Shown in pieces: positions 1 through 47,232 of a DNA stretch of 47,232 bases. The stretch is from an uncultured Acidobacteriota bacterium (GTDB taxonomy: Bacteria > Acidobacteriota > UBA6911): the NCBI GenBank assembly GCA_963809485.1, contig CAWEJX010000013.1, forward strand, positions 1 through 47,232, in the 5' to 3' direction. The translations under genes and the position numbers were made by a program. Each line of letters starts with the position of its first letter. Positions within the stretch are counted from its first letter, which is position 1. The notes below the pieces were generated by a model that was not told where the DNA came from, made no database searches, and saw only the letters and a program-made list of their open reading frames with translations.

Positions 1-324
1 CGGCGCCTCAACGAGACGCACATAAACGTCACCGCCCTTAATCCTGGCTTCGTAGCGCTTCAGGTGGGTCAGAGCGGGTGCGGCTTTCGTTTTTCCTGTG
101 GTTATGTCGAATTTGGCATTGTGCCAGGGGCAGGTCAGGATATGGCCCCTCAGAAAGCCTTGCTCCAGCGGAGCTCCGTAGTGGGTGCATTTTCCTCCAC
201 AAGCATGAACGGTTTCTCCCTGCCGGACGGCAAGCACTCTGTTTTTGCCCAGATCAAATGCCGCAGGAATGCTTTCCTTAAGATCGCTTTCACTGCAAAG
301 TTTCTGCCATTCATTATCGGACAT
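1..324 (-). CDS. Rieske [2Fe-2S] domain protein, N-terminal part (runs off window edge; possibly fused to an FAD-dependent reductase)
   Basis: Not in ORF track. Manual translation from ATG 324 (GGGAGG RBS upstream) gives MSDNEWQKLC...KCTHYGAPL...LTCPWHNAKFD...VYVRLVEAP, with the CxH...CxxH Rieske motif and no stop before position 1. Confidence 0.85.
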   Translation of the reverse strand, partial: MSDNEWQKLCSESDLKESIPAAFDLGKNRVLAVRQGETVHACGGKCTHYGAPLEQGFLRGHILTCPWHNAKFDITTGKTKAAPALTHLKRYEARIKGGDVYVRLVEAP

Positions 325-556
325 ACGAAGCCCTCCCTGTAACCCATTCCAAGATCACATCGGGCCGGAACCAGCATCCGGATCATGCGCAAACCTGGCT
401 TTTGTTTACCTTTCATTCCGGCACTTGTCAATATGCCAGCGGCATTTCCTGCGGCCGGCAGCGCGCCGCCGTTTGTGCCCAAGAAACTGGTTTCATATCT
501 TCTCTGAAATCTAATATGATTTTACCTCCAGTCAGTTGATATGGGATGCAGGAGAC

Positions 557-1705
557 ATGAGGACTTTTGATGTCATCATAATTGGTGCCGGGCCAGCGGG
601 TTCGGCCGCTTCGTATCTGCTGGCCGGCGCAGGGATGCGGGTCGCTCTGGTTGATAAAGCCAACTTCCCCAGAGACAAGCTTTGCGGCGGGCTTTTGAGC
701 GAGAGGACAGAGAGGGTCTATAAAAGCATTTTTGGCGATGGCTGGCAGAACCTATATGAGTTCAAGTCGTCGGGCGCAGGTTTTTTTTACAGAGCCCGGC
801 TGCTCAACGAGGTCAGTAACTACAGAAAAATGTATTTTACGATGCGGGCATCCTTCGACCATCACCTTGTCAACCTGGCCGTTGGCAAGGGCGCTACGCT
901 CTTCGAGAAGACCTGTGCATCTTCCCTGGAACCGCAGAGCAGTACCGTGCGGCTTCAAAATGGCAACGCCCTGCACGGGGATTTCATCATCGGCGCCGAT
1001 GGCGCACTCGGCAGGATGGCCGCCGGCCTTGGGCTCTCGATCCAAAAGAAGAATCTGGCCGCGGGTCTGGAGATCGAATACCCCCGCCAGGGCAGCGTGG
1101 CCGATCTTGCCAGGCCGGAGATTCATTTTGGAGTTATCCGCTGGGGCTATGGCTGGGTTTTCCCCAAAAAGGATACGGTTACCATCGGAATTGCTGGCCT
1201 GACGAATAAAAATCCCGGTCTGGCAAACAGTTTCCGCGCCTTCCTGAATCAGGTTTGTCACGAGATGCCGAACATACGGTGGAAAGGACATCCCATACCA
1301 TTCTGCAATTTCCGGATGCGGGCGGGAGAAGGAAATATTTTGCTGGCGGGGGATGCGGCCGGTTTCGTGGAACCCGTAACCGGCGAGGGCATAGCGTTCG
1401 CGATGGAAAGCGGCGCCCACGCAGCCCGCGCCATCCTGGATGCAGCCGGCCATGGAAATCCCCGAAGCGCAGAGACACACTACCAGCATCGCTGCCGCAA
1501 GCTTGCGCGATTTATAATGCAGGCGGAGCGCATGCGGTATCTGGTATTCCCGGCGATTTCCGAAAAACTGTTTACCAGGGCTCTGGGAAGAAGCAAGACC
1601 GTAATCCATCGTTACATGGATCTGGCCGGCGGCGAGATGGATTATGCGGATTATTCAAGATTCCTGGTGAAAAAGCTTTGCCGGCATCTGCTTCCTTTGC
1701 GTTAG
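557..1705 (+). CDS. Geranylgeranyl reductase family FAD-dependent oxidoreductase
   Basis: DVIIIGAGPAG Rossmann motif, FPRDKLCGG, GYGWVFPK, LAGDAAGFVEPVTGEGI. ATG 557 follows a GGAG RBS. Confidence 0.85.
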   Translation: MRTFDVIIIGAGPAGSAASYLLAGAGMRVALVDKANFPRDKLCGGLLSERTERVYKSIFGDGWQNLYEFKSSGAGFFYRARLLNEVSNYRKMYFTMRASFDHHLVNLAVGKGATLFEKTCASSLEPQSSTVRLQNGNALHGDFIIGADGALGRMAAGLGLSIQKKNLAAGLEIEYPRQGSVADLARPEIHFGVIRWGYGWVFPKKDTVTIGIAGLTNKNPGLANSFRAFLNQVCHEMPNIRWKGHPIPFCNFRMRAGEGNILLAGDAAGFVEPVTGEGIAFAMESGAHAARAILDAAGHGNPRSAETHYQHRCRKLARFIMQAERMRYLVFPAISEKLFTRALGRSKTVIHRYMDLAGGEMDYADYSRFLVKKLCRHLLPLR

Positions 1706-1707
1706 CA

Positions 1708-1872
1708 GTCAGGTACCTCCGGCAAAGCCGGATGCTTGAAAGATTGGAACCGCTCAAAGCGGTTGGACGGAGTTACGCCGGTCTTGAACGCTGACTTACG
1801 CGGGCAAAAGCCGATGAGGCGCTTCCGATCCCCGCAGGGGCCAGCAACCGAATAGCCCCCGGCTTTGCCGGA
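1708..1872. mobile_element. Non-coding repeat with IS200/IS605-like hairpin ends (MITE-like)
   Basis: 1708-1845 is near-identical to 32655-32791. Hairpins CCTCCGGCAAAGCCGGA, AACCGCTCAAAGCGGTT and CCCCCGGCTTTGCCGG. Lies between convergent genes. Confidence 0.6.
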
Positions 1873-1901
1873 TGTGTAGGACCGGTTCCCGCCTGCGCCG
1901 G

Positions 1902-2396
1902 CTATTTCATCAGCCCTTTCCGGACGTACTCCATCAATCCGCCGGCATCAATCAGTTCCTGCATGAAAGGAGGAATCGGTTTGGCCGAATACGTTCGGTT
2001 CAGCGTTTCATTGGTGATTTGTCCTGCCGCGCTATCCACCCTGAACGCATGGCCGGTCTGCGCTTCGGCAGCAGCTGCCGGAGATTCCATAATGGTCAGA
2101 CCGATGTTCAGGGCGTTGCGATAAAAAATGCGTGCAAAGCTTTCGGCCACTACACACGCCACGCCCGCAGCCTTGATGGCCAGAGGCGCATGCTCGCGCG
2201 AAGAACCGCAGCCGAAGTTTTTCCCGGCAACGATAATGTCGCCTCCCTTGACCCGGGCCGGGAACTGGGGGTCCGCATCTTCCATTACATGTGCAGCCAA
2301 TTCCTTGGGATCGCTGGTGTTCAGATATCGCGCCGGAATAATTTCATCGGTGTTGACATCGTCTCCAAATTTATAGATCGTTCCAGTGATAATCAC
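1902..2396 (-). CDS. leuD: 3-isopropylmalate dehydratase small subunit (LeuD/HacB/DmdB type)
   Basis: DDVNTDEIIPARYL, NFGCGSSREHAP, SFARIFYRNALNIGL. Start overlaps the leuC stop (GTGA). Confidence 0.85.
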   Translation of the reverse strand: MIITGTIYKFGDDVNTDEIIPARYLNTSDPKELAAHVMEDADPQFPARVKGGDIIVAGKNFGCGSSREHAPLAIKAAGVACVVAESFARIFYRNALNIGLTIMESPAAAAEAQTGHAFRVDSAAGQITNETLNRTYSAKPIPPFMQELIDAGGLMEYVRKGLMK

Positions 2397-3691
2397 TTTT
2401 TCACCCCCTGTTTCCAGTTAGCGCCCCGGACTTCCCTGGGCAATGCGAGGCGGCCCTTGATGGCCGACGCGGCCGCAACTGCAGCCGAAGCCAGGTACAC
2501 TTCGCTTTCCGTATGGCCCATGCGCCCTACAAAATTGCGGTTGGTGGTCGCTACCGCCTTTTCACCCCTGGCCAGAATGCCCATATGCCCGCCCAGGCAC
2601 GGCCCGCATGTGGGAGGCGAGACGATGCAACCGGCAGCCATAAATATGTCCATGAGCCCTTCCTTCATGGCCTGGCGCCAAATCGCGGGCGTGGCCGGGA
2701 TGATTATGGTTCGCACTCGAGGGCTCACTTTTTTTCCCTTGAACAGCCTGGCGGCCTCCCGCAAATCCTCGATCCGGCCGTTGGTGCAGGATCCGATGAT
2801 GGCCTGATCGAGTAAAACATCCCGCAGTTCGGAGACAGGGGCAACATTGGAGGGCAAATGCGGTTTGGCCACCACGGGCTCCATCCCACTGACATCGAAC
2901 TCCTCTACGCGCTCATACTCGGCACCGGGATCCGATAAATAGTAACGCGGTTTGCGCTGGGCGCGCTTTTCGGCATAAGCCCGGGTTATCTTGTCCGGCG
3001 GCACGATGCCTGTTTTCGCACCTGCTTCGATGGCCATGTTGCACATGGTCAACCTGCCTTCCATGGACAGTTTATCGATAACGGGCCCGGTTATTTCCAG
3101 GGCTTTATAGTTTGCGCCCTCGACTCCCAGGCGCCCGATGGCCGTCAATATCAGGTCTTTGGCCGTCACATCGGCCGGCAGCCTGCCGTTGAAAACCAGT
3201 TTGATGGTCGCGGGCACCTTGAACCATGCTTTGCCGGTCAGCATCGCCGCCCCAAGGTCCGTGGAACCGACTCCTGTGGCGAATGCCCCGAGCGCTCCAT
3301 AGGTGCAGGTGTGGGAGTCGGCGCCGATCATCAAATCTCCCGGCACTACTACGCCCTGCTCGGGCAGGAGCGCGTGTTCAACCCCGACCTCCCCCTGATC
3401 CCAGTAATAAAGAAGCCGCTGCTCGCGAGCAAAATCACGCAGGATTTTGGCCTGCTCGGCGGATTTGATGTCCTTGTTGGGCGTGAAATGATCCGGCACC
3501 AGCACCACCCGCTTGCGATCGAAGACCTCCTTGCCGCCGTTCTGGCAAAAAGCCTGAATGGCCAATGGGGCGGTAATATCGTTACCCAGGCAAAGATCCA
3601 GCTTCGCCAGAATAACGTCGCCGGGGCTTACGTATTTTAATCCGGCCGCTCGGGCCAGAATTTTTTCTCCCAAAGTCATGGGTGCGGGCAT
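2393..3691 (-). CDS. leuC: 3-isopropylmalate dehydratase large subunit (LeuC/HacA/DmdA type)
   Basis: Aconitase-family motifs GADSHTCTYGA, IGSCTNGRIEDL, CGPCLGGH, TNRNFVGRMG. Confidence 0.85.
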   Translation of the reverse strand: MPAPMTLGEKILARAAGLKYVSPGDVILAKLDLCLGNDITAPLAIQAFCQNGGKEVFDRKRVVLVPDHFTPNKDIKSAEQAKILRDFAREQRLLYYWDQGEVGVEHALLPEQGVVVPGDLMIGADSHTCTYGALGAFATGVGSTDLGAAMLTGKAWFKVPATIKLVFNGRLPADVTAKDLILTAIGRLGVEGANYKALEITGPVIDKLSMEGRLTMCNMAIEAGAKTGIVPPDKITRAYAEKRAQRKPRYYLSDPGAEYERVEEFDVSGMEPVVAKPHLPSNVAPVSELRDVLLDQAIIGSCTNGRIEDLREAARLFKGKKVSPRVRTIIIPATPAIWRQAMKEGLMDIFMAAGCIVSPPTCGPCLGGHMGILARGEKAVATTNRNFVGRMGHTESEVYLASAAVAAASAIKGRLALPREVRGANWKQGVKK

Positions 3692-3756
3692 TTCAATCCT
3701 CCTTAAATTGTCTCAGATGCAGTCTACCATGGCAGCGGACAGACAAATTTCGACTC

Positions 3757-4329
3757 CTATTTATTCCCCAGCAGACGCTTGGGCGGGGTAATGATCCAAA
3801 AAGCCCGAAGCGGCTTGTTGCCCGAATTCCGGAGCTGATGCGGCGCATCCGCGGAAAAGGAAATGCTGTCACCCTTTTTAAGGGCGTATACCCGTTTGCC
3901 CACGCTGCATTCGCCTTTTCCGTCCAGCATCACACCGAGTTCCTTGCCGATATGGCCGTATTCGTCATCGACGGTCTTGCCCCCAGGCGGAATCTCGAGC
4001 AAATAGGCCTCTATCGCGTGCTCCTCAGCGGATAAAGGAGTATGCGACAGCTGCTCGTAGGCGACCCCCCCGACAACGGTACGCTTGACCTCCTCCGCCC
4101 TAACCAGGTTCACGGGGCGATCTCTTTTGTAGTCCCGGAATATGTAGTCCAGGTCGATTTCCAGTATCTCGATGATGCGGATCAGAGTATCGATGGCCGG
4201 AGACACCCGGTTGCGCTCGATCTGTGAAATCAGGCTCTCGGAAAGGCCGGCCTTTTTGGCCACATCGAGCATGGTCATTTGCCTGCGCTTCCTGACTTCC
4301 CGGATCTTCTCACCGAATTTACATTTCAT
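3757..4329 (-). CDS. XRE-family HTH transcriptional regulator with C-terminal cupin domain
   Basis: N-terminal HTH (VAKKAGLSESLISQIERNRVSP). Cupin motifs HIGKE and GDSISFSADAPH. Confidence 0.9.
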   Translation of the reverse strand: MKCKFGEKIREVRKRRQMTMLDVAKKAGLSESLISQIERNRVSPAIDTLIRIIEILEIDLDYIFRDYKRDRPVNLVRAEEVKRTVVGGVAYEQLSHTPLSAEEHAIEAYLLEIPPGGKTVDDEYGHIGKELGVMLDGKGECSVGKRVYALKKGDSISFSADAPHQLRNSGNKPLRAFWIITPPKRLLGNK

Positions 4330-4346
4330 AGACTATAATCGAAACA

Positions 4347-4379
4347 TTAATTATATTGAATCTTATTCAGTATAATTAA
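4347..4379. promoter_or_regulatory. Palindromic candidate operator upstream of XRE-cupin/leuCD
   Basis: TTAATTATATTGAAT-CTT-ATTCAGTATAATTAA: 15-bp arms with 1 mismatch, 18 bp upstream of the regulator start. Confidence 0.55.
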
Positions 4380-4603
4380 AGTTGCGGATTTTGCAAAGAC
4401 TTTTTCGTCTGCGGTTGCAGGGATCGTCCAGCGTCTATCAGTTGTTCAATGACCCTGGAACTGCCAAGCTCCATAAGTCCGACAGCCGGGTTTCCAATGC
4501 CTTGATGCCCGGGTCTGGTGCCCAAGCGGCATCGCTCCCGGCCAGCCCGTTTTTGCCAATTCCTGGCTATCTTTCCCGGGGCGCCCGGAAGGGCACCCTG
4601 AGA

Positions 4604-5437
4604 CTATTTTTTGAGGATCTTCTGCTCCTTGCTCATCAGGAAGGTGCCTTCGTGGGGCAGGACGTTGCCCATGCCGCCGCCAACATAGATCTTTTGGCCC
4701 GTCACATAATCCGACATATCGGAAGCAAGATAGAGCGCGGCGCCGGTGATATCTTTGGGGTAGCCCATTCTCTGCAGCGGAGCTTCTTTTTCGGACAGCG
4801 CTTTGAAAAAGGCGTCTCTTTCAGGGCCGGGGGGCATCAGCTCATCCCAGAAGGGAGTGACGATCGGGCCAGGCACGATGGTATTGACGTGTATTTGAAG
4901 CGGAGCCAGTTCAAAAGCGAGATTTGCGGTCAGGCTTTCTACTCCGCCCTTTGCCGCATGGTAATGGAGAACGGAGGTGCGGGGGTCGAAGGCGCCCATG
5001 GACGAAAAGTTGACGATTTTCCCGTATTTCTGCTTTTTCATGTAGGGCAGAACGGCCATGGTTACGAGGAAGGTGCCTTTCAGGTTCAGTTCGATGATCC
5101 TGTCCCAGTCCGAGATGCGGATAGTTTCGCTGCTGCCCGTGCCATCGGTTCCCGCCACGCCGCCGGCGCAATTGATCAGGATATCGATTTTGCCGAATTC
5201 CTGAACGGCAGCCTTAACCATGGCGTCGATCTGGTCCTGCCTGGTGATATCACATCGAACAGCGATTGCCTTGCCGCCTTTGGCCTGGATCCGGCCGGCG
5301 ACAGACCGGGCGCCGTCAAAGTCGATGTCCGCGATGACCACGGAGCAACCCTCTTCAGCAAAAGTGACGCACATATCTTCGCCCATACCCTTGGCGCCAC
5401 CGGTGATAATCGCTACCCTGTTTTCCAGAATGATCAT
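4604..5437 (-). CDS. SDR family oxidoreductase
   Basis: TGGAKGMG, YHAAK catalytic motif, VNTIVPG. ATG 5437 follows GGAGG. Confidence 0.9.
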   Translation of the reverse strand: MIILENRVAIITGGAKGMGEDMCVTFAEEGCSVVIADIDFDGARSVAGRIQAKGGKAIAVRCDITRQDQIDAMVKAAVQEFGKIDILINCAGGVAGTDGTGSSETIRISDWDRIIELNLKGTFLVTMAVLPYMKKQKYGKIVNFSSMGAFDPRTSVLHYHAAKGGVESLTANLAFELAPLQIHVNTIVPGPIVTPFWDELMPPGPERDAFFKALSEKEAPLQRMGYPKDITGAALYLASDMSDYVTGQKIYVGGGMGNVLPHEGTFLMSKEQKILKK

Positions 5438-5637
5438 TTCGAAACCTCCACAGTTGTCTTCATATTTCACGGAAATGAGAGCGCCCTGATATTATCATCA
5501 TATCCTTCGACAATAACGCCGAAGATATGCCGCCATCCACCTTCCACTTCTTCCGACTTCCGGCTTTTTTGCTGCTCACATTACAATTTTGCGGGCACGG
5601 GGGCAACTCGCCGCCCCATCGGCGGCTCAGCCATTTT

Positions 5638-6480
5638 TTACTCCGTCAACAGGATCGATCCCAAGTTTCTGCTTGTGCCAAGGTCGACCTCAACGATTTT
5701 CCTCGCATAATCCCTGTAAGCCACCTCGACTGCGTATTTGCCGCTGCTTTCCTCGAGGTGGTCGAATTTGAAGTCGCCGAAGCTATTTGTTATCGCCTCA
5801 TCTATCTTTTGCGAGTCCTTGAAGAGCGTGACCCGGGCGCCTTCCGCGCAATCGGTGATGCCGTTCTTTTGAAAGGCAACATCCCCTCCAATGAAGCATT
5901 TGAGGAACCTGCAAAGATTTTTGTAATAAACCCGGGGCTTTGTTTTGTATTCGGAGTGCAGGACCTCCAGCTTTTCCTGCCCGATCATCTGCTGAATCTG
6001 AGTTTCTTCGGCTTTGAAAAAGCGCATCGCTCCTGTGGGACACGCCTGGACGCACCGGGGTTCCTTCCATCCTTCCGCCAACAGGTGGGCGCAGAATGTG
6101 CATTTTTGAGCAACCTTCCTCTCCTCGTTCCACCAGATAGAGCCATAGGGGCAGAGGTCAACGAGCTCCTTTTGTCCTTTGGCTTTCTCTGGATCGATGA
6201 TGACGACGCCGTTGCCCATTTTGTGGATTGCGCCGCCGCTCTTCCGGACGCATGGGGCATCATCGCAATGCATGCACAGCACCGGCAGGTTGGCCACGTC
6301 GATCACCGGGAACTGGCCTCTTTCCTTAACAACAATATCGATCCACCGGTGCCCGTGGCGCGGTTGAGCAACGGAATACGGCAAAAAGTCATTGTCGACA
6401 TGTTCGTCCTTGCAGGCGAGAAAACAATTGTTGCATTCTTCGCACTTGGCGACATCAATGATCAGATTCCACTTTGCCAT
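5638..6480 (-). CDS. Fe-S small subunit of pyrogallol transhydroxylase-type Mo enzyme (BthL-like)
   Basis: CEECNNCFLAC, CMHCDDAPC, CPYG, KCTFCAH, CVQACPT, plus the C-terminal beta-sandwich extension (TNSFGDFKFD) characteristic of BthL. Directly downstream of the Mo subunit. Confidence 0.8.
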   Translation of the reverse strand: MAKWNLIIDVAKCEECNNCFLACKDEHVDNDFLPYSVAQPRHGHRWIDIVVKERGQFPVIDVANLPVLCMHCDDAPCVRKSGGAIHKMGNGVVIIDPEKAKGQKELVDLCPYGSIWWNEERKVAQKCTFCAHLLAEGWKEPRCVQACPTGAMRFFKAEETQIQQMIGQEKLEVLHSEYKTKPRVYYKNLCRFLKCFIGGDVAFQKNGITDCAEGARVTLFKDSQKIDEAITNSFGDFKFDHLEESSGKYAVEVAYRDYARKIVEVDLGTSRNLGSILLTE

Positions 6481-6484
6481 TGTG

Positions 6485-9450
6485 TTATTCCTTCCACTTC
6501 TCTATCTGCACCAGGCAGGTGTTGGAAGCCGTGCTGTGCGATTTTTTGATGATGGGACGGGACGATGTCAGGAGGTTGATCGTTCCTGCCCGGTCGATGG
6601 AATTTCCCGGCTCGCCCATGGGATCATAAATCGCTGAGGAACAGGCGGACTGGGCAACTCCCTGGGGCAATCGTTCCGTGATATGAGCGGCGCATACTAC
6701 CGCCCCGCGGTCGTTGAAGACCCGAACCAGGTCCTCCTGCTCGATGCCGCGTTTTTCGGCATCCTTCGTGCTGATCCGGACAATCCAGTAATAATAGCCC
6801 TTGATCAGGACACGGTGCTCTTTCACATCATTCACAATGCTGTCTTTGCCGTCCTGGTGAGTGTGGAAGGTAAAGCGAGGATGAGGAGAAAGCAGCTGCA
6901 GGGGGTACTTCTCATAAAGCTCCCTGGTATGAGGCCCTTCCCAGGAAGGTATGTATTTGCTGATAGTCGGTCTTTCCGGGTCATTCGGGTCAAACCGTTT
7001 GAGGCTGGAACAGTCAAACTCTATTTTGCCGGACTGCGTCTGGAGGCCGTCGAGATATTCCTCCGTGTAGTCGGACGGCAATGGAAAAGGCTCCGGGATA
7101 TCCTTCTTTCTTCCTTCGGCGAACCAGCGGTAGGCGCACGGAGCCTTCAGCTCCTCCCTGGCCGGCGGCACAATGTAATATCCTTTTTTCAGTAATTTCT
7201 TCCAGGAAATCACGCGGGGCAAATCCGAGGCTTGATATGTGCGCTTGCACCAGTCCAATTCCGATGCCCCTTCGGAAAAATAGGAACTCAGGCCCAGCCG
7301 CTTGGAGAGTTCGAGGAAAATCTGGTAATCGGACTTGGATTCGCCCAGGGGCTCGATGCACTTGTGCTGAAGAGTGATGATGCGGTGGTTGAGCTTGTTG
7401 AAGTTGTGGATGATATATCCCCCGGCATTGCAGGTCTCGCCGATGTCCCAGCGCTCGAAATTGGTGCAGGCTGGCAAGATGATATCGGCGAACTTTGTTT
7501 CGCCTTCCATCCAGATAGACTGGTTCACCACAAATTCCAGCTTCGGAGTCCGGTAAGCTTTTACATAGCGGTTGGTGTTGTTCATCGTGGCGATGTACGA
7601 GCCGCCGTATTTGTAGTACATTTTAATGCCGGAGTTTCCCGGAGCCGGATAGCAGAACTTGAAGAACTGGCCTTCGATAGTCTTGGTGTTGTTGGGATAG
7701 CCTTCGCTGTGGCCGTCCAGGATAGCTTCAGGGATGTTCAGCCGCGGGATTTTCTGCAAAACCGTGTTCATGGACGGCAGCTGAGACATGCGCTGGTAGA
7801 GGTAAATCGCCGACGCCGTCCCTTCGATATCGCCGGAAATGCCACCCTCGGCATAACCCGGGGAAATAGAACCGGTATCCATGCGGCGCCCCGAAGGACA
7901 TGTTGCCCATATTGATGCCGGGTTTACCGATGCCCTGCATCGCCATCAGGCAGACCATCGAACGCGCCCATTCCAGCCCGGTGGCGCAGCGGCAGGCGCC
8001 GCCCAGCTGGTTTCCTCCTCCTCCCGCGCCAAGGTAGGTCTTCTTCGTTCCCCATTCTCTGGCCAGGGCCCGGACATCTTTGGCCGGGACACCGGTTTCT
8101 CTTTCCTGCCATTCGGGCGTCTTGGGAATACCGTCTTCTTTGCCCAGGATGTAATCTTTCCACGTATCAAATCCCGTCGTGCGTGTGGCGACGTATTCTT
8201 TATCGTAAAGGTTTTCGGTTATCCAGACATAGGCGATAGCCAGGGCCATGGCGTTGCCCGTATCCGGCCGGGGCGCAAGCCATTTCCCGCCCATCAAAGC
8301 GGCGGTTGGATCGTAATAGGGATTGATGTGGACCATCTTGACGCCCAGCTCCTGCAGCCACTGGCGCCGGACGGTGCTTTCGAAGGCGCTGTAAGATCCA
8401 GGAATCGATTCCGGGTCGCTGCTCCAGAAGACCATCATTTCACAGTCTTTCAAAGCATCTTCAACCGTCCCGTATATTTCGGCGCCGCCCAGGCGCATGC
8501 TGTTTCCCCAGTGATGAGTGGCGCCCCAGAACCATCCCTCCCAGCTGTCCGGATTCGCAACGACCTGCGTGCACCCGATGAGCGTTCATAAAGCGGCGGT
8601 GTGCGCTCAAGTAGTAGCCGACATTTCCCCAGGTGTGGTGCGACGCGGTGCTGCTTATGATAGATCCGGGACCATAATCCCTTTTCACCCGCTTGATCTC
8701 ATTGGCGACGATGTCCAGGGCTTCGTCCCAGCTGATTCTCTCGTAGCCGGAGATACCCCGGTTCTCGCAGTGGCGTTCGCCCTGCGGATCGAAATCGACG
8801 CGCTTCATGGGATACAAAATTCTATCGGGAGAATAGACGGTGGATTTCAAGGAAAAACCGTAAGGAGAAAGCGTGCTTTTTCGCGGCGGAGTGAACTTTT
8901 TGCCCCTGGCATCAATCGTAAAAGACGGCGCGTCGCTTTCATCGAACTCGATGGGCGTCATCCGGATTATTTTGTCGTCTTTCACGTAAACGAACACCGG
9001 ACCGGCATTCGAGTTGTTGACGTATCTTTTGACACCCTTTCCCATATCCAGTCCGTACTGGATGTTGCCCATAAGCATCAGGCTCAGGGTTTCCATGAAC
9101 CAGCAGGTCAATTCATCCGGGCCTTTCAGAGTCAGACGGAAATTTTTCATTGCGTCTGTCTTTTTCTGCTGATCGCACCATGGAAGGAGGAGCCCGCACC
9201 CCAGGGCTGCATCGCTGAAACCCAGGCAAACATCCGGTTTGGGGTGAATACCGCTTCTCGAGATGATTTCACCCTTGCGGAAAGTGAAATATCTGCCGGC
9301 GGAATTGTCCAGGACCTTTATCTGGGCAGTAAGGTCTTTCTGCCGGAGATGAGCCTTCAACAAAGGCTGCTTCCTGGCCGCCAGCTTCATATACTGTGAC
9401 ACGGCAAACAGCTGGAGGCTGAACCTGCGATTTGAAAATCCCATAATCAC
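6485..9450 (-). CDS. DMSO-reductase-family Mo-bisPGD enzyme, pyrogallol transhydroxylase/resorcinol hydroxylase large-subunit-like, split by two frameshifts
   Basis: Three ORFs (8461-9450, 7728-8498, 6485-7882) join via shifts near 8584 and 7860. Motifs [29 protein letters not shown] (read in the shifted frame), [21 protein letters not shown]. Confidence 0.8.
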
Positions 9451-9469
9451 CTCTTTTCCAGCCGCAGGA

Positions 9470-9564
9470 ATCAGCGTTCGTCAGCGTTTTTCAGCGTCTG
9501 TCAGCGTTAAACGATTCCTGAACGGTCAGACTCTGTTGCTCCCCCAGCAGAGCTGGATTACCAA
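9470..9564 (+). repeat. TCAGCG-period repeat family, copy 1
   Basis: TCAGCG at 9471, 9481, 9491 and 9501 (exact 10-bp period), then a tail GATTCCTGAACGGTCAGACTCT...CCCCCAGCAGAGCTGGATTACC shared with other copies. Confidence 0.75.
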
Positions 9565-9569
9565 TTTTT

Positions 9570-10772
9570 TCATGGTTCCCGGGCCTTCACGCGGCTTCCG
9601 TCCCTGATTGTGTCGCTCGGATGGACGATCACAACCTCCCCTGCGGCGAAGCCCCGGATCACCTGGGCCTCCGTGCCGTTGCGCGGGCCGACCTCGATCG
9701 TCCGCAGCCGCGCGCGCCCGCTTTCAATGGTGAACACAGCCCAACTCTCTCCGTGACGGAACAGACTGCTGGTGGGCACCTTGAGCACTTCTTTTGCCTG
9801 CCACACGACGACACGCACTTCCACGCGATAGCCGTCTCCCAGCCTTTTCCATGCTTCGAAGGGATCCTCGAAGTCGATGATCACACTCACACGCTGTTCT
9901 TCAACCCCAAGCGCGGAAATTTTCATGAAGCCGGAGGGCTCGATGCGCCGCACGCGTCCGCGCAACGTTTCTTCCCCTCCCCAGCGCTCGATACGGACCG
10001 GATCGCCCGGGTGGATTCTGACGGCATCCGTTGACAGGAAATCGGTAACGATTTCGAGTTGCCGAGGATCTCCCAGTTCCAGCAATGCCTCCCCTGCCGG
10101 CACGACAGACTCGCTTTCGCGCAGCCGCTTCAACACCACTCCGGTGATAGGAGCCCGGATCACGAAAGGCTGCTGCAGGCCGCCCGGTTCGCGGGACACC
10201 GAAAGCAGGCGCGCACGCGCCATGGTCACCTCATGCTCGGCGCTTGCGACACTGAATTCCGAGGCGCGAAGGGCTTCCTCCGCTTCGCGGGCCCGGCTTT
10301 CGGCCGAGTCGAACGCCTGTTGAGCAATGATCTTATCCTCATAAAGGGAGCGCATGCGGACCAGTTCGGATCGCGCCAGGCGGTCTGCGGCGGCAGCTTT
10401 TTCCCGCTCCGCCCGCGCGCGGCCCAGTCCTGCCTCGGCAGCTTTAACTCCCGCTTCGGCTTCCATTCGGCTGCGCACATCCAGCAAGACGGGGTCGGCG
10501 GGCTGGAAAACCGCAACTTCAGTCTGGCCGCGAACGACCTTGTCCCCCGGCTCCAGCTCGATTCGCTGCACCCGCCCGGCTACGGGCGCCGAGATCACGA
10601 ACCGTTTGCGCACACGGGTTTTCCCTTCCTCATCCAGCGTTATCGTCAAGGGTCCTTTTTCGGCGCGCGCCAGATCAACAGCTGCCGGCTTCGGCCAGAA
10701 CGCCACTCCCAAAAGCAATAGAAGGATTGCCGTTCCGGCCAGGTACTTGAGAATCTTCAGCAGGCGCTTCAT
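9570..10772 (-). CDS. Efflux periplasmic adaptor / membrane fusion protein (HlyD/MacA-like)
   Basis: N-terminal TM segment, ISAPVAGRV lipoyl half, coiled-coil hairpin, IRAPITGVV, KVPTSSLF. Confidence 0.9.
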   Translation of the reverse strand: MKRLLKILKYLAGTAILLLLLGVAFWPKPAAVDLARAEKGPLTITLDEEGKTRVRKRFVISAPVAGRVQRIELEPGDKVVRGQTEVAVFQPADPVLLDVRSRMEAEAGVKAAEAGLGRARAEREKAAAADRLARSELVRMRSLYEDKIIAQQAFDSAESRAREAEEALRASEFSVASAEHEVTMARARLLSVSREPGGLQQPFVIRAPITGVVLKRLRESESVVPAGEALLELGDPRQLEIVTDFLSTDAVRIHPGDPVRIERWGGEETLRGRVRRIEPSGFMKISALGVEEQRVSVIIDFEDPFEAWKRLGDGYRVEVRVVVWQAKEVLKVPTSSLFRHGESWAVFTIESGRARLRTIEVGPRNGTEAQVIRGFAAGEVVIVHPSDTIRDGSRVKAREP

Positions 10773-10776
10773 GGGT

Positions 10777-13146
10777 TCACTCCCTGGTTTTAAGAACGGC
10801 GACCAGGTCCAACCGGTCGAGTCTGCGCCGCACGGCGAGTCCTGAGAACGCGGCTGCGATGGCGAGGATGAGAGAAGCGCGCGCGATGTTCTGGTCGGTT
10901 ATGATTAAGGGTATGCGATACAATTCGTTCTCCACTGTGGCAAGAATGCCCTTGGCCATAAGAACACCCATGCCGGCGCCCAGCGGAAGCGCCAAGGCCG
11001 TCAGCAGCGCCAGCTCACCCAAAAGGATGATCGATATTTCCGCCCGCCTGAAACCAAGGACGCGCAGGCTGGCCAGCTCATGAGTACGCTCCGACAGCGA
11101 CACACGCGCCGCATTATAAACCACACCGAACGCTATGATGATTGCGAATACCACGGTGATGGTCGTCATAATGCCCATGTTTTCATCCATCGTGCGCTCG
11201 AAGCTGCGCAAGGCATCCCGCGTCAGGCTCACGCCCGCCACCTCGGGAGTTGATTTAAGCTCCCGGTATAGCCGGGGCATTTCCAGGGAATCAACCTGCA
11301 GATAGGCTCCCGAAAGCCTCCTCCCTTCGCGCATGAGGCGATGGAGGGCGTCCTGATGCATGTACACGGAAAGACCCAGAAATTCGTCCACAAGTCCCGC
11401 GACCTCAACTTCGCGGGTTGGCCGCGATCCTTCCAGGACCTCTATTTGCACCCGGTCACCGGGGGATACGTGGAGGATTTCAGCCAGCTTCATGGAAAGC
11501 AGCAGACCCTCCGCGGGCGGCGCCAGGACTTTGCCCGAGCGGTCCACGATCCGGTTGAGCGTGGGGATTGCCGGCAAGCCCAGGATCGTCAGGTTGCGGG
11601 AGCGGTGGCCATAGCGCAGCCGCACCGGCACCGAGCGCAGCGGCTCCACGTATTCGACGCCCGGCAGCGAACCCAGCTCGTAGAGCGCGGATGCGGAGAC
11701 CGGCTCGACAAAGCTGAGCGTCATATCCTGGCGCTGAACGTAGGAGAACTGCATTTCCTTGAGGACATCCATCGCATCCATAAGGAACAAGCCAACGACC
11801 AGGATCGCCATTGCCAGGGATATGCCCGTAAGCGAGACAATGGACCGGATCGGCTGGCGCTCGATGTTGCGCAGGATTATGCGCGTGATGTGGCTGAGGC
11901 GGGGTCCGAGGAATCCACGTTCCGCCAGGCTGATACGGAACTGCGCGGGTGATGCCGGCCGCATTGCCTCGGCGGGCGGAATGCGGACCGCGCGCCGGAC
12001 GGCCGAAAGAGCGCCCAGGGCTGCGATAACCAGGCTCCCAAGCACTGCGCCGGCTGCGACACGGGCCGATATGCCATAATCAAGAACCGGGAAACGAAAG
12101 TACTGATTATAAAGCCGGATCATGAAGTTGCCGAGCCACGCTCCGGCCGCGATGCCGGTCAAGGCGCCCAGGGCCGCAATCAACAACGCCCACTTGAGAT
12201 AATGCCAGGCAAGCTCGGGGTTCGTGTATCCCAGCGCTTTGAGCGCCGCAATCTGCGGCCTCTGCAAAGTCAAGGCCCGCGTCAGCGCTACGTTGAGGAT
12301 GAACGCGGCCACTCCCAGGAACAGAGCCGGTACGATGAAGCCGAAGCTCTGGAGCTGTTTCAGCTCGCTGTTGAGAGTCCAGTGGGAAAATTGCAGCGCC
12401 CGCGGGATCGCGCCCAGTCCGCCATAGGGCGCCAGCATCCGGTCCAGATCCGCAATCACCTCAGCGCTCGAGGCATTGGGCAAAAGCCGGAGAGAGACAT
12501 CATTGAAGCCTCCCTCCATGTTGAATGCGCTCGCGAGGGCTTTGTGTTCCATCCACAGAATCCCATAACGGCGGTCGTCGGGGATGATCTCACCCGGCGG
12601 GATGGTATACACATACTCGGGCGAGAGGGCGATGCCGACGATGCGAAGCATGCGCCGACGGCCGTTTATGATCGCGGCAATCTCCACTCCCGGCTCGAAA
12701 TCATTGGCGATGGCGAAGGCTTCGCTTGCCAGCACCTCGCCGGGGTGGGAGGCGTCGATCCAGCGGCCGCGCCTCAGATACACGTCGTTGAGCCGGGGAC
12801 GGCCGTCGGCCGGAATCGATATCAGGCGGCCGCGCGACGGCGTATCCACTCCAGGTATGTCCAGCGTCACATCTGCCACGACGCGCGTATCGACCGCCTC
12901 GACACCGGGAATTCCGGCAATGCGTTCCGCCATGCGCCCCGGCACGCGCTTGGCGGCGACAAAAACATCCGCGAAACGCTGGCGGTCGTAGTAGGCCTGC
13001 TGGGTGCGGCGCAGCGACTCAAAATTCGACAGGTACATGATAAACATGGCCACACCCGAAGCAATCACCAGGGCGATCGCGATCGCCTGTCCCTTCATGG
13101 TCAGCAGGTCCCGCAGCAGCTTACGGTTCAGTGCGCTGATTCGCAT
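10777..13146 (-). CDS. ABC transporter permease (FtsX/MacB family, duplicated domain)
   Basis: Two FtsX repeats (QIAALKALGY; ELASLRVLGF), 789 aa, multiple TM segments. Confidence 0.9.
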   Translation of the reverse strand: MRISALNRKLLRDLLTMKGQAIAIALVIASGVAMFIMYLSNFESLRRTQQAYYDRQRFADVFVAAKRVPGRMAERIAGIPGVEAVDTRVVADVTLDIPGVDTPSRGRLISIPADGRPRLNDVYLRRGRWIDASHPGEVLASEAFAIANDFEPGVEIAAIINGRRRMLRIVGIALSPEYVYTIPPGEIIPDDRRYGILWMEHKALASAFNMEGGFNDVSLRLLPNASSAEVIADLDRMLAPYGGLGAIPRALQFSHWTLNSELKQLQSFGFIVPALFLGVAAFILNVALTRALTLQRPQIAALKALGYTNPELAWHYLKWALLIAALGALTGIAAGAWLGNFMIRLYNQYFRFPVLDYGISARVAAGAVLGSLVIAALGALSAVRRAVRIPPAEAMRPASPAQFRISLAERGFLGPRLSHITRIILRNIERQPIRSIVSLTGISLAMAILVVGLFLMDAMDVLKEMQFSYVQRQDMTLSFVEPVSASALYELGSLPGVEYVEPLRSVPVRLRYGHRSRNLTILGLPAIPTLNRIVDRSGKVLAPPAEGLLLSMKLAEILHVSPGDRVQIEVLEGSRPTREVEVAGLVDEFLGLSVYMHQDALHRLMREGRRLSGAYLQVDSLEMPRLYRELKSTPEVAGVSLTRDALRSFERTMDENMGIMTTITVVFAIIIAFGVVYNAARVSLSERTHELASLRVLGFRRAEISIILLGELALLTALALPLGAGMGVLMAKGILATVENELYRIPLIITDQNIARASLILAIAAAFSGLAVRRRLDRLDLVAVLKTRE

Positions 13147-13178
13147 GCTCCCTGTGCCCGTCCTGAAGAATTCCTAAT

Positions 13179-13901
13179 TCACCACGACAACTCCTGCGGC
13201 GAGCGCCGTTGCAGGTTGCGCTCGACGCATGCAATGTGACCGTCCGACAGCCTCACCACCCGGTCCGCCATGGCCGCAATCGCCGCGTTATGGGTGATGA
13301 CCACGGTTGCGGTGCCCAATTCCCGGTTTACCCGGGCGATCGCTTCAAGCACGACGATGCCCGTGCCGATATCGAGGGCCCCGGTCGGTTCATCGCAAAG
13401 CAATACGGCAGGACGCTTGGCAATCGCGCGGGCAATCGCCACCCGTTGCTGCTCTCCTCCGGAAAGCTGGGAGGGAAAATGGTCCATGCGATCGGAGAGA
13501 TTGACGAGTCCCAAAGCTTCTTCCGGCGCCATCGGGTTCTCCACTATCTCGGTGACAAGGCCGACGTTCTCGCGCGCGGTCAGGCTCGGTATGAGGTTGT
13601 AGAATTGGAAAACGAATCCGATATGGTGGCGGCGGTACTCGGTCAGCGCGCTCTCGCCGGCAATGGTAAGGTCGCGGTCACGGTAAAAAACCTGGCCGCT
13701 TGAAGGCACGTCCAGTCCCCCCAATATGTTGAGGAGCGTAGATTTGCCGCTGCCCGAGGGACCGAGCAGCACAACGAATTCAGATTCGGCCAGTTCGAGG
13801 TCTACCCCGCGGAGCGCATGGACCTCGACTTCCCCCATGTGGTAGACCTTCGTAATCCCGGTAGCCTTGAAAACATAACCGTCAGAAGCCGTCATGAGCA
13901 T
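13179..13901 (-). CDS. ABC transporter ATP-binding protein (LolD/MacB-like)
   Basis: GPSGSGKST Walker [10 protein letters not shown] signature, [11 protein letters not shown] Walker B. Confidence 0.95.
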
Positions 13902-13984
13902 GCCAGATAAGCTCCATCAGTTTATATAGCCAGAATGCAGGTATCAACAGGAACCCGAACCGTGAATGGACCAACCGGAAAGCA

Positions 13985-14137
13985 ACAGTTCCAGGATCTT
14001 TGAACGCCGACATACGCTGACAAAACGCTGACGAACGCTGATCAATGGGGCAACGGTCGGCGTGCAGGAGCCAACTTGGTTCATCCAACCGCTTTGAGCG
14101 GTAAACGATCGAGCCTCCGGCTCTGCTTGTAGTTGAC
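13985..14137 (-). repeat. Repeat family copy in reverse orientation (TCAGCG module plus IS200/IS605-like end)
   Basis: CGCYGA units at 14005, 14015, 14026 and 14036. TCCAACCGCTTTGAGCGG...GCCTCCGGCTCTGC...TGAC (14084-14137) matches the reverse complement of the 1708/32655 end. Confidence 0.7.
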
Positions 14138-14181
14138 TATCTCTGCAGCTTTTTAAATCGCGGAATGTCCAATGTAGAATT

Positions 14182-14772
14182 TTACGGCTGTCTCGCGATG
14201 TAGGCCTTCACGGTGCGCCGGTCGAGGTTAACGCGGCGTGCCACTTCCCCGTAGGTTCCGAGGCGTTGATAAAGCAGCCTGCAATAACCGGACAACAGAG
14301 CATCCGCGTCCAGCCTGCCCTCCGCAATACCAGCCTGCAGTTTGCCGCAGAGGCCGGGCGCATCGGCCGTCCAATCGCTTTGATATTGCAGCGTCAACAA
14401 AACGCGCCGCACCGCCTGCTCCAGCTACCGCACATTGCCCGGCCAGGCATAATCCGTACCCAGGGATGCGATGAGCGCACGTCGAACCATGGATACCGTT
14501 CCGGGAGCGCTTTCGCCCGTAAGCCGCCGGACGGTCAAGGTAATGAGATCCTCCAGCTCGGCCGGTTCTTCGGCGATGCGCTGCCTCAGCGACGGCACTG
14601 TGATGACGTCGGAACAGAGCCGGTAAAAAAAATCGTCCCGCAGCTGTCCCGCCCGGCGAAGGCTATCCAGCGGCTTATTGGTTGCGGCGATGATCCGGCC
14701 GCGAAACCTCAGCATCTCATGGGATCCGACCGGAGAGAACATACGATCCTGTAGCACATGAAGCAGCTTTGC
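14182..14772 (-). pseudogene. Remnant of a sigma-54-dependent enhancer-binding protein (C-terminal AAA+ part plus HTH)
   Basis: KLLHVLQDR, RIIAATN, LRDDFFYRL, YAWPGNVR*LEQ with an in-frame TAG at 14425-14427 replacing the conserved Glu. Walker A and GAFTGA regions are absent. Confidence 0.8.
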
Positions 14773-14946
14773 GGCTATGCCGGATTCGCGATATGCGACC
14801 GGAGCCTGAATCTCGATAGTCCCTTTGTGCTCTTCCCGGTCGCGGCAATCCTTTATGCTTTTGCCTGGGCATTAGGCAGAAGGTCCGGGGCCGGTCCCCG
14901 TTGAATGCATGGCTGAATCGCCAGCTTTCAAAATGGGCCTGAAAAT

Positions 14947-14966
14947 ATGTATAGCATAATATACAT
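14947..14966. promoter_or_regulatory. Inverted repeat, candidate operator of the downstream small HTH regulator
   Basis: ATGTATA-N6-TATACAT in an AT-rich stretch upstream of 15030. Confidence 0.45.
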
Positions 14967-15029
14967 TTATTATAGTTTAATATTCATATACACTTTTCGT
15001 CATTGCAGTGCCGGCAAGGAGGAGCATCC

Positions 15030-15257
15030 TTGAGGCTAGGAAACAATCTCAGGCGTTGCCGTTTTGAGCACGACGGAATCTCCCAGCAGGCTCTCGCCAA
15101 TGCGGTCGGCGTTACCCGGCTGACCATACATTCCATAGAAAAGGGCAAGTTTGTTCCCTCCGCCCTGCTTGCACTCAAACTTGCACGGTTCTTCGGAAAA
15201 GCGTTTGAGGAAGTTTTTTATCTGGCTGATGACGAAAATGTTCCGGGGGAATCATGA
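15030..15257 (+). CDS. Small Cro/C1 (XRE) HTH regulator
   Basis: SQQALANAVGVTRLTIHSIEKGKFVPS. TTG start after GGAGGAG; stop overlaps the next ATG. Confidence 0.85.
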   Translation: MRLGNNLRRCRFEHDGISQQALANAVGVTRLTIHSIEKGKFVPSALLALKLARFFGKAFEEVFYLADDENVPGES

Positions 15258-16153
15258 AGAAAGGATTTTCGATTGCCAACGGACTGGCCCTGCTTTTTGC
15301 GCTTATCTCCATCGCCTGGCTGATTTATGACTTTTTCGCCTTTGGCATAGTCCGGTCCCGCATGCGTCTCCTGCAGCCTATATCGCCGGCCGATTTGACT
15401 CTCGCCAATTTCATCTGGCTCGGTCTCGTCGTCTTCCTGGTTTCGCACATCATCGGCTTGGTCGCCATAGCCAGCCAGTTCCACTATTTCCGGAAGGCGA
15501 GTGTGTTGCGCATTGTGGCGCTGATCCTGGGCATCTTTTCGTCTGTGATGTTGTTGGCGGATTTCGCCTGCCTGACGGATATCGGCAACGACTATGAAAA
15601 GGGGCGGGTGGCTGAGCTCGAGTTCAGAGTTCTTTACAGGATCGCCGCAATCCGGGGAATCGCCTATTTTGCCCTGATCGCCAACCTGATCGAGGCATTC
15701 ATTCAACGGCGCAAAATCCGGACCCAGGAAAAAGTGGCTAAGGATGAGGTGATCCTCACCCTGGTGCACAGTGTCGGCGTGTTTTGCGGTATCGCCGGTC
15801 TTTTCTTCGCGCATGCTGCTTTCCTGATCCGGATCACCCACCCGCTTCTTTATTTCACTTTCCCGTTCCTATTTGTTCTCACCCTGATTCCCTATTTTCT
15901 GCTTGCCGGATACTGGCTGTTCATTAAATTGAAAGAAAAACCTGCCGGTTGGCATGACGAAAAGGAGTTCCAGGACATCTCGAAGGCGGGGCTCGTCTCA
16001 ATGCTAGCGACCGTTCCCTTCCTGGCAATTATTTATATTTTCAACTACAACGGGCCCAAGGGACCGATCGACATTCTGTGGTTCCCGTTTTACCTCTATT
16101 TTGTGATGCTCATCTTTTCTCTAACCTCCCTGTATTTCAGCCGGATGGATTGA
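15254..16153 (+). CDS. Hypothetical integral membrane protein
   Basis: About 8 hydrophobic segments. Translationally coupled to the HTH gene (ATGA overlap). Confidence 0.75.
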   Translation: MKKGFSIANGLALLFALISIAWLIYDFFAFGIVRSRMRLLQPISPADLTLANFIWLGLVVFLVSHIIGLVAIASQFHYFRKASVLRIVALILGIFSSVMLLADFACLTDIGNDYEKGRVAELEFRVLYRIAAIRGIAYFALIANLIEAFIQRRKIRTQEKVAKDEVILTLVHSVGVFCGIAGLFFAHAAFLIRITHPLLYFTFPFLFVLTLIPYFLLAGYWLFIKLKEKPAGWHDEKEFQDISKAGLVSMLATVPFLAIIYIFNYNGPKGPIDILWFPFYLYFVMLIFSLTSLYFSRMD

Positions 16154-16179
16154 ACAAAAAAAGGTTGGGGTGCAGGGCG

Positions 16180-16995
16180 CTATTCGTGCAGAAACGCGGC
16201 GATCTCCGCCAGGGCTTTTGAGTCCTGGGCGAAGAACAGGTGGCCTCCTTCAAACACGCGCAGGCGTGCGGTCGGCACGCGGGCGACAATCGCCTCGCTG
16301 TTCGACACAGGCGCAAGGTTGTCGTACCTGCCTGCTGCAACGAACGTCGGACACGTGATGCGATGCAGCCGGTCGGCTGCATCGTGGCATCCGCGGGCTT
16401 CCAGCTGAAGCCGTTCACCCCTCAGCCGGTCAGGGGATTTCTGCGCGCAGGTCCTCTGCGCAGATTCCGCGACTAATGCCGCATCGGCAGGATGCCCGGC
16501 TAGCCACTCCTCCGTAAATCGTGAGTCGGTCAGCAGAGGCATCCGCTGCAGCCGTTCCTCAAGAGGCAGCGCAGCAAGTTCATGCAGCGGATAAGAGGCC
16601 CCCAGGGCGCCGCCGGGCGAGGTGCACATCAACACCAGTCTTTGGACCCGTTCCGGATACGTGACCGCAAATTCCAGCGCGACCATTCCGCCGAAGCTAT
16701 ATCCTGCAATAGCACATTTGTTCCAGCCGATGTCATCGAGCAGCGCTGCCCCGTCCGCCGCATAGTCGGGCATCGAATATGGGCCTTCAGGTATTCCGGA
16801 CTTGCCGAGGCCGCGCTGATCATGCGCCGCCACCCGGCATGTCCGCCCCAATGCGCTGATCAGGCACGCTGAAGATTCAAGCGTCAGCCCGGAGCCGTTG
16901 AAAAACAGGACGCATGGACCATCACCCTTCACCTCGTAATAGATTGCACAGCCTGCACGGTGAAAAATGCGGCCGGATAAGGCTTCGTCCTGCAC
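16180..16995 (-). CDS. Alpha/beta hydrolase
   Basis: DQRGLGKS, GYSFGG nucleophile elbow, GRYD acid, GGH histidine. Confidence 0.9.
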   Translation of the reverse strand: MQDEALSGRIFHRAGCAIYYEVKGDGPCVLFFNGSGLTLESSACLISALGRTCRVAAHDQRGLGKSGIPEGPYSMPDYAADGAALLDDIGWNKCAIAGYSFGGMVALEFAVTYPERVQRLVLMCTSPGGALGASYPLHELAALPLEERLQRMPLLTDSRFTEEWLAGHPADAALVAESAQRTCAQKSPDRLRGERLQLEARGCHDAADRLHRITCPTFVAAGRYDNLAPVSNSEAIVARVPTARLRVFEGGHLFFAQDSKALAEIAAFLHE

Positions 16996-17030
16996 AGGCC
17001 CTCCTCAGAGGCGAAGGGGGAGAATCATCC

Positions 17031-17891
17031 CTAAAAGCCGGCGAACTCCACCTGGAGGTTGGGGACCAGGCAGACCTTCATCCCGTCGATTCCGCCGGCC
17101 TGCTGCATCAGTTTTTGCAGGGAAGCAGGATCTGAAGGATTCAAAATGCTCAGGAAGGAGGCATTGCCGGCGGCCGCCAGAAGCTTGTCCATATCCATCT
17201 CAAGCAGGTTGATGCGATTTTCCGTCAGGCAGGGGCAGGAAGGGGTCAAAATTTTCCCCAGCAGGTCCACGGAAACAGCAAACCGCATTCCCCCGAAAAT
17301 TTTGCGCACCTGTTCCAAATCCTCAAGGGTTGGAGCAGGAGGGATCTTTGATTCGGCGGAATCCGGTGATGACTTAGCCTCGGAATCCTTTTTCGGCGTT
17401 TGTTCTGAATGCTGGATGGTGAGTCTTGACCTGCCGCCCGGCAATTTTTCCATATGAAGCGTTCCCATGTTCGCGCGCTCTGCGGAAGGCAAAGAATCCG
17501 CACCCGGCAAAGCCGAGGAGGGAGAGCCCAGCTTCAGCTGATTGACATCCGAAAATTCATAAACCGCTTCCATCCCCTCCTGCTCCGCGGTGGAAACAGG
17601 CTTGAACGAAATAAGCCTCACGCCGGTCCCCAGCTTGGCGGCCCGATCTATTGCCTGCTTTTCCGAGAACATCTGCCCCGGCTCGATTTTAGGTTTCTTT
17701 GCCGCCCCGGTCTGCTGGCCGAAGCCGTCCATCATGGACTGCAATTGCGAAAGGAAAGCTTTTTGAATGGCGACCCTCTCGACAACTTTCCCCTGCCCGT
17801 CGGGCTGCAACTGCACCCGCATTTCGACGGAAAAACAACCGGTCATAGCCAGATTCAAAGCTGCCAACAGGAACAGTGCCAGTTTTCTCAC
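17031..17891 (-). CDS. Hypothetical lipoprotein
   Basis: GTG 17891 after GGAGG gives MRKLALFLLAALNLAMTGC (lipobox-like). The upstream extension in the ORF track overlaps a repeat. Confidence 0.7.
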   Translation of the reverse strand: MRKLALFLLAALNLAMTGCFSVEMRVQLQPDGQGKVVERVAIQKAFLSQLQSMMDGFGQQTGAAKKPKIEPGQMFSEKQAIDRAAKLGTGVRLISFKPVSTAEQEGMEAVYEFSDVNQLKLGSPSSALPGADSLPSAERANMGTLHMEKLPGGRSRLTIQHSEQTPKKDSEAKSSPDSAESKIPPAPTLEDLEQVRKIFGGMRFAVSVDLLGKILTPSCPCLTENRINLLEMDMDKLLAAAGNASFLSILNPSDPASLQKLMQQAGGIDGMKVCLVPNLQVEFAGF

Positions 17892-18040
17892 GGGCCGCCT
17901 CCGAATAATTTCCGCAAAGCAGGCAAAATTTGAATTTATGCGGTTTGAGGTGGAATTGTCCTGGCCTGCGGAATTTGCGCCGTCGGAATAGCCCTGCGTC
18001 GGTTGGAATTCGCGATACTTCGAGGTTCCCTGCATCGCAC

Positions 18041-18132
18041 TGCCCTGGATTGCCCGGAGACTCGCAGAGCCTGTCAACTCCCGGATCAAGTGCCGCCGAC
18101 AAACGCTGAAAAAGGCGCTGACTTGGGCCGAT
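18041..18132 (-). repeat. TCAGCG-period repeat family, reverse copy
   Basis: CGCCGA/CGCTGA units at 18094, 18104 and 18116 plus GGCCGA at 18126, with a diverged tail. Confidence 0.6.
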
Positions 18133-18193
18133 CCATGCGGTGAGGGTCGGCCGAAGTCAGCGGCTAAAGCCGATTAAGCACATCCGATCGCTG

Positions 18194-19798
18194 CTATTCC
18201 AGGTTCGCCACACGTTTCTGGCGGTATTCCGTTTTTTGACAGGAAAACTGCTTTTCAATCTGTTCGCGGAAAGCGATGCCGGAATTGTAGGCGCAGAACG
18301 GGTAGAGCCGCCCGTCAGGCGCAGAATAGTGAATGACGCAGCGCTTGACGCGTTCCACCTCGTAATTATAAGAATCCATGAAATGCATGCCGGCCACCAT
18401 GAGGGTTTTGTACGTGTAGGTGCCGTCATTCTTGCCGCGGCCGGCTCTCTTGTCGAGCAACCCCTCGATGGTCTGGCCGAGCTTGGCCAGCGTTAAACCT
18501 TCCGGGGCCTTGCTTGGATCGAAACGCTTATTGGCGCTGCTGAAGAGGCTGAACTTGCTGAGGTTGCTATAAAGCGTCTTGAATGTCGTTTTGTTTTGGA
18601 GCCTTTCCGCCTCCTTCTGGATATCGTCGAACAATCCCTTGATATCCAGAAAACGTGTGACCGGTGTGGGCTTTTTGTTCTGGTCAACGAAAAAATAGGT
18701 CCCGATACCGCAGAGCGGATGGCAGGAAACCATGACATTGGGTTCGTTCCTCAAGGCTTGAATCAGCTCGGTGATCGGGGTGGTGCAGGAAAGCGGGAAC
18801 CAGTCCTCCTTGGTTGTGTAGCCCAGCTCGTTGACGCGGTTTGCCAGATCGGACAAAGTGAAGCGCATTTTGTCGCGTTCGGCTTCGTTGATGCGGCCCG
18901 TCAGTGCGACGGGCTGAAAACTGATGCCGGAACATACGTCGATGGTATCCAGGGCGAACTGGACGATCTTCGGAACCTGGTCGTCGTTCAGGCCGCCGAC
19001 GATGGTCGGAACGTAGACGATTTTGAGGCCGGCCTTGCGGACATTTTCGATGGCCTTCATCTTGATATCCAGAAGGTCTTTCCGGCCGCGGATCTTTTCA
19101 TACAGGGTCGGATCGGTGCCATCGAACTGCAGATATAGAGTATGAAGCCCGGCTTCCCTGGATTTTTCCGCGAACGAAGGGTCTTCGGCGAACTTGAGGC
19201 CATTGGTGGCGCATTGCACCTGGGAGAACCCCATTTCGCCGGCCTTTTTCAGTATCCTGAACCAGTCCGGGTGAAGAGTCGGTTCGCCGCCGGCAAACTG
19301 GATGACCCGGCCCGAGACCGGACGGGAGTCGCGAAGCGTCTGGAGCATCTGCACAACCTGTTCGTAGGACGGCTCGTAGATATAATCCTTAACATTCGCG
19401 TTTGCGAAGCAGATCGGGCACGAAAGGTTGCAGCGGTTGGTCAAATCTATGTTGGCCAGCACGGGGTGGCTGACGTGCAAATTGCACAGTCCGCAGTCGT
19501 CCGGGCACACTTTGGCATCCGTTATGGCAGGATTCGCAACCCCGCGGCCGACATCGCGGTTCCAGGCCATCATGCGGTGATAATAGTATGCGTCCGATAA
19601 AAGCACTTCCCTGAAGAAACCATGTTCGGGACAGGTTTTCTCCATGATGACCTTGCCGTCCTTTTCGAGGACCTCGGCTTCCAGCTTTGCCGTGCACTCA
19701 GGACAAAGCGAAATGGCTTTGTACGGCAAATCGGCCTGCAGAGGGTTGATGAGGGCGCCGGTCAGGGTTTTTCTTTCGGACGGGGTTTTCTTAGCCAT
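18194..19798 (-). CDS. Radical SAM protein, tetraether synthase (Tes/GDGT-MAS, MJ0619-like) family
   Basis: N-terminal CPEC...CPEH, CPDDCGLCNLH, radical SAM CNLSCPIC, SCHPLC, C-terminal MHFMDSYN...KRCVIHY...PFCAYN. Confidence 0.75.
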   Translation of the reverse strand: MAKKTPSERKTLTGALINPLQADLPYKAISLCPECTAKLEAEVLEKDGKVIMEKTCPEHGFFREVLLSDAYYYHRMMAWNRDVGRGVANPAITDAKVCPDDCGLCNLHVSHPVLANIDLTNRCNLSCPICFANANVKDYIYEPSYEQVVQMLQTLRDSRPVSGRVIQFAGGEPTLHPDWFRILKKAGEMGFSQVQCATNGLKFAEDPSFAEKSREAGLHTLYLQFDGTDPTLYEKIRGRKDLLDIKMKAIENVRKAGLKIVYVPTIVGGLNDDQVPKIVQFALDTIDVCSGISFQPVALTGRINEAERDKMRFTLSDLANRVNELGYTTKEDWFPLSCTTPITELIQALRNEPNVMVSCHPLCGIGTYFFVDQNKKPTPVTRFLDIKGLFDDIQKEAERLQNKTTFKTLYSNLSKFSLFSSANKRFDPSKAPEGLTLAKLGQTIEGLLDKRAGRGKNDGTYTYKTLMVAGMHFMDSYNYEVERVKRCVIHYSAPDGRLYPFCAYNSGIAFREQIEKQFSCQKTEYRQKRVANLE

Positions 19799-20087
19799 TA
19801 ATCATTTCCTCACAGATTTCATTGGACAACCGTAATACACATGCTTCACGCTCTGTGCGATCGAATTCCTCGCTCCGGGCATCTGACAGCCAAGCGGACT
19901 GCAAATTACAGCCCTGAAGTGGGATCCGTCTCTCGACCCCAAACCATAAACCTGTAATTTTACATCGAAATCCGTCATGTGAAATAGGAATTTACGAAAC
20001 ATGGGGACAGTCACCAGTGTCCCCGGACCCAAATGAAATGGGTCTTTCTTAGCCTGCGGGGAGCACGGGTGCCTGGCCCCTTTTAAT

Positions 20088-22082
20088 TCAAATATAGGCC
20101 GCGGCCTTGAACGCGGACATGACGGCCGTGGCAATATTGCCAACCTCCTCTGCGTCGCCGACGATATGAACCTCCGTCTCAGGGGCGCTATGGCGCAAGG
20201 ATTCGGCGACATCCAGTCTTGCAGACATACCGACAGCCAGAAGCACGGTATCGGCCGGAAATTCCACTCTTTCGGAAGACCCGGTGTTTAAGCACACCAC
20301 GGCGCTATCCGTTACCTCCTCCAGCCTGCAATTGAGGTGTATGGGAAGGCCGAGTTCCTCGATCAACGCCATCATTTCCATGCTTGTCCCGCCTGCGGAC
20401 GCCCTCAGGTTCGACAGGTCAGGCGCCATTTCGACAACGATGACGTCCTTGCCCGCGCGCTTGAGCCCTATGGCGCATTCGATGCCGACAGCTCCGGCGC
20501 CTACAATAACAGTCTTGTTGCCGACCGCCACCTTTTCCGTGTCGGCCTCAGGCGCCCAGTGTACGTGGGGCTTCTCAATGCCCGGAAGCCGCGGAACTAT
20601 GGGTTTGGAGCCGACGGCGATGATCAGTGCGTCGTAACGCCCGGCATCGAGCATCTCCCGGGTCGCCTCAGTATTGAGAAGAATGCGTGCGGGAGCCTTT
20701 TTAGCCTGGCACAGCAGATAGTTGAGATAGTCCCTCACATCCTGCTTGAACGGCAAGGCCGATCCGGGGACCACATGTCCGCCCAGGTGATCGCTCATTT
20801 CGTAGAGCGTGACGTCATGCCCGCGCTCGCAAAGGGTCAGCAGTGCCTGGATGCCGGCGGGCCCGCCGCCGATGACGGCAACCCGTTTTTTTACATCAGC
20901 CTTCCTGACCCTGGCTTCCGGGAACTCCGTTTCGTTGCCGATAAAAGGATTCACAGCGCAATTGATGACCGCCGGGATCGTCAGCCGGAATCCGCAGTAC
21001 TGGCACCGGAGGCACGGGCGGTGATCTTCTTCCCTGCCCAGCGCATACTTGCGGGGCATCTCGGGATCCGCGAGGATTGCGCGGCACATTGCGACAAAAT
21101 CAGCCTGACCGGAAGCCAGGATTTCCTCGGCTTGCCTGATATTCATGATCGAGCCGACCGTGCACACCAGAAGGTTCGGAAACGCTTTTTTAATGTCCGC
21201 GGCGTAATGCACGTTATACATCCTGTCCATTAGATAGTTCTGCCACCAGTTGCGCATGTATTGGAATTCGCCGTGGAGGCCCGCGGAGACGTGGAGGATG
21301 TCGACCTTGTGCTGAATCAGCTCGATGAATTTGAGGGTTTCTTCAAAATGCATGCCGTCCGGATGGATCTCATCCGCGGAAATGCGGTATTCAATAACAA
21401 AATTCTCCCCGCACAACTCCCGCACTCTGCCGAGCACTTCCACGGCAAACCGTGCCCTGTTCTGAAGAGGGCCGCCGTAATCATCCCTGCGCTTGTTGTA
21501 CAGGGAACTCGCAAACTGAGAGATCAGGTTCCCGTGGCCGCCATGGATCATGCACATCTTGAAGCCCGCCCGCTTGCAGCGATACGCCGCGACAGCATAC
21601 TTTTCCACGGTCTCGCGTATCTTCGCATGATCCATTTCAATGGTCGGGATGGGTTCTCTGCCGTGCATCCGCGCCCGCCATATCTCGCTTGAAGCAATAA
21701 AGGAGGATGCGCTGTAGGCGGGCTTCCCGGTTTTGTCGAAGTCTGAATCCTTCCCGTTGTGGTTGATCTCGAGAGAGGCGTTCGCCCCATAGCCTTGACA
21801 CATCTCAACGAATCGGGTGAGCGGAAGAATGCAGTCGTCGCTGCCGAGGTCGAGCTGACGCTCCTCGTCGCATGCCTCTCTGATGTCGACCACAGAATTG
21901 CCGACGTGGATGATGGCGACCCCGCCTTGCGCTATCGGTCTGAAAAAGTCGACAAATTCCGGCGTCACCCTTCCATCGCGGCTTGCCAGGTTGGGGGACG
22001 GCGGCGCCATTTCCAGACGGTTCTTGAAGTCAACTCCCCTGATCCTGATCGGCTCGAACACATGTTCATATCTTGATCCCAT
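20088..22082 (-). CDS. NADH:flavin oxidoreductase (Old Yellow Enzyme family, FadH/BaiCD-like with Fe-S and FAD domains)
   Basis: HGGHGNLISQF, NKRRDDYGG, CLRCQYC...CAVNP, GGGPAG, GAGAVG. Confidence 0.9.
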   Translation of the reverse strand: MGSRYEHVFEPIRIRGVDFKNRLEMAPPSPNLASRDGRVTPEFVDFFRPIAQGGVAIIHVGNSVVDIREACDEERQLDLGSDDCILPLTRFVEMCQGYGANASLEINHNGKDSDFDKTGKPAYSASSFIASSEIWRARMHGREPIPTIEMDHAKIRETVEKYAVAAYRCKRAGFKMCMIHGGHGNLISQFASSLYNKRRDDYGGPLQNRARFAVEVLGRVRELCGENFVIEYRISADEIHPDGMHFEETLKFIELIQHKVDILHVSAGLHGEFQYMRNWWQNYLMDRMYNVHYAADIKKAFPNLLVCTVGSIMNIRQAEEILASGQADFVAMCRAILADPEMPRKYALGREEDHRPCLRCQYCGFRLTIPAVINCAVNPFIGNETEFPEARVRKADVKKRVAVIGGGPAGIQALLTLCERGHDVTLYEMSDHLGGHVVPGSALPFKQDVRDYLNYLLCQAKKAPARILLNTEATREMLDAGRYDALIIAVGSKPIVPRLPGIEKPHVHWAPEADTEKVAVGNKTVIVGAGAVGIECAIGLKRAGKDVIVVEMAPDLSNLRASAGGTSMEMMALIEELGLPIHLNCRLEEVTDSAVVCLNTGSSERVEFPADTVLLAVGMSARLDVAESLRHSAPETEVHIVGDAEEVGNIATAVMSAFKAAAYI

Positions 22083-22276
22083 TTTTTGTTTCCTTTCATA
22101 GACTGTGCGACGGAATTATGCCCCCTCACAGGAGAATGGACAATCGCGCACCTCATCCGCGCTTGCGCGCTGATTTTTACCTCAATAGCCGGCCTCCCTC
22201 GGCATCCATTTCGGTGTGCGTCGGCCCATTTTCAGACTCTGTGTTTTTCCCCGGCTAAAGTGACGGGATTACGCGT

Positions 22277-23386
22277 TCATTTAAGGAAATAGTGCCCCCA
22301 GTCGGGAAAAGGAGGCGCGGGCTTCCCCGGTTCAATCCCCGGGAACGGCTTAGGCTTCAGGTATTCCGGCGGCCTGACAATTTTATAAGTCAATGCGTTC
22401 GGTTTGCAGGTGATGATGCAAAGACCGCAACCTTTGCACTTCTCCGGATCGATAAACGACTTTTGTTTTTGGGGATCCGCTGTCGGCTTCATTTCGATGG
22501 CCTCGAACGGGCACCGGTCGACGCATTTCATGCAGCCGGTGCACTTCTCTTCGTCCACGACCGCTAGAAAGCGGTTTGGCGTCATCAGGTCCCAGCGTTT
22601 TGCGCGAGTCACGGGAAAAAGGTTTTCACAGCAGCAGTCACAGCAATAGCAGTCACCCCAATGCACCAGGCCGGCTTCCTCAGCTTCCTTCACAACTGCC
22701 AGGGATTCTTCCAGCGATACTTCCTTCAGCAACCGTCCCGGCTGTCTGAGATAGTACTCGCCCCTTGGCCGGTCAAAACAGGCGAAACACGTCATCAACG
22801 GAAGGTCGCATTCATGGCCCCAGGAGATTCGGCAGCCGCACGGCGCCAGGATTTGGCTCTTGGCGTTTTCGATCCTCAGTTTCCAGTTCTCCTCGGGCAG
22901 GATATCCTCCGGTTTGATTTCAGGGCTGCGTTCCAGCGCTCCAATGGCGGGCCAGATAGGCAGGTTGCGGCCGATCCTCTTGATCATCTGTTCGGTGTGT
23001 TCCAGGAAGTGATAGGACCACTCGTTATAGAAGAAGTCCGCCCACAGCTCTTTAGCCCTTTTGGAAAGAGCATATGGACCAGTGTGGGGCGCTGTATCGG
23101 CGACACATTCATGATGGAATGCCAGCAGGTTTGTGTGAAAGGCGTACTGAGTCAATCCTCTTGTAAGCATTCCCTTGTCCACCAGGACATCCAGGGTTTG
23201 GGATATTTCCTTCTCCGCGAGGTCCAATCGGCCGGCCAGTTCCTGGCAGGTTGCGGGCTCAAATAATTCCAGACAAATCCTGGCTTCCTGGGGCGTAAGC
23301 ATCTCTTCGAGTATCCTGAGGAAACGTTCGGATTCCCAAACACCCAATTTGTCCGACAGCTGCTTGTAGATACCATTTTCCGCCAT
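22277..23386 (-). CDS. 4Fe-4S dicluster protein with N-terminal wHTH-like region
   Basis: PCGCR, CYCCDCCC, CTGCMKCVDRCP, CKGCGLCIITCKP. ATG 23386 follows AGGAG. Confidence 0.8.
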   Translation of the reverse strand: MAENGIYKQLSDKLGVWESERFLRILEEMLTPQEARICLELFEPATCQELAGRLDLAEKEISQTLDVLVDKGMLTRGLTQYAFHTNLLAFHHECVADTAPHTGPYALSKRAKELWADFFYNEWSYHFLEHTEQMIKRIGRNLPIWPAIGALERSPEIKPEDILPEENWKLRIENAKSQILAPCGCRISWGHECDLPLMTCFACFDRPRGEYYLRQPGRLLKEVSLEESLAVVKEAEEAGLVHWGDCYCCDCCCENLFPVTRAKRWDLMTPNRFLAVVDEEKCTGCMKCVDRCPFEAIEMKPTADPQKQKSFIDPEKCKGCGLCIITCKPNALTYKIVRPPEYLKPKPFPGIEPGKPAPPFPDWGHYFLK

Positions 23387-23412
23387 CTTTTCTCTCCTTG
23401 AACGTCCTGCAG

Positions 23413-24066
23413 TTATCCTAACGCCTCCTCGATCCATGAAATCCAGCCATCCAGACCATCGCCTGTCTTAGCGGAAACCGCGAAGACCCTGGCGGAGGGA
23501 TTAAGGCCGTTGATAATTTCCGGGAAGGCATCCAAATTGAAGTCAAAGTATGGTAGAACGTCTGCCTTATTCACCAAAACCACATCCGCCTCAACAAATA
23601 TCAACGGGTATTTGCGCGGTTTGTCATCACCTTCAGGGATGCTGAGAATAACGGCGTTTTTGTGCGCGCCGAGGTCAAAATCAGCAGTGCAGACGAGATT
23701 GCCGACATTTTCGATCAGGATGAGATCGGTATGGTCCAGATCCAAAGCCTCTAAAGCCTGCCGAATCATTTGAGCGTCAAGGTGGCACCCGCCGCCAGTG
23801 TTAATAGGGATCGCCGGAACACTCTGCCGGGTGATTAGATCCACATCAATGGAAGGGGCAACGCCGCCCTGAATCACGGCAATCCGGTATTTGATCCCCA
23901 ACCGGCCGATGGTCCGCAGGATCAGGCTGGTCTTGCCGGAGCCGGAAGCGGACATGATATTAATCATCAGGACGTGGTGAGAATCCAGCAATTTGCGGTT
24001 CGAATCCGCCTTTTTTTCATTCGCGCCGAGAATATTCTCTTTTATGGTCAATGTTCTGGCGCTCAT
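23413..24066 (-). CDS. hypB: Hydrogenase nickel incorporation GTPase HypB
   Basis: GSGKTS, GGCHLDA, IENVGNLVC, PEGDDKPRKYP, NKAD. Confidence 0.9.
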   Translation of the reverse strand: MSARTLTIKENILGANEKKADSNRKLLDSHHVLMINIMSASGSGKTSLILRTIGRLGIKYRIAVIQGGVAPSIDVDLITRQSVPAIPINTGGGCHLDAQMIRQALEALDLDHTDLILIENVGNLVCTADFDLGAHKNAVILSIPEGDDKPRKYPLIFVEADVVLVNKADVLPYFDFNLDAFPEIINGLNPSARVFAVSAKTGDGLDGWISWIEEALG

Positions 24067-24408
24067 TTATTCCACTTCCATATTCTCAATATAAAGCTCC
24101 CGTCCGCCGACAATCTCCACGCGTTGGCCTTCACATTCCGGACAGTGATAGTCGTGTTTTTGCAGAGCAAAAAGGATATCACAGTCCCGGCATCGTAATT
24201 GCCCCGGGACATGCGTATAACGAATCCTTGCGCCGGCAGCTTTGGTATCCTGGCTGAGAAAGCCGAAGTAAAAGTTTACAGCTTCCTCCATCACACCGGT
24301 GAAATCGCCGATAACCAGATGGATGCTGACAATTTTGCGGGCGTTGGCCTTTTCGGCGTTATCGAGCGCGAGAGTTAAAAGCGATTCGACAATGCTCTGT
24401 TCGTGCAT
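24067..24408 (-). CDS. hypA: Hydrogenase maturation nickel metallochaperone HypA
   Basis: N-terminal MHE, CRDC and CPEC zinc finger, GRELYI. Confidence 0.92.
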   Translation of the reverse strand: MHEQSIVESLLTLALDNAEKANARKIVSIHLVIGDFTGVMEEAVNFYFGFLSQDTKAAGARIRYTHVPGQLRCRDCDILFALQKHDYHCPECEGQRVEIVGGRELYIENMEVE

Positions 24409-24599
24409 GCTTAAAAGGGTGATGCTGCCAAAGGTCAGTGTTTACTTGGTTCCGGGGACAAGCCCACAAGGTCAAGCAGTCGTTCCCATTTTCCCCACAT
24501 GTTAGGTCATAGACTGGCTTTTTGTCCGCTGTCAATAAAAAACAGCGGCAAAACCTCAGCTGTGAAATCCCGGGCGCCGTTTTGGAGATACAGACCTGC

Positions 24600-27064
24600 T
24601 TATGCCGTCACGAGATTGATCAGCCGCCCTTTCACGTAAAACGCCTTTAGTATCTTTCTGCCGTTGATCTGGCGCAGCACCTTTTCATCGGATAAGGCGA
24701 TTTCTTCGGCTGTCTTATCGTCAACATCGGACGGGGCCTCGATCCTCGCCCGAACCTTGCCGTTGACCTGTACCACCAGCACAATATTTTCCTCGGCAGC
24801 CATGGCTTCATCCAACTCCGGCCAGGACTGCTGATGCACGCTGTAGGCGCCGCCCAGCCTTGCCCATAGTTCTTCCGCGCTGTGAGGGACAAACGGCGCC
24901 ATAAGCAGTACGTAGGTTCGCGCAACATCTTTGAGTTCGTGTGTCGTGCCGGCCTTGTGACGATAGACCGACATGGCATTCAGAAACTCCATTAAAGCGG
25001 CAATTGCGGTATTGAATTTGAATGCCTCCAGATCCTCGGTGACCTGGCGCACCGTGCGATGCAGCTTCCTGGTCAGAGTCCCCGGGTCCGTTCCGGACTC
25101 GCATTCCGAATCGATGATTTCATTAACAAAACGCCAGACACGATCGAGGAAGTGTTTGGCGCCTGCTATCCCCTCTTCTTCCCAGACCGTGTTGCTTTCA
25201 AAAGGCGCCATGAACAGCAAAGACAATCTCAGTGCGTCGGCCCCATGCAAGCGGGCCATCCCGTCTGGGGTGACAACATTCGCCTTTGACTTGGACATGC
25301 GGGATATTTCGCCCGTCTCGGGATTGCGGGCATGCATGATGCCCTGGCTTCGCAAAACGGGGAACGGCTCTCGAAAGGGCACAATGCCCGCGTCCGCCAT
25401 CACCTTGGTCCAGAAACGCGCGTACAGGAGATGCATCAGCGCCTGCTCGGCGCCGCCGACGTACAGATCCGGCGAACCCCATACCGACAATGCCTTCGGA
25501 TCGAAAGGACCCTCTGCGTACTGCGGGCTGACAAAGCGCAAAAAGTACCAACTCGAACAGGCAAAGCCGTCCATGGTGTCCGTCTCACGCTTCGCCGGTC
25601 CTCCGCACCTGGGGCACGCGGCATTCACGAATTCCGGCACGTTGGCCAGCGGAGAGCGTCCGTCTTCACGCGGCATCCATTCCTTGATGTCCGGCAACAG
25701 AACGGGAAGCCTTTTCAGCGGCACCGGCACGATGCCGCAGGGACCGCAATACACGATAGGGATCGGCGCTCCCCAGTAGCGCTGGCGCGAGATCAGCCAG
25801 TCGCGCATGCGGTAACGGGTAACACGCCTGCCGATGCCCTGCTTTTCCATCCATGCCGCGATGGACATCCTGGCTTCTTCGGACTGCCATCCGTCCCACG
25901 GACCGGAGCGGACCATAGTGCCGGGTTCCGTGTACGCCGAGTTCTGTGGCTCGCCATTCCAGCCGGACGGGGCTATTACGACACGAACAGGAATATTGTG
26001 ACCTCGAGCAAAAGCAAGATCCCGGCTGTCATGGCCCGGCACGCCCATCACGGCTCCGCTTCCATAGCCCATCAGAACATAGTCCGCGGTATAGACAGGC
26101 ACGCGTTCGCCATTAACTGGACTCAGCGCATAGGCGCCCGTAAAAACTCCCCCGTGTCCGGATTGCGACCGGTCCACATCGCTTCGCCTGGACGTTTCTT
26201 CGCAATAGGCTTCCACTGCAGACTTGAATTCCGGCTTTGTAATATGCTTTAACAACGGGTGCTCCGGCGCCAGTACCGCAAAGGTCATGCCGAATATGGT
26301 ATCGATGCGGGTTGTGAAAACCGTCAAAGCATCCCCCGTGCCTTCTATTTCCATGCTGAAATTCACGCCTTCGCTGCGTCCTATCCAGTTCCGCTGCATG
26401 GCAAGCACATGTTCCGGCCAGTCCAGCTTTTCCAGGTCGGCCAGCAGTTCGTCGGCGTATGCGGTGCTGCGGAAGTACCACTGCTCCAATCCACGCTTGT
26501 GGACCTGGCCGTGACAGCGCCAGCAGCCTCCATGCTCGACCTGCTCATTGGCCAATACCGTTTTGCATGCCGGACACCACCACTGGAGACCGGATGCCCT
26601 GTATGCCAGTCCGCGTTCATACAACAGGAGAAAAAACCGCTGCGTCCAGCGGTAAAACTCCGGCAAACTGGAATTGATCTCTCTTCCCCAGTCATAGGAA
26701 CAGCCGAGGATCGTCATCTGGCGCCGATAGTTTTCAGCATAGCGCAAGGTGGTGATTCGTGGATGAAGCCCTTTCTTGATAGCTTCATTTTCGGCCGGCA
26801 GGCCAAAGGCGTCCCAACCCATCGGGTGCAGGACCGCACAACCTTTCATCCGATAGTAGCGCGACAGGACGTCGGACGGCACGTAATTGCGGCCGTGACC
26901 GACACTCAGACCATCACCTGAGGGGTAAGGGAAGAAATCCAGGCAATAGTAGGTTTTTTTATTTGCGGGATCCGGCGTGTGATAAAGATTGGTTTCTTTC
27001 CAGCGTTGTTGCCACTGGGCTTCAATAGCATGCGGGTTATAGGTTGTTAACTGATGAGCCCCAT
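24600..27064 (-). CDS. leuS: Leucine--tRNA ligase (start disrupted by an apparent indel in a G run near 27060)
   Basis: Frame extends upstream of 26882: YNPHAIEAQWQQRW...FPYPSGDGLSVGHGRNY. Also GWDAFGLPAEN, DWLISRQRYWG, RMSKSK, VQVNGKVR. ATG 27064 follows GGGAGG but is out of frame. Confidence 0.92.
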
Positions 27065-27350
27065 TGATTTGTTCCTCCCGGGTATTTTACAGCTGCTATT
27101 GTCGACAATCCCGTTCAGTGAATTCGGGATTCACATGTTTTAAGGATAACCGAATCGGGCTTGATTGGCAAGGCCAGTGAAAGATAACCGGACGGAAGTC
27201 ACGGGTTGGCCCGCTTTGCCGGACTTAATTGCGGAATAAGGAAAGCTGCGCCCTGCTTTTTGTGCTCTATGCCGTAGCCTATGAGGATTAGACAATAGGA
27301 AGACAGGAAACTTTGAAAAACCGCCGGGATCGAATGTGCCGGTTGCTCCA

Positions 27351-28523
27351 CTAATGATGGAAAAGTCTTACGCCCGAAAAAACCATCGTCATGCCATGGT
27401 GATCACAGGCGGCAATTACCTCGGCGTCGCGGGCAGAGCCGCCCGGCTCGAGCACGTAACGCACACCGCTCATTGCCGCCCGGTCAATAGAGTCGCGGAA
27501 GGGGAAAAAAGCGTCCGAGCCCAGAGTGACGCCCCGGAGGGTGTCGAGCCAGAGGCGCCGCTCCTCCGCGGTCAGTTGTGAAGGGATTTCGGCAAAAATT
27601 TCGCTCCAGGCTGCTTTCTCGGTTGGAGTGACATCAGGCTGGAGGAATTGATCCACTGCATTGTCGCGGTCGGGACGCTTAATGCCAGGTTTGAAGGGCA
27701 GGTCTAGCACGCGGGGATGCTGGCGCAGGTACCACAGGTCCGCTTTCGTGCCGGCCAGGCGAACGCAGTGAACGCGCGATTGCTGTCCCGCGCCTACGCC
27801 GATGGTCTGGCCGTCGAAGGCATAGCAGACCGAATTGGATTGCGTGTACTTAAGCGTGGTCCAGGCGACCAGCATATCGCGTACGGCGTTTCCCGGCAGA
27901 TCCCTGTTCCTCGTGACGATGTTCCTGAAATCATCCACCGTCACCGGACGGTCGTTGCGGCGCTGTTCGAAGGTGATGCCATACACTTCGCGCGATTCCA
28001 GGGGACCCGGTTCGTAGCCCGGGTCCATTTGCACGACGACATACTTTCCCTGTTTCTTTTTCGCCAGGTGCTCGAGGGCTCCGGGCTGGTATCCGGGCGC
28101 AACAACGCCGTCCGACACTTCGCGGGCGATCAGCCTGGCCGTCGGAAGGTCGACCGTATCCGAGAGGGCAATCCAGTCTCCAAAGGAGGACATCCGGTCC
28201 ACACCGCGGGCCCGGGCGTAGGCAACAGCAAGGGGTGAAAGCTCAAGGTCGTCTACGAAATAAATCCTTTTCTGTATCTCCGACAGCGGCACCCCAACGG
28301 CCGCACCCGACGGGCTGACATGTTTGAAGGAAGCGGCGGCCGGAAGGCCGGTGGCCTGCCCAAGCTCCTTGACCAGCTGCCAGGAATTGAGCGCGTCCAG
28401 CAAATTGATATAGCCAGGTGTGCCAGCCAGAACCGTGATGGGCAGCTCGCCTGTTTTCCTATAAACACGGGCAGGATTCTGGTGTGGATTGGCACCGTAG
28501 CGAAGGAGCATTTCCTTATTCAT
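27351..28523 (-). CDS. purH: AICAR formyltransferase (short PurH type lacking the N-terminal IMP cyclohydrolase domain)
   Basis: LRYGANPHQ, GYINLLDA, SFKHVSP, KYTQSNSV, GAGQQSR, SDAFFPF, RLFHH. Confidence 0.85.
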   Translation of the reverse strand: MNKEMLLRYGANPHQNPARVYRKTGELPITVLAGTPGYINLLDALNSWQLVKELGQATGLPAAASFKHVSPSGAAVGVPLSEIQKRIYFVDDLELSPLAVAYARARGVDRMSSFGDWIALSDTVDLPTARLIAREVSDGVVAPGYQPGALEHLAKKKQGKYVVVQMDPGYEPGPLESREVYGITFEQRRNDRPVTVDDFRNIVTRNRDLPGNAVRDMLVAWTTLKYTQSNSVCYAFDGQTIGVGAGQQSRVHCVRLAGTKADLWYLRQHPRVLDLPFKPGIKRPDRDNAVDQFLQPDVTPTEKAAWSEIFAEIPSQLTAEERRLWLDTLRGVTLGSDAFFPFRDSIDRAAMSGVRYVLEPGGSARDAEVIAACDHHGMTMVFSGVRLFHH

Positions 28524-28660
28524 AGCCGATTCCTTTCATCCCAAAAAACGATGCGATCCCTATCAATCAGCCAGAAAGGCGGATGGCTTGTCCGGACACT
28601 GCTTTCTGGCCCGATCCGCCTTGCCTGCCCCTGTAAGCAGCATGCCAAATCAGTCAGGTT

Positions 28661-29287
28661 TCAGGTCAGGCTATTCTTCCTGGCCCCATGCTCTTCCACC
28701 AGCAGCTGCAAAGCTTCGTAAGGCTGTGCGCCAACGAGTCTGTCTTCATGGATGATGAAGGTGGGAACGGCCGTGACTGATTTCTCTCTCGCGAGGTTCC
28801 AGTCCCCATCGACGGCGTCCCTGAATGCTCTTGTTGCGAGGATTTCAGCTGCCTCATCACCCGGAAGTCCAACCGAAGTGGCTAACTCCACCAGGACCGG
28901 GATTTTCGCTATGTTCCTGCCCTCCACAAAGTAGGCCTTAAACAGGGCGGTATGGATTTCATCGCCCCTGCCTTTTGAATCACCCCAAAGCCCCAGTTCC
29001 TGGGCAAGGCGGCTGTTATAGATTTTGTCGCTTCCCCGGAAAGGCACACCGAATTTTTCCGCAGCGGTGCTGAGCCGAAGCCGCATTTCCCGGATATCTA
29101 CGGAACGGCCTGAAAAAAGCTCCTCGATGGATATTCCCTCTTGAGGCGTTTCAGGATGCAGCGGAAATGCCCGCCATAGGACCGCAATTTCATATTCCTT
29201 TTTGATTTTTTCAATACGCCCGGTAATGAAATAGCACCAGGGTCAGACATAATCGGAAAAAACTTCAAGGGTTAACGGCTGCGGCAT
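28661..29287 (-). CDS. DsbA/FrnE-family oxidoreductase, predicted selenoprotein (UPWC)
   Basis: ATG 29287 (GAGGGAGG RBS) gives MPQPLTLEVFSDYV-TGA(29243-29245)-PWCYF...FPLHP, in frame with ORF 28661-29086 (VTAVPTF, GAQP). Confidence 0.85.
29209..29231 (-). promoter_or_regulatory. Candidate bacterial SECIS hairpin
   Basis: UUUCAUUAC-CGGGC-GUAUUGAAA. Loop starts 20 nt after the UGA. Confidence 0.55.
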
Positions 29288-29745
29288 ATCATTCCTCCCT
29301 CTCAAATACCTGGCCCCTACCAGAAACTTGCTGCCGGCCCAATGCCTGCATCCTGCCAGGCATCCACCAAAGGCGTTGGATCGGGCAGGCGTACCTGCAG
29401 CTTTCTCACCGGTATGCTGCCAAACTCCGGCCCCACAAGTCCAGCAGAACCCGCCGGAGCGGCAAGGATCAAAATCCGGCAGTTACTGTTGGCTTCGGGG
29501 ATGACGATCCGGCTTTTCAGCGAATACGTAAACCAGTTGACCGCAATTCGGCAATTCATTATTTGATTTTTCCTTCACTGCTCATAGAATCTGTAATATA
29601 GAGCCAAACGAATGGACACTCGAGCCCGCATTTGAGGATCCGGGCATCCAGTTCGAGAACAGATCCTTATGGGGCGGCAAAGCCGAACGCCCGGGCGGAA
29701 TCTCGCAGGCATCGGTTGTTTCGCATTTTTGACATGGAGCGCACT

Positions 29746-30960
29746 ATGTCCCCAAACAACACTCGGAGAGAATTTGTAAAATCGGCGCTTGCGGGAGTGA
29801 CTGCAGGCGTCATGGGAAACGCATTTTCCAGCCCACCAGCCCCGGCAATGGCCCAGGAAAGAATTGAGAGGCAGGCTCAGCGACCCGGAGTGATGCCGAG
29901 GGAGCTTGCCGGGAAAGTACAAACCGTGCTGGGCGTGATGGACGGTAAAAACCTGGGAATAGCCAGCTGTCACGAACACATTCTCTGGGATCTGTCTGCC
30001 ATTTTCAGGGAACCGGATGCTGCACGAGAGAGAGGACTGGCGCATCAGCCCGTTGGAATGGCCAACCTCCATTGGGTTCGTGCCAATCCGCACTCCAACG
30101 TGGACAACCTGGTTCAGACCGATGAAAAGCTGGCCATAGATGAGCTTATGCCCTTTAAATATGCAGGGGGCAGCACGATCGTTGAACTCACCCAAAATGG
30201 CATGTCGCGCGATCCCGTGGGCCTGACGCGGGTTGCAAGAGCCACCGGACTTAACATAGTAATGGGCAGCGGCTACTACATTGACAGGTCGCATCCCCGG
30301 GATATGGACTCCAAAACCGAAGAAGATATCGCCCGGGAAATTGTGAATGATATCGCCGTCGGAGCGGGAGACACGGGCATCCGTTCCGGCATCATAGGAG
30401 AGATCGGCTGTTCTGCACCTTTGACGAACAATGAACGGAAAGTATTGCGGGCCTGTGCCATGGCGCAACGACGGACCGGCGCTCCCGTGAACATTCACCC
30501 CAGCATGAGCGATGAGCTGGTGCTGGAAGACATAAAAATATTAAAAGACGCCGGAGCGGATCTCACACGGATTGCCATCAGCCATGTTGATGGATTCGAA
30601 TACAGTCGGGCCACTCGACGCAAGATATTGGAGGCAGGCTGCTATGTTTCCTATGACGGTTTTGGGCAATTAGTGTATCACTTCCGCGTAATGGATCGTG
30701 TTTTGAATGGACACAGCGATATCCAGAGAATTGATGAAATTATTCAGATGATCGAAGAGGGGCATATCAACAAGATTCTGATAGCCCAGGACTATTGTTT
30801 CAAAGCCTGCCTGGCTGCCTATGGGGGCTATGGATATGCTCACATATTGAACAATCTCGTACCTTTCATGCGAATCAAGGGGATGACGGAAGAGAAGATA
30901 CACACGCTCCTGGTTGAAAACGCCCGGAAGTTCCTTGAGTTCGCGCCGGCCCAAGCCTAA
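29746..30960 (+). CDS. Phosphotriesterase-family amidohydrolase with twin-arginine-like leader
   Basis: VQTVLG, HEH, GIIGEIG, IHP, SHVD, AQDYC, YGGYGY. N-terminus TRREFVKSALAG...AMA. Confidence 0.85.
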   Translation: MSPNNTRREFVKSALAGVTAGVMGNAFSSPPAPAMAQERIERQAQRPGVMPRELAGKVQTVLGVMDGKNLGIASCHEHILWDLSAIFREPDAARERGLAHQPVGMANLHWVRANPHSNVDNLVQTDEKLAIDELMPFKYAGGSTIVELTQNGMSRDPVGLTRVARATGLNIVMGSGYYIDRSHPRDMDSKTEEDIAREIVNDIAVGAGDTGIRSGIIGEIGCSAPLTNNERKVLRACAMAQRRTGAPVNIHPSMSDELVLEDIKILKDAGADLTRIAISHVDGFEYSRATRRKILEAGCYVSYDGFGQLVYHFRVMDRVLNGHSDIQRIDEIIQMIEEGHINKILIAQDYCFKACLAAYGGYGYAHILNNLVPFMRIKGMTEEKIHTLLVENARKFLEFAPAQA

Positions 30961-31312
30961 AAGATGTTTTCCCGTTTTTAAGGAATAGGGTCCCATCGAG
31001 AGGATCTTACAGCTGGAAACGGATGCATCTCCTGGACATCTTGCGCTCGATGTTGCAGCGGAGGCTCTACGGCTGCACGCCCCTCAAAGGCGCCTGGTCG
31101 CGACCGAAAAAAGATGCAAGAAATTTCATACGCAATCAATATCTTTGCACCTTCTTGAACCGCGGAATATCGAATAACGAATGATGAATTCCGGGGTCTT
31201 CGACATTCGATATTCAATATTCAAACAGATACCCCCTCACCGCCATTGCGGGTGGCCCCCCGCAATGGATTGGGCTTCCGATAGGAATGCCGTTCACTCC
31301 GTCTTGATGATC

Positions 31313-32554
31313 TCATTTTGCAGATTGCACAGTCCGGATGTCGTCGATGCCATAGCGAATCATTGCTAGCCGCTCGAGGCCCAATCCCATTCCCACGGCT
31401 GTAAAGCGTGAGGTATCGACTCCGCAATGCCGGATCAGGTCACGCCGAAATTCGCCGCATGCGCAGACCTCCTCGTATTTTCCGGGTTCCCCAACCGAAA
31501 GCATCCAGCATCTCTCGACCAGTTCAAGCTTGGCTATTTCCCACCGTATCGCCCTGCCAGGGAGAAGCCGCTGCATCAAATCCGTAGCGAGTGCAACCAG
31601 ATCCCATTCCCGCGCATCGGCGCCCATGATACAAAGGTCGAGCTGGTGGAACATTTTCAGGTGCCGCTGATCTTCTTCGTCATCCCGCCACACACGCCCG
31701 GCGGTCATAATGCGGCATGGTTTGTCCGGATGTGCTTTTAGATAGTCCAGGATTGCGGAGGTAGTCTGCGTGCGCAATGCGCGGTTTTTGTCGAGATCGA
31801 TTCTCATATAGCCTTCATCCAGATCGAAAAGCTCCTGCTCTCCGCTGCGCTCCATAACCTCGTCACCCGCGACAACCCGAAAATCCGGCAGCAGGTTTCG
31901 GATATCCGACCAGACCTCAAATACGCGATTCCCCGGTATAGTGACAAGATCCGGACGGTTGAGCAGATCAATGATCTTTTTGGAGAATCCTTTTCCAATT
32001 GGAGGTTTAGCGTCCATTTTTGCCATCTCCTCTCTCAAGGCCTTTCTGGCCCGCTCCAGTCGTTTCTTTGCCGCGTCGACCGATATACTGAGCATTCCGG
32101 CGATCGAGGGAATGCCTAGGCCGTAGAGATAGTGCCATGTAAGTACTTTCCTCGCCGGCGATTCCAAAAGGAACAGGCCCGTATAGACCATGAGATCCTG
32201 TTTCATGGAACTGTCGTCCACGGACGTATTCAGCTGTGCCGATTGGAGCAGGTCCTTCTCACGGAGTTCGTCAAGGGAGGACACCAGGTACTTCCGTTTC
32301 CGCCGGAGTTCGTCAAGGCAACGGTTGATGGCCATGCGTTTGAGCCAGGACTGGAACCTGCTCGCCGCCTGCAGTTGCCCCATTCCTCGAAAGGCTGCCA
32401 GAAAAACATCCTGGGCTGCGTCCTGAGCAAGGTCCGGCCGCCTGAGATAGGCCATGCAAATCGCGAAGACATAATCCTGATATCTTTCCACAAGCCTGCC
32501 GTAGGCTGCGGTGTCCCCTTTCCTCGATTTTTCCACCAAGGGCGTAGGATCCAT
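31313..32554 (-). CDS. ECF sigma factor fused to a C-terminal PheRS-alpha-like (class II aaRS catalytic) domain
   Basis: Residues 1-180: AQDAAQDVFL, FQSWLKRMAINRCLD, sigma4 IAGMLSISVDAAKKRLERARKAL. Residues ~250-413: LRTQTTS, AGRVWR...HLKMFHQLD, EVCACG, GMGLGLERLAMIRYGIDDIR. Confidence 0.85.
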   Translation of the reverse strand: MDPTPLVEKSRKGDTAAYGRLVERYQDYVFAICMAYLRRPDLAQDAAQDVFLAAFRGMGQLQAASRFQSWLKRMAINRCLDELRRKRKYLVSSLDELREKDLLQSAQLNTSVDDSSMKQDLMVYTGLFLLESPARKVLTWHYLYGLGIPSIAGMLSISVDAAKKRLERARKALREEMAKMDAKPPIGKGFSKKIIDLLNRPDLVTIPGNRVFEVWSDIRNLLPDFRVVAGDEVMERSGEQELFDLDEGYMRIDLDKNRALRTQTTSAILDYLKAHPDKPCRIMTAGRVWRDDEEDQRHLKMFHQLDLCIMGADAREWDLVALATDLMQRLLPGRAIRWEIAKLELVERCWMLSVGEPGKYEEVCACGEFRRDLIRHCGVDTSRFTAVGMGLGLERLAMIRYGIDDIRTVQSAK

Positions 32555-32654
32555 GGATTGCGCTCTTACGAATATGACGAATCATCCGGCAACCGGTGAC
32601 ACAAAATAAAGCGAAAATGGAAAGATTTATCCTATCCTGATTTTCTCAAGAGAT

Positions 32655-33048
32655 GTCAGGTACCTCCGGCAAAGCCGGAGGCCTGAAAGATTTGAACCGC
32701 TCAAACCGGTTGGACTAGTTACGCCGGTCTTGAACGATGACTTACGCGGGCAAAAGCCGATGAGGCGCTTCCGATCCCCGCAGGGGCCAGCTCTCCGCGC
32801 TGGACAGTTTTCTGCGGCGGCACTGTGGCAAGCGCCGTGCGGCAAGGAGATGAAGGATATGAGAAACCGGGCGTTTGCCACAGTGCCGCCGCAGAAAACT
32901 CCATCGGAAGCGCCTCATCGGCTTTTGCTCGCCGACCCTCGCCGAACAAATCGGCGTATGTCAGCGCTTTTATCAGCGTTTCTCAGCGTTTCAAAATACG
33001 GAGCCGTCAAACTCATTGAGTGCCCCGGCAGAGCCGGGGATTTACCAA
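32655..33048 (+). mobile_element. Longest copy of the composite non-autonomous repeat element (hairpin end, nested inverted repeat, TCAGCG module, hairpin end)
   Basis: Left part matches 1708-1845. Inverted repeats 32746-32775/32903-32932 and 32806-32836/32870-32900. TCRGCG at 32951, 32961, 32973 and 32983. Ends CCCCGGCAGAGCCGGGGATTTACC. Confidence 0.65.
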
Positions 33049-33077
33049 TGTAATTATGGAAGGAAGGGGAAGGGCAG

Positions 33078-34829
33078 CTATCTGAATGGAATATCCACAA
33101 CCTTTGACAGGACCGCGTCCTGCAGGGCCCGGATCTCCGTCTGCAGCCGCGCTATAAGGGAGGACTCCCGCACAATCTCCGTTTCGGATTGGTCCCGTCG
33201 CTTCATCTCGACACCGCCCTTAGCCAGCGACCGGGCTGAGACCGTTATTCGGATGGGGATGCCGATCAAATCCGCGTCGTTGAACTTCACACCCGGGCTT
33301 TCATTGCGGTCGTCGTAAAGAACCTCAATTCGCGCCTCCCGGAGCGCCTCATAGATTCGGTCGGCTGCCTCGGGCCGGCCGAGCGAGGTCAGGTGCACAT
33401 CATAGGGTGCAACCGATATCGGCCACACCAGGCCCTTGTCGTCATGATGCTCTTCCGCGACGCAGGCAAGCAGCCTACCGGAACCGATGCCGTAGGATCC
33501 CATCACGATCGGCTTCTGCGATCCATCAACGGCGAGGTACATTGCACCGATTGCGGCCGAATAGCGGGTGCCAAGTTTGAATATGTTGCCCACCTCCACT
33601 CCGCGCGAGGTTGCCAGCCTTTCTCCGCATTCAATGCACGCGTCGCCGTCACCCGCTGCCGTAATATCGGCAATGACTGTGGGTTGATAGTCACGAACGA
33701 TGTTCGTATTGAGCAGGTGATACCCTTCGTCGTTCGCGCCCGCAACCAGGTTCGGCGAAGCGGATATGCCGTCGTCGACGATCACCTGGATACCGCGCAA
33801 ACCGATGGGCGACCCGTATCCCGGGACTGCGCCTGTCGCAAGAATTTCTTCTTCGGTAGCCGGACGCAGCCAGGCTACCCTGGCGGCGTTCGCCAGTTTC
33901 GTCTCGTTCACCTCCATATCGCCACGCACTATCGCGCAGATAAAGTCCTCGTGTTCGCCCGTATCTTCCTGGCGCCCCGCGGTCATGAACACGGCTTTGG
34001 CTGTCTTGCGCTTCGGCACATTGAGCCAGTTCGCCAATGTCTCTATTGTTTTGCAGCCGGGCGTGGCTACTTTTTCGACCGGCTTCATTTCTTCAGCGGG
34101 AGCCGGCGGCTTGGCAAAGGACGCAATCTGCCGGTTGGCCGAATACCCGCACCGGCTACACAGAACCAGCGTATCCTCGCCAATGGGCGTGAGATACATG
34201 TATTCATGTGCCAGGCTTCCGCCCATCATTCCCACGTCGGAGCTTACGGCGATAACCGGTAGGTCACAGCGATGAAAGATATTGAAGTAGGCCTGGTAGT
34301 GCGCCCGATACTGACGGTCCAATCCCGCTTCATCCGCGTCCAGACTGTAGGAATCCTTCATGGTAAATTCGCGCACGCGTATGAGGCCCGCGCGCGGCCG
34401 CGCATCGTCGCGGAACTTTGTCTGGATGTGATAGACCAGCTGCGGCAGCTGGCGGTAGGAATGGATTTCGGTCCTGCAGAGGTCGGCTATAACCTCTTCG
34501 TGCGTCATCGCCAATACCAGGTCGCGATCCTTGCGGTCTTTGAATCGTGCCATCTCCGGCCCGATGGAATACCAGCGTCCGGTAGCCTGCCATATCTCCG
34601 CAGGATGGGCTACGGGCATCGTCATCTCCTGTCCGCCGATGGCGTTCATCTCATCGCGCAGGATATTCTCAATTTTGGTCAAGGACCGGCGGGCAAGCGG
34701 CAGGTAGGAGAACAAACCCTGGCCGAGCTGGCGAACAAAGCCCGCGCGCAGCAGCAACTGATGGCTGACAGCATCGATATTGGCGGGGGATTCCCGCAAC
34801 GTTGAACCGAAGTGGCGTGAAAGCCGCAA
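33078..34829 (-). CDS. proS: Proline--tRNA ligase (bacterial type with editing insertion)
   Basis: SHQLLLRAG, THEE, KFRDDARPRAGLIRVREFTMKDSYS, EVGNIFKLG, MGSYGIG, GVKFNDADLIG. Confidence 0.97.
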   Translation of the reverse strand: MRLSRHFGSTLRESPANIDAVSHQLLLRAGFVRQLGQGLFSYLPLARRSLTKIENILRDEMNAIGGQEMTMPVAHPAEIWQATGRWYSIGPEMARFKDRKDRDLVLAMTHEEVIADLCRTEIHSYRQLPQLVYHIQTKFRDDARPRAGLIRVREFTMKDSYSLDADEAGLDRQYRAHYQAYFNIFHRCDLPVIAVSSDVGMMGGSLAHEYMYLTPIGEDTLVLCSRCGYSANRQIASFAKPPAPAEEMKPVEKVATPGCKTIETLANWLNVPKRKTAKAVFMTAGRQEDTGEHEDFICAIVRGDMEVNETKLANAARVAWLRPATEEEILATGAVPGYGSPIGLRGIQVIVDDGISASPNLVAGANDEGYHLLNTNIVRDYQPTVIADITAAGDGDACIECGERLATSRGVEVGNIFKLGTRYSAAIGAMYLAVDGSQKPIVMGSYGIGSGRLLACVAEEHHDDKGLVWPISVAPYDVHLTSLGRPEAADRIYEALREARIEVLYDDRNESPGVKFNDADLIGIPIRITVSARSLAKGGVEMKRRDQSETEIVRESSLIARLQTEIRALQDAVLSKVVDIPFR

Positions 34830-34841
34830 ATTAGATCTCTC

Positions 34842-35225
34842 TTACCGGACTCTTTTCACGATGAATTTGGGGGGGGCGCCGCCCTCCATCGGGGGAGCGC
34901 CGGCGATATCAAAGCTGAGCTCGATTTCATCGCCTTTCAAGATGCCCTTGTAGTTAAACTTCATCTCCTGGCCGCCAAAGTCCACAGCAACTGAAAAGGA
35001 TATATTGTTGCCGTCGATTTTGCCGTCCTTTATGGGTATTTGCGTATCCGGCCCGCCAAGGGACGTGCCGGTCAGCGTATTTCCGTCCACTTTAAAGGTA
35101 TAAACGAGCGTCATGGGATCACCCATGCCGCTGTTATACTGCCCGGACCACTTGCCGTCTATATCTGCGCCGAGAGCAAAACCGGCTATAAGAGGAAAGC
35201 ATGCTGCGACCATATAAATTTTCAT
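34842..35225 (-). CDS. Hypothetical secreted beta-rich protein
   Basis: Signal peptide, then ADIDGKWSG. ATG 35225 follows AGGAG. Confidence 0.7.
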   Translation of the reverse strand: MKIYMVAACFPLIAGFALGADIDGKWSGQYNSGMGDPMTLVYTFKVDGNTLTGTSLGGPDTQIPIKDGKIDGNNISFSVAVDFGGQEMKFNYKGILKGDEIELSFDIAGAPPMEGGAPPKFIVKRVR

Positions 35226-35372
35226 CGGAATACTCCTTTGTTTCGATCTCAAGAATACACAATCCCGGCCAAATCACAAATACCAGCGCTAAAGAGAGAA
35301 TGGACTATGAATCATATGCTATATCCAGGTTAGCATTTATGCAGTAGAATCCCAACCAAACGGGGGAAAGAT

Positions 35373-35873
35373 ATGACAAAATCTGCAGAGGACATCCTGA
35401 AAACCGCCATCCTGCTGGAACTCAGGGGCAAAGCCTTTTACACCACAACAGCCCGCGAAGCCAAAAGCCAAGCTGTCTGCAAAATTTTCACAATGATGGC
35501 GGAGGAAGAGGATGCACATATCAAATTCCTTTCCAGGCAGTTTGCGGAGTATGAAAAGAACGGCAGGTTCGCCAAAAACGAGGCGGAAAGCCCTGCCCAG
35601 GATCCGGCGGTCGCCGAGATCCTGAGCGAACAGGTCAAGAAAGAGATCTCGGCCGCCGGTTTTGAAGCGGCTGCCATATCGGCGGCCATTGATTTTGAGA
35701 ACCGCGCCGTTGAGGTTTACCAGCAAAGGGCCAATGAAGCGACGGATCCGAACGAGAAGGAACTGTATCGGGTACTGGCCGCCTGGGAGCGGACGCATTT
35801 CCGCCTGCTGCACAATCTCAATGAAGGGTTGAAAGAGCAAATCTGGCACGACAACAATTTCTGGCCGTTCTAG
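35373..35873 (+). CDS. Ferritin-like / rubrerythrin-domain protein
   Basis: Paired AILLE...EEDAH and AIDFE...WERTH di-iron motifs. Confidence 0.85.
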   Translation: MTKSAEDILKTAILLELRGKAFYTTTAREAKSQAVCKIFTMMAEEEDAHIKFLSRQFAEYEKNGRFAKNEAESPAQDPAVAEILSEQVKKEISAAGFEAAAISAAIDFENRAVEVYQQRANEATDPNEKELYRVLAAWERTHFRLLHNLNEGLKEQIWHDNNFWPF

Positions 35874-36038
35874 CTTTGTTCTTTAAAAATGCTGCGCGAT
35901 CGACCTGTCTGGCGGATTCCCGTGGAACATTGATTCCCGTTGACCGGCAGAACCGAAAATCGAGCGCGGTTTTTCGAGTACTCATTGGAGCATTCCTTCC
36001 TGGAAGGTTCACCCGATATGACGCTTCCGCTGCCTTAC

Positions 36039-36140
36039 TGATCCGCGTTCGTCGGCGCTTTGTCAGTGTATGTCGGCGTTCAATGATCCTGAAACTGTCG
36101 AACTCTTCGAGTCGCCTCAGCAGATCCGGAGGGTTACCAG
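36039..36140 (+). repeat. TCAGCG-period repeat family copy
   Basis: Units at 36042, 36052, 36063 and 36073, then GATCCTGAAACTGTCGAACTCT...CCTCAGCAGATCCGGAGGGTTACC. Confidence 0.7.
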
Positions 36141-36216
36141 CTTATTTAATTAGGCAGGGCCCGCTGAGGATTCAATAAAAGCGACCAAGATTTGTGGAAG
36201 CGTCCGGAGCCGATTC

Positions 36217-36852
36217 TCACTTCCCTTCTTTCATTGCCGCAACCAGCGCGAGCGCGACCTGTTCGGTGCCGTCCTTGGCATTGCCCTTTTGCGCCATATA
36301 CGGGCAGATGCCGGATGTGACGATCAGTCCGTCCGTCACCACCCCGGTTCCTGCAAAGGTTGCTCCTGCAAATTGAGGGCTTTTCTCCTCAAAAGCGTAG
36401 GCATATTTCTTTCCCTTCAACACGCCCGCCTCCGCCAGAGTCCAAAGGGATCCGGTCTGCGCAGCAACCGGCTTTCCAGCCGCTACGGCGCCCTTAACCA
36501 GAGCTATCGCCTCCGGGGACACATAGGGCGGCGAAGGATAGGACGGCACGGCCAAACAGGGCAGGATAAATCCGGCATAGTCGGCCACCTTTACATCCGC
36601 CATCTTGATATTTGCCGTCACGGTTGTGGGTCCCGCGGAAACGGACGAGCCGCCCAGTGTGGCCACAATAACCTTATATCCGGACTTTTCCAATATGTTC
36701 TTCATCACACCCACTTCTGTCTTAAGCATATATTCAAGATCGCCGGATTTTTGGGCATCCCGCATAAAAAGCAGCACCCTGGGTGTGCCCTGCGCACAAG
36801 CATAGGAAAGAACGAACATGCCTAATAGCATCGCCAACAAAAGTTGTTTCAT
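36217..36852 (-). CDS. Secreted DJ-1/PfpI-family protein
   Basis: Signal peptide, DYAGFILP, GKPVAA, LAEAGVLKGKK, VVTDGLIVTS. Confidence 0.75.
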   Translation of the reverse strand: MKQLLLAMLLGMFVLSYACAQGTPRVLLFMRDAQKSGDLEYMLKTEVGVMKNILEKSGYKVIVATLGGSSVSAGPTTVTANIKMADVKVADYAGFILPCLAVPSYPSPPYVSPEAIALVKGAVAAGKPVAAQTGSLWTLAEAGVLKGKKYAYAFEEKSPQFAGATFAGTGVVTDGLIVTSGICPYMAQKGNAKDGTEQVALALVAAMKEGK

Positions 36853-37209
36853 GAATTGCCCTCCTGGAAATTGGCCACCAATTATTTATAGCGGTGTTCA
36901 GTCGCAAATGAACAGGATTTTTTAGTGATCCATCGTACGGCTCTGTTTCGCAAACAGAATCATTGACCGACCCCGCCGGCCCGGGCATTCAAGCAATCCA
37001 TGCAAGTAGCTGCTATTAATGGATTTCCCCGGAATATCTTTTCTGCCCGTTTTATTTCATAGTATGATGCCGTGTCAGGTTTTCATTGCTGAAATTTTTA
37101 AGCTAATTGGATAGGCTCCGGAGCAGCCGGTCAAGCCAGTGTATATGGGCTGCTATCGTAAATTATATCGGCGCAGCAAAACTGTTTCTCTTTTCGAGGA
37201 GATGAGCCA

Positions 37210-39016
37210 ATGAATGAGCCAATGCATCGATTCAAATACACAAAACTCACCAAAGAACAGGTAGGCCAAAAAGCTTGAGCCGACGGCCGCCGGCCCGAAA
37301 TGCGCATCGGAGTTGTCGGACGTTCTTGCCGGAAAGTCATTGAAAATCGTGACCGATAACGGCCCCGTTTTGAACTACGTCTTTAAAGACAAGCGCAAGC
37401 TTACGCTGGCTGAGGGCAACGGAGCTCCCGTTGAATCGGGATACGGCGCACTGACGCTTAAGCAGTTGGTTTTCTTCTCCCACATGATCCCCGGAACCCA
37501 GAGAGGCTTCAATGTTTTCGTCGATCAGGATACGAATCTTGCCACGGTCTTTGAAGTGTGGCTCTGCAGCGGCAAAAAAGAAGTAACGATGTCCAAAAAG
37601 GAATTCACGATCGACGACAGGGAGGTCCAGCGCCAGATCTATTTCGGCTATGTGGACGTTCCGGGCAAAGAGGTGCCGAAAAAGCGGCATCACACGACCA
37701 ACAGGCTCGAAGGCACGGGCATGTACTGGAAACAGGACACGGGAATCGAGACCCTGGACTTGTATCCTTCGGTCTCCTCCTCGAACTTTGTCGAACTCAC
37801 CCGGCATGCCGACGACCTCAGCTACTGCGCCCCTTCGGACTACGTAATGGTCAACGACAACCTGTTTATCTATGAAAGAACGGAATGCGAATTCTCCGGC
37901 ATTATGACTATGTACGCCCTCGACCTGTTCACGGAAACCCAGGCGGGCATGCGCCTCGGCTTCAATGAAAAGGACGAGTTGGAATACTACATGTTCCGGG
38001 GAACGGGCAAAGTTGTCGGCAACCTGACCTCACTGGCGCCCTTCGACGAGCACGGCGAAAAGATGAATCTCGGCCAGACCAACGCACCTCAGCCGAACCA
38101 GCCGGCGCCCACGCCTCCCAAAGGCCAGAGAATCGTGTACCGCCCGGCAAGAGATTTCAGGAACATGACTGAAGAAGAGGTCCATCAGGCTGCCGAAAAA
38201 AGCACCAGGACTTTCACCGGCGATGCCAACACCCCGCAGGAACAGGGGGGGATGGGAGGCAACGCGCTGCCGTTCAGCGACCTGCTGGTCGGCAAGGAGT
38301 TCACTCTCCGCTATGACAATGAAGGCCCGGTCTGGGATTACAAGGTCCTCGACATGTACAATCTTCAGTGGCGGAAACACGGCGATACTCAATGGCAGAA
38401 AGAGACCTACCGTGCCTTTGAGGCCGATGAAAAACTGGTATTTTTCGCCCACATTCACAGCGGAAGCAGGCCCCGCACCTGCAGGAGAATCGCCCTGGAC
38501 CTGACCAACGGCCTTACCACCTGCGTTCTCTCCAGGATGGGCACGAAGTATTACGGGAATGAGGTTTCCTATCGAGCCCTCTTCGGCGCAGCCGAAATGG
38601 CAGGAGTGGAGGCTCCGCAGTACGTACGTCATGAATTCACCGACGAACTGGTCGGCCGCGGATTCACACGGTCCTATTCCGACCAGATGACTTCCATGCA
38701 TCTCTACACCACGCCCCATTCCTCGTCCTGGACAATTTACACGGCAAACCAGACTCTGGGCATGCAGTGGTGCGCCCCGGCCATGTATGTAAAACTCCGT
38801 CCCGGAGTGTATATCTTTGATCTGGTTGAGGAAGGCTGCAACGGCGCGGAGACCTGTATCATCGAAAATGAAAAAACGAAGCGTGCTTGCGGGTTCGGCT
38901 TCTCCGGCAGCGAGAGGGGAGTAGGTCTCAATACCATCGGAGCGATCGCGCGCGACATCGGAAGGTACGACATCCGACAATTCTTCGGACCGAAGGCGAG
39001 AGTGAAAGGAGCATAA
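37210..39016 (+). CDS. MoaF-like domain repeat protein (one frameshift near 37270)
   Basis: Internal duplication (DVLAGKSL / DLLVGKEF; HHTTNRLEG / HEFTDELVG) resembling MoaF N/C beta-barrels. ATG 37210 follows GAGGAG and joins ORF 37313 if one A is removed from an A5 run. Confidence 0.55.
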
Positions 39017-39017
39017 C

Positions 39018-39819
39018 ATGGCCATCTCAAAATCGAAAATGGAGTCCAACAGAAGTCCGAAGCAGCCGAACGGCGGGCGTCGATCCTTTATTCTGGAAAA
39101 CAGGCGCCGCCATGTCGGCCGTGCTCGCATCCGCGGTGGCGGGTGTCTCAAAATCCAGTCCGGATCATGATGCAGGCTTGAAGGGCGAGATGGAAACGCT
39201 TTCCAATCGAATCGGATGCCTCGAAGACGCCAACATCATCCGCAGGCTGAACCAGCACGTATGAAACCTGTCTCGACCAGGGGATGTACGAAGAGGTCGT
39301 CGACATGTTTCGCGGACGAAGCGGAGGTGGTCTTCAACGGCGGAGTCTTTATCGGCAAAGACAAGGGCGTTCGCCGCCTGTATTGCAACCACTTCAGCCG
39401 GAATCGGACCGGAAAGAAGATCGAGCCGGCGCCCGGCTTTGAACCGGATCTGGCCCAGCTTCAAGATGTCGTGGAAGTTGCGCAGGACCGCCAGTCCGCT
39501 AAGGCGCAATTCCCCTATTCCATGCAGGTAGGGACGCCGCTGGTCTCCGAATTGCCGCTGCTTGAAATGATGCGCCAGCAGGGCCAGGGAATACGGCAAT
39601 GGTGGGAAGGCGGAATTCATGACGTGTCCTATGTGAAAGAACGTAATGCCTGGAAAATACAAGAGGCTTGAATACCGGCTGCTGTCCAGGGCTGACTATA
39701 AACCCGGGCGGTTCTATGCAAAGCCCATTTCCGTCCCGCATTTCTCTGAAGTTTATCCCGGGAATCCGAGCGGGCCGGACAAGCTCATCACGGCAAAACC
39801 CAAAGCTCGCGAGGCATAA
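39018..39819 (+). CDS. SnoaL-like/NTF2-family protein with RR leader, multiply frameshifted
   Basis: Pieced together across frames: GGRRSF..., LEDANIIRRL, DQGMYEEVVDMF, DVVEVAQDRQSAKA, WWEGG...YVKE..AWKI, KRLEY...YPGNP. Confidence 0.6.
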
Positions 39820-39843
39820 GCCTTTAAACTGAGCGCTGCGACA

Positions 39844-39884
39844 CAAGGGGGCGGGGAGGCATTGCAGGTCTCTCCGCCCCCCTT
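39844..39884 (+). terminator. Strong GC-rich hairpin downstream of the SnoaL-like gene
   Basis: CAAGGGGGCGGGGAGGC...GTCTCTCCGCCCCCTTG inverted repeat. No U-tract, so terminator function is uncertain. Confidence 0.35.
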
Positions 39885-40140
39885 GCCCTGCAATGCACTC
39901 TGTCCGGCTGAAGCCAAAAAGGCAGTCCGGCTCCCCCATGCAATTGGGGAAACTCGTTTCCATGGAAATTTCCCAAGCCGGATATCGCCGGCAGAATCCC
40001 GGTTCCCTGCTCCAATGAATTCAGTCATTCGATCCATGAACCCCGGCCATCGCGAATCCGCTTCCGGTGAGAGTCAGGGCATATCCAGCGCTGCATGGAA
40101 ATATGGAAATCTGTCGTATATGATTTTGTATATAGGAGGA

Positions 40141-41016
40141 ATGCCAGTGAAAAATAAATACACGCGACGTGAAGCTCTGGAACTGGGGCTGGGGGCAGTT
40201 GCCCTGGGAGCATCGAGTGCGGCGATTTCATCCGCACAAACAACCCAAAAACCTGTTCCCGGAGAGGGGAATCCTGTACCTGCATTGAGCGAGTTCAATA
40301 AGTACGGGGAGGAACTGGAAACATCCTTGCTTCTGAGGACTTCCCCTGTGGCCGTAAAAATGCTGGAGAGGGAAGCGGACATCCCGAAAGGAGCTTTCCG
40401 TCCGAAAAGGGACGGAGGCTATCATATCGCCCAGTGCCAGGCCTTTGGCATGTCGCGGCGGGAAGGTAAAACCGTTGCCATGTTGAAGGAAGATCATTGG
40501 TGTCCGACGGCTCTCATCTCTTATGGAATGGTGCGGAAGCCGGATTCTATGGCGATGTATGGAGAATCTTTTGACAGCTTTGAAGTCGGGAAATATATCG
40601 GTGTGGTTACGGCGCCTCTAAAGAGCGCAACGTTTATTCCGGACGTCGTTCTTATATATTCGAATCCCGCGCAACTCAGGGGATTGCTTATGCCGATGAT
40701 GTATGGCGGTGGCGGGGCTCAGGTCAGCACCTATTTATTCCTTCCATCCTGTGCGCACAGCGTTGTGGCTCCCATGAAAACGGGAAAATACAGCGTCGTG
40801 CTTCCAGACCCCGGGGAATACCAGAGAGCTCTGACTCCGGAGGAAGAAATGATGTTCGCGGCGCCGCGGGACAAGATGCCGGCATTTATGGCAGGCTTAA
40901 AAAGGGGCGGGAAATTGTATTCCCATCGGGATCAATACATGTCCATGCACCCGGATTTTGAACAGCCGCAATTTTATAAAGATATGTTTAAGGGCTGGGG
41001 ACTGGATTCAAAATAG
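40141..41016 (+). CDS. DUF169 family protein with twin-arginine-like leader
   Basis: LRTSPVAVK, CQAFGMSRR, DHWCP, PDVVLIYSNPAQ, EEEMMF. ATG 40141 follows AGGAGG; YTRREALELGLG leader. Confidence 0.75.
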   Translation: MPVKNKYTRREALELGLGAVALGASSAAISSAQTTQKPVPGEGNPVPALSEFNKYGEELETSLLLRTSPVAVKMLEREADIPKGAFRPKRDGGYHIAQCQAFGMSRREGKTVAMLKEDHWCPTALISYGMVRKPDSMAMYGESFDSFEVGKYIGVVTAPLKSATFIPDVVLIYSNPAQLRGLLMPMMYGGGGAQVSTYLFLPSCAHSVVAPMKTGKYSVVLPDPGEYQRALTPEEEMMFAAPRDKMPAFMAGLKRGGKLYSHRDQYMSMHPDFEQPQFYKDMFKGWGLDSK

Positions 41017-41414
41017 AAATTGCCCGACAACAGATTACGGTTCCCCACTGCAATCGATAGCGCATGCCGTGTCGACAGCCTCCGGCTTTGCTCTGATTGA
41101 AGCGCGCACTTGAAACTGAGAGCAAGCTCGACGGGGTTCCGGCTGAGACGCAGGGAAGATTTGCCTTTTACCATTCTTTGAGCCGTTGAACCGTCGAGGC
41201 CTTGTATGCTGCTCAAGGATCAGGTTGTTCAAGGGTAGTTCAGAACTCTGTATGAAACGCCGGCGGTGAAACCGGTCCGTGGGGTGAAGACCGGCGAAAT
41301 CGCCCATAGGCTTGAAATCAGGAAGCCCGCATATAGTCCATGCTTCTCCCATGATTCCAGCATGGACGAGAAGATCAAGAGGCCGTCGGCCAAAGGTTGT
41401 CAAAGGAGCTGAAT

Positions 41415-42113
41415 ATGAACGAGAGCGCGGATGCACGTTTCGCCCGGATCAAGTCGCACTTCGAGCAGGAGGCGCGGGTCTTCGACAAGATGTTCTTCAA
41501 GGTGATGCCCTATTACGACGAGATGATGCAGGCCGTGGTCGAGGCAATGCCGTTCGGCCGCAACGACCGCCTGAAGATTGCCGACCTGGGGTGCGGGACT
41601 GGAAACTTGAGTCTCAAGGTACTCGAGGCTTTTCCTCGGGCGCAGTTGGTCTGCGTGGACATGGCCGAAAAGATGCTCCTTGCCAGCCGCGCCAAGCTCG
41701 CCGGCTATCCGTCGGTGCAATTCCGGCAGGCCGACATCCGCACCTTCGACTACGGAACCTACGACGCTATCGTCTCGTCCATGGTCATGCATCACATCGC
41801 TCTGCGGCAAAAGCTCGCCTTTTACCGCCGGCTGCGGCGGGCGCTTTCCCGCAAAGGCGTGCTCTTCATTATCGATATCGTGCTTTCGGCCAATCCGCAT
41901 CTGCAGGAGCTGTTCATGCAGCGCTGGAAAGATCACATGGGGGCAAGCGGCATGTCTGCCAAATGGGTCGAGGAGATGATACGGCGTCACCGAAGCGAAG
42001 ACCGGCCCCGGGATTTTGAGGCCGAGTTTGATGGCCTGCGCAAGGCCGGATTCAAGGACGTGGATGTCGTCCTGAAACGGTACAATTTCGCGGTCTACGG
42101 GGGCAGGGTGTAA
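41415..42113 (+). CDS. Class I SAM-dependent methyltransferase
   Basis: IADLGCGTG motif I, VDMAEKML, YDAIVSSMVMHH. Confidence 0.9.
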   Translation: MNESADARFARIKSHFEQEARVFDKMFFKVMPYYDEMMQAVVEAMPFGRNDRLKIADLGCGTGNLSLKVLEAFPRAQLVCVDMAEKMLLASRAKLAGYPSVQFRQADIRTFDYGTYDAIVSSMVMHHIALRQKLAFYRRLRRALSRKGVLFIIDIVLSANPHLQELFMQRWKDHMGASGMSAKWVEEMIRRHRSEDRPRDFEAEFDGLRKAGFKDVDVVLKRYNFAVYGGRV

Positions 42114-42194
42114 GCCTCGATCCGATATCCGGGCCAATGAGGGCAGCCCGTAATCCGCCAACATATGCCTGCAAAAACCGGCTTTCACATTGTG

Positions 42195-42265
42195 GTCAGC
42201 CTTTGTCAGCGTTGAATAATCCCGGAACGGTCGAGCTCTGGTTATCCCGCAGCGAGACTGGAGAA
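42195..42265 (+). repeat. Degenerate TCAGCG repeat family copy
   Basis: TCAGCC at 42196, TCAGCG at 42206, tail ATCCCGGAACGGTCGAGCTCT similar to the 9470 copy. Confidence 0.5.
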
Positions 42266-42502
42266 TTGGCTTTAAATCCATTCAATCCTTACCTCAAAAT
42301 TCCGGTATTGCTTGAGGGCTCCTGGTGTAACATCGAGCTTGCGAACAACTGCTGAAGACAGCCGGTTTTCAGATATTTCTATGTTGCCTGCAGGCAATAC
42401 AGAAGAAAGACGAAGCTCGAACTGCTGCAACTCGATATTGGATATACGGATAACTGCTGTCAGGCCCCCGGGACAGGGAGAAATGGGATAAAATCCACAG
42501 CC

Positions 42503-42898
42503 ATGCAAACCAAAGATCATGTACTGGAATTCCGCGTTTACTTGGAAGATACGGATGCGCAAGGCATCGTTTATTACGCCAACTATCTTCGCTATTTTGA
42601 ACGCGGCCGATGCGAGTTCCTCGAATCGTTGGGCGTCCCGATAACGGAAGTTGCGAGACCGGATCGCCGGCTGGTGGTATACGAGATCCGCGTCAAATTC
42701 CGGCGCCCCGCCTCCCTGGGGGACAGAATCGAGGTGCTGACCTCAATGCTGCGCTCATCGGAATACCGTCTCACTTTTCGACAGCAAATAAGGCGCCGAG
42801 GAGAGGCGGAGGCACTGGTGAGCGGCGAAGTGGATGTCGTCGCGATCGACCGGGACGGCACATTGAAGGAATTGCCTGAATTCCTAAGTCAGGCGTAA
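42503..42898 (+). CDS. YbgC/FadM-family acyl-CoA thioesterase
   Basis: RVYLEDTDAQGIVYYANYLRYFERGR hot-dog fold signature. Confidence 0.9.
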   Translation: MQTKDHVLEFRVYLEDTDAQGIVYYANYLRYFERGRCEFLESLGVPITEVARPDRRLVVYEIRVKFRRPASLGDRIEVLTSMLRSSEYRLTFRQQIRRRGEAEALVSGEVDVVAIDRDGTLKELPEFLSQA

Positions 42899-43060
42899 AG
42901 GTTGACGCAAAGGCGCGGCCCGGGTGAAAAGAGGGAGAGACGATAGTATTTGCCTTTCACTGGTACCGCGGGCAATGATAGGATTCATTGATAAAAGTTT
43001 ACGCCGCAAAATTTCACAAGCTGGAGAGGCTGGCTTCCGGGGTTCGAAAACCGGAATAGG

Positions 43061-43810
43061 GTGCCCATGATAACTCCTGCAAAAAACGATTGGAGCATCC
43101 TGGCAAAACTAGAGCTCGACAACCCGCCCGTAGGCGTAAAATATTCGTCCAAGCCTCTGCGGGGGATTCCTAAGCTGGATAAAAAGATGTCTCTCTGTGA
43201 GATGCTCAGAGCCGCTTTCGAAGGAAACTCATTCTACGCCGCTGCGAAGTATCATGCTTGTGAGGCTGGATTGCACGTATTAGGACAAAATGAGATTGCG
43301 GAACAATATCTCAGTGGCGCCTTTGGTGCAGGATTGGAGGTTTTCCGTGACAAGCGCACTGCCCGCAAACTGTATGAATACATCCCCAGGATACCGGAAG
43401 GAGCGGTGAAATATGTCGCCCTGGCTCCTCTCAGCCGAATGGCGTTTGATCCCGACCTCCTGATTATATTGGCCGATACAAGGCAAGCCGAGATATTGCT
43501 CCGGGCTGTGAGTTACGGAACCGGGGAGATGTGGCACAGCCGCTATTCGAGTGCCATCGGTTGCGCCTGGCTTTTCGCTTATCCGCACCTGAATGGAGAG
43601 ATAAACTTTATCGCCACCGGTCTAGGTTTCGGAATGAGGCGCAGGAAATTGTTTCCGGAGGGACTGCAACTCATTTCGATTCCTTGTGATCGGCTGTCCT
43701 ATATGCTGCAAACCCTGCGGGAAATGCCCTGGGTTCCTCGCCCATACCAGGCGGGAGGACCGGAGTATGTGAAGCGCCTGCGCATAAAACTTGGCTTGGA
43801 CAAGGCGTGA
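43061..43810 (+). CDS. DUF169 family protein
   Basis: PPVGVK, LCEML, HACEAG, FDPDLLII, SAIGC. Confidence 0.75.
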   Translation: MPMITPAKNDWSILAKLELDNPPVGVKYSSKPLRGIPKLDKKMSLCEMLRAAFEGNSFYAAAKYHACEAGLHVLGQNEIAEQYLSGAFGAGLEVFRDKRTARKLYEYIPRIPEGAVKYVALAPLSRMAFDPDLLIILADTRQAEILLRAVSYGTGEMWHSRYSSAIGCAWLFAYPHLNGEINFIATGLGFGMRRRKLFPEGLQLISIPCDRLSYMLQTLREMPWVPRPYQAGGPEYVKRLRIKLGLDKA

Positions 43811-43876
43811 TAGGAGGGCATTAGGCCTTTCATCCTTCCGGCCGTCCCGGCAGTGCTTAAATGGGAGAAACTTCCA

Positions 43877-44389
43877 ATGCTGATGCAATTGGATAAAACC
43901 CTTCTGCCAATGATAGAGGCATTCAACCAGAACCCTGATATTTGCCGATTCGTTTCATTGCTCTCGCCCACTTGACCCAAATGAATTGACCAGGGTGCCC
44001 GGGCGGTACAGAATGGAATCCTGAAACTCTTTCCCGACGCAACTCTGGACGTGCTGCTGATATGGATTCCCATGATGAGCAATGATAGCCATAAGGCTGC
44101 GCAAAAGGCAGTCGAAAAATTTAAGGACAAAAGAGTAAAGCACTTTTACGATCCACAACATCTGGCCGGCCGGGCGTTTGCTATCAGCCTCGGCCAAAGC
44201 GATAAGGTAGCTTGGGATATATATATGTTCTACCCGTGCGGGGCGCTATGGCGGGACCTGCCTCCATCGCCGAAGGCGTACATGCACCAGCTTCGCGATA
44301 GCTGGGCTGATCCGGGCTTTCTGTTCGAAAAAGAGCAGCTAACAGCAAAACTGAGCGAAACAATGAAATTGCTGTTCCCTAGCCTATAA
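43877..44389 (+). CDS. Thioredoxin-fold protein, predicted di-selenoprotein (UxxU)
   Basis: ATG 43877 (GGGAG RBS) gives ...FVSLLSPT-TGA(43973)-PK-TGA(43982)-IDQGARAVQ, in frame with ORF 44051-44389. Hairpin at 43995-44009. Confidence 0.75.
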
Positions 44390-44391
44390 GG

Positions 44392-44925
44392 GTGAATGTG
44401 GCATACAAAGAATCCATAGGGCCGATATTCCTGATGGCAGCGCTGGCCATGTTCCTGGCTGTCGCCTGTAGCCGCCGTCCTGACGTCAGTCCTGATGCTG
44501 AAAAAACAGAAACGATTCCCCAAAACCTGCCAAAGGAGAAGGAACCACAGCCCGTTTCCTTGCCCGCCAAGCGAACAGAAACCGTAGGACACAAAGTTAA
44601 ATCCGCACAAAATTCAGCGACCGATGCTTCAGCTGATAAAACACCGACGGACCCTGCGAATAACAAAATTGACTGGGGTCGCGAAGCTGCGCTCGACGAG
44701 ATCCTCGCAATGGCAAAGAGCGGCGCGATTCAACAGATTGAGTGGCATGTGATGCCGAACATCATCCGCGCCCAAACTATCGACGGCCGGATTTTCCACA
44801 TAAAGAATGAGAACAAAGGGATCGATATACGCAACACGCTTATAAAATCCGGCATTCAGGTTGGAAAGGGCGGGATCAGCTTTCGAACATTGATCTCTGA
44901 ACCTGAGACTGGCCCCGAGGGATAG
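44392..44925 (+). CDS. Hypothetical lipoprotein
   Basis: LAVAC lipobox, low-complexity linker, small C-terminal domain. Starts 2 nt after the UxxU gene. Confidence 0.65.
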   Translation: MNVAYKESIGPIFLMAALAMFLAVACSRRPDVSPDAEKTETIPQNLPKEKEPQPVSLPAKRTETVGHKVKSAQNSATDASADKTPTDPANNKIDWGREAALDEILAMAKSGAIQQIEWHVMPNIIRAQTIDGRIFHIKNENKGIDIRNTLIKSGIQVGKGGISFRTLISEPETGPEG

Positions 44926-44983
44926 TCCTGGTCCAGGACGGAAGAGCTGGAAAGCCGACGGATAAGGCGATTGGACAAATGCC

Positions 44984-45546
44984 ATGGTGACATTCTGGGT
45001 GGATGCACTATCGATATTGTTTGCTCTCGTTGCTGTAGGCTTTGCCGTCAGGAAATGGCACATCGTAAGGGATCGTCATTGGATCCTGTCAACGATAAGG
45101 GCTGCCTTGAAGGAACCAAAAGCTTGCTGCATCGGAACCCTGGCAGGCGTTTTTTATATGGCCGTATACCTGATTCCCGGCGGGAAAGGCGGCCGAATTC
45201 ATGTGTTGTTCGGGCAGCTGATATTCAACACTTCGGCGGGCAACTGTTGACCGGCCTTTCACTGGCCCTCCTGGTGACGATTTCGATGGCCTTGTTTGTT
45301 TACGGCGTGCACGTTATGGGCTTCCCAAAATCGGGGAAAAAGGGCGGGATGGGGCTTATCGGCACTTTCCTGGCGGTGTTGGCCGCTTTTTGCCCCTGAT
45401 GACTGCCAATTTTAACGGCTCTGGGCGGAGCCGCGAGCGCTTTGTTTCTGACCTATTTTTGGAATGCATTGGCTGCACTCTCCGTAGCCTTGTTGATTCT
45501 GGGCATTTTGTACACATCCAAAGCTCTAAAGGCCAGTGAAGGCTGA
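44984..45546 (+). CDS. Membrane protein, predicted di-selenoprotein (CPUU), with one frameshift near 45240
   Basis: ORF 44984-45250 joins the frame ending LAAFCP. TGA TGA (45397-45402) is followed by LPILTALGGAASALFLTYFWNALAALSVALLILGILYTSKALKASEG* (hydrophobic helices). Hairpin at 45416-45433. Confidence 0.65.
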
Positions 45547-45644
45547 CGCTGACCTACCAATTCGCCCTAGTTTGGGGCGCATCGTCAAAAGAAACGGCAG
45601 CCTGTATGAAGGCTTCAACGAATTTCAAACAAGGGGAATTCAAT

Positions 45645-47232
45645 ATGAGAAGATCGGTCATGGGGCTTATAGCAGTTTTGATAATTTTGCCGATACTATT
45701 TTGGGCTGGCAAAATGGAGGCAGCTGCAGCTTCTCAATACACGTTAACCGTTTTAAATCCTCAAGGCCCGGTCAAAAAAGGCCGGGAACTGGCTCCCCGC
45801 CTGACAACATTGAACGGCAAGAAGGTCGCCATGTGGCTGTCCGCCACTCGCGATCAGGTATACGCCGGCAAAGGCGCGGAGCTATATGATCTCCTGGAGA
45901 AGATGCTCAAGGAAAAATTTGCGGACATCCAAATCGTGCCCTACAAGGACCTGCCTATGAAGTTTGGGCCGGAAAAGGAGGTGATGGCCGCAATCGAGAA
46001 AACCAAAGCCGATGCTGTTATAGCAGCCCTGGGCGGCTGATGAGGGGGTGACATTCTCGGCGCGATGGGTTCCATCGCTATTGCTCTCGAAGAAAAAGGC
46101 ATTCCCACCGTGACTCTATATAACGAGCGTCATGAGAAACGCTTTATGGGAACGATCCTTCCCAAAGGATATATCGATTATCCGGCAATGAATTTTGAGG
46201 AATACGACACGTTTACTTCGGAAGGCATTAAGGCGCTGGCGCCTGAGGCATTCAGTTTTGTGGTAAAAGGGCTTACCACATGGAAACCTCAGCATATGAA
46301 GCTGGCGGCAGACAAATGGATTCCCCAAAGAAAACGAGTTTTCCTACACCGCCGCGAGTTATCAAGAAGGCCAGGCCCGGTTCAACATCGATTTCCTCAA
46401 AATGGGCTGGGGTGATGGATTGCCGCTGCTGCCTCCGACGCGCAGCCGGGTCGATGCCCTGTTGAAAGGCACGCCGCTGTCTGCGTCAGAACCGTAATCG
46501 GCGCATGGGGGCCTGCCAATGCTGATTTCACAGTGGAAAAAATAGCCATTGTCGCGACCATGGCCGGCGCCGAACCGGAATACATGCCCGTAATTCTTGC
46601 GGCGTTAAAGGCCATCACCTCCGCCCGATGGGATGCCTATTTCCCCGTAATGCGAGCACCGGTTCCACTGGTGCTTGTCAACGGCCCCTATGCCCGGAAG
46701 ATAGGAATCAATTCGTCTGCAAATGCTTTTTGCCGAACCCCAAGTATCACGCCAACGGCGTGATCGGGCGGGCAATCAATTTGGCCATGGCCAGCATTCC
46801 GGGCAATGGCCGAGGCATAAAGCCTTCTAACCTGGCCGGCAATCCTGCCGCATATGCCGGAATTGTCATTGCGGAAGCGGAGGATATCGCCTCGCTGGGG
46901 TGGTTGGATCCGGTCAGCGTCCAATTGGGTTATCCCGCAGGGACCAATCTGGTTACCGTTCTCGGCATTGAAGAGATGGATATGAGCGTGGCGGGAACGA
47001 TCGCCAACCTCGTGTCTTGTATCAGCCCGCACAAGGAAATATCGGCCCAGGGACCGGAAAACCTGGGATGCCCAATATGCCGGCGCGCTCGTGATAACGG
47101 AGATGCAGCGCGTGACCGACGGCTTGATGGGAAGCAAGACCAAAGCCGATATTGCCCATGAGCTCTGGGAATCCGCTCGCATTCCGATGGATAAATTCAA
47201 TAAGCTCATCCTGACAAGTGAATTTGGGGAAC
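45645..47232 (+). CDS. Secreted UGSC-(seleno)protein-like domain fused to a GWGDGLP domain; predicted tandem Sec (GGUU); several frameshifts; runs off window
   Basis: Signal peptide, LAPRLTTLNGK, DAVIAALGG-TGA-TGA(46038-46043)-GGDILGAMGSIAIALEEKGIPTV in frame. Then, across shifts, GWGDGLPLLPPT, TVEKIAI..MAGAEPEY.PVILAA, VNGP, NGVIGRA. Confidence 0.65.

What the first reader, a model, noticed from the sequence alone, without database searches (positions are those of the whole stretch)
31313..32554. ECF sigma factor fused to a phenylalanyl-tRNA synthetase alpha-like catalytic domain
Seen: one uninterrupted 413-aa ORF with sigma2/sigma4 regions, then class II aaRS motif 2 (GRVWR...FHQ) and motif 3 (GLGLERLAMIRYGIDDIR, close to the PheS consensus). 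The PheS FPFTEP loop that forms the phenyl pocket is replaced by LELVERC, and no pheT or anti-sigma gene is adjacent. Known: ECFs with regulatory C-terminal extensions (SnoaL, TPR) exist, and eukaryotic GCN2 uses a HisRS-like sensor. I do not know a PheRS-like ECF extension. Inference: a one-component sigma factor sensing an amino acid, ATP, an adenylate or tRNA. It lies just downstream of proS and ~4 kb from leuS.
Basis: partly seen in the sequence, partly recalled or inferred. Interest (0 to 1): 0.9.

Follow-up and report, generated by a model that had tools for sequence, protein, structure and literature searches.

The report
Sigma factor fused to PheS-like domain
This gene encodes a transcription-initiation (ECF sigma) factor permanently joined to a stripped-down copy of the catalytic core of phenylalanyl-tRNA synthetase, a rare but recurrent design that probably uses the old enzyme fold as a built-in sensor and that I could not find described in print.

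Summary
Window 31313-32554 (minus strand) is one 413-aa ORF. It carries Sigma70_r2, Sigma70_r4_2 and a class II PheS core (PF01409, E 7e-30), and the model matches E. coli PheS at 1.9 A. It is not a chimera. The same architecture occurs in 18 further proteins of one search, 38 cluster representatives of another, 10 metagenome loci and 3 ESM Atlas clusters. The PheS-like domains fall on one side of a tree branch.

The host has a normal pheS-pheT operon elsewhere. The fused domain lacks the tRNA-binding coiled coil, the h2/HPARD loop, the FPF loop and the C-terminal tail. It keeps the motif 2 and motif 3 arginines and the adenine-stacking Phe, so canonical tRNA charging is unlikely and nucleotide binding is plausible.

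A bipartite ECF-type promoter, GTCAC-N16-YGTC, lies upstream of 9 of 11 fusion genes, which points to a working, autoregulated sigma. No neighbour or anti-sigma gene is conserved. Closely related sigmas carry ankyrin, TPR or GNAT modules instead.

Best reading: a one-component ECF sigma with a PheS-derived regulatory domain. Ligand and regulon are unknown. The link to proS and leuS is local coincidence. This is a new type of ECF extension; the papers searched do not mention it.

The parts
31313..32554 (-). Whole gene: 413-aa ECF sigma / PheS-like fusion (P0001), stop codon included
32291..32494 (-). Sigma region 2 (residues 21-88). Q48 and W70 are invariant in 54 of 54 family members
32036..32164 (-). 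Sigma region 4.2 (residues 131-173). R165 is invariant in 54 of 54
31910..31987 (-). Family-specific junction motif (residues 190-215): FxxKIIxLLxRPxLxxxPxNPV. L197 is in 54 of 54 and P201 in 52 of 54. The window's protein has R210 where 52 of 54 have Pro
31316..31972 (-). PheS-derived class II catalytic core (residues ~195-413). It lacks the coiled coil, the h2/HPARD loop, the FPF loop and the C-terminal tail of canonical PheS
31637..31699 (-). Motif 2 (residues 286-306). R290, H298, F302, Q304 and D306 correspond to E. coli R195, H202, F206, Q208 and E210
31508..31528 (-). Equivalent of the FPF loop (residues 343-349, LELVERC in place of FPFTEPS)
31334..31393 (-). Motif 3 (residues 388-407, G-M-G-L-G-L-E-R...). 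R395 is the motif 3 Arg. G388 aligns with E. coli A294
32576..32601 (-). Candidate ECF-type autoregulatory promoter TGTCACC-N15-CGTC (= GTCAC-N16-CGTC), 46 nt upstream of the ATG
32555..32654 (-). Unique 5' region between the start codon and the repeat element. The 60 nt before the ATG are 56 of 60 identical to locus L015, against 83% identity in the coding DNA
31165..31270 (-). Hairpins downstream of the stop codon, between the convergent fusion and phosphotriesterase genes. Possible terminator, but there is no T-run

Best explanation
The gene encodes a functional, positively autoregulated ECF sigma factor. Its sigma2-sigma4 core recognises a GTCAC-N16-(C/T)GTC promoter, including the one in front of its own gene. 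A domain derived from the catalytic core of bacterial PheS is fused to its C-terminus.

That domain is no longer a phenylalanyl-tRNA synthetase. It has lost every element that handles tRNA and the phenyl ring, and it has no beta subunit of its own. It has kept the class II residues that hold ATP or an adenylate.

I infer that it serves as the sigma factor's built-in regulatory module, which makes this a one-component ECF. On this reading, occupancy of the old active site changes the conformation or oligomeric state of the domain and so frees or blocks the sigma core. The ligand would be ATP, alone or with a small carboxylate or aliphatic amino acid, perhaps held as an enzyme-bound adenylate. 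Known ECF41 and ECF238 extensions act by conformational change, and BirA couples adenylate formation to DNA binding.

Shown: the architecture, its recurrence and single origin, which PheS elements are lost and kept, the conserved promoter, and the lack of a conserved partner gene. Inferred: that the domain regulates the sigma, that it binds a nucleotide, and the direction of control.
For: 1. Domains and fold.

2. Recurrence. 18 further proteins carry PF01409 plus PF04542. In one search, 38 of the 150 listed cluster representatives align over nearly the whole query. Ten of the 120 metagenome loci hold a fusion, nine full-length and one fragment. Three Atlas clusters of 152, 92 and 57 members have the same domain set.

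3. Single origin. The fusion domains form one side of a branch (SH-aLRT 92, 53 fusion rows of 116).

4. The sigma part looks intact. Q48, W70 and R165 are invariant in 54 of 54, and TIGR02937 scores 72 bits against a cut-off of 42.9.

5. Promoter. GTCAC-N16-YGTC lies 46-64 nt upstream of the start in 9 of 11 fusion loci, always with the same spacing. About 1% of shuffles of each region contain it, and it occurs nowhere else in those loci except once inside leuS coding sequence. The other two loci share a GGTA(A/T)CC...GG(G/C)TC(C/T)TTA motif. No sigma-70-type promoter was found in 30900-33100. The motif resembles the published ECF41 signature TGTCACA-n16(+/-1)-CGTC (PMC3426412, passages read).

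6. The ATP site is kept. Of 54 members, R290 is present in 48, F302 in 46, H298 in 38, E394 in 47 (D in 6 more) and R395 in 46. Both arginines are present in 44 of the 53 complete sequences. Residue roles come from PMC8599791 (passages read).

7. tRNA and Phe elements are lost in all 16 fusion rows of a 21-row alignment (5 canonical PheS rows; sampled from the 54 family sequences): no h2 loop (N-F-x-x-L-N-x-P-x-x-HPARD) and no C-terminal tail; FPF-like loop kept only in P0123 and P0125. PF02912 does not hit. The alpha subunit alone is inactive (PMC3275996, passages read).

8. No conserved neighbour and only one pheT in the genome.

9. Purifying selection. Mean pairwise identity in the close clade is 0.67 for the core against 0.69 for sigma4.

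10. Sister sigmas, up to 48% identical over the sigma part, carry ankyrin, TPR, cyclase or GNAT modules instead. This is the pattern expected of interchangeable sensor modules.
Against: Nothing here shows ligand binding or any effect of the domain on sigma activity.

The amino-acid pocket positions vary widely across the family (the F248 equivalent is Y 20, F 18, L 5 and others). There is therefore no single conserved ligand, or none at all.

9 of 53 complete members have lost one or both catalytic arginines yet keep the fusion. At least there, the domain's role cannot depend on canonical ATP binding.

The window's own protein has Arg at a position where 52 of 54 members have Pro (NPV to NRV). 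This copy might be impaired, or the base might be an error.

The full-length model has confident domains but a pTM of only 0.57, so no inter-domain packing can be read from it.

No regulon could be found. Genome-wide the motif is no commoner than chance (24 hits against ~92 expected from equal base frequencies), and the two other strict matches lie inside ORFs.

The promoter motif was defined after looking at the same sequences, and 7 of the 9 sites come from related genes, six of them 62-78% identical (L104 dropped).
Confidence: 0.5

Rival explanations
1. The PheS-like domain is a ligand-free pseudoenzyme. On this reading it is a structural or steric extension, or a protein-interaction surface, that stabilises or auto-inhibits the sigma core. 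The class II motifs would be kept only because the fold needs them.
For: 9 of 53 complete members lack one or both motif arginines yet retain the fusion. The pocket residues are highly variable. Sister sigmas carry pure protein-interaction modules, ankyrin and TPR, in the same position.
Against: 44 of 53 keep both arginines. The adenine-stacking Phe is in 46 of 54 and the AMP-contacting His in 38 of 54, across sequences only 22-35% identical. That is more conservation than fold maintenance usually needs.
Confidence: 0.22
2. The domain docks onto the cell's PheT (beta subunit), or onto PheRS, in place of a normal alpha subunit. The sigma factor would then be sequestered or released according to the assembly state of PheRS, with PheT acting as the anti-sigma.
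For: The domain derives from the subunit that pairs with PheT. A motif 1-like strand is retained. The genome has a single pheT.
Against: The coiled coil and the C-terminal tail of canonical PheS are missing. No extra pheT-like gene accompanies the fusion in any locus. Binding was not tested here.
Confidence: 0.1
3. The domain is a catalytically active ligase. It would aminoacylate tRNA or another acceptor, or make a free adenylate product, and the fusion would serve to couple enzyme and regulator physically.
For: Motif 2 and motif 3 are intact in the window's protein. One relative adds a GNAT acyltransferase domain after the PheS-like core (P0129). NCBIfam recognises another PheS-related ligase of unknown role (NF051887, 99.8 bits here, below its cut-off of 300).
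Against: PheS alone has no aminoacylation activity, and the coiled coil needed for tRNA binding is absent (PMC3275996). The h2 loop that recognises A76 and rearranges on substrate binding is missing. The score is far below the pheS equivalog cut-off (103.9 against 237.45).
Confidence: 0.1
4. The fusion is an assembly or gene-calling artefact that joins an ECF gene to a pheS fragment.
For: The genome is a 21-contig assembly with 7.3% estimated contamination.
Against: The frame is uninterrupted. The same architecture appears on many independent contigs from several sources, at 22-88% identity. The junction motif is itself conserved (L197 in 54 of 54).
Confidence: 0.01

Closest known systems
[quoted passage not shown]
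   Same: A sigma2-sigma4 core followed by a long fused domain. No anti-sigma gene was found. The bipartite promoter is close to the ECF41 signature TGTCACA-n16-CGTC. The published idea is that the extension controls the sigma by conformational change or protein contact (PMC8999054 and PMC7826278, passages read).
   Different: The extension is a class II aminoacyl-tRNA synthetase core, about 220 aa. It is not SnoaL, TPR or Cys-rich. The main texts of those two papers never mention tRNA or synthetase (0 occurrences each). There is no COE neighbour gene and no SnoaL hit. The sigma part is not notably close to ECF41: the best solved relatives are SigW, SigH and RpoE.
Bacterial phenylalanyl-tRNA synthetase alpha subunit (PheS)
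   Same: The same catalytic fold (rmsd 1.9 A over 218 columns to 6oz5_A). Motif 2 and motif 3, the LRTQT strand and the FHQ motif are retained.
   Different: It lacks the N-terminal coiled coil, the h2/HPARD loop, the FPF loop and the C-terminal tail, and no pheT is adjacent. It scores below the equivalog cut-off. The host has a separate normal pheS-pheT operon.
BirA, the biotin protein ligase/repressor (recalled, not tested here)
   Same: An adenylate-forming domain of class II-like fold joined to a DNA-targeting domain. In BirA the enzyme-bound adenylate is the signal that switches transcription control.
   Different: BirA is a repressor with a winged helix, not a sigma factor. Its ligase is active and has a protein substrate. 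There is no sequence relationship to PheS.
GCN2 HisRS-like domain and HisZ (recalled, not tested here)
   Same: aaRS paralogues that have lost charging activity and serve as regulatory sensors.
   Different: They derive from HisRS, not PheRS. GCN2 binds uncharged tRNA, which is unlikely here. Neither is fused to a sigma factor.
NCBIfam NF051887, 'PheS-related mystery ligase SrmL'
   Same: Another stand-alone PheS-derived family of unknown role. It matches residues 254-412 with 99.8 bits.
   Different: The score is far below its cut-off of 300. That family has no sigma domain. The word SrmL occurred in none of the 10 papers listed.

Membership tests
ECF (group 4) sigma-70 family | Sigma region 2 and region 4 present, scoring over the family cut-offs | tested here: met
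   PF04542 56.8 bits (cut-off 24), PF08281 34.9 (25.7), PF07638 26.9 (21.1), TIGR02937 72 (42.9)..
ECF (group 4) sigma-70 family | No region 1.1 and no region 3 | tested here: met
   No Sigma70_r1 or Sigma70_r3 family among the Pfam hits at E up to 1. Residues 88-115 form a low-confidence linker.
ECF (group 4) sigma-70 family | Binds core RNA polymerase and directs transcription from a bipartite -35/-10 promoter | not testable with these tools
   Indirect evidence only: a conserved GTCAC-N16-YGTC upstream of 9 of 11 fusion genes.
ECF with regulatory C-terminal extension (one-component ECF) | Extension of more than 50 aa after sigma4 | tested here: met
   Residues ~181-413. The criterion is taken from PMC7826278.
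ECF with regulatory C-terminal extension (one-component ECF) | No cognate anti-sigma factor in the neighbourhood | tested here: inconclusive
   No anti-sigma Pfam domain and no conserved neighbour in the window or in 10 other loci. Anti-sigma factors are diverse and often match no Pfam family (PMC7826278).
ECF with regulatory C-terminal extension (one-component ECF) | The extension modulates sigma activity | not testable with these tools
   Needs truncation and ligand experiments.
ECF41 | SnoaL-like C-terminal extension | tested here: not met
   No SnoaL family. The extension is PF01409.
ECF41 | Target promoter TGTCACA-n16(+/-1)-CGTC | tested here: inconclusive
   The window has TGTCACC-N15-CGTC. 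That is within the published tolerance, but a promoter likeness alone does not place the sigma in the group.
ECF41 | Neighbouring COE gene (carboxymuconolactone decarboxylase, oxidoreductase or epimerase) | tested here: not met
   The neighbours are proS and a phosphotriesterase-family gene.
Class II aaRS core, PheRS type (PF01409) | Match over the Pfam cut-off, with motifs 2 and 3 | tested here: met
   104.7 bits against 19.8. R290, F302 and R395 are present. Fold match.
PheS, phenylalanine-tRNA ligase alpha subunit (TIGR00468 equivalog) | Score over the equivalog cut-off | tested here: not met
   103.9 bits against 237.45.
PheS, phenylalanine-tRNA ligase alpha subunit (TIGR00468 equivalog) | N-terminal coiled-coil tRNA-binding domain (PF02912) | tested here: not met
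   No PF02912 hit. The sigma domains occupy the N-terminus.
PheS, phenylalanine-tRNA ligase alpha subunit (TIGR00468 equivalog) | FPF loop and h2 loop of the Phe-adenylate pocket | tested here: not met
   LELVERC replaces FPFTEPS, and the h2/HPARD stretch is absent. The roles of these loops are from PMC8599791.
PheS, phenylalanine-tRNA ligase alpha subunit (TIGR00468 equivalog) | Works with a PheT beta subunit, usually in a pheST operon | tested here: not met
   The only pheT is next to the canonical pheS on contig C16.
SrmL, PheS-related ligase (NF051887) | Score over the cut-off | tested here: not met
   99.8 bits against 300.

The most novel reading that the evidence does not exclude
A sigma factor gated by chemistry in a former synthetase active site. 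The PheS-derived domain would bind ATP and an aliphatic or hydrophobic amino acid (or related carboxylate) and hold the adenylate, because no tRNA acceptor can dock. The adenylate-bound state would switch the sigma on or off. That would be a direct, tRNA-independent read-out of amino-acid and energy status at the level of transcription initiation. It would use BirA-like logic on a sigma factor and would be a bacterial counterpart of the GCN2 HisRS-like sensor.
Probability: 0.2. Interest if true: 0.85.

Novelty: new variant of a known kind. Interest (0 to 1): 0.7.

Why it matters
ECF sigma factors are among the main bacterial signalling devices, and those with fused sensor domains are the simplest to study and to engineer. 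An aaRS-derived extension would add a new class of input domain to that family. It would also add a new fate for a translation enzyme: a PheRS core re-used as a transcription sensor.

The system is compact, a single gene with its own promoter. It recurs in Acidobacteriota and Myxococcota. It can be tested directly with a reporter, a truncation and two point mutants.

If the domain senses amino acids or ATP, it would be a previously unrecognised route from metabolic state to promoter choice, and a possible orthogonal, ligand-controlled sigma for synthetic circuits.

Tried and rejected
Assembly chimera: rejected (see rival explanations).

Link to proS and leuS: rejected. None of the other fusion loci has an aaRS neighbour. 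A second copy of the promoter motif at window 26899 (-) lies inside leuS coding sequence, in the region encoding VGHGRNYVPS.

Regulon prediction in the host genome gave nothing. There are 3 strict TGTCACC-N15-CGTC matches: the gene's own promoter and two inside ORFs. GTCAC-N16-YGTC occurs 24 times genome-wide, below the count expected from equal base frequencies, and few hits are intergenic.

Conserved neighbours: an all-against-all BLASTP of the ORFs of 11 loci plus the window matched only the fusion genes to each other (L104's fusion ORF was lost to an overlapping ORF in that step).

Stand-alone PheS-like proteins of 226-276 aa: 9 sequences this length were read (of 14 fetched). They begin inside sigma4 or the linker, so I take them for fragments, not split forms.

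The ~390-aa proteins with an N-terminal PheS core (L030, L048 and others) keep FPFT(D/N)PS and carry an extra C-terminal domain. By eye they look like monomeric PheRS and are unrelated to the fusion.

My degenerate DNA pattern for the metagenome scan was less specific than planned. The canonical rows of the tree are therefore a biased sample.

Complex prediction on sigma part 1-185 against PheS-like part 186-413, both as alignments: no verdict (score 0.00, controls not run). This counts neither for nor against binding.

The look-up of sequencing runs listed no RNA holder and only small shares. Read laying on four runs showed only short pieces, mostly over motif 3 and the repeat element, and told nothing about the gene.

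Searches for the architecture in print found nothing relevant. The word SrmL occurred in none of the 10 papers listed. The supplements of PMC7826278, which hold the full ECF group tables, were closed, so a listed but undiscussed group with this extension cannot be excluded.

ECF Hub group assignment was not possible with the tools at hand.
Full report
OBSERVATION. Window 31313-32554 holds one uninterrupted 413-aa ORF on the minus strand. Pfam finds four families, all above their cut-offs:
- Sigma70_r2 at residues 21-88, E 2e-15.
- Sigma70_r4_2 at residues 131-173, E 1.2e-8.
- Sigma70_ECF at residues 4-178.
- tRNA-synt_2d at residues 254-409, E 7.3e-30, 104.7 bits against a cut-off of 19.8.

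NCBIfam places the N-terminal half in the ECF superfamily (TIGR02937, 72 bits against 42.9). The C-terminal half scores well below the cut-offs for true PheS (TIGR00468, 103.9 against 237.45) and for the 'PheS-related mystery ligase SrmL' (NF051887, 99.8 against 300). The best solved relatives are E. coli and Salmonella PheS for residues 254-408 (E 1e-19) and SigW, SigH and RpoE for residues 5-177.

An AlphaFold2 model built on 45 family sequences has a mean pLDDT of 86.9, with only the sigma2-sigma4 linker (88-115) below 50. Its pTM is 0.57, so the relative placement of the domains is not settled. Foldseek matches the model to PheS catalytic domains, for example 6oz5_A at rmsd 1.9 A over 218 columns.

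IS THE FUSION REAL? Yes.
- A word-indexed search returned 18 further proteins with PF01409 plus PF04542, at 88% down to 31% identity, from ENA, JGI, NCBI and Logan contigs.
- An exhaustive search of 50%-identity representatives gave 40 proteins at E up to 1e-30. Of the 150 listed, 38 align over nearly the whole query.
- The ESM Atlas holds three clusters of 152, 92 and 57 members with the same domain set. Their commonest phyla are Acidobacteriota and Myxococcota.
- A DNA-pattern scan of metagenome contigs gave 120 loci, of which 10 carry a fusion: L017, L035, L057, L089, L099, L104, L109, L117, L130 and the fragment L125.

I aligned 45 full-length members as A1. I left out fragments, near-duplicates and three longer variants (P0129, P0133, P0142).

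The family is rare in genomes.
- None of 40 relatives, 24 of them from the same genus, has anything beyond a canonical PheS.
- None of 400 other genomes sampled across the phylum matches residues 131-413 at E up to 1e-17.
- With the family profile, 5 of those 400 match, but only over the sigma part (profile positions 1-202). Only 4 to 6 candidates per genome were scored in these two searches.
- One Acidobacteriota MAG record (L015) holds a relic. Its first 108 residues are 78% identical, after which similarity stops abruptly and the frame soon ends.

WHAT THE C-TERMINAL DOMAIN HAS KEPT AND LOST. The host has a normal pheS (338 aa)-pheT operon on contig C16 and no second pheT.

I mapped the fusion onto E. 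coli/Salmonella numbering using the alignment. Residue roles are from PMC8599791 and PMC3275996 (passages read).
- Kept: the motif 2 Arg (R195 to R290), the AMP-contacting His (H202 to H298), the adenine-stacking Phe (F206 to F302), Q208 to Q304, the amino-acid-binding acid (E210 to D306; the host's own PheS also has D here), and the motif 3 Arg (R395).
- Changed: the FPF loop that stacks on the phenyl ring is L-E-L-V-E-R-C, and the A294 equivalent is Gly.
- Absent in every one of the 16 fusion rows of a 21-row alignment (with 5 canonical rows): the whole h2 loop (N-F-x-x-L-N-x-P-x-x-HPARD...), which rearranges on substrate binding and whose Asp recognises A76 of tRNA, and the C-terminal tail of canonical PheS.
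- Absent here: the N-terminal coiled coil that binds tRNA. No PF02912 hit was found.
- The alpha subunit alone is reported to have no aminoacylation activity.

Counts across 54 members:

| Residue | Members that keep it |
|---|---|
| R290 | 48 |
| H298 | 38 |
| F302 | 46 |
| Q304 | 44 |
| D or E at 306 | 52 |
| E394 | 47 (plus 6 with D) |
| R395 | 46 |

Both arginines are present in 44 of the 53 complete sequences. The nine that lack one or both are P0148 and eight members of two sub-clades. The pocket positions vary widely.

A junction motif that canonical PheS lacks, F-x-x-K-I-I-x-L-L-x-R-P-x-L-x-x-x-P-x-N-P-V, is the most family-specific feature. L197 is in 54 of 54 and P201 in 52 of 54. 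Oddly, the window's protein has Arg where 52 of 54 have the second Pro.

In the close clade (10 sequences, 49-88% identical) the core is as conserved as sigma4: mean pairwise identity 0.67 against 0.69.

ORIGIN. I built a quick maximum-likelihood tree (LG+G4, SH-aLRT only) of 116 catalytic cores. The rows were 53 fusion, 43 bacterial PheS, 12 longer forms and 8 monomeric forms. A further 49 rows with under 80% profile coverage were dropped. The tree puts all fusion domains on one side of a branch (support 92). The two members that still have an FPF-like loop, P0123 and P0125, lie nearest the canonical enzymes. This fits a single fusion event followed by relaxation of the pocket. The canonical rows come from my biased pattern scan, and the root is unknown.

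EVIDENCE THAT THE SIGMA PART WORKS. Q48, W70 and R165 are invariant in 54 of 54.

The 60 nt before the ATG are 56 of 60 identical between the window and L015, although the coding DNA is only 83% identical and third codon positions 70%. That stretch contains TGTCACC-N15-CGTC.

Upstream of the fusion genes of the distant clade (about 31% identical to the query) the same bipartite motif recurs with exactly the same spacing. GTCAC-N16-(C/T)GTC is present in 9 of 11 upstream regions, 46-64 nt before the approximate start. About 1% of shuffles of each region contain it. Across those loci it occurs nowhere else, apart from one copy inside leuS coding sequence in the window. The two remaining loci (L057, L117) share a GGTA(A/T)CC...GG(G/C)TC(C/T)TTA motif.

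By eye, a similar GGTA-type motif precedes four of five related sigma genes that carry other extensions.

The GTCAC motif is close to the published ECF41 signature TGTCACA-n16(+/-1)-CGTC (PMC3426412, passages read). No sigma-70-type promoter was found between 30900 and 33100.

Two caveats apply. The motif was defined on these same sequences. Six of the nine sites belong to genes 62-78% identical to each other (the seventh, L104, was not compared).

CONTEXT. No neighbour is conserved. Pfam annotation of the flanking genes in the other loci gives unrelated functions: a Glu/Leu/Phe/Val dehydrogenase, TonB and a TonB-dependent receptor, MacB-like permeases, a tRNA methyltransferase, DUF2911 and others. 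An all-against-all BLASTP links only the fusion genes.

In the window the gene sits between proS (same strand) and a convergent phosphotriesterase-family gene. About 400 bp of the 523-bp gap to proS is a repeat element present in more than 200 copies in this genome. The nearness to proS and leuS is therefore local.

The nearest sigma relatives without a PheS-like domain carry other long C-terminal modules:
- TPR.
- TPR plus an adenylate/guanylate cyclase domain.
- A CarboxypepD_reg domain.
- Ankyrin repeats.
- GNAT plus DUF3471.

The sigma part of one GNAT form is 48% identical to that of P0129, which itself is ECF + PheS-like + GNAT.

INTERPRETATION. Three things are shown. This is a real, recurrent fusion of single origin. 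It is not a phenylalanyl-tRNA synthetase. It carries the marks of a working, autoregulated ECF sigma with no partner gene.

The rest is inferred. I take the PheS-derived core to be the sigma's built-in regulatory module, most likely still binding ATP or an adenylate-type ligand in a remodelled, more aliphatic pocket. It would act by a conformational or oligomeric switch, as proposed for the ECF41 and ECF238 extensions (PMC8999054, passages read).

A ligand-free pseudoenzyme role is a serious rival, because nine members have lost the arginines. Docking to PheT and true ligase activity remain possible but have less support.

KNOWN OR NEW. Main text searched by term: The ECF re-classification (PMC7826278) names TPR, SnoaL-like, Cys-rich, DUF1835 and transmembrane extensions. 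Neither it nor the 2022 review of non-canonical ECFs (PMC8999054) contains the words tRNA or synthetase. Five full-text searches found nothing on such a fusion.

Databases already hold these proteins under automatic sigma-factor names. The sequences are therefore not new. What appears to be undescribed is the recognition of the architecture and its properties. I file it as a new variant of a known kind, namely an ECF sigma with a fused regulatory extension.

Noticed in passing
window 32655-33057: A repeat element of about 400 bp with nested inverted repeats (31-nt and 30-nt arms) fills most of the gap between proS and the fusion gene. blastn-short gives 986 HSPs in the host genome, with per-base coverage of 200-340, including near full-length copies at 94-97% identity. 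Its first 46 nt also have very high depth in soil and wetland metagenome contigs. It looks like a MITE or REP-type element.
   Followed up: partly
window 24600-27086 (-): leuS: the listed ORF starts at a GTG (26882) and lacks about 50 N-terminal residues of the Pfam model. The frame is open up to 27086 and encodes a normal LeuS N-terminus. There is no ATG, GTG or TTG there. An ATC seven nt after a GGAGG is the likely start.
   Followed up: partly
window 27351-28523 (-) and 28661-29086 (-): The purH-like ORF (390 aa) matches only AICARFT profile positions 74-311 and has no MGS/IMP cyclohydrolase part. The adjacent DsbA-like ORF (141 aa) matches only profile positions 63-187. Both may be truncated or variant genes.
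   Followed up: no
L015 6986-7396 (+): An Acidobacteriota MAG record holds a relic of the same gene. The promoter and 5' region are the same and residues 1-108 are 78% identical. Similarity then ends abruptly and the frame stops at 136 aa. A glucose-1-phosphate adenylyltransferase-like gene follows.
   Followed up: partly
P0129; L139 1441-3312 and L140 277-2196; L138 859-2148: Domain shuffling occurs on one sigma lineage. P0129 is ECF + PheS-like + GNAT. Two Acidobacteriota genomes have ECF + about 240 unassigned residues + GNAT + DUF3471, with a sigma part 48% identical to that of P0129. Another genome has ECF + ankyrin repeats.
   Followed up: partly
L030, L048, L056, L058, L060, L062, L081, L119: Proteins of about 360-420 aa with an N-terminal PheS core that keeps FPFT(D/N)PS, plus a conserved C-terminal domain of about 110 aa. 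By eye they resemble monomeric (mitochondrial-type) PheRS. They form a fully supported clade in the tree.
   Followed up: no
L001 1498-2514 (-), host contig C16: The host's canonical PheS and several other bacterial PheS in the sample carry a four-Cys insertion (C-x-x-C...C-x-x-C) between the FPF loop and motif 3. The insertion is absent from all fusion domains.
   Followed up: no
window 39862-41016 (+) and 43061-43810 (+): Two DUF169 (COG2043) paralogues lie about 2 kb apart, near a MoaF-domain protein (37313-39016).
   Followed up: no

Follow-up and report, generated by a model that had tools for sequence, protein, structure and literature searches.

A candidate operon with paired TGA codons

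The window, by which we mean the whole stretch of 47,232 nt analysed here (from an uncultured Acidobacteriota bacterium), ends in four genes on the forward strand. The original prediction had pointed out three genes with paired in-frame TGA codons in the motifs SPT-U-PK-U, FCP-U-U-LP and GG-U-U-GG (U, selenocysteine, Sec) and a lipoprotein gene between the first two. All three motifs and the lipoprotein gene (44392-44925) are present at these positions of the window. The three pairs are real; their count was too low, as comparison with relatives revealed three more. Genes and TGA pairs lie as follows:

43877..44389, + strand: gene 1, 170-aa protein with the motif SPT-U-PK-U (UxxU; from the translation)
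43973..43984, + strand: putative Sec pair 1 (U33, U36), TGA CCC AAA TGA, the TGAs at 43973-75 and 43982-84
44392..44925, + strand: lipoprotein gene as assembled, lipobox LAVAC
44898..44906, + strand: putative Sec pair 2, TGA ACC TGA, lipoprotein C-terminus; in frame in 8/8 relatives
44984..45570, + strand: gene 2, ~195 aa, membrane protein (five hydrophobic segments); intact in relatives
45397..45402, + strand: putative Sec pair 3, TGATGA, F-C-P-U-U-L/M-P in the fourth hydrophobic segment
45544..45552, + strand: putative Sec pair 4, TGA CGC TGA, gene-2 C-terminal tail G-U-x-U plus five residues plus TAG (45568-70)
45645..47232, + strand: gene 3, first ~530 of ~592-600 codons, continuing past the contig end
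46038..46043, + strand: putative Sec pair 5, TGATGA, GG-U-U-GC in relatives; present in 9/9 sequences

Pair 6 (GGH-U-x-U, near the C-terminus of gene 3) is located past the contig end and is found in 7/7 relatives. Our best explanation is a genuine operon of four genes in which Sec would always occur in pairs, with six pairs and thus 12 UGA codons, a number that appears to be far above the bacterial norm.

Gene 1 is preceded by a ribosome-binding site (GGGAGAA, 8 nt upstream of the ATG). Topology and signal prediction detected neither a signal peptide nor a hydrophobic segment, and the protein has no match to any Pfam or NCBIfam model. The position of the motif and the strand/helix pattern, both read from sequence alone, suggest a cytoplasmic thioredoxin-like protein. 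Both TGAs are kept in seven genomes with a close homologue (G000 included) and in G133. Homologues at the class level carry SPT-U-PH-C, APS-U-SH-C or SPT-C-GH-C, i.e. UxxC or CxxC, so that Cys stands at the second position (U36); homologue P0032 has C at the first position and Trp at the second.

The lipoprotein has a conserved C-terminal domain of ~80 aa, and in relatives it terminates in F-U-x-U-[DK]GPx(x)-stop; it is best explained as a periplasmic protein with a flexible UxU tail. For gene 2 we predict a five-helix membrane protein with C-P-U-U in helix 4 and a UxU tail facing the cytoplasm. The two TGAs of pair 3 are found in 9/9 genomes holding gene 2; pair 4 is present in 8/8 sequences, the distance from its first TGA to the TAG being eight codons every time. 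The gene-2 fragment of the window scores marginally for Pfam MerE (23.1 bits, cut-off 22.8), with 24.6 against a cut-off of 80 for the NCBIfam MerE model, and the full-length orthologue from genome G006 matched no family at E<=1, MerE included. Neither the window copy nor this orthologue matches Pfam DsbD_TM.

Three parts make up gene 3: a signal peptide, a domain of the UGSC family and, at the C-terminus, an unnamed domain of ~380 aa. Its N-terminal domain matches Pfam PF24696 (43.9 bits in the window, 53.6 and 53.1 in relatives; cut-off 25) and stays below the NCBIfam NF041046 cut-off (24.9-34.5 versus 125). The first Sec of pair 5 aligns to the U of the family motif U-G-S-C. In place of U/C-G-S-C, relatives read U-U-G-C, thereby keeping U and C at positions 1 and 4, and the window reads U-U-G-G. 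Gene-3 paralogues have UGSC, CGSC or SGSC at the UU column, with Gly opposite the second U, and in P0187, P0189 and P0191 the late UxU is GGW-C-x-C. Gene 3 is thus best explained as encoding an exported protein of ~600 aa from the UGSC family that has U-U-G-C and, late in the chain, U-x-U. That gene callers would fragment such genes had been anticipated, and the database entries bear this out: 98 of 120 gene-3 clusters are pieces of 426-432 aa cut exactly at both TGA pairs, and 97 of these 98 end with GGH.

Decoding of the paired UGA codons

The original prediction took the paired TGAs for Sec codons, a view which is strengthened by the Sec machinery, the conserved TGAs, Cys homologues and SECIS-like hairpins described here. 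Profile searches of the genome identified selA (564.7 bits), selB (391.3 bits) and selD (345.5 bits), all above the curated cut-offs, and aragorn located a tRNA-Sec on contig C19; the selD gene itself carries one TGA. The pairs are in frame in 7-9 genomes of the same genus, depending on the pair, whose proteins are 52-85% identical to those of the window, which argues against chance. In these orthologues, coding goes on past the UGAs. TGA is the commonest stop of the genome, terminating 1549 of 3570 long frames, and hence the codon is not reassigned.

The expectation that homologues have Cys or TGA at the respective columns held in part. TGAs are kept in the orthologues, and distant homologues have Cys at the columns of gene-1 U33, the first U of the gene-3 UU and both positions of the gene-3 UxU; no Cys form was found in the homologue comparisons for the two gene-2 pairs, the lipoprotein pair or the second U of the gene-3 UU. 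No NCBIfam selenoprotein model was matched above its cut-off by any of the four proteins.

Could the TGAs be plain stops, followed by small separate genes or non-coding DNA, or be read through without selenocysteine? TGA is after all the most frequent stop of this genome, gene callers read these codons as stops, and the first TGA of either C-terminal tail has only 7-8 codons after it. On the other hand, frame, amino-acid conservation and third-position bias persist for hundreds of codons beyond each pair, and the pairs reside within Cys-type motifs that have Cys homologues. Even the short tails, whose middle codon varies, retain the two TGAs, their frame and the spacing to the final TAG/TAA. 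With Sec machinery and SECIS-like hairpins encoded in the same genome, we regard plain stops or readthrough without Sec as very improbable and consider it highly likely that the paired UGAs of the operon are decoded as Sec.

Conserved hairpins as candidate SECIS elements

The stem-loop postulated 3' of each originally noted TGA pair is present and conserved among relatives. Overall, we found one conserved hairpin per pair, six in total, with a mostly GUU loop 18-26 nt past the second UGA. For comparison, the loop starts at +23 in selD of this genome and at about +22 in four single-Sec UGSC paralogues that fold alike. The hairpins within the window are:

43995..44009, + strand: hairpin after pair 1, GUGCC-CGGGC-GGUAC; loop begins 18 nt past the second UGA
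44925..44939, + strand: hairpin after pair 2, GUCCUG-GUC-CAGGAC; begins at the final base of the lipoprotein TAG stop, GUU loop in relatives
45416..45433, + strand: hairpin after pair 3, CGGCUCU-GGGC-GGAGCCG; loop begins 23 nt past the second UGA
45563..45579, + strand: hairpin after pair 4, CGCCCUA-GUU-UGGGGCG; includes the gene-2 TAG stop
46062..46078, + strand: hairpin after pair 5, GCGAUGG-GUU-CCAUCGC; in relatives the loop begins 22 nt past the second UGA

The pair-1 hairpin is paired in 35/35 cells of seven sequences, one pair varying between UA, UG and CG and another between GU and AU. For the pair-2 hairpin, seven pairs are predicted in eight sequences, two of them with compensatory changes (GC to AU, UA to CG). 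All seven stem pairs of the pair-3 hairpin occur in 8/8 sequences (one varies GC/GU); of the six pairs predicted for the pair-4 hairpin, the three inner ones are kept in 8/8 sequences. The pair-5 hairpin has its seven-pair stem in 9/9 sequences, with a single G-U in one of them, and its codons are identical at synonymous sites. Six gene-3 orthologues share the same codon at only 57 of 296 informative positions, and the ten most codon-invariant 8-codon windows are all situated directly after the two pairs. Compensated pairs amount to two for the lipoprotein hairpin and one for the gene-1 hairpin, true covariation being thin because most stems are invariant. No Rfam family matches the hairpins. 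In our opinion, each hairpin is likely to act as the SECIS for the two UGAs before it, that is, one SECIS per pair. The strict UGA-SECIS spacing of E. coli speaks against the use of one SECIS for two codons.

Indels in the window copy and distribution of the operon

The frames had been described as remaining open after the TGAs. This applies to the relatives; in the window, the membrane protein gene contains one frameshift and gene 3 contains four. Within 2.4 kb, five indels of the window copy are uncompensated and two further clusters of indels are in frame, none of them being shared by any relative:

near 45241, + strand: gene-2 frameshift, not seen in relatives
near 46323, 46488-92, 46732 and 47043, + strand: four gene-3 frameshifts, not seen in relatives
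46047..46056, + strand: six window-specific extra bases in gene 3

Three extra bases at 44887, 44895 and 44909 put Sec pair 2 of the lipoprotein out of frame. The six extra bases in gene 3 turn UUGC into UUGGDI, so that the Cys of UxxC is lost; accordingly, the originally reported GG-U-U-GG is correct as assembled and reads GG-UU-GC in the relatives. As assembled, the window copy would be unable to make three of the four proteins.

We consider the indels to be probably assembly errors at the contig end. They are confined to the last 2.4 kb of the contig, and the window variants appear in no compared contig of the relatives, even from a run with 99-100% identical pieces; the extra base 44887 is missing from the contigs of all four sequencing runs compared. 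The family might instead work elsewhere, with the window copy representing a real, recently decayed pseudo-operon. The density of the indels speaks for such decay, as do the open frames (559-660 aa) that this genome has in selA, in selB and in at least seven other gene-3 paralogues, the position of several indels outside homopolymers and the fact that it is specifically the Sec pair of the lipoprotein and the UUGC Cys that two of the clusters remove. Substitutions point the other way: nonsynonymous/synonymous changes in gene 3 are 10/21 for the window-specific ones versus 8/22 on the G006 branch (outgroup G010), and third codon positions hold 69 differences versus 22 and 20, being three times commoner. 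Any decay would therefore be very recent, and we judge a pseudo-operon to be unlikely.

Among 30 genomes of the genus, 9 hold the operon, as against none of 107 others of the class, and its flanking genes vary from genome to genome. Such a patchy spread is like that of an accessory module.

Possible function of the operon

The trans-envelope selenol relay or soft-metal handling pathway suggested originally would agree with the predicted locations of the proteins. Probably, the four proteins form a chain that passes a metal-like cargo or electrons across the envelope. We propose that such a relay would involve five sites outside the cytoplasmic protein plus that protein itself, starting in the periplasm, crossing the membrane and ending in the cytoplasm, with the cargo held as a diselenolate chelate along the way. 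The route would be analogous to that from MerP via the vicinal pair and then the cytoplasmic pair of MerT to a cytoplasmic acceptor. Soft metal(loids) or chalcogens, for example Hg, Cu, As or Se itself, may be the most likely cargo, an assignment we put slightly below even odds. In the genome we found no hgcA and no merA above the cut-off (best MerA-like match 345.5 bits versus 454), and the flanks examined contain no metal reductase and no pump; they also lack merR, merP and merA, so there is no mer operon context.

A redox relay would suit the thioredoxin-like partner, and also the UxxC motif in gene 3, as well as a metal relay would. The same operon with the same Sec pairs might serve as a relay for reducing equivalents, a DsbD/CcdA-like cascade of very low potential running from the cytoplasmic UxxU protein through the membrane pair and the lipoprotein tail to gene 3 as a periplasmic reductase (UxxC plus UxU). 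Gene 1 appears to be laid out like a thioredoxin-fold redox protein with UxxC or CxxC homologues, UGSC is a UxxC motif of which UUGC retains both U and C, and look-alike Atlas clusters were automatically named 'thioredoxin' or 'thiol-disulfide oxidoreductase'. One of the 69 relatives of alignment A6 has a ferredoxin-thioredoxin reductase domain. The helices of CcdA/DsbD carry P-C-x-x-P, which is reminiscent of the prolines flanking the membrane pair (P-U-U-L/M-P), and mammalian thioredoxin reductase provides a precedent for a vicinal Cys-Sec redox centre. However, gene 2 has no Pfam DsbD_TM match, an ordinary DsbD/CcdA gene exists elsewhere in the genome (contig C20, 182 bits), and the combination of one vicinal pair in a helix with another pair facing the cytoplasm matches the design of MerT, not of DsbD. 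We hold this redox cascade to be unlikely.

Our preferred reading as a whole, namely a paired-Sec operon with one SECIS per pair, a relay with a soft metal(loid) or chalcogen as cargo, and window indels that are assembly errors, has a probability of roughly 0.55. Rather doubtful is its boldest form: a relay built of Sec pairs throughout, with four Sec residues in each of two proteins, Sec-Sec in a membrane helix and one SECIS per pair, some SECIS elements overlapping stops, which would move selenium (as perselenide or triselenide) or a soft metal across the envelope. It would amount to a new transport or redox principle plus a new bacterial Sec-decoding rule.

A 2026 review lists 119 families of prokaryotic selenoproteins, nearly all with one Sec and a small subset with 2-3, and its table passages contain no motif with two adjacent Sec residues (PMC13188914). 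Here, two proteins would bear four Sec residues each and the operon twelve, the members of a pair being 0-2 residues apart. If true, one bacterial SECIS would serve two neighbouring UGAs, loosening the spacing rule of prediction tools, and at least three selenoprotein families without a curated model would be added. Diselenide/diselenolate chemistry would then be a biological means by which metals, selenium or electrons of very low potential cross an envelope. Misannotation would also be systematic, with ~100 public clusters of a 428-aa 'hypothetical protein' representing the middle piece of the gene-3 protein.

Comparison with known systems

In the mer Hg(II) relay, the ion passes from MerP (CxxC) to a vicinal Cys-Cys in a helix of MerT and its cytoplasmic Cys pair, and from there to MerA. 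The operon shares with it a carrier in the periplasm, a small membrane protein that has an in-helix vicinal chalcogen pair and a cytoplasmic-face pair, a cytoplasmic acceptor with an xxC-type pair, and thus a pair at each station. It differs in that all its pairs are Sec, that no MerR, MerA or MerP homologues were found, that gene 2 has five helices instead of three with a marginal MerE score, and that a 600-aa periplasmic selenoprotein is added. The known redox system is the cascade from thioredoxin through DsbD/CcdA to periplasmic oxidoreductases. Common features are a donor in the cytoplasm (in the operon with a predicted thioredoxin fold), a redox pair within the membrane that prolines flank, and acceptors in the periplasm, whereas gene 2 lacks DsbD_TM homology, uses Sec instead of Cys and has its redox residues adjacent in one helix, those of DsbD/CcdA being in two.

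With the UGSC family (PF24696 / NF041046), gene 3 has the N-terminal domain in common, including the first Sec at the U of UGSC. UGSC proteins are given with one Sec in the review cited above (PMC13188914). Unlike these, gene 3 has U-U-G-C, a fused unnamed domain of ~380 aa and U-x-U as a second pair.

Eukaryotic SelL contains a diselenide. UxxU selenoproteins appear in the review passages as a Prx-like thiol:disulfide oxidoreductase, the NF041115 metal-binding protein and the FmdB family (PMC13188914). Gene 1 resembles them and SelL by its UxxU, which takes the redox position in what appears to be a thioredoxin-like layout, but has no Pfam or NCBIfam model match. The SAO operon comprises six genes for selenoproteins and the Tso operon three; as far as the review passages go, metal or organometallic chemistry is proposed for them, and C-terminal Sec tails occur (UXX-star families) (PMC13188914). 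Several selenoprotein genes in a single operon, C-terminal Sec tails and a proposed metal chemistry are thus shared with SAO and Tso as described in these passages, from which the present operon would be distinguished by paired Sec at every site, two adjacent UU pairs and two proteins with four Sec residues each.

Selenocysteine decoding

In the genome carrying the window (G000; 6.0 Mb in 21 contigs, with the window comprising all of contig C13), the selenocysteine (Sec) machinery was identified: selA, selB and selD scored above curated cut-offs and a tRNA-Sec was found as well. A reassigned genetic code, as another source of in-frame TGA codons, was rejected because TGA terminates 1549 of the 3570 stop-to-stop frames of at least 300 codons and is therefore mainly used as a stop. 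The selD gene (G000:C8:80982-81905) encodes a selenoprotein itself; a hairpin follows its single in-frame TGA.

An operon with six predicted Sec pairs

The operon consists of four co-oriented genes (U denotes an in-frame TGA read as Sec):

43877-44389, gene 1, thioredoxin-like layout, motif SPT-U-PK-U
44392-44925, lipoprotein gene, lipobox LAVAC, C-terminal UxU pair
45397-45402, TGATGA of gene 2, a membrane protein, motif FCP-U-U-LP
from 45645, gene 3, exported protein of the UGSC family (PF24696/NF041046), TGATGA at 46038-46043, motif GG-U-U-GG

The three paired motifs of the original prediction were recovered upon translation of TGA as U, the lipoprotein gene is located between genes 1 and 2, and the relatives carry all four genes in identical order. 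The claim that the frames stay open does not hold in the window, where gene 2 shifts frame near 45241 and gene 3 four times before the contig end; genes 2 and 3 are free of frameshifts in the relatives. There, gene 3 encodes 592-600 amino acids, and another pair, GGH-U-x-U-A, precedes the C-terminus by about 25 residues. This UxU motif is present in all seven sequences spanning the site, and each of six complete gene-3 orthologues has four TGAs. The UU pair is retained in 9/9 sequences of gene 3 and in 9/9 genomes for gene 2. The lipoprotein ends with F-U-x-U-[DK]GPx(x)-stop in eight of eight relatives.

An admittedly crude scan of the whole G000 genome for additional TGA pairs with a downstream hairpin gave 92 hits, nearly all in implausible frames, and no convincing further gene; it did disclose a C-terminal pair in gene 2. 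The apparent stop TGA of gene 2 is the first codon of this pair, G-U-x-U, after which come five more residues and TAG, at constant length in 8/8 sequences. Judged from the orthologous frames, the operon holds six pairs or 12 predicted Sec codons, two each in gene 1 and the lipoprotein gene and four each in genes 2 and 3. Predicted promoter and terminator sites were no more numerous than in shuffled sequence.

Hairpins downstream of the pairs

A stem-loop after each TGA pair had been proposed, and comparison of the relatives indeed revealed one conserved hairpin per pair. A single hairpin would probably serve both UGAs of its pair.

Candidate SECIS hairpins; the start of the loop is counted from the second UGA
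gene-1 pair: GUGCC-CGGGC-GGUAC, +18
lipoprotein pair: GUCCUG-GUU-CAGGAC, +26
gene-2 UU: CGGCUCU-GGGC-GGAGCCG, +23
gene-2 tail pair: CGCCCUA-GUU-UGGGGCG, +20
gene-3 UU: GCGAUGG-GUU-CCAUCGC, +22
gene-3 UxU: GGCUCG-GUU-CGAGCC, +22

In both C-terminal tails (lipoprotein and gene 2), the true TAG stop falls within the region of the hairpin. A small G-rich loop beginning at +22 or +23 also characterizes the hairpins of four UGSC paralogues of gene 3 in G000 (par4 to par7); three of these loops read GUU or GUG. The selD hairpin has its loop, GGC, at +23. As most stems are invariant, there is little covariation: compensatory changes occur at two base pairs of the lipoprotein hairpin, and in the gene-1 hairpin 35/35 cells are paired, one position showing three kinds of base pair. 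At the level of aligned codons, synonymous constraint is the clearer hairpin signal. Of 296 informative gene-3 codons, 57 are identical across six orthologues, and the ten 8-codon segments with the least variation, of which four are 100% identical, are without exception located directly after the two pairs. Rfam gave no match in the window at gathering thresholds.

Protein anatomy

Gene 1 lacks hydrophobic segments and a signal peptide, and its product is therefore taken as cytoplasmic. The lipoprotein combines a signal peptide with lipobox, a conserved domain of ~80 amino acids and the UxU tail. For gene 2, five hydrophobic segments were predicted, with C-P-U-U lying within segment 4. Arg and Lys are abundant in the C-terminal tail and in the loops that follow segments 1 and 3; under the positive-inside rule, the pair in the tail would thus face the cytoplasm.

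Gene 3 has a signal peptide (a lipobox instead in three orthologues) and a UGSC domain above the Pfam cut-off. Its C-terminal domain of ~380 amino acids has no Pfam, NCBIfam or PDB sequence match, and neither gene 3 nor a profile of the domain's relatives (A6) had a hit among PDB sequences at E<1. The family is large, with 3208 representatives at E<=0.001. Among the 69 A6 members, one includes a ferredoxin-thioredoxin reductase beta-chain domain (PF02943, E=1e-16), and fusions with copper amine oxidase N-terminal, fn3 or Ig-like domains occur in others.

Homologues and mis-annotation

Homologues had been expected to show Cys or TGA at the Sec columns. For genes 1 and 3 such Cys forms exist at some of the columns; none was found among the homologues of gene 2 and the lipoprotein, and a search with a gene-2 fragment that included longer proteins gave no Cys form in full length, the latter being weak evidence. 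In a search of genome contigs, the same fragment matched solely the contig of the relative G006. At class level, gene 1 has homologues with SPT-U-PH-C, APS-U-SH-C or SPT-C-GH-C, and their neighbourhoods share no consistent partner gene. The only full-length gene-1 homologue in the protein database (P0032, 248 aa) has SPT-C-PL-W, i.e. Cys at the first and Trp at the second position; it also possesses an additional Cys-rich N-terminal domain. The remaining 57 of 58 database matches are 93-138 aa long; among five inspected, four begin directly after the pair and one (P0004) nine residues after it. In gene-3 paralogues with one or no TGA, the motif U-G-S-C aligns residue for residue with U-U-G-C, and three relatives (36-41% identity) have GGW-C-x-C in place of GGH-U-x-U.

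Gene callers were expected to fragment such genes, and for gene 3 they do: 98 of the 120 clusters listed as similar comprise 426-432 aa. All 98 begin with MG, MD or MA, directly after UUGC, and 97 stop at GGH, directly before UxU. As these database pieces are cut at both pairs, the pairs are widespread in metagenomes and always mis-called.

Distribution and genomic context

Within the genus, 9/30 genomes have genes 2 and 3 and the lipoprotein gene; none of these genes was found in the 107 other genomes sampled from the class, a count that for the lipoprotein leaves out two weak hits (28-29% identity) inside open frames of ~900 aa. The gene-1 search gave a match in 18 of 41 genomes (the unpublished G034 is counted in this tally only, and no claim is made on it alone). 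Seven same-genus genomes including G000 have gene 1 with both TGAs (52-85% identity), G133 being an eighth genome with the gene; in the relative G001 gene 1 was not found with the query used.

The flanking genes of the operon vary among genomes. A DUF169 gene (PF02596; window 43061-43810) lies directly upstream of gene 1 and is present in G006 too; remnants occur in G010 and G001, and G004, G023 and G024 lack it at the upstream position. Genes for SAM-dependent methyltransferases are located upstream of the operon in G004 (locus L028, 8863-9780; weak TPMT and TehB hits), G006 and G000 (window ~41300-42113), and are not conserved in the remaining genomes.

UGSC paralogues are numerous, with at least nine scored matches per genome in all 29 other genus genomes and 69 first-look candidates in G000 (e.g. 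C20:516337-517611, C1:75336-76541 and C12:154957-158150). They form a very large family of exported proteins of ~580 aa with one TGA or none at U-G-S-C, in each of which the UGSC domain is fused to the unnamed C-terminal domain of gene 3; both twin-arginine (RRxFLK) and Sec-type signal peptides occur.

State of the copy in the window

When the window is compared with G006 (91% identity at the DNA level), uncompensated indels are seen at 45241, 46323, 46488-92, 46732 and 47043. In addition, three extra bases near the lipoprotein pair put both TGAs out of frame before the frame is regained, and the gene-3 UU is followed by six additional bases that abolish the Cys of UUGC. We favour assembly error near the contig end as the probable cause; very recent decay of the operon is the less likely explanation. 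With G010 as outgroup, nonsynonymous/synonymous changes in gene 3 amount to 10/21 on the window branch and 8/22 on that of G006, i.e. there is no excess in the window, and differences are mostly at third codon positions. Genes that are intact elsewhere in G000 include selA and selB as well as at least seven paralogues of gene 3. The window's variants are absent from relatives' contigs wherever covered (three DNA runs and one RNA-library run); uncovered parts and the RNA-library contigs (X20) were excluded as evidence of absence or expression. The contigs compared are those of relatives rather than of the source strain, since none of the public sequencing runs contains more than 0.20 of the stretch's sampled words. 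At 39860-40056, ten closely spaced single-base indels relative to G006 add up to zero; this may be a diverged non-coding stretch or more consensus noise.

Comparison with known systems and a proposed relay

In the passages available to us, a 2026 review (PMC13188914) covers 119 selenoprotein families; most of them contain one Sec, and a small number two or three. Motifs of the UxxU and UxxxxU kind are included, as are C-terminal 'UXX-star' families and the multi-selenoprotein operons SAO and Tso. Its family-table passages contain no motif with two adjacent Sec residues; an earlier description may exist elsewhere. The literature retrieved on diselenide bonds makes no mention of adjacent, consecutive or vicinal selenocysteine or of tandem UGA, and none of the four proteins reaches an NCBIfam cut-off (June 2026 release).

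The operon unites four co-inherited genes with products predicted in cytoplasm, membrane and periplasm, each with one or two Sec pairs. The original prediction had suggested a trans-envelope selenol relay or a soft-metal pathway. We propose that such a relay would run from gene 3 via the lipoprotein tail to C-P-U-U in helix 4, the cytoplasmic tail of gene 2 and finally gene 1. Its cargo might be reducing equivalents, handed on in thioredoxin-DsbD fashion, as suggested by the UxxU and UxxC motifs, the prolines flanking the membrane pair and the automatic names of look-alike Atlas clusters. However, gene 2 has no DsbD homology and G000 encodes an ordinary DsbD elsewhere, the latter finding leading to rejection of a housekeeping DsbD role; as cargo, we regard reducing equivalents as a serious but second choice.

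We give preference, at roughly 45%, to a soft metal(loid) or chalcogen passed along as a diselenolate chelate, leaving some room for something different altogether. The flexible terminal tails speak for a metal(loid) or chalcogen relay, as do a patchy occurrence of the kind typical for accessory modules and a marginal MerE score of the gene-2 fragment; against it, an orthologue does not reproduce this score and G000 has neither a MerA over the cut-off nor HgcA. A further argument for this cargo comes from the mercury transporter MerT, whose design combines a vicinal pair in a helix with a pair at the cytoplasmic face: in its predicted topology, gene 2 likewise has a vicinal pair in a helix and a second pair at the cytoplasmic face.

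Follow-up and report, generated by a model that had tools for sequence, protein, structure and literature searches.

Tandem in-frame UGA codons as candidate neighbouring selenocysteines in a transmembrane helix of a small, unnamed bacterial membrane protein family

The mercury transporters MerT, MerF and MerE are small inner-membrane proteins in which a Cys pair beside a Pro lies within a transmembrane (TM) helix and is followed by L-G-x-G. The bacterial transporter selenoproteins catalogued to date, which were predicted by comparative genomics, carry selenocysteine (Sec, U) in place of a metal-ligand Cys in a membrane transporter. The PDI_e protein of algae (motif GUGUU), in which two adjacent UGAs are read as Sec-Sec, was, according to its own report (PMC7539508), the first selenoprotein to show consecutive Sec-Sec. 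Our search of the literature on tandem or consecutive UGAs and on adjacent or vicinal Sec found no report of Sec-Sec in bacteria, and no description of two successive bacterial UGAs served by one SECIS was found in the catalogue and literature searched.

Here we describe a bacterial locus that has the Mer-like arrangement and the Sec-for-Cys exchange of the catalogued transporters, and in which a tandem TGA most likely encodes two neighbouring selenocysteines in a small, unnamed membrane family. Our preferred explanation as a whole, namely Sec-Sec decoding with one hairpin, a soft-metal relay and a damaged copy of the gene in the window, has in our estimate a probability of about 0.8; within it, we infer Sec insertion, topology, substrate and direction of transport.

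The tandem-UGA gene and its copy in the window

In the window (the whole 47,232-nt stretch of DNA analysed), TGC CCC TGA TGA CTG CCA at 45391-45408 on the plus strand reads as Cys137-Pro138-UGA139-UGA140-Leu141-Pro142, a proposed C-P-Sec-Sec-x-P motif in the middle of the predicted TM4, and we refer to the family as CPUU. The tandem TGA (45397-45402) is in frame with the upstream ...LAVLAAFCP and is followed by 47 hydrophobic sense codons (45403-45543), a TGA stop at 45544-45546 and, one codon on, another in-frame TGA (TGA-NNN-TGA, 45544-45552, plus strand). The in-frame TGA-TGA, the 47 open hydrophobic codons and a hairpin 13 nt downstream, on which a preliminary description of this DNA was built, can all be read directly from the window sequence. 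The window alone, however, offers no more than chance, a stretch of 47 stop-free codons having a probability of ~10% by our own arithmetic and TGATGA not being enriched (34 occurrences in the window versus 27.7 expected), so that TGA-TGA gains significance only from comparison with relatives. When the whole genome was screened for in-frame TGATGA flanked on either side by open frames, which does not amount to a census, there were 162 matches versus 12-83 for other double-stop hexamers; the matches were mostly off-frame GAT-GA/ATG-A, and by eye only the two in the window look like protein.

The relatives comprise 16 distinct full-length coding sequences, all of 561 nt and without indels, and three cut ones besides, from one Acidobacteriota genus, one Thermodesulfobacteriota SAG and metagenomes (L018/L035 are one contig under two locus ids, and L012-L016 recur as L030-L034). 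In these relatives CPUU is one continuous 187-codon gene. FCP-TGA-TGA-[L/M/I]P is kept in all 16 full-length relatives, in the three cut ones and in the window; codons 139 and 140 are TGA in 16/16 distinct full-length sequences, and L043, L018/L035 and the window keep both TGAs too. The gene is present in 8 of the 29 other genomes of the same genus, each time with two internal TGAs. No Cys variant was found among close family members, a lack that is unusual for selenoproteins and counts against a Sec reading.

In the window, the gene is split into two frames by a 1-nt deletion, shared by no relative, at 45237-45242 on the plus strand (GGGCAAC in the window versus GGGCGAAC in G006), a frameshift that had escaped the preliminary description. 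The N-terminal part (44984-45250, plus strand) covers codons 1-86 of the 187-codon family, including the predicted TM1-TM2 and loops conserved in the family as KWH[IV][IV]RDR and GG[KQ]GGR[IV]H, and ends at a premature TGA (45248-45250) that results from the frameshift near 45242. The C-terminal part (45247-45543, plus strand) covers codons 89-187 with the predicted TM3, TM4 with C-P-U-U-L-P, and TM5; since the premature stop shares bases with a TTG at 45247 (TTGA), a separate C-terminal product is possible. A second Cys pair, KACC (45119-45130), had been assigned to the same protein, but it sits in the ORF at 44984-45250, put into another frame than the TGA-TGA part by the deletion, and is not conserved, the relatives having K-A-[F/L]-W or similar there. 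Programmed frameshifting at 45242 was considered and rejected, as the relatives need none.

The next gene, which encodes an exported UGSC-domain fusion (45645-47232, plus strand, running off the contig end) with an in-frame TGATGA at 46038-46043, carries at least four frame changes; in addition, an insertion of 6 nt replaces the Cys of its UUGC motif and moves its hairpin, otherwise 12 nt past the second UGA, to a distance of 18 nt. With CPUU frameshifted and the UUGC gene broken, the window copy has probably lost its activity, unless the contig end was assembled wrongly. We lean slightly towards the former, with the last two cassette genes as pseudogenes in a dead remnant, over assembly errors that hide an intact gene. 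A remnant is favoured by the lesions themselves, by the indels lying mostly outside homopolymers, by the seven genes upstream, which are intact and share the same 10-kb syntenic block, and by contigs from other samples that have neither lesion: those of the 3/3 runs covering 45237-45242 (X2, X4, X5) have one extra base, and those of X1, X4 and X5 lack the six inserted letters at 46046-46054 (X1 and X4 as short records of 51 and 81 letters). Against it, these runs represent other strains (best share 0.24), the lesions fall within 2 kb of the contig end in an assembly of 21 contigs with 7% contamination, and pN/pS against the closest relative, G006, is not clearly raised (0.28 and 0.58 versus 0.11-0.35 for neighbours, on small counts).

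Cys homologues, the cassette and a proposed metal relay

A profile search of 1.84 billion representative proteins with the CPUU family identified full-length homologues across the UU site: P0084 (3.7e-16), P0085 (7.4e-16), P0095 (1.8e-6), P0098 (4e-5), P0101 (3.3e-4) and P0103 (5e-4). The U140 column is Cys in 6/6 of these distant homologues and the U139 column in 3/6, and in the 3/6 without Cys at U139 their C-P aligns to C137-P138. The motifs are xxCCGP in P0084, P0085 and P0095 and CPxCxP in P0098, P0101 and P0103, so that the vicinal Cys position proposed from the window is borne out by C-C-G-P or C-P-x-C-x-P exactly there. These proteins have in common with the CPUU family the membrane domain (query positions 9-186) and Cys in the U columns; they differ from it in carrying N-terminal exported domains and C-terminal cytoplasmic Cys clusters, the latter missing from the CPUU family, in having no Sec, and in sequence (21-31% identity). 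P0085 combines an N-terminal signal peptide with an HMA domain (Pfam, 4.9e-10) and bears the NCBI name 'cation transporter'. The homologues' membrane domain belongs to no Pfam or NCBIfam family, and a search of the ESM Atlas with residues 120-314 of P0085 returned unnamed clusters only (0.84-0.85). The CPC-bearing end of E1-E2_ATPase gave a weak match in 5/8 CPUU members.

A PDB sequence search with the CPUU profile gave 0 matches at E<=10. As the AlphaFold2 model from a 25-row alignment was poor (mean pLDDT 55.2, pTM 0.45), topology was taken from hydropathy, in which a hydrophobic helix runs straight across the TGA-TGA site. We infer that the family consists of ~187-aa inner-membrane proteins with five predicted TM helices, TM4 bearing an invariant Cys-Pro-Sec-Sec-x-Pro.

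At every locus with enough flank, the Thermodesulfobacteriota SAG included, CPUU lies in a cassette with the order UxxU / lipoprotein / CPUU / UUGC. The first gene (43853-44389, plus strand) encodes the UxxU protein, in which the TGAs at 43973 and 43982 are in frame (LLSPT-U-PK-U) and which has no signal peptide and no Pfam or NCBIfam match. The second (44392-44925, plus strand) encodes a predicted lipoprotein of 177 aa with a ...LAVAC lipobox, recognised by eye, and no family match. In the fourth, UGSC (PF24696) scores 53.3 bits for the G006 orthologue and 43.1 bits for the window versus a cut-off of 25; the NCBIfam model (NF041046) reaches 34.4 bits versus a cut-off of 125, the motif being U-U-G-C, not U-G-S-C, and a PDB search with the C-terminal domain of this fusion gave chance matches only. 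Two of these cassette neighbours are likewise double-Sec genes, which the preliminary description had passed over. The neighbourhood comprises DUF169, a thioesterase, a SAM methyltransferase and a MoaF-like protein as well as the UxxU protein, the lipoprotein and the UGSC fusion.

We propose that a soft metal or metalloid ion would be bound midway through the membrane by one thiol and two selenols and handed on to the other side, by analogy with the vicinal Cys-Cys(x)xPro of MerT/MerF and the CPC of P1B ATPases. Likely partners would come from the same cassette, with the lipoprotein and the UGSC-domain UUGC protein outside and the UxxU protein inside. Placed within a membrane helix, a Cys-Pro-Sec-Sec motif would form an extreme site for soft metals or for low-potential redox chemistry, and the same Sec-Sec protein might instead carry reducing equivalents as a selenium counterpart of the CcdA/DsbD relay, a reading we regard as possible and clearly less probable than not. 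The cytoplasmic UxxU protein would then donate electrons to the C-P-U-U in the membrane (a vicinal diselenide or selenylsulfide), from where they would reach the exported UUGC protein and the lipoprotein. UGSC is among the selenoprotein families of largely uncharacterised function, and uncharacterised selenoproteins with UxxC-type motifs are mostly thought to be redox proteins (PMC13188914), which speaks for such electron transfer. So do the pairing, within one cassette, of a signal-less UxxU partner with exported UUGC partners, and the absence from the UU family of the cytoplasmic Cys tail of its Cys homologues. The redox-type motifs in all three partners would suit an electron relay no less than a metal relay. 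A vicinal Cys-Sec redox pair is moreover known from mammalian thioredoxin reductase. In CcdA and DsbD, however, the two Cys lie on different helices, the CPUU family has no Pfam or NCBIfam match to DsbD, CcdA or thioredoxin, and the sole informative fusion among the homologues is to an HMA metal-binding domain.

More speculatively, the cassette as a whole may form an all-selenium transmembrane relay with six Sec spread over three proteins (UxxU in the cytoplasm, C-P-U-U in the membrane and the exported U-U-G-C) that would move a soft metal(loid) or electrons via selenol/diselenide exchange, with SelB serving two successive UGAs from one hairpin positioned for the second; we hold this broader scheme only tentatively.

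Decoding of the two UGAs

A double stop would give a 138-aa protein ending ...AAFCP, with the 47 further codons either untranslated or forming a separate, re-initiated small ORF. Annotation agrees with such an ending, 67 of the 73 homologue matches being 134-141 aa long, and the eight annotated homologues inspected (four of the longer ones among them) proved to be N-terminally extended, chimeric or cut. The preliminary description had named two findings that would favour a plain double stop, homologues terminating at FCP and 47 unconserved downstream codons. The first applies to the annotated proteins but not to the DNA, which always goes on in frame. The second does not apply: codons 141-187 (pS 0.555, pN 0.210, dN/dS ~0.25) evolve as codons 1-138 do (pS 0.548, pN 0.211, dN/dS ~0.24), unlike the two other downstream frames (pS 0.34/pN 0.29 and pS 0.16/pN 0.35). 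Judged by these substitution patterns, the 47 codons after TGA-TGA are coding in this frame, under the same purifying selection as the codons upstream.

Re-initiation could draw on the ATG found directly after TGATGA in 6/16 relatives, and the lack of TGATGA enrichment in the window also favours a double stop; a start at that place is not conserved, however, the codon being CTG in 8/16, CTT in 2/16 and, in L043, ATT. The hydrophobic helix is unbroken across the site, the distant homologues are continuous there with Cys in these columns, and a TGA-TGA fixed in 16/16 is needless for a tandem stop where synonymous sites are otherwise near saturation. Termination at this site therefore appears very improbable.

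The proposed SECIS hairpin, CGGCUCU-GGGC-GGAGCCG (45416-45433, plus strand; 7 bp, loop GGGC), also encodes T145-A151 and is separated by 13 nt from the second UGA and by 16 nt from the first. RNAalifold gives it as the consensus, with 100% of 112 cells paired versus 37-57% for slid partners. Pair 21:36 covaries (G:C 7, A:U 6, G:U 3 among 16 distinct rows); the other six pairs are invariant and lie within conserved codons (T-A-L-G-G-A-A), so that conservation of the hairpin may partly come from the protein. Fourfold-degenerate sites within it are frozen (GCT 16/16, GGA 16/16), its synonymous sites being nearly so, and the loop is GGGC or GGGU among relatives. In RNAfold, the minimum free energy structure of a single 60-nt stretch of the window is not this hairpin (z = +0.53), which the alignment alone recovers, and an Rfam scan of 43800-46300 at E<=10 gave a chance PAGEV match only and no SECIS family.

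The host genome encodes tRNA-Sec, SelB (391 bits) and a Sec-type SelD with one in-frame TGA. The hairpin of this SelD has 7 bp and a G-rich loop and lies 13 nt after its single UGA, the same spacing as that of the CPUU hairpin to its second UGA. With this machinery and geometry at hand, we rate it as highly unlikely that the UGAs are passed without Sec, whether through near-cognate read-through as Trp, Cys or Arg, or through a hop in which the ribosome leaves the Pro138 codon (CCC/CCT) and lands on the Pro142 codon (CCN) nine bases further along. All copies do have Pro codons on either side of the TGATGACTG stretch, which speaks for a hop. The homologues, however, have exactly two residues there, one of them an invariant Cys that a hop would delete, and both codons are exclusively TGA, never TGG, TGC or TGT, which argues that codon identity itself is selected. 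We reject a reassigned TGA code, as the gene's own stop is TGA in all copies.

Taken together, the conserved UGAs, the coding sequence downstream, the hairpin, the Sec machinery and the Cys homologues make Sec-Sec in a transmembrane helix a well-supported reading on comparative evidence, and the adjacent Sec-Sec with consecutive UGAs and one hairpin, as the preliminary description had it, is supported. We propose that both UGAs would be recoded to Sec by SelB and Sec-tRNA(Sec) with the one 7-bp hairpin as guide; as this lies 13 nt past the second UGA, SelB would have to load twice on the same hairpin at successive codons. Sec insertion in bacteria is believed to depend on a SECIS whose distance from the UGA varies little, and adjacent UGAs with one hairpin, in two neighbouring genes and with equal spacing to the second UGA, would provide a natural test case for the spacing tolerance of SelB and the speed of its reloading. 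In the databases, all copies of the CPUU family are cut short at 138 aa and their partner genes are split, and surveys of selenoproteomes that seek Sec/Cys pairs among close homologues miss the family.

Comparison with Mer proteins and known selenoproteins

The preliminary description likened the motif to the vicinal Cys of MerT and MerF; membership in MerT, MerF or MerE is not supported by family models. MerE (PF05052) is the sole Pfam family over its cut-off, at 24.0 bits versus 22.8 and with the window's 99-aa C-terminal part only; full-length L012 scores 15.5 bits, below the cut-off, and the model matches 2/8 members at E<=1. The NCBIfam MerE model (NF010310) gives 25.6 and 17.5 bits versus a cut-off of 80. 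Searched against the genome's own DNA, Pfam MerE had no match at E<=1; the stops presumably interrupt the alignment. MerT (PF02411) gave no match to the family at E<=1, and a genome search with this model misses the UU genes; in an hhalign comparison, UU falls on the CC of MerT, with a probability of 10.5% and E 0.003. The mer operon context is absent, with no MerA, MerP or MerR nearby.

In detail, MerT of related genomes reads SLCC-IV-P...LGVG where the CPUU family reads FCPUU-L-P...LGGA, the Pro spacing differing by one residue, and the CPUU protein is larger, with 187 aa and five predicted helices versus Mer family models of 116 and 75 positions. The family matches no model of the catalogued transporter selenoprotein families, each of which is listed with a single Sec, and the catalogue of 119 selenoprotein families contains none with a UU motif. 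The likeness to PDI_e lies in the two adjacent UGAs read as Sec-Sec; as described in its report, PDI_e is eukaryotic, with a 3'-UTR SECIS, different decoding machinery and a soluble thioredoxin fold (PMC7539508), whereas CPUU has a bacterial-type hairpin inside the coding sequence, directly past the UGAs. The family would extend the comparison with the Mer transporters by suggesting that MerT-type vicinal Cys metal sites can be upgraded to selenium.

The tandem TGA codons and their conservation

Two TGA codons occupy positions 45397-45402 of the window in the context ...GCT TTT TGC CCC TGA TGA CTG CCA... (44700-46200 read). With TGA read as U, the frame gives LTGLSLALLVTISMALFVYGVHVMGFPKSGKKGGMGLIGTFLAVLAAFCP-U-U-LPILTALGGAASALFLTYFWNALAALSVALLILGILYTSKALKASEG and then a TGA stop. 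As the preliminary description held, the in-frame pair is followed by 47 sense codons and by a hairpin, CGGCUCU/GGGC/GGAGCCG (45416-45433, + strand), 13 nt 3' of the second TGA. A KACC pair assigned there to the N-terminal part is present (45119-45130) but belongs to an ORF at 44984-45250, whose frame differs from that of the TGA-TGA part; this detail excepted, the observation is real. From the window alone, the TGA pair, open codons and hairpin are nothing above chance: TGATGA occurs 34 times vs 27.7 expected, and single-sequence folding (z = +0.53) chose another structure over the hairpin.

When 60 related genomes were searched with the C-terminal part of the gene, translated through the TGA pair, orthologues turned up in 8 of the 29 same-genus genomes other than the window's own (58-84% identity, two TGAs within each match) and in none of the genomes from outside the genus. 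In an even sample of the phylum (401 genomes), the matches were the window's own genome and one other, G001. All eight same-genus orthologues carry AAFCP-TGA-TGA-[L/M]P within one unbroken 187-codon frame (MVT...KWH[IV][IV]RDR...GG[KQ]GGR[IV]H...FCP-TGA-TGA-[LM]P...G). Scans of GTDB and metagenome contigs added a Thermodesulfobacteriota single-cell genome (L032) and nine metagenome loci reaching the site. The 16 distinct full-length coding sequences are each exactly 561 nt, without indels, and codons 139 and 140 are both TGA in 16/16; the pair is likewise kept in L043, in L018/L035 (one contig with two locus identifiers) and in the window. A word-indexed protein database yielded 73 relatives, of which 67 are proteins of 134-141 aa called only up to ...AAFCP, so that public annotation truncates the whole CPUU family. 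Eight database relatives were fetched, among them four of the longer proteins (159-176 aa), each of which is extended at its N terminus, chimeric or cut. The possibility that homologues end at FCP, which the preliminary description set against its own reading, thus holds for the annotated proteins but not for the DNA, where all 16 coding sequences run open past the pair.

If the pair were a double stop, the downstream codons should show no conservation. Nei-Gojobori estimates for 120 pairs from the 16 coding sequences gave pS 0.548, pN 0.211 and a median dN/dS of 0.24 for codons 1-138, and 0.555, 0.210 and 0.25 for codons 141-187; the first and second alternative frames downstream gave pS 0.34 with pN 0.29 and pS 0.16 with pN 0.35. 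The near-equal values on both sides of the pair indicate that protein-level selection acts on codons 141-187, in the read-through frame, just as it does on the remainder of the gene. Directly after the pair, the codon is ATG in 6, CTG in 8 and CTT in 2 of the 16 (ATT in L043), a mixture that leaves no conserved restart codon. A reassigned TGA code was rejected, since the true stop of the gene is TGA in every copy. In nearly all copies seen the gene ends in TGA-NNN-TGA (45544-45552 in the window), a conserved back-up TGA one codon past the stop, and the intervening codon reads R, G, S, V, E, H or L across copies.

The hairpin and proposed Sec decoding

We aligned 18 rows (16 distinct) over TGATGA plus 54 nt, and the RNAalifold consensus was exactly the hairpin first noticed in the window, pairing columns 20-26 with 31-37. 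Standard pairs fill 112/112 cells, vs 37-57% with partners slid by 1-3 columns. Pair 21:36 is G:C in 7, A:U in 6 and G:U in 3 distinct rows and the remaining six pairs are invariant; covariation support is thin, coming from one pair. Fourfold-degenerate third positions within the hairpin are invariant (GCT 16/16, GGA 16/16), in contrast to the nearly saturated synonymous sites of the rest of the gene (pS 0.36 for codons 141-151 vs 0.63 for codons 152-187), and these frozen sites argue for constraint on the RNA.

The window's own 6.0-Mb assembly encodes one tRNA-Sec, a SelB (391 bits, over the cut-off) and a SelD (345 bits; G000:C8:80982-81905, L055). The latter has one in-frame TGA, in SSSAAG-U-ASK, making it a selenoprotein gene itself, and served as an internal SECIS reference. 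Its hairpin has 7 bp, a GGC loop and a start 13 nt past the UGA. The CPUU hairpin has 7 bp, a GGGC loop and a start 13 nt past the second UGA, or 16 nt past the first, and the neighbouring gene encoding a UGSC-domain fusion has a 7-bp hairpin 12 nt past the second UGA of its own TGATGA in 14/14 distinct relatives. Such spacing places the second UGA of both tandem pairs at the organism's ordinary SECIS distance and the first one codon farther. Work on SECIS-UGA spacing has reportedly been done in E. coli, and the SECIS would presumably tolerate a shift of one codon for the first UGA. We consider Sec-Sec the best reading of the TGA pair, with a probability of about 0.8.

The four-gene cassette and the window's own copy

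The CPUU gene stands in third place in a four-gene cassette found at every locus with enough flank, including the Thermodesulfobacteriota genome, and six UGA codons lie in three of the four genes. The first gene (43853-44389, + strand) encodes a protein of ~178 aa, without signal peptide and without a family match, with the UxxU motif LLSPT-U-[P/S]K-U (LLSPT-U-PK-U in the window, TGAs at 43973-43975 and 43982-43984), a double-Sec motif kept in all relatives with flank. Databases would cut this gene at its first TGA. The second encodes a predicted 177-aa lipoprotein, and the fourth (45645-47232, + strand) an exported protein of ~570 aa, lipoprotein-type in several relatives, with a UGSC domain (Pfam, 53 bits for the orthologue in G006, the closest relative) and a C-terminal domain of ~330 aa (GWGDGLP..PPT...) without a Pfam, NCBIfam or PDB match. 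Its in-frame TGATGA lies at 46038-46043 and recurs in relatives L011-L017, L032 and L038-L046, the motif being GFGG-U-U-G-C in all of them. Farther upstream are two DUF169 proteins, a thioesterase, a SAM methyltransferase and a MoaF-like protein; the DUF169 (COG2043) paralogues, at 39862-41016 and 43061-43810, flank the methyltransferase and thioesterase just 5' of the cassette.

Positions 36895-47229 are syntenic with G006 at 88% identity, and seven upstream genes in the window are intact. The window's CPUU gene is one base short (GGGC-G-AAC) and is probably defective. Its UGSC-fusion gene changes frame near 46323, 46486, 46733 and 47043, and a 6-nt insertion (46049-46054) turns the Cys of UUGC into G-D-I and moves the hairpin out of register. 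Contigs from other samples lack both lesions: the three runs covering 45237-45242 (X2, X4 and X5) have one extra base there, and the insertion is absent from X1, X4 and X5, the X1 and X4 records being just 51 and 81 letters. The window's strain is in none of the public runs (best share of words 0.24), so a real lesion and a contig-end error look alike; the pN/pS ratio relative to G006 shows no clear rise. A repeat of ~115-150 nt, 92-95% identical, is found at 1710-1825 and 32657-33057 and once in G006 (L049, G006:C61), directly past the cassette, just beyond the UGSC-fusion gene and about where the window's contig ends; the assembly may therefore have broken on the repeat. We give real decay slightly better than even odds, and in either case it is the intact relatives that carry the biological argument.

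Cys homologues and comparison with known systems

A profile of eight CPUU members, run against 1.84 billion representatives, gave 30 matches at E<=1e-3, most of them truncated 138-aa forms or C-terminal fragments of 33-47 aa. Six full-length proteins span the UU site: P0084 (389 aa, E 3.7e-16) and P0085 (314 aa, E 7.4e-16) with A-C-C-G-P, P0095 (392 aa, E 1.8e-6) with G-C-C-G-S, and P0098 (321 aa, E 4e-5), P0101 (166 aa, E 3.3e-4) and P0103 (164 aa, E 5e-4) with C-P-x-C-x-(x)-P. The U140 column is Cys in 6/6 and U139 in the three CC types, in agreement with the proposed vicinal-Cys position; C-P-U-U combines both patterns, CC and CPxC. P0085, named 'cation transporter' by NCBI, carries an HMA domain (Pfam 4.9e-10, with MerP/CopZ-type NCBIfam matches) together with a signal peptide at its N-terminal end. 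The Cys homologues have Cys-rich cytoplasmic C-terminal tails (EECxxC and the like), whereas the UU family is without them. Their membrane domain matched no family in Pfam or NCBIfam, and an ESM Atlas search with that of P0085 returned unnamed clusters only. Hydropathy of 16 members shows five hydrophobic segments; C-P-U-U sits midway along the fourth, and the loop at 22-46, which is strongly basic (mean K+R 7.3), is presumably cytoplasmic. The helices of an AlphaFold model agree, yet the model is unreliable (pLDDT 55). The protein may act in a metal relay or a redox relay; the HMA-fused homologue somewhat favours the former.

The likeness to MerT/MerF claimed at the outset holds in part. An hhalign comparison with the MerT profile puts UU on the MerT CC (probability 10.5%, E 0.003, 52 columns), but Pfam MerT matched no CPUU member and, over 137 genomes of the class, found ordinary MerT genes and not the UU genes; by this model the CPUU family falls outside MerT. 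Eleven of those ordinary MerT genes, whose alignment supplied the profile for hhalign, read GASLCC-IV-P...LGVGS. In another genome of the class, an ordinary MerT-model match (L064, G449:C553:15202-15423) has one in-frame TGA and may be a Sec-type MerT. Pfam MerE matched the window's 99-aa C-part at 24.0 bits (cut-off 22.8), with full-length members under the cut-off (E<=1 in 2/8 only), NCBIfam MerE, whose cut-off is 80 bits, gave 17-26 bits, and the CPC-bearing end of E1-E2_ATPase matched weakly in 5/8 members. The CPUU helix may nonetheless work like the CC-Pro helix of MerT, MerF and MerE, though these comparisons do not establish membership of any of the three.

Our full-text literature search found no report of bacterial Sec-Sec. 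A May 2026 review of prokaryotic selenoproteins tabulates 119 families, a few with 2-3 Sec (UxxU, UxxxxU, CxU...), and the UU motif is in none of those in its table (PMC13188914). In the same table a MerT-type protein, an E1-E2 ATPase and SO_0444 each have a single Sec, whereas two adjacent Sec are proposed for the CPUU protein, and UGSC appears as U-G-S-C, in contrast to U-U-G-C in the fusion described here (PMC13188914). The algal PDI_e (GUGUU), stated to be the first selenoprotein with consecutive Sec, is eukaryotic (PMC7539508), whereas the CPUU family is bacterial.

Follow-up and report, generated by a model that had tools for sequence, protein, structure and literature searches.

A three-gene cassette at the end of the contig

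The window, i.e. the entire stretch of 47,232 nucleotides that was analysed, is a whole contig of an uncultured acidobacterium, and its last 2.8 kb contain a damaged copy of a conserved and widespread three-gene cassette that codes for a lipoprotein, a membrane protein and an exported enzyme of the UGSC family (Table 1). Intact copies of the cassette come from Acidobacteriota and Desulfobacterota, two phyla as given in the titles of the records, and in these copies both of the larger genes hold two adjacent in-frame UGA codons. Our central reading, to which we assign a probability of roughly 0.8, is that the cassette comprises real and conserved genes with tandem selenocysteine (Sec) residues, and that the copy in the window is a damaged representative.

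Table 1. Coordinates of the cassette genes, their recoding signals and the lesions of the window copy
Feature	Position	Strand	Basis
Gene 1, small lipoprotein	44392..44925	+	Alignment with four orthologs, 43-84% identity
Gene 2, ~187-residue five-helix membrane protein	44984..45546	+	Orthologs intact, window copy in two frames
Gene 2 in-frame TGA TGA, predicted Sec-Sec	45397..45402	+	TGATGA in 10/10 genome-derived and 42/42 metagenome loci covering the site
Gene 2 SECIS-like hairpin	45416..45433	+	Stem CGGCTC(T)/(G)GAGCCG, G-rich loop
Gene 3, exported long-form UGSC-family protein	45645..47232	+	Pfam PF24696; partner domain by tblastn; intact orthologs
Gene 3 in-frame TGA TGA	46038..46043	+	Kept in 10/10 genome-derived and 27/27 metagenome loci reaching the site
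Six extra bases (+2, +1, +3)	46044..46056	+	DNA alignment to ortholog G006 (92.4% identity)
Gene 3 SECIS-like hairpin	46062..46078	+	7-bp stem, loop GTT
Four frameshifting indels, partner domain	46323..47043	+	+1 at 46323, +2 at 46488/46490, -1 at 46733, +1 at 47043

The product of gene 1 combines a lipobox cysteine, a variable linker and a conserved C-terminal domain of about 85 residues, for which searches of Pfam and NCBIfam gave no convincing match. Of the 31 metagenome loci that extend at least 330 nt upstream of the membrane gene, 27 have the motif of gene 1 there. In the window the 3' end of gene 1 is disturbed by 1-base insertions at 44886, 44895 and 44909. Gene 2 codes for a membrane protein with an invariant G-G-x-G-G-R-x-H loop and the predicted motif Cys-Pro-Sec-Sec in its fourth helix; the window copy is broken by a 1-base deletion near 45237-45242, where related contigs have an extra T (at 45237). 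Its comparison with Pfam and NCBIfam recovered nothing at E<=5 other than noise (E1-E2_ATPase, E 2.2). The structural model of this protein (pLDDT 69.5, falling to ~55-60 around the motif) has a helix break at Cys-Pro and found no match in Foldseek (best E 0.7), while the sequence profiles of the lipoprotein and the membrane protein yielded one chance match each against the PDB (E 0.79 and 1.5).

No fourth gene upstream of the cassette was found to be conserved between the two phyla. The other neighbours vary, and include DUF169, methyltransferase, URO-D-like, radical SAM and S49 peptidase genes, with no conserved reductase, lyase or efflux gene among them; a cytoplasmic reductase gene is likewise absent from the cassette itself. 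The search for a second copy of the cassette in the source genome found none.

Gene 3 is a long-form member of the UGSC family

The uncharacterised UGSC family is one of the most abundant selenoprotein families in environmental sequences. The gene 3 protein starts with a signal peptide, followed by the UGSC domain and then by a partner domain of about 350 residues, and is cut by the end of the contig ~110 nt short of its expected stop. A first-pass annotation, made from the sequence alone, had noted two open reading frames (45606-46040 and 46065-46415) in the same frame, separated by TGA TGA and six sense codons. The shared frame and the two TGAs (46038-46040 and 46041-46043) are indeed present, with seven sense codons (46044-46064) between the second TGA and the following ATG; the likely start of the gene is 45645, as the ATG at 45606 reads ACG in the closest ortholog.

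The peptide motifs by which that annotation had recognized a UGSC-like protein also exist in the flanks, and its assignment agrees with the Pfam model PF24696 (cut-off 25), which gave 43.1 bits for the read-through of the window and 53.5 bits for an intact ortholog, in a match that spans profile positions 2-171 of 172 and crosses both TGAs. The proposed scoring against the NCBIfam UGSC model turned out differently: with the equivalog model NF041046 the window reached 24.4 and the ortholog 34.5 bits, both below the curated cut-off of 125, and in place of the literal single-Sec U-G-S-C motif of that model gene 3 has U-U-G-C, with two UGA codons. Judged by these profile scores, the gene 3 product does not qualify as an equivalog of the short UGSC protein that stands alone.

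The suggested fusion to a partner domain is supported. Tblastn with paralogs maps this domain to 46393-46969 in shifting frames, and it is the usual ~350-residue domain of the family by tblastn and by a profile search (3660 representatives at E<=1e-3). In the 2008 paper of Zhang and Gladyshev this architecture already appears as the 'UGSC/Unknown_1 fusion' (PMC2398784). The orthologs of gene 3 are single intact frames of ~565-575 codons (564-574 when counted from the start codon) with TGA TGA inside, and not two genes split by sense stops, which had been named as the outcome that would speak against the fusion.

The source genome has about 50 UGSC paralogs, of which 40 carry a single TGA at the Sec/Cys column (G-x-U-x-x-C), the column to which the first UGA of gene 3 aligns; relatives of the Cys form carry C-x-x-C there. 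Export-like N-termini were seen by a hydropathy heuristic in 37 of the 49 long paralogs, which does not support the signal peptide as a novelty. Several other paralogs in this genome are truncated or split. An origin of gene 3 by recent duplication or gene conversion from a paralog was ruled out, its best paralog being only ~27% identical. Structural comparisons of the gene 3 protein (Foldseek, VIA-wide and a second look with VIA) left the partner domain unmatched, with matches limited to residues ~54-214, in a generic Rossmann/flavodoxin-like arrangement (Z 10-11), and the UGSC sequence profile matched nothing in the PDB.

Tandem UGA codons and their hairpins

The first TGA of the pair in gene 3 occupies the Sec/Cys column of the family, and the second the first x of U-x-x-C. 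Sec or Cys in this PF24696 column with Cys at +3 is found in 37/37 orthologous loci, always as U-U-G-C. Outside the window the sequence at the site is G-G-U-U-G-C in each of the 37 loci with coverage, with the cysteine invariant, and the GG-U-U-GG motif without resolving cysteine, which had been put forward as a new variant, is peculiar to the window, where the loss of this residue goes with the six extra bases. Between the UGAs and the hairpin the codons vary synonymously (GGA/GGG, TGC/TGT).

The perfect 7-bp hairpin GCGATGG-GTT-CCATCGC described by the first-pass annotation is present exactly as reported. In 31 distinct sequences 216 of 217 pair cells are paired, with no covariation; being invariant, this hairpin gives no compensatory support. 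It also encodes the conserved peptide A-M-G-S-I-A, and among 10 orthologs all four degenerate codons inside it are fixed, compared with two of 20 conserved-residue codons outside (hypergeometric p about 0.0014). In intact orthologs its loop begins 22 nt past the first UGA and 19 nt past the second; in the paralogs the loop begins at a median of 17 nt (range 16-21 nt) past the UGA, so that the spacing to the second UGA is like that of the paralogs' elements and the first UGA lies 3 nt farther. Conservation of the pair, together with a hairpin at SECIS distance, strongly supports the predicted tandem Sec in this gene, as had been proposed.

In gene 2 the pair is kept in every locus that covers it, counting one C-P-U-U locus on a noisy contig. 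Of the 116 clusters of database homologs of the membrane protein, 114 stop precisely at ...Cys-Pro and the other two are frameshifted; none of the 116 contains a Cys form. Beyond the UGAs 47 codons, which complete helix 4 and supply helix 5, are open and conserved, and many orthologs lack a start codon after the pair, with Leu (CTG/CTT) or Val instead of ATG. The first and the second UGA lie 16 and 13 nt, respectively, ahead of the start of the stem in the downstream hairpin. Across 44 distinct sequences every one of the 308 pair cells is paired, and two pairs show compensatory changes (G-C 15/G-U 4/A-U 25; U-A 42/C-G 2). The hairpins of the two genes are alike in geometry, with the loop 22/19 nt past the UGAs and the stem 12-13 nt past the second.

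The source genome also has a tRNA-Sec and a SelB (391 bits against a cut-off of 242), and the features by which bacterial selenoprotein genes are recognized, a conserved in-frame UGA, a hairpin no more than a few tens of nt downstream, tRNA-Sec and SelB, occur together here. The presence of these two factors, and the ordinary TGA stops that terminate the very same genes, led us to reject a genome-wide reassignment of UGA. We propose that both pairs would be decoded as Sec-Sec through SelB and tRNA-Sec, a single SECIS serving two successive codons; as the UGAs are adjacent, they must share one SECIS with a spacing difference of 3 nt. To our knowledge, no natural gene with two adjacent UGAs decoded by one bacterial SECIS has been shown.

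Two other ways of reading the pairs were weighed. In one, only the first UGA would encode Sec and the second would be a true stop, giving short proteins that end in Sec, with the downstream part translated separately or not at all. Selenoproteins that end 1-3 residues past Sec are known from the 'UXX-star' and 'KCU-star' families (PMC13188914, Table 1), and the UGSC gene offers an ATG five codons past its pair. Against this, the Pfam domain crosses the pair, the invariant Cys of U-x-x-C lies beyond it among codons that vary synonymously, the 47 downstream codons of the membrane gene are conserved though an ATG is mostly absent, and the whole frame of 565-575 codons is open in every ortholog, which together make this reading very improbable. 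That TGA TGA is an ordinary double stop between separate genes, with the hairpin a coincidence of coding sequence, is hardly credible: TGATGA is common as a gene end and gene callers split every homolog at the pair, but the pair sits exactly at the Sec column of a known selenoprotein family, the downstream frame of the membrane gene is conserved without a start codon, its hairpin shows compensatory base changes, synonymous-site stem positions are fixed in the UGSC gene, and the genome has the Sec machinery.

State of the window copy

With the six extra bases, G-C-x-x becomes G-G-D-I-L-G and the hairpin comes to lie 6 nt farther from the UGAs, so that the window reads U-U-G-G-D-I-L-G where every other locus has U-U-G-C-x-x. 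They are absent from a contig of run X4, and loose ends in runs X1, X3 and X20 have the short form; the extra bases probably reflect either an error in the consensus or a lesion that arose recently. In addition to its frameshifts, the partner domain has an in-frame -3 at 46901-46906. Wherever a related contig covers one of the indel sites, it has the intact sequence there, and among the sequences compared the indels were seen only in the source assembly; these contigs are ~5% diverged and do not represent the strain of the window, and as such cannot prove that the indels are errors. Contigs from the RNA library X20 cover 46057-46205 and 46964-47156, which is not evidence of transcription. The source reads were sought among indexed runs and not found, no run containing more than 0.24 of the words.

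Two explanations of this damage were considered. We lean towards the view that the copy was poorly polished, at a place where the contig breaks off close to a repeat of high copy number; in G006 gene 3 is immediately followed by a repeat that has hundreds of copies. In the other, the copy would be a genuine, recently inactivated pseudo-cassette, the system having been lost and all three genes being in decay. Frame-disturbing indels in all three genes fit such decay, with an intact DUF169 gene (43061-43810) just upstream, as do the lack of a second copy in the genome and the truncation or splitting of several of its other UGSC paralogs. The substitutions speak against it: polarised changes, in small numbers (26 and 29), are synonymous to non-synonymous 13:13 on the window branch and 12:17 on the intact G006 branch, and the window branch thus has no non-synonymous excess and no sign of relaxed selection. 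Furthermore, about 11 indel events stand against the 26 polarised substitutions, and bacterial pseudogenes usually show far fewer indels per substitution than this. Several of the indels are clustered and net in-frame (+1+1+1, +2+1+3) or lie in homopolymers, in the manner of consensus errors, and they lie at a contig end beside a high-copy repeat. We accordingly place inactivation at well under even odds.

Possible functions of the cassette

Two Sec-Sec sites are predicted. In the gene 2 protein, Cys-Pro-Sec-Sec would be embedded in the membrane where the fourth helix breaks; in the exported enzyme, Sec-Sec-Gly-Cys would lie on a Rossmann-like domain, to which the catalytic-looking partner domain of the family is joined. 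Gene order, topology and chemistry tentatively suggest that the membrane protein may pass reducing equivalents across the membrane and so re-reduce the exported enzyme, which we hold to be somewhat short of an even chance. The logic of such a relay would be that of DsbD/CcdA, with selenols in place of thiols. Reducing a diselenide is much more difficult than reducing a disulfide, and the reductant would therefore also need selenium. A more inclusive and more doubtful formulation is that both pairs are read as Sec-Sec from one SECIS each, and that a diselenide is exchanged, or a soft metal or a chalcogen atom passed on, between the membrane site and the exported site across the inner membrane, making a selenium-only relay across the envelope whose membrane part has no Cys-form relatives.

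The cassette might instead handle a soft metal or metalloid (Hg, As, Cu, Cd) or a chalcogen (S0/Se0), and not electrons. The exported Sec-Sec-Gly-Cys would then capture the ion and pass it to the intramembrane Cys-Pro-Sec-Sec, in the style of MerP and MerT, MerP being known to pass mercury to a vicinal cysteine pair of MerT. The intramembrane metal site of P1B ATPases is a Cys-Pro-x motif in a helix, and vicinal cysteine pairs in helices mark MerT and MerF; the gene 2 motif recalls both. The matched U-U in the two partners suggests a direct hand-over between ligands, the invariant glycine-rich loop of the membrane protein would suit this reading, and the 2026 inventory of prokaryotic selenoproteins includes Sec-containing metal-binding proteins and a putative mercuric transporter (PMC13188914, Table 1). 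Set against these points, the membrane protein matched no MerT, MerC, HMA or P-type ATPase model (the E1-E2_ATPase hit being noise), the genes around the cassette include no conserved reductase, lyase or efflux gene, and the UGSC family, with its ~50 paralogs in this genome, otherwise looks like a redox family of the U-x-x-C type. We regard metal or chalcogen handling, with this transfer from the exported to the intramembrane site, as unlikely.

Implications and comparison with known systems

If the pairs are decoded as we propose, conserved UGA-UGA pairs in two neighbouring genes and two phyla, each with one hairpin, represent a natural test of one SECIS and SelB serving two codons, and also probe the spacing tolerance of the SECIS. 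Almost all selenoprotein families have relatives in a cysteine form, and the lack of such a form in 116 clusters is an argument that sulfur cannot take over the chemistry of the membrane protein, with its predicted vicinal diselenol by Cys-Pro in a helix. A UGSC clade with dedicated membrane and lipoprotein partners further offers a small, portable three-gene handle on the function of UGSC. There is also a consequence for annotation, in that the public homologs seen are all split or truncated at the sites of the UGA pairs.

Several known systems resemble parts of the cassette. DsbD/CcdA, MerT/MerF and the P1B ATPases share with it reactive chalcogen residues by a proline in a membrane helix and an exported partner with a matching motif. 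The differences are that neither sequence nor fold matches to these systems were found (best Foldseek E 0.7, with a model of pLDDT 69.5), that the gene 2 protein has five helices with all three reactive residues in one of them, and that it would use Sec for Cys, with no Cys form found. The hairpins are similar to the SECIS of the E. coli fdhF type in being short, G+C-rich, with G/U in the loop, at a fixed short 3' distance and inside the coding sequence, but here one hairpin would serve two adjacent UGAs.

Among catalogued selenoproteins, multi-Sec motifs comprise U-x-x-U (Prx-like, the metal-binding protein NF041115 and FmdB-like), U-x-x-x-x-U (TsoB) and the double C-U of MbdU; like the motifs predicted for the cassette genes, these bring two Sec together within a short stretch of protein, in selenoprotein-rich anaerobes, but their Sec residues are separated (PMC13188914, Table 1), whereas those of the cassette would be adjacent. 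The U-U motif has no entry among the 119 prokaryotic families of the same table, through which alone Haft and Gwadz 2023 and Haft and Tolstoy 2025 were covered, and a search for literature on tandem, vicinal, adjacent or consecutive Sec or UGA found nothing relevant. The closest relationship is with the UGSC family (PF24696, NF041046; PMC2398784), with which gene 3 shares the N-terminal domain, the Sec column and the Cys three residues later, and with the UGSC/Unknown_1 fusion of that paper, which has the second domain of ~350 residues and a SECIS hairpin just 3'. Gene 3 is set apart from that family by its U-U-G-C, in which a second Sec would take the first x of a motif that in the family is U-G-S-C with one Sec (PMC13188914, Table 1), and by the membrane and lipoprotein genes of its own that always accompany it.

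The UGSC fusion gene and its orthologs

The window is an entire contig of a genome assembled into 21 contigs (6.0 Mb), and its UGSC fusion gene is incomplete, as it passes the contig end. The adjacent in-frame TGAs that the first-pass annotation had placed between two ORFs were borne out, albeit with seven rather than six sense codons preceding the ATG of the downstream ORF, and the perfect 7-bp stem that it had described is present in the sequence. With TGA read as Sec, residues 49–224 match the Pfam profile PF24696 with 43.1 bits (cut-off 25), supporting the proposed UGSC-like character; the match spans profile positions 2–171 of 172, and therefore extends across the TGAs. Scored against the NCBIfam equivalog NF041046, the comparison that had been proposed, the window falls far short, with 24.4 bits against a cut-off of 125. 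Further downstream, paralogous proteins align successively in window frames 3, 1, 3 and 2, indicating that the usual partner domain, whose fusion had been predicted, is indeed present 3' in the window, though frameshifted.

A six-frame search of 60 relatives recovered orthologs (62–87% identity) from 8 of the 29 genomes belonging to the same genus, each with two internal TGAs. Seven of these are long open frames of 582–626 codons (564–577 from the start codon), one of which, from G004, is frameshifted close to its 3' end; the eighth is truncated by its contig. The homologs are thus long frames enclosing both TGAs, and not two genes split by sense stops. The G004 record, in which one base is ambiguous and the tail is frameshifted past about residue 510, is another imperfect record of this gene. 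All eight share the motif G-G-U-U-G-C, in which the Cys of U-x-x-C is retained and the first x is taken by the second Sec. The U-U-G-G-D-I-L-G reading in the window stems solely from +2, +1 and +3 extra bases at 46044–46056 relative to its closest ortholog, from G006 (DNA identity 92.4%). Hence, of the tandem Sec without a resolving Cys originally envisaged, the double TGA is found in all orthologs, whereas the missing Cys reflects an artefact or a lesion in the window copy; the observation itself is real. Cys-form relatives of the fusion exist, with C-x-x-C but never C-C.

PF24696 matches occur at 58 places in the genome, among which the window copy alone has two TGAs and is only ~27% identical to any paralog. 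The ~57 further loci are spread over the genome (e.g. contig C12, 47–203 kb; contig C4, 67–423 kb). A single in-frame TGA at a G-x-U-x-x-C motif is seen in 40 of the 57, mostly within open frames of ~560–660 codons, and the genome encodes tRNA-Sec and SelB. A simple hydropathy heuristic detected export-like N-termini in 37 of 49 long paralogs, and two others (C4:294047 and C12:202577) show, by eye, twin-arginine-like signals; export is therefore the rule among these paralogs and not, as had been suggested, a novelty. For a single genome, this paralog set amounts to a very large exported selenoproteome.

A membrane protein with a second UGA pair

Wherever upstream DNA is available, the gene directly 5' of the UGSC fusion gene encodes a membrane protein of ~187 residues that carries the invariant signature A-A-F-C-P-U-U-x-P...T/S-A-L-G-G-A-A. 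This protein had no match among Pfam, NCBIfam or PDB entries, and its moderately confident predicted model (pLDDT 69.5) has five helices, the fourth interrupted at Cys-Pro, and no Foldseek match. In a collection of 5.8 billion proteins we found 116 homolog clusters, of which 114 stop exactly at ...Cys-Pro and two are frameshifted; none of the 116 has a sense codon at the U-U site, and therefore no Cys form of this protein was seen.

Features of the cassette and its surroundings
Feature	Sequence	Position	Strand	Remark
Lipoprotein gene	window	44392-44925	+	5' of membrane gene; conserved ~85-residue C-terminal domain
Membrane gene	window	44984-45546	+	1-base deletion near 45240
TGA TGA of membrane gene	window	45397-45402	+	in-frame pair
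UGSC fusion gene	window	45645-47232		
TGA TGA of UGSC gene	window	46038-46043	+	in frame, adjacent; sequence reading
Hairpin of UGSC gene	window	46062-46078		7-bp stem
Neighbour genes	window	39862-41016, 41312-42113, 43061-43810		
Neighbour genes	locus L033	917-4829, 8777-10126		
~255-nt repeat	window	1710-1825; 32657-32771 with 32907-33057		
~255-nt repeat	locus L033	about 8466-8720		

Scanning one genome per species recovered the membrane gene at 10 loci; by record title, one lies in a Desulfatiglandales MAG, one in a 'delta proteobacterium' MAG and the others in Acidobacteriota MAGs; seven overlap the genomes of the six-frame search. C-P-U-U is present in all 10, and U-U-G-C in the following gene at all nine with downstream DNA. 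A metagenome scan, using patterns that left both motif residues unconstrained, added 45 loci. The membrane site is covered in 42 (three contigs stop short of it), with C-P-U-U-x-P intact in 41 and TGATGA lying among frameshifts in the remaining noisy contig. U-U-G-C appears in all 27 that reach the UGSC site; in the other 18 the UGSC pattern was not found, their contigs, judging from coordinates, ending ahead of it. The lipoprotein motif precedes the membrane gene in 27 of 31 loci with sufficient DNA. Sec machinery, family membership and a fixed three-gene order across two phyla are established. The Acidobacteriota cassettes neighbour two DUF169 genes and genes for a SAM methyltransferase, a thioesterase and a URO-D-like (methyltransferase-type) protein, which are not common to the Desulfobacterota loci.

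Hairpins and proposed decoding of the UGA pairs

In intact genes both hairpins are equally placed, the stem starting 15–16 nt past the first UGA and 12–13 nt past the second, and the loop 22 and 19 nt past them, respectively. Across 44 distinct sequences of the membrane-gene hairpin, 308 of 308 pair cells are paired, against 36–44% in slid controls, with covariation at pairs 20-35 (G-C 15, G-U 4, A-U 25) and 23-32 (U-A 42, C-G 2). The UGSC-gene hairpin is paired in 216 of 217 cells over 31 distinct sequences and shows no covariation; the three synonymous stem positions are invariant, and the variable positions, the second loop base and the base past the stem, lie outside it. Among 10 genome-derived orthologs, a single codon is used at 4/4 degenerate codons within this hairpin, as against 2/20 conserved-residue codons outside it. 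The six extra bases of the window shift its loop to 28 and 25 nt from the UGAs, beyond the range of the paralogs, whose loops begin a median of 17 nt past the UGA. Two conserved UGA pairs, each with one hairpin at SECIS distance, are accordingly established.

We infer that both codons of each pair are decoded as Sec. Once the first Sec is in place, the ribosome would advance by 3 nt and another SelB-Sec-tRNA complex would take the same hairpin, by then at a spacing typical of the single-UGA paralogs. That the first UGA specifies Sec and the second termination is unlikely, given that the invariant Cys and the remainder of the Pfam domain lie 3' of the pair, and that the final 47 codons of the membrane gene are conserved though most orthologs have no start codon there.

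State of the window copy

All three cassette genes of the window carry frame-disturbing indels relative to G006, while the upstream DUF169 gene is intact. Logan contigs from two soil/wetland DNA runs and one RNA-library run, representing relatives rather than the same strain (90–99% identity), have the intact form at every covered indel site; loose ends at 46045–46057, from these runs and from one further DNA run, match the U-U-G-C version. The window's own sequence occurs in none of the indexed runs. When G010 and G001 served as outgroups (usable codons: 524 of 566; 50 differences unpolarised), the window branch shows 13 synonymous and 13 non-synonymous changes, as against 12 and 17 on the intact G006 branch, and therefore no sign of relaxed selection. 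We favour consensus errors at the contig end as the probable source of the indels; that this copy is a very young pseudogene appears the lesser, though still appreciable, prospect.

Directly 3' of the G006 cassette, near the position of the window's contig break, lies a ~255-nt element that occurs hundreds of times in the window's genome and is likely to have caused that break. Its copies, on nearly every contig at ~70–97% identity and often in two parts (~115 + ~150 nt, at times ~135 nt apart), look like a MITE or REP-type element. A 2618-b metagenome contig (L085), very similar to the window's membrane gene, is likewise full of frameshifts around TGATGA; this second noisy record from the lineage hints that some sequencing or assembly methods struggle with the sequence context.

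Predicted structure and function

The model of the G006 ortholog, built from a 123-sequence alignment, has a pLDDT of 90.5 and a pTM of 0.90. Its residues ~54–214 form a generic Rossmann/flavodoxin-like sandwich, with VIA matches (Z 10–11, ~2.9 Å rmsd over ~127 residues) tied among many unrelated folds; the partner domain gave no match when searched as part of the whole protein. Function is the weakest step of our reading: the C-P-U-U site of the membrane protein might re-reduce the exported U-U-G-C enzyme in a selenol/diselenide relay (probability roughly 0.35–0.4). The main alternative, a hand-over of soft metals or chalcogens in the manner of MerP/MerT, seems less probable.

Relationship to known selenoproteins

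Both the UGSC family and its fused form with an unknown domain had already been described in 2008 (PMC2398784). The table of 119 prokaryotic selenoprotein families in a 2026 review includes multi-Sec motifs of the forms U-x-x-U, U-x-x-x-x-U and repeated C-U; U-U has no entry among these families, two Haft sources behind part of the table lying outside this comparison (PMC13188914). Full-text literature searches on neighbouring Sec residues or UGA codons returned nothing relevant. The UGSC entry of that table has one Sec (PMC13188914), whereas window-type orthologs have a second (U-U-G-C). The biology behind the observation is thus a new two-Sec variant of the known UGSC family, coupled to a predicted membrane selenoprotein that is not yet catalogued and that yielded no cysteine form.
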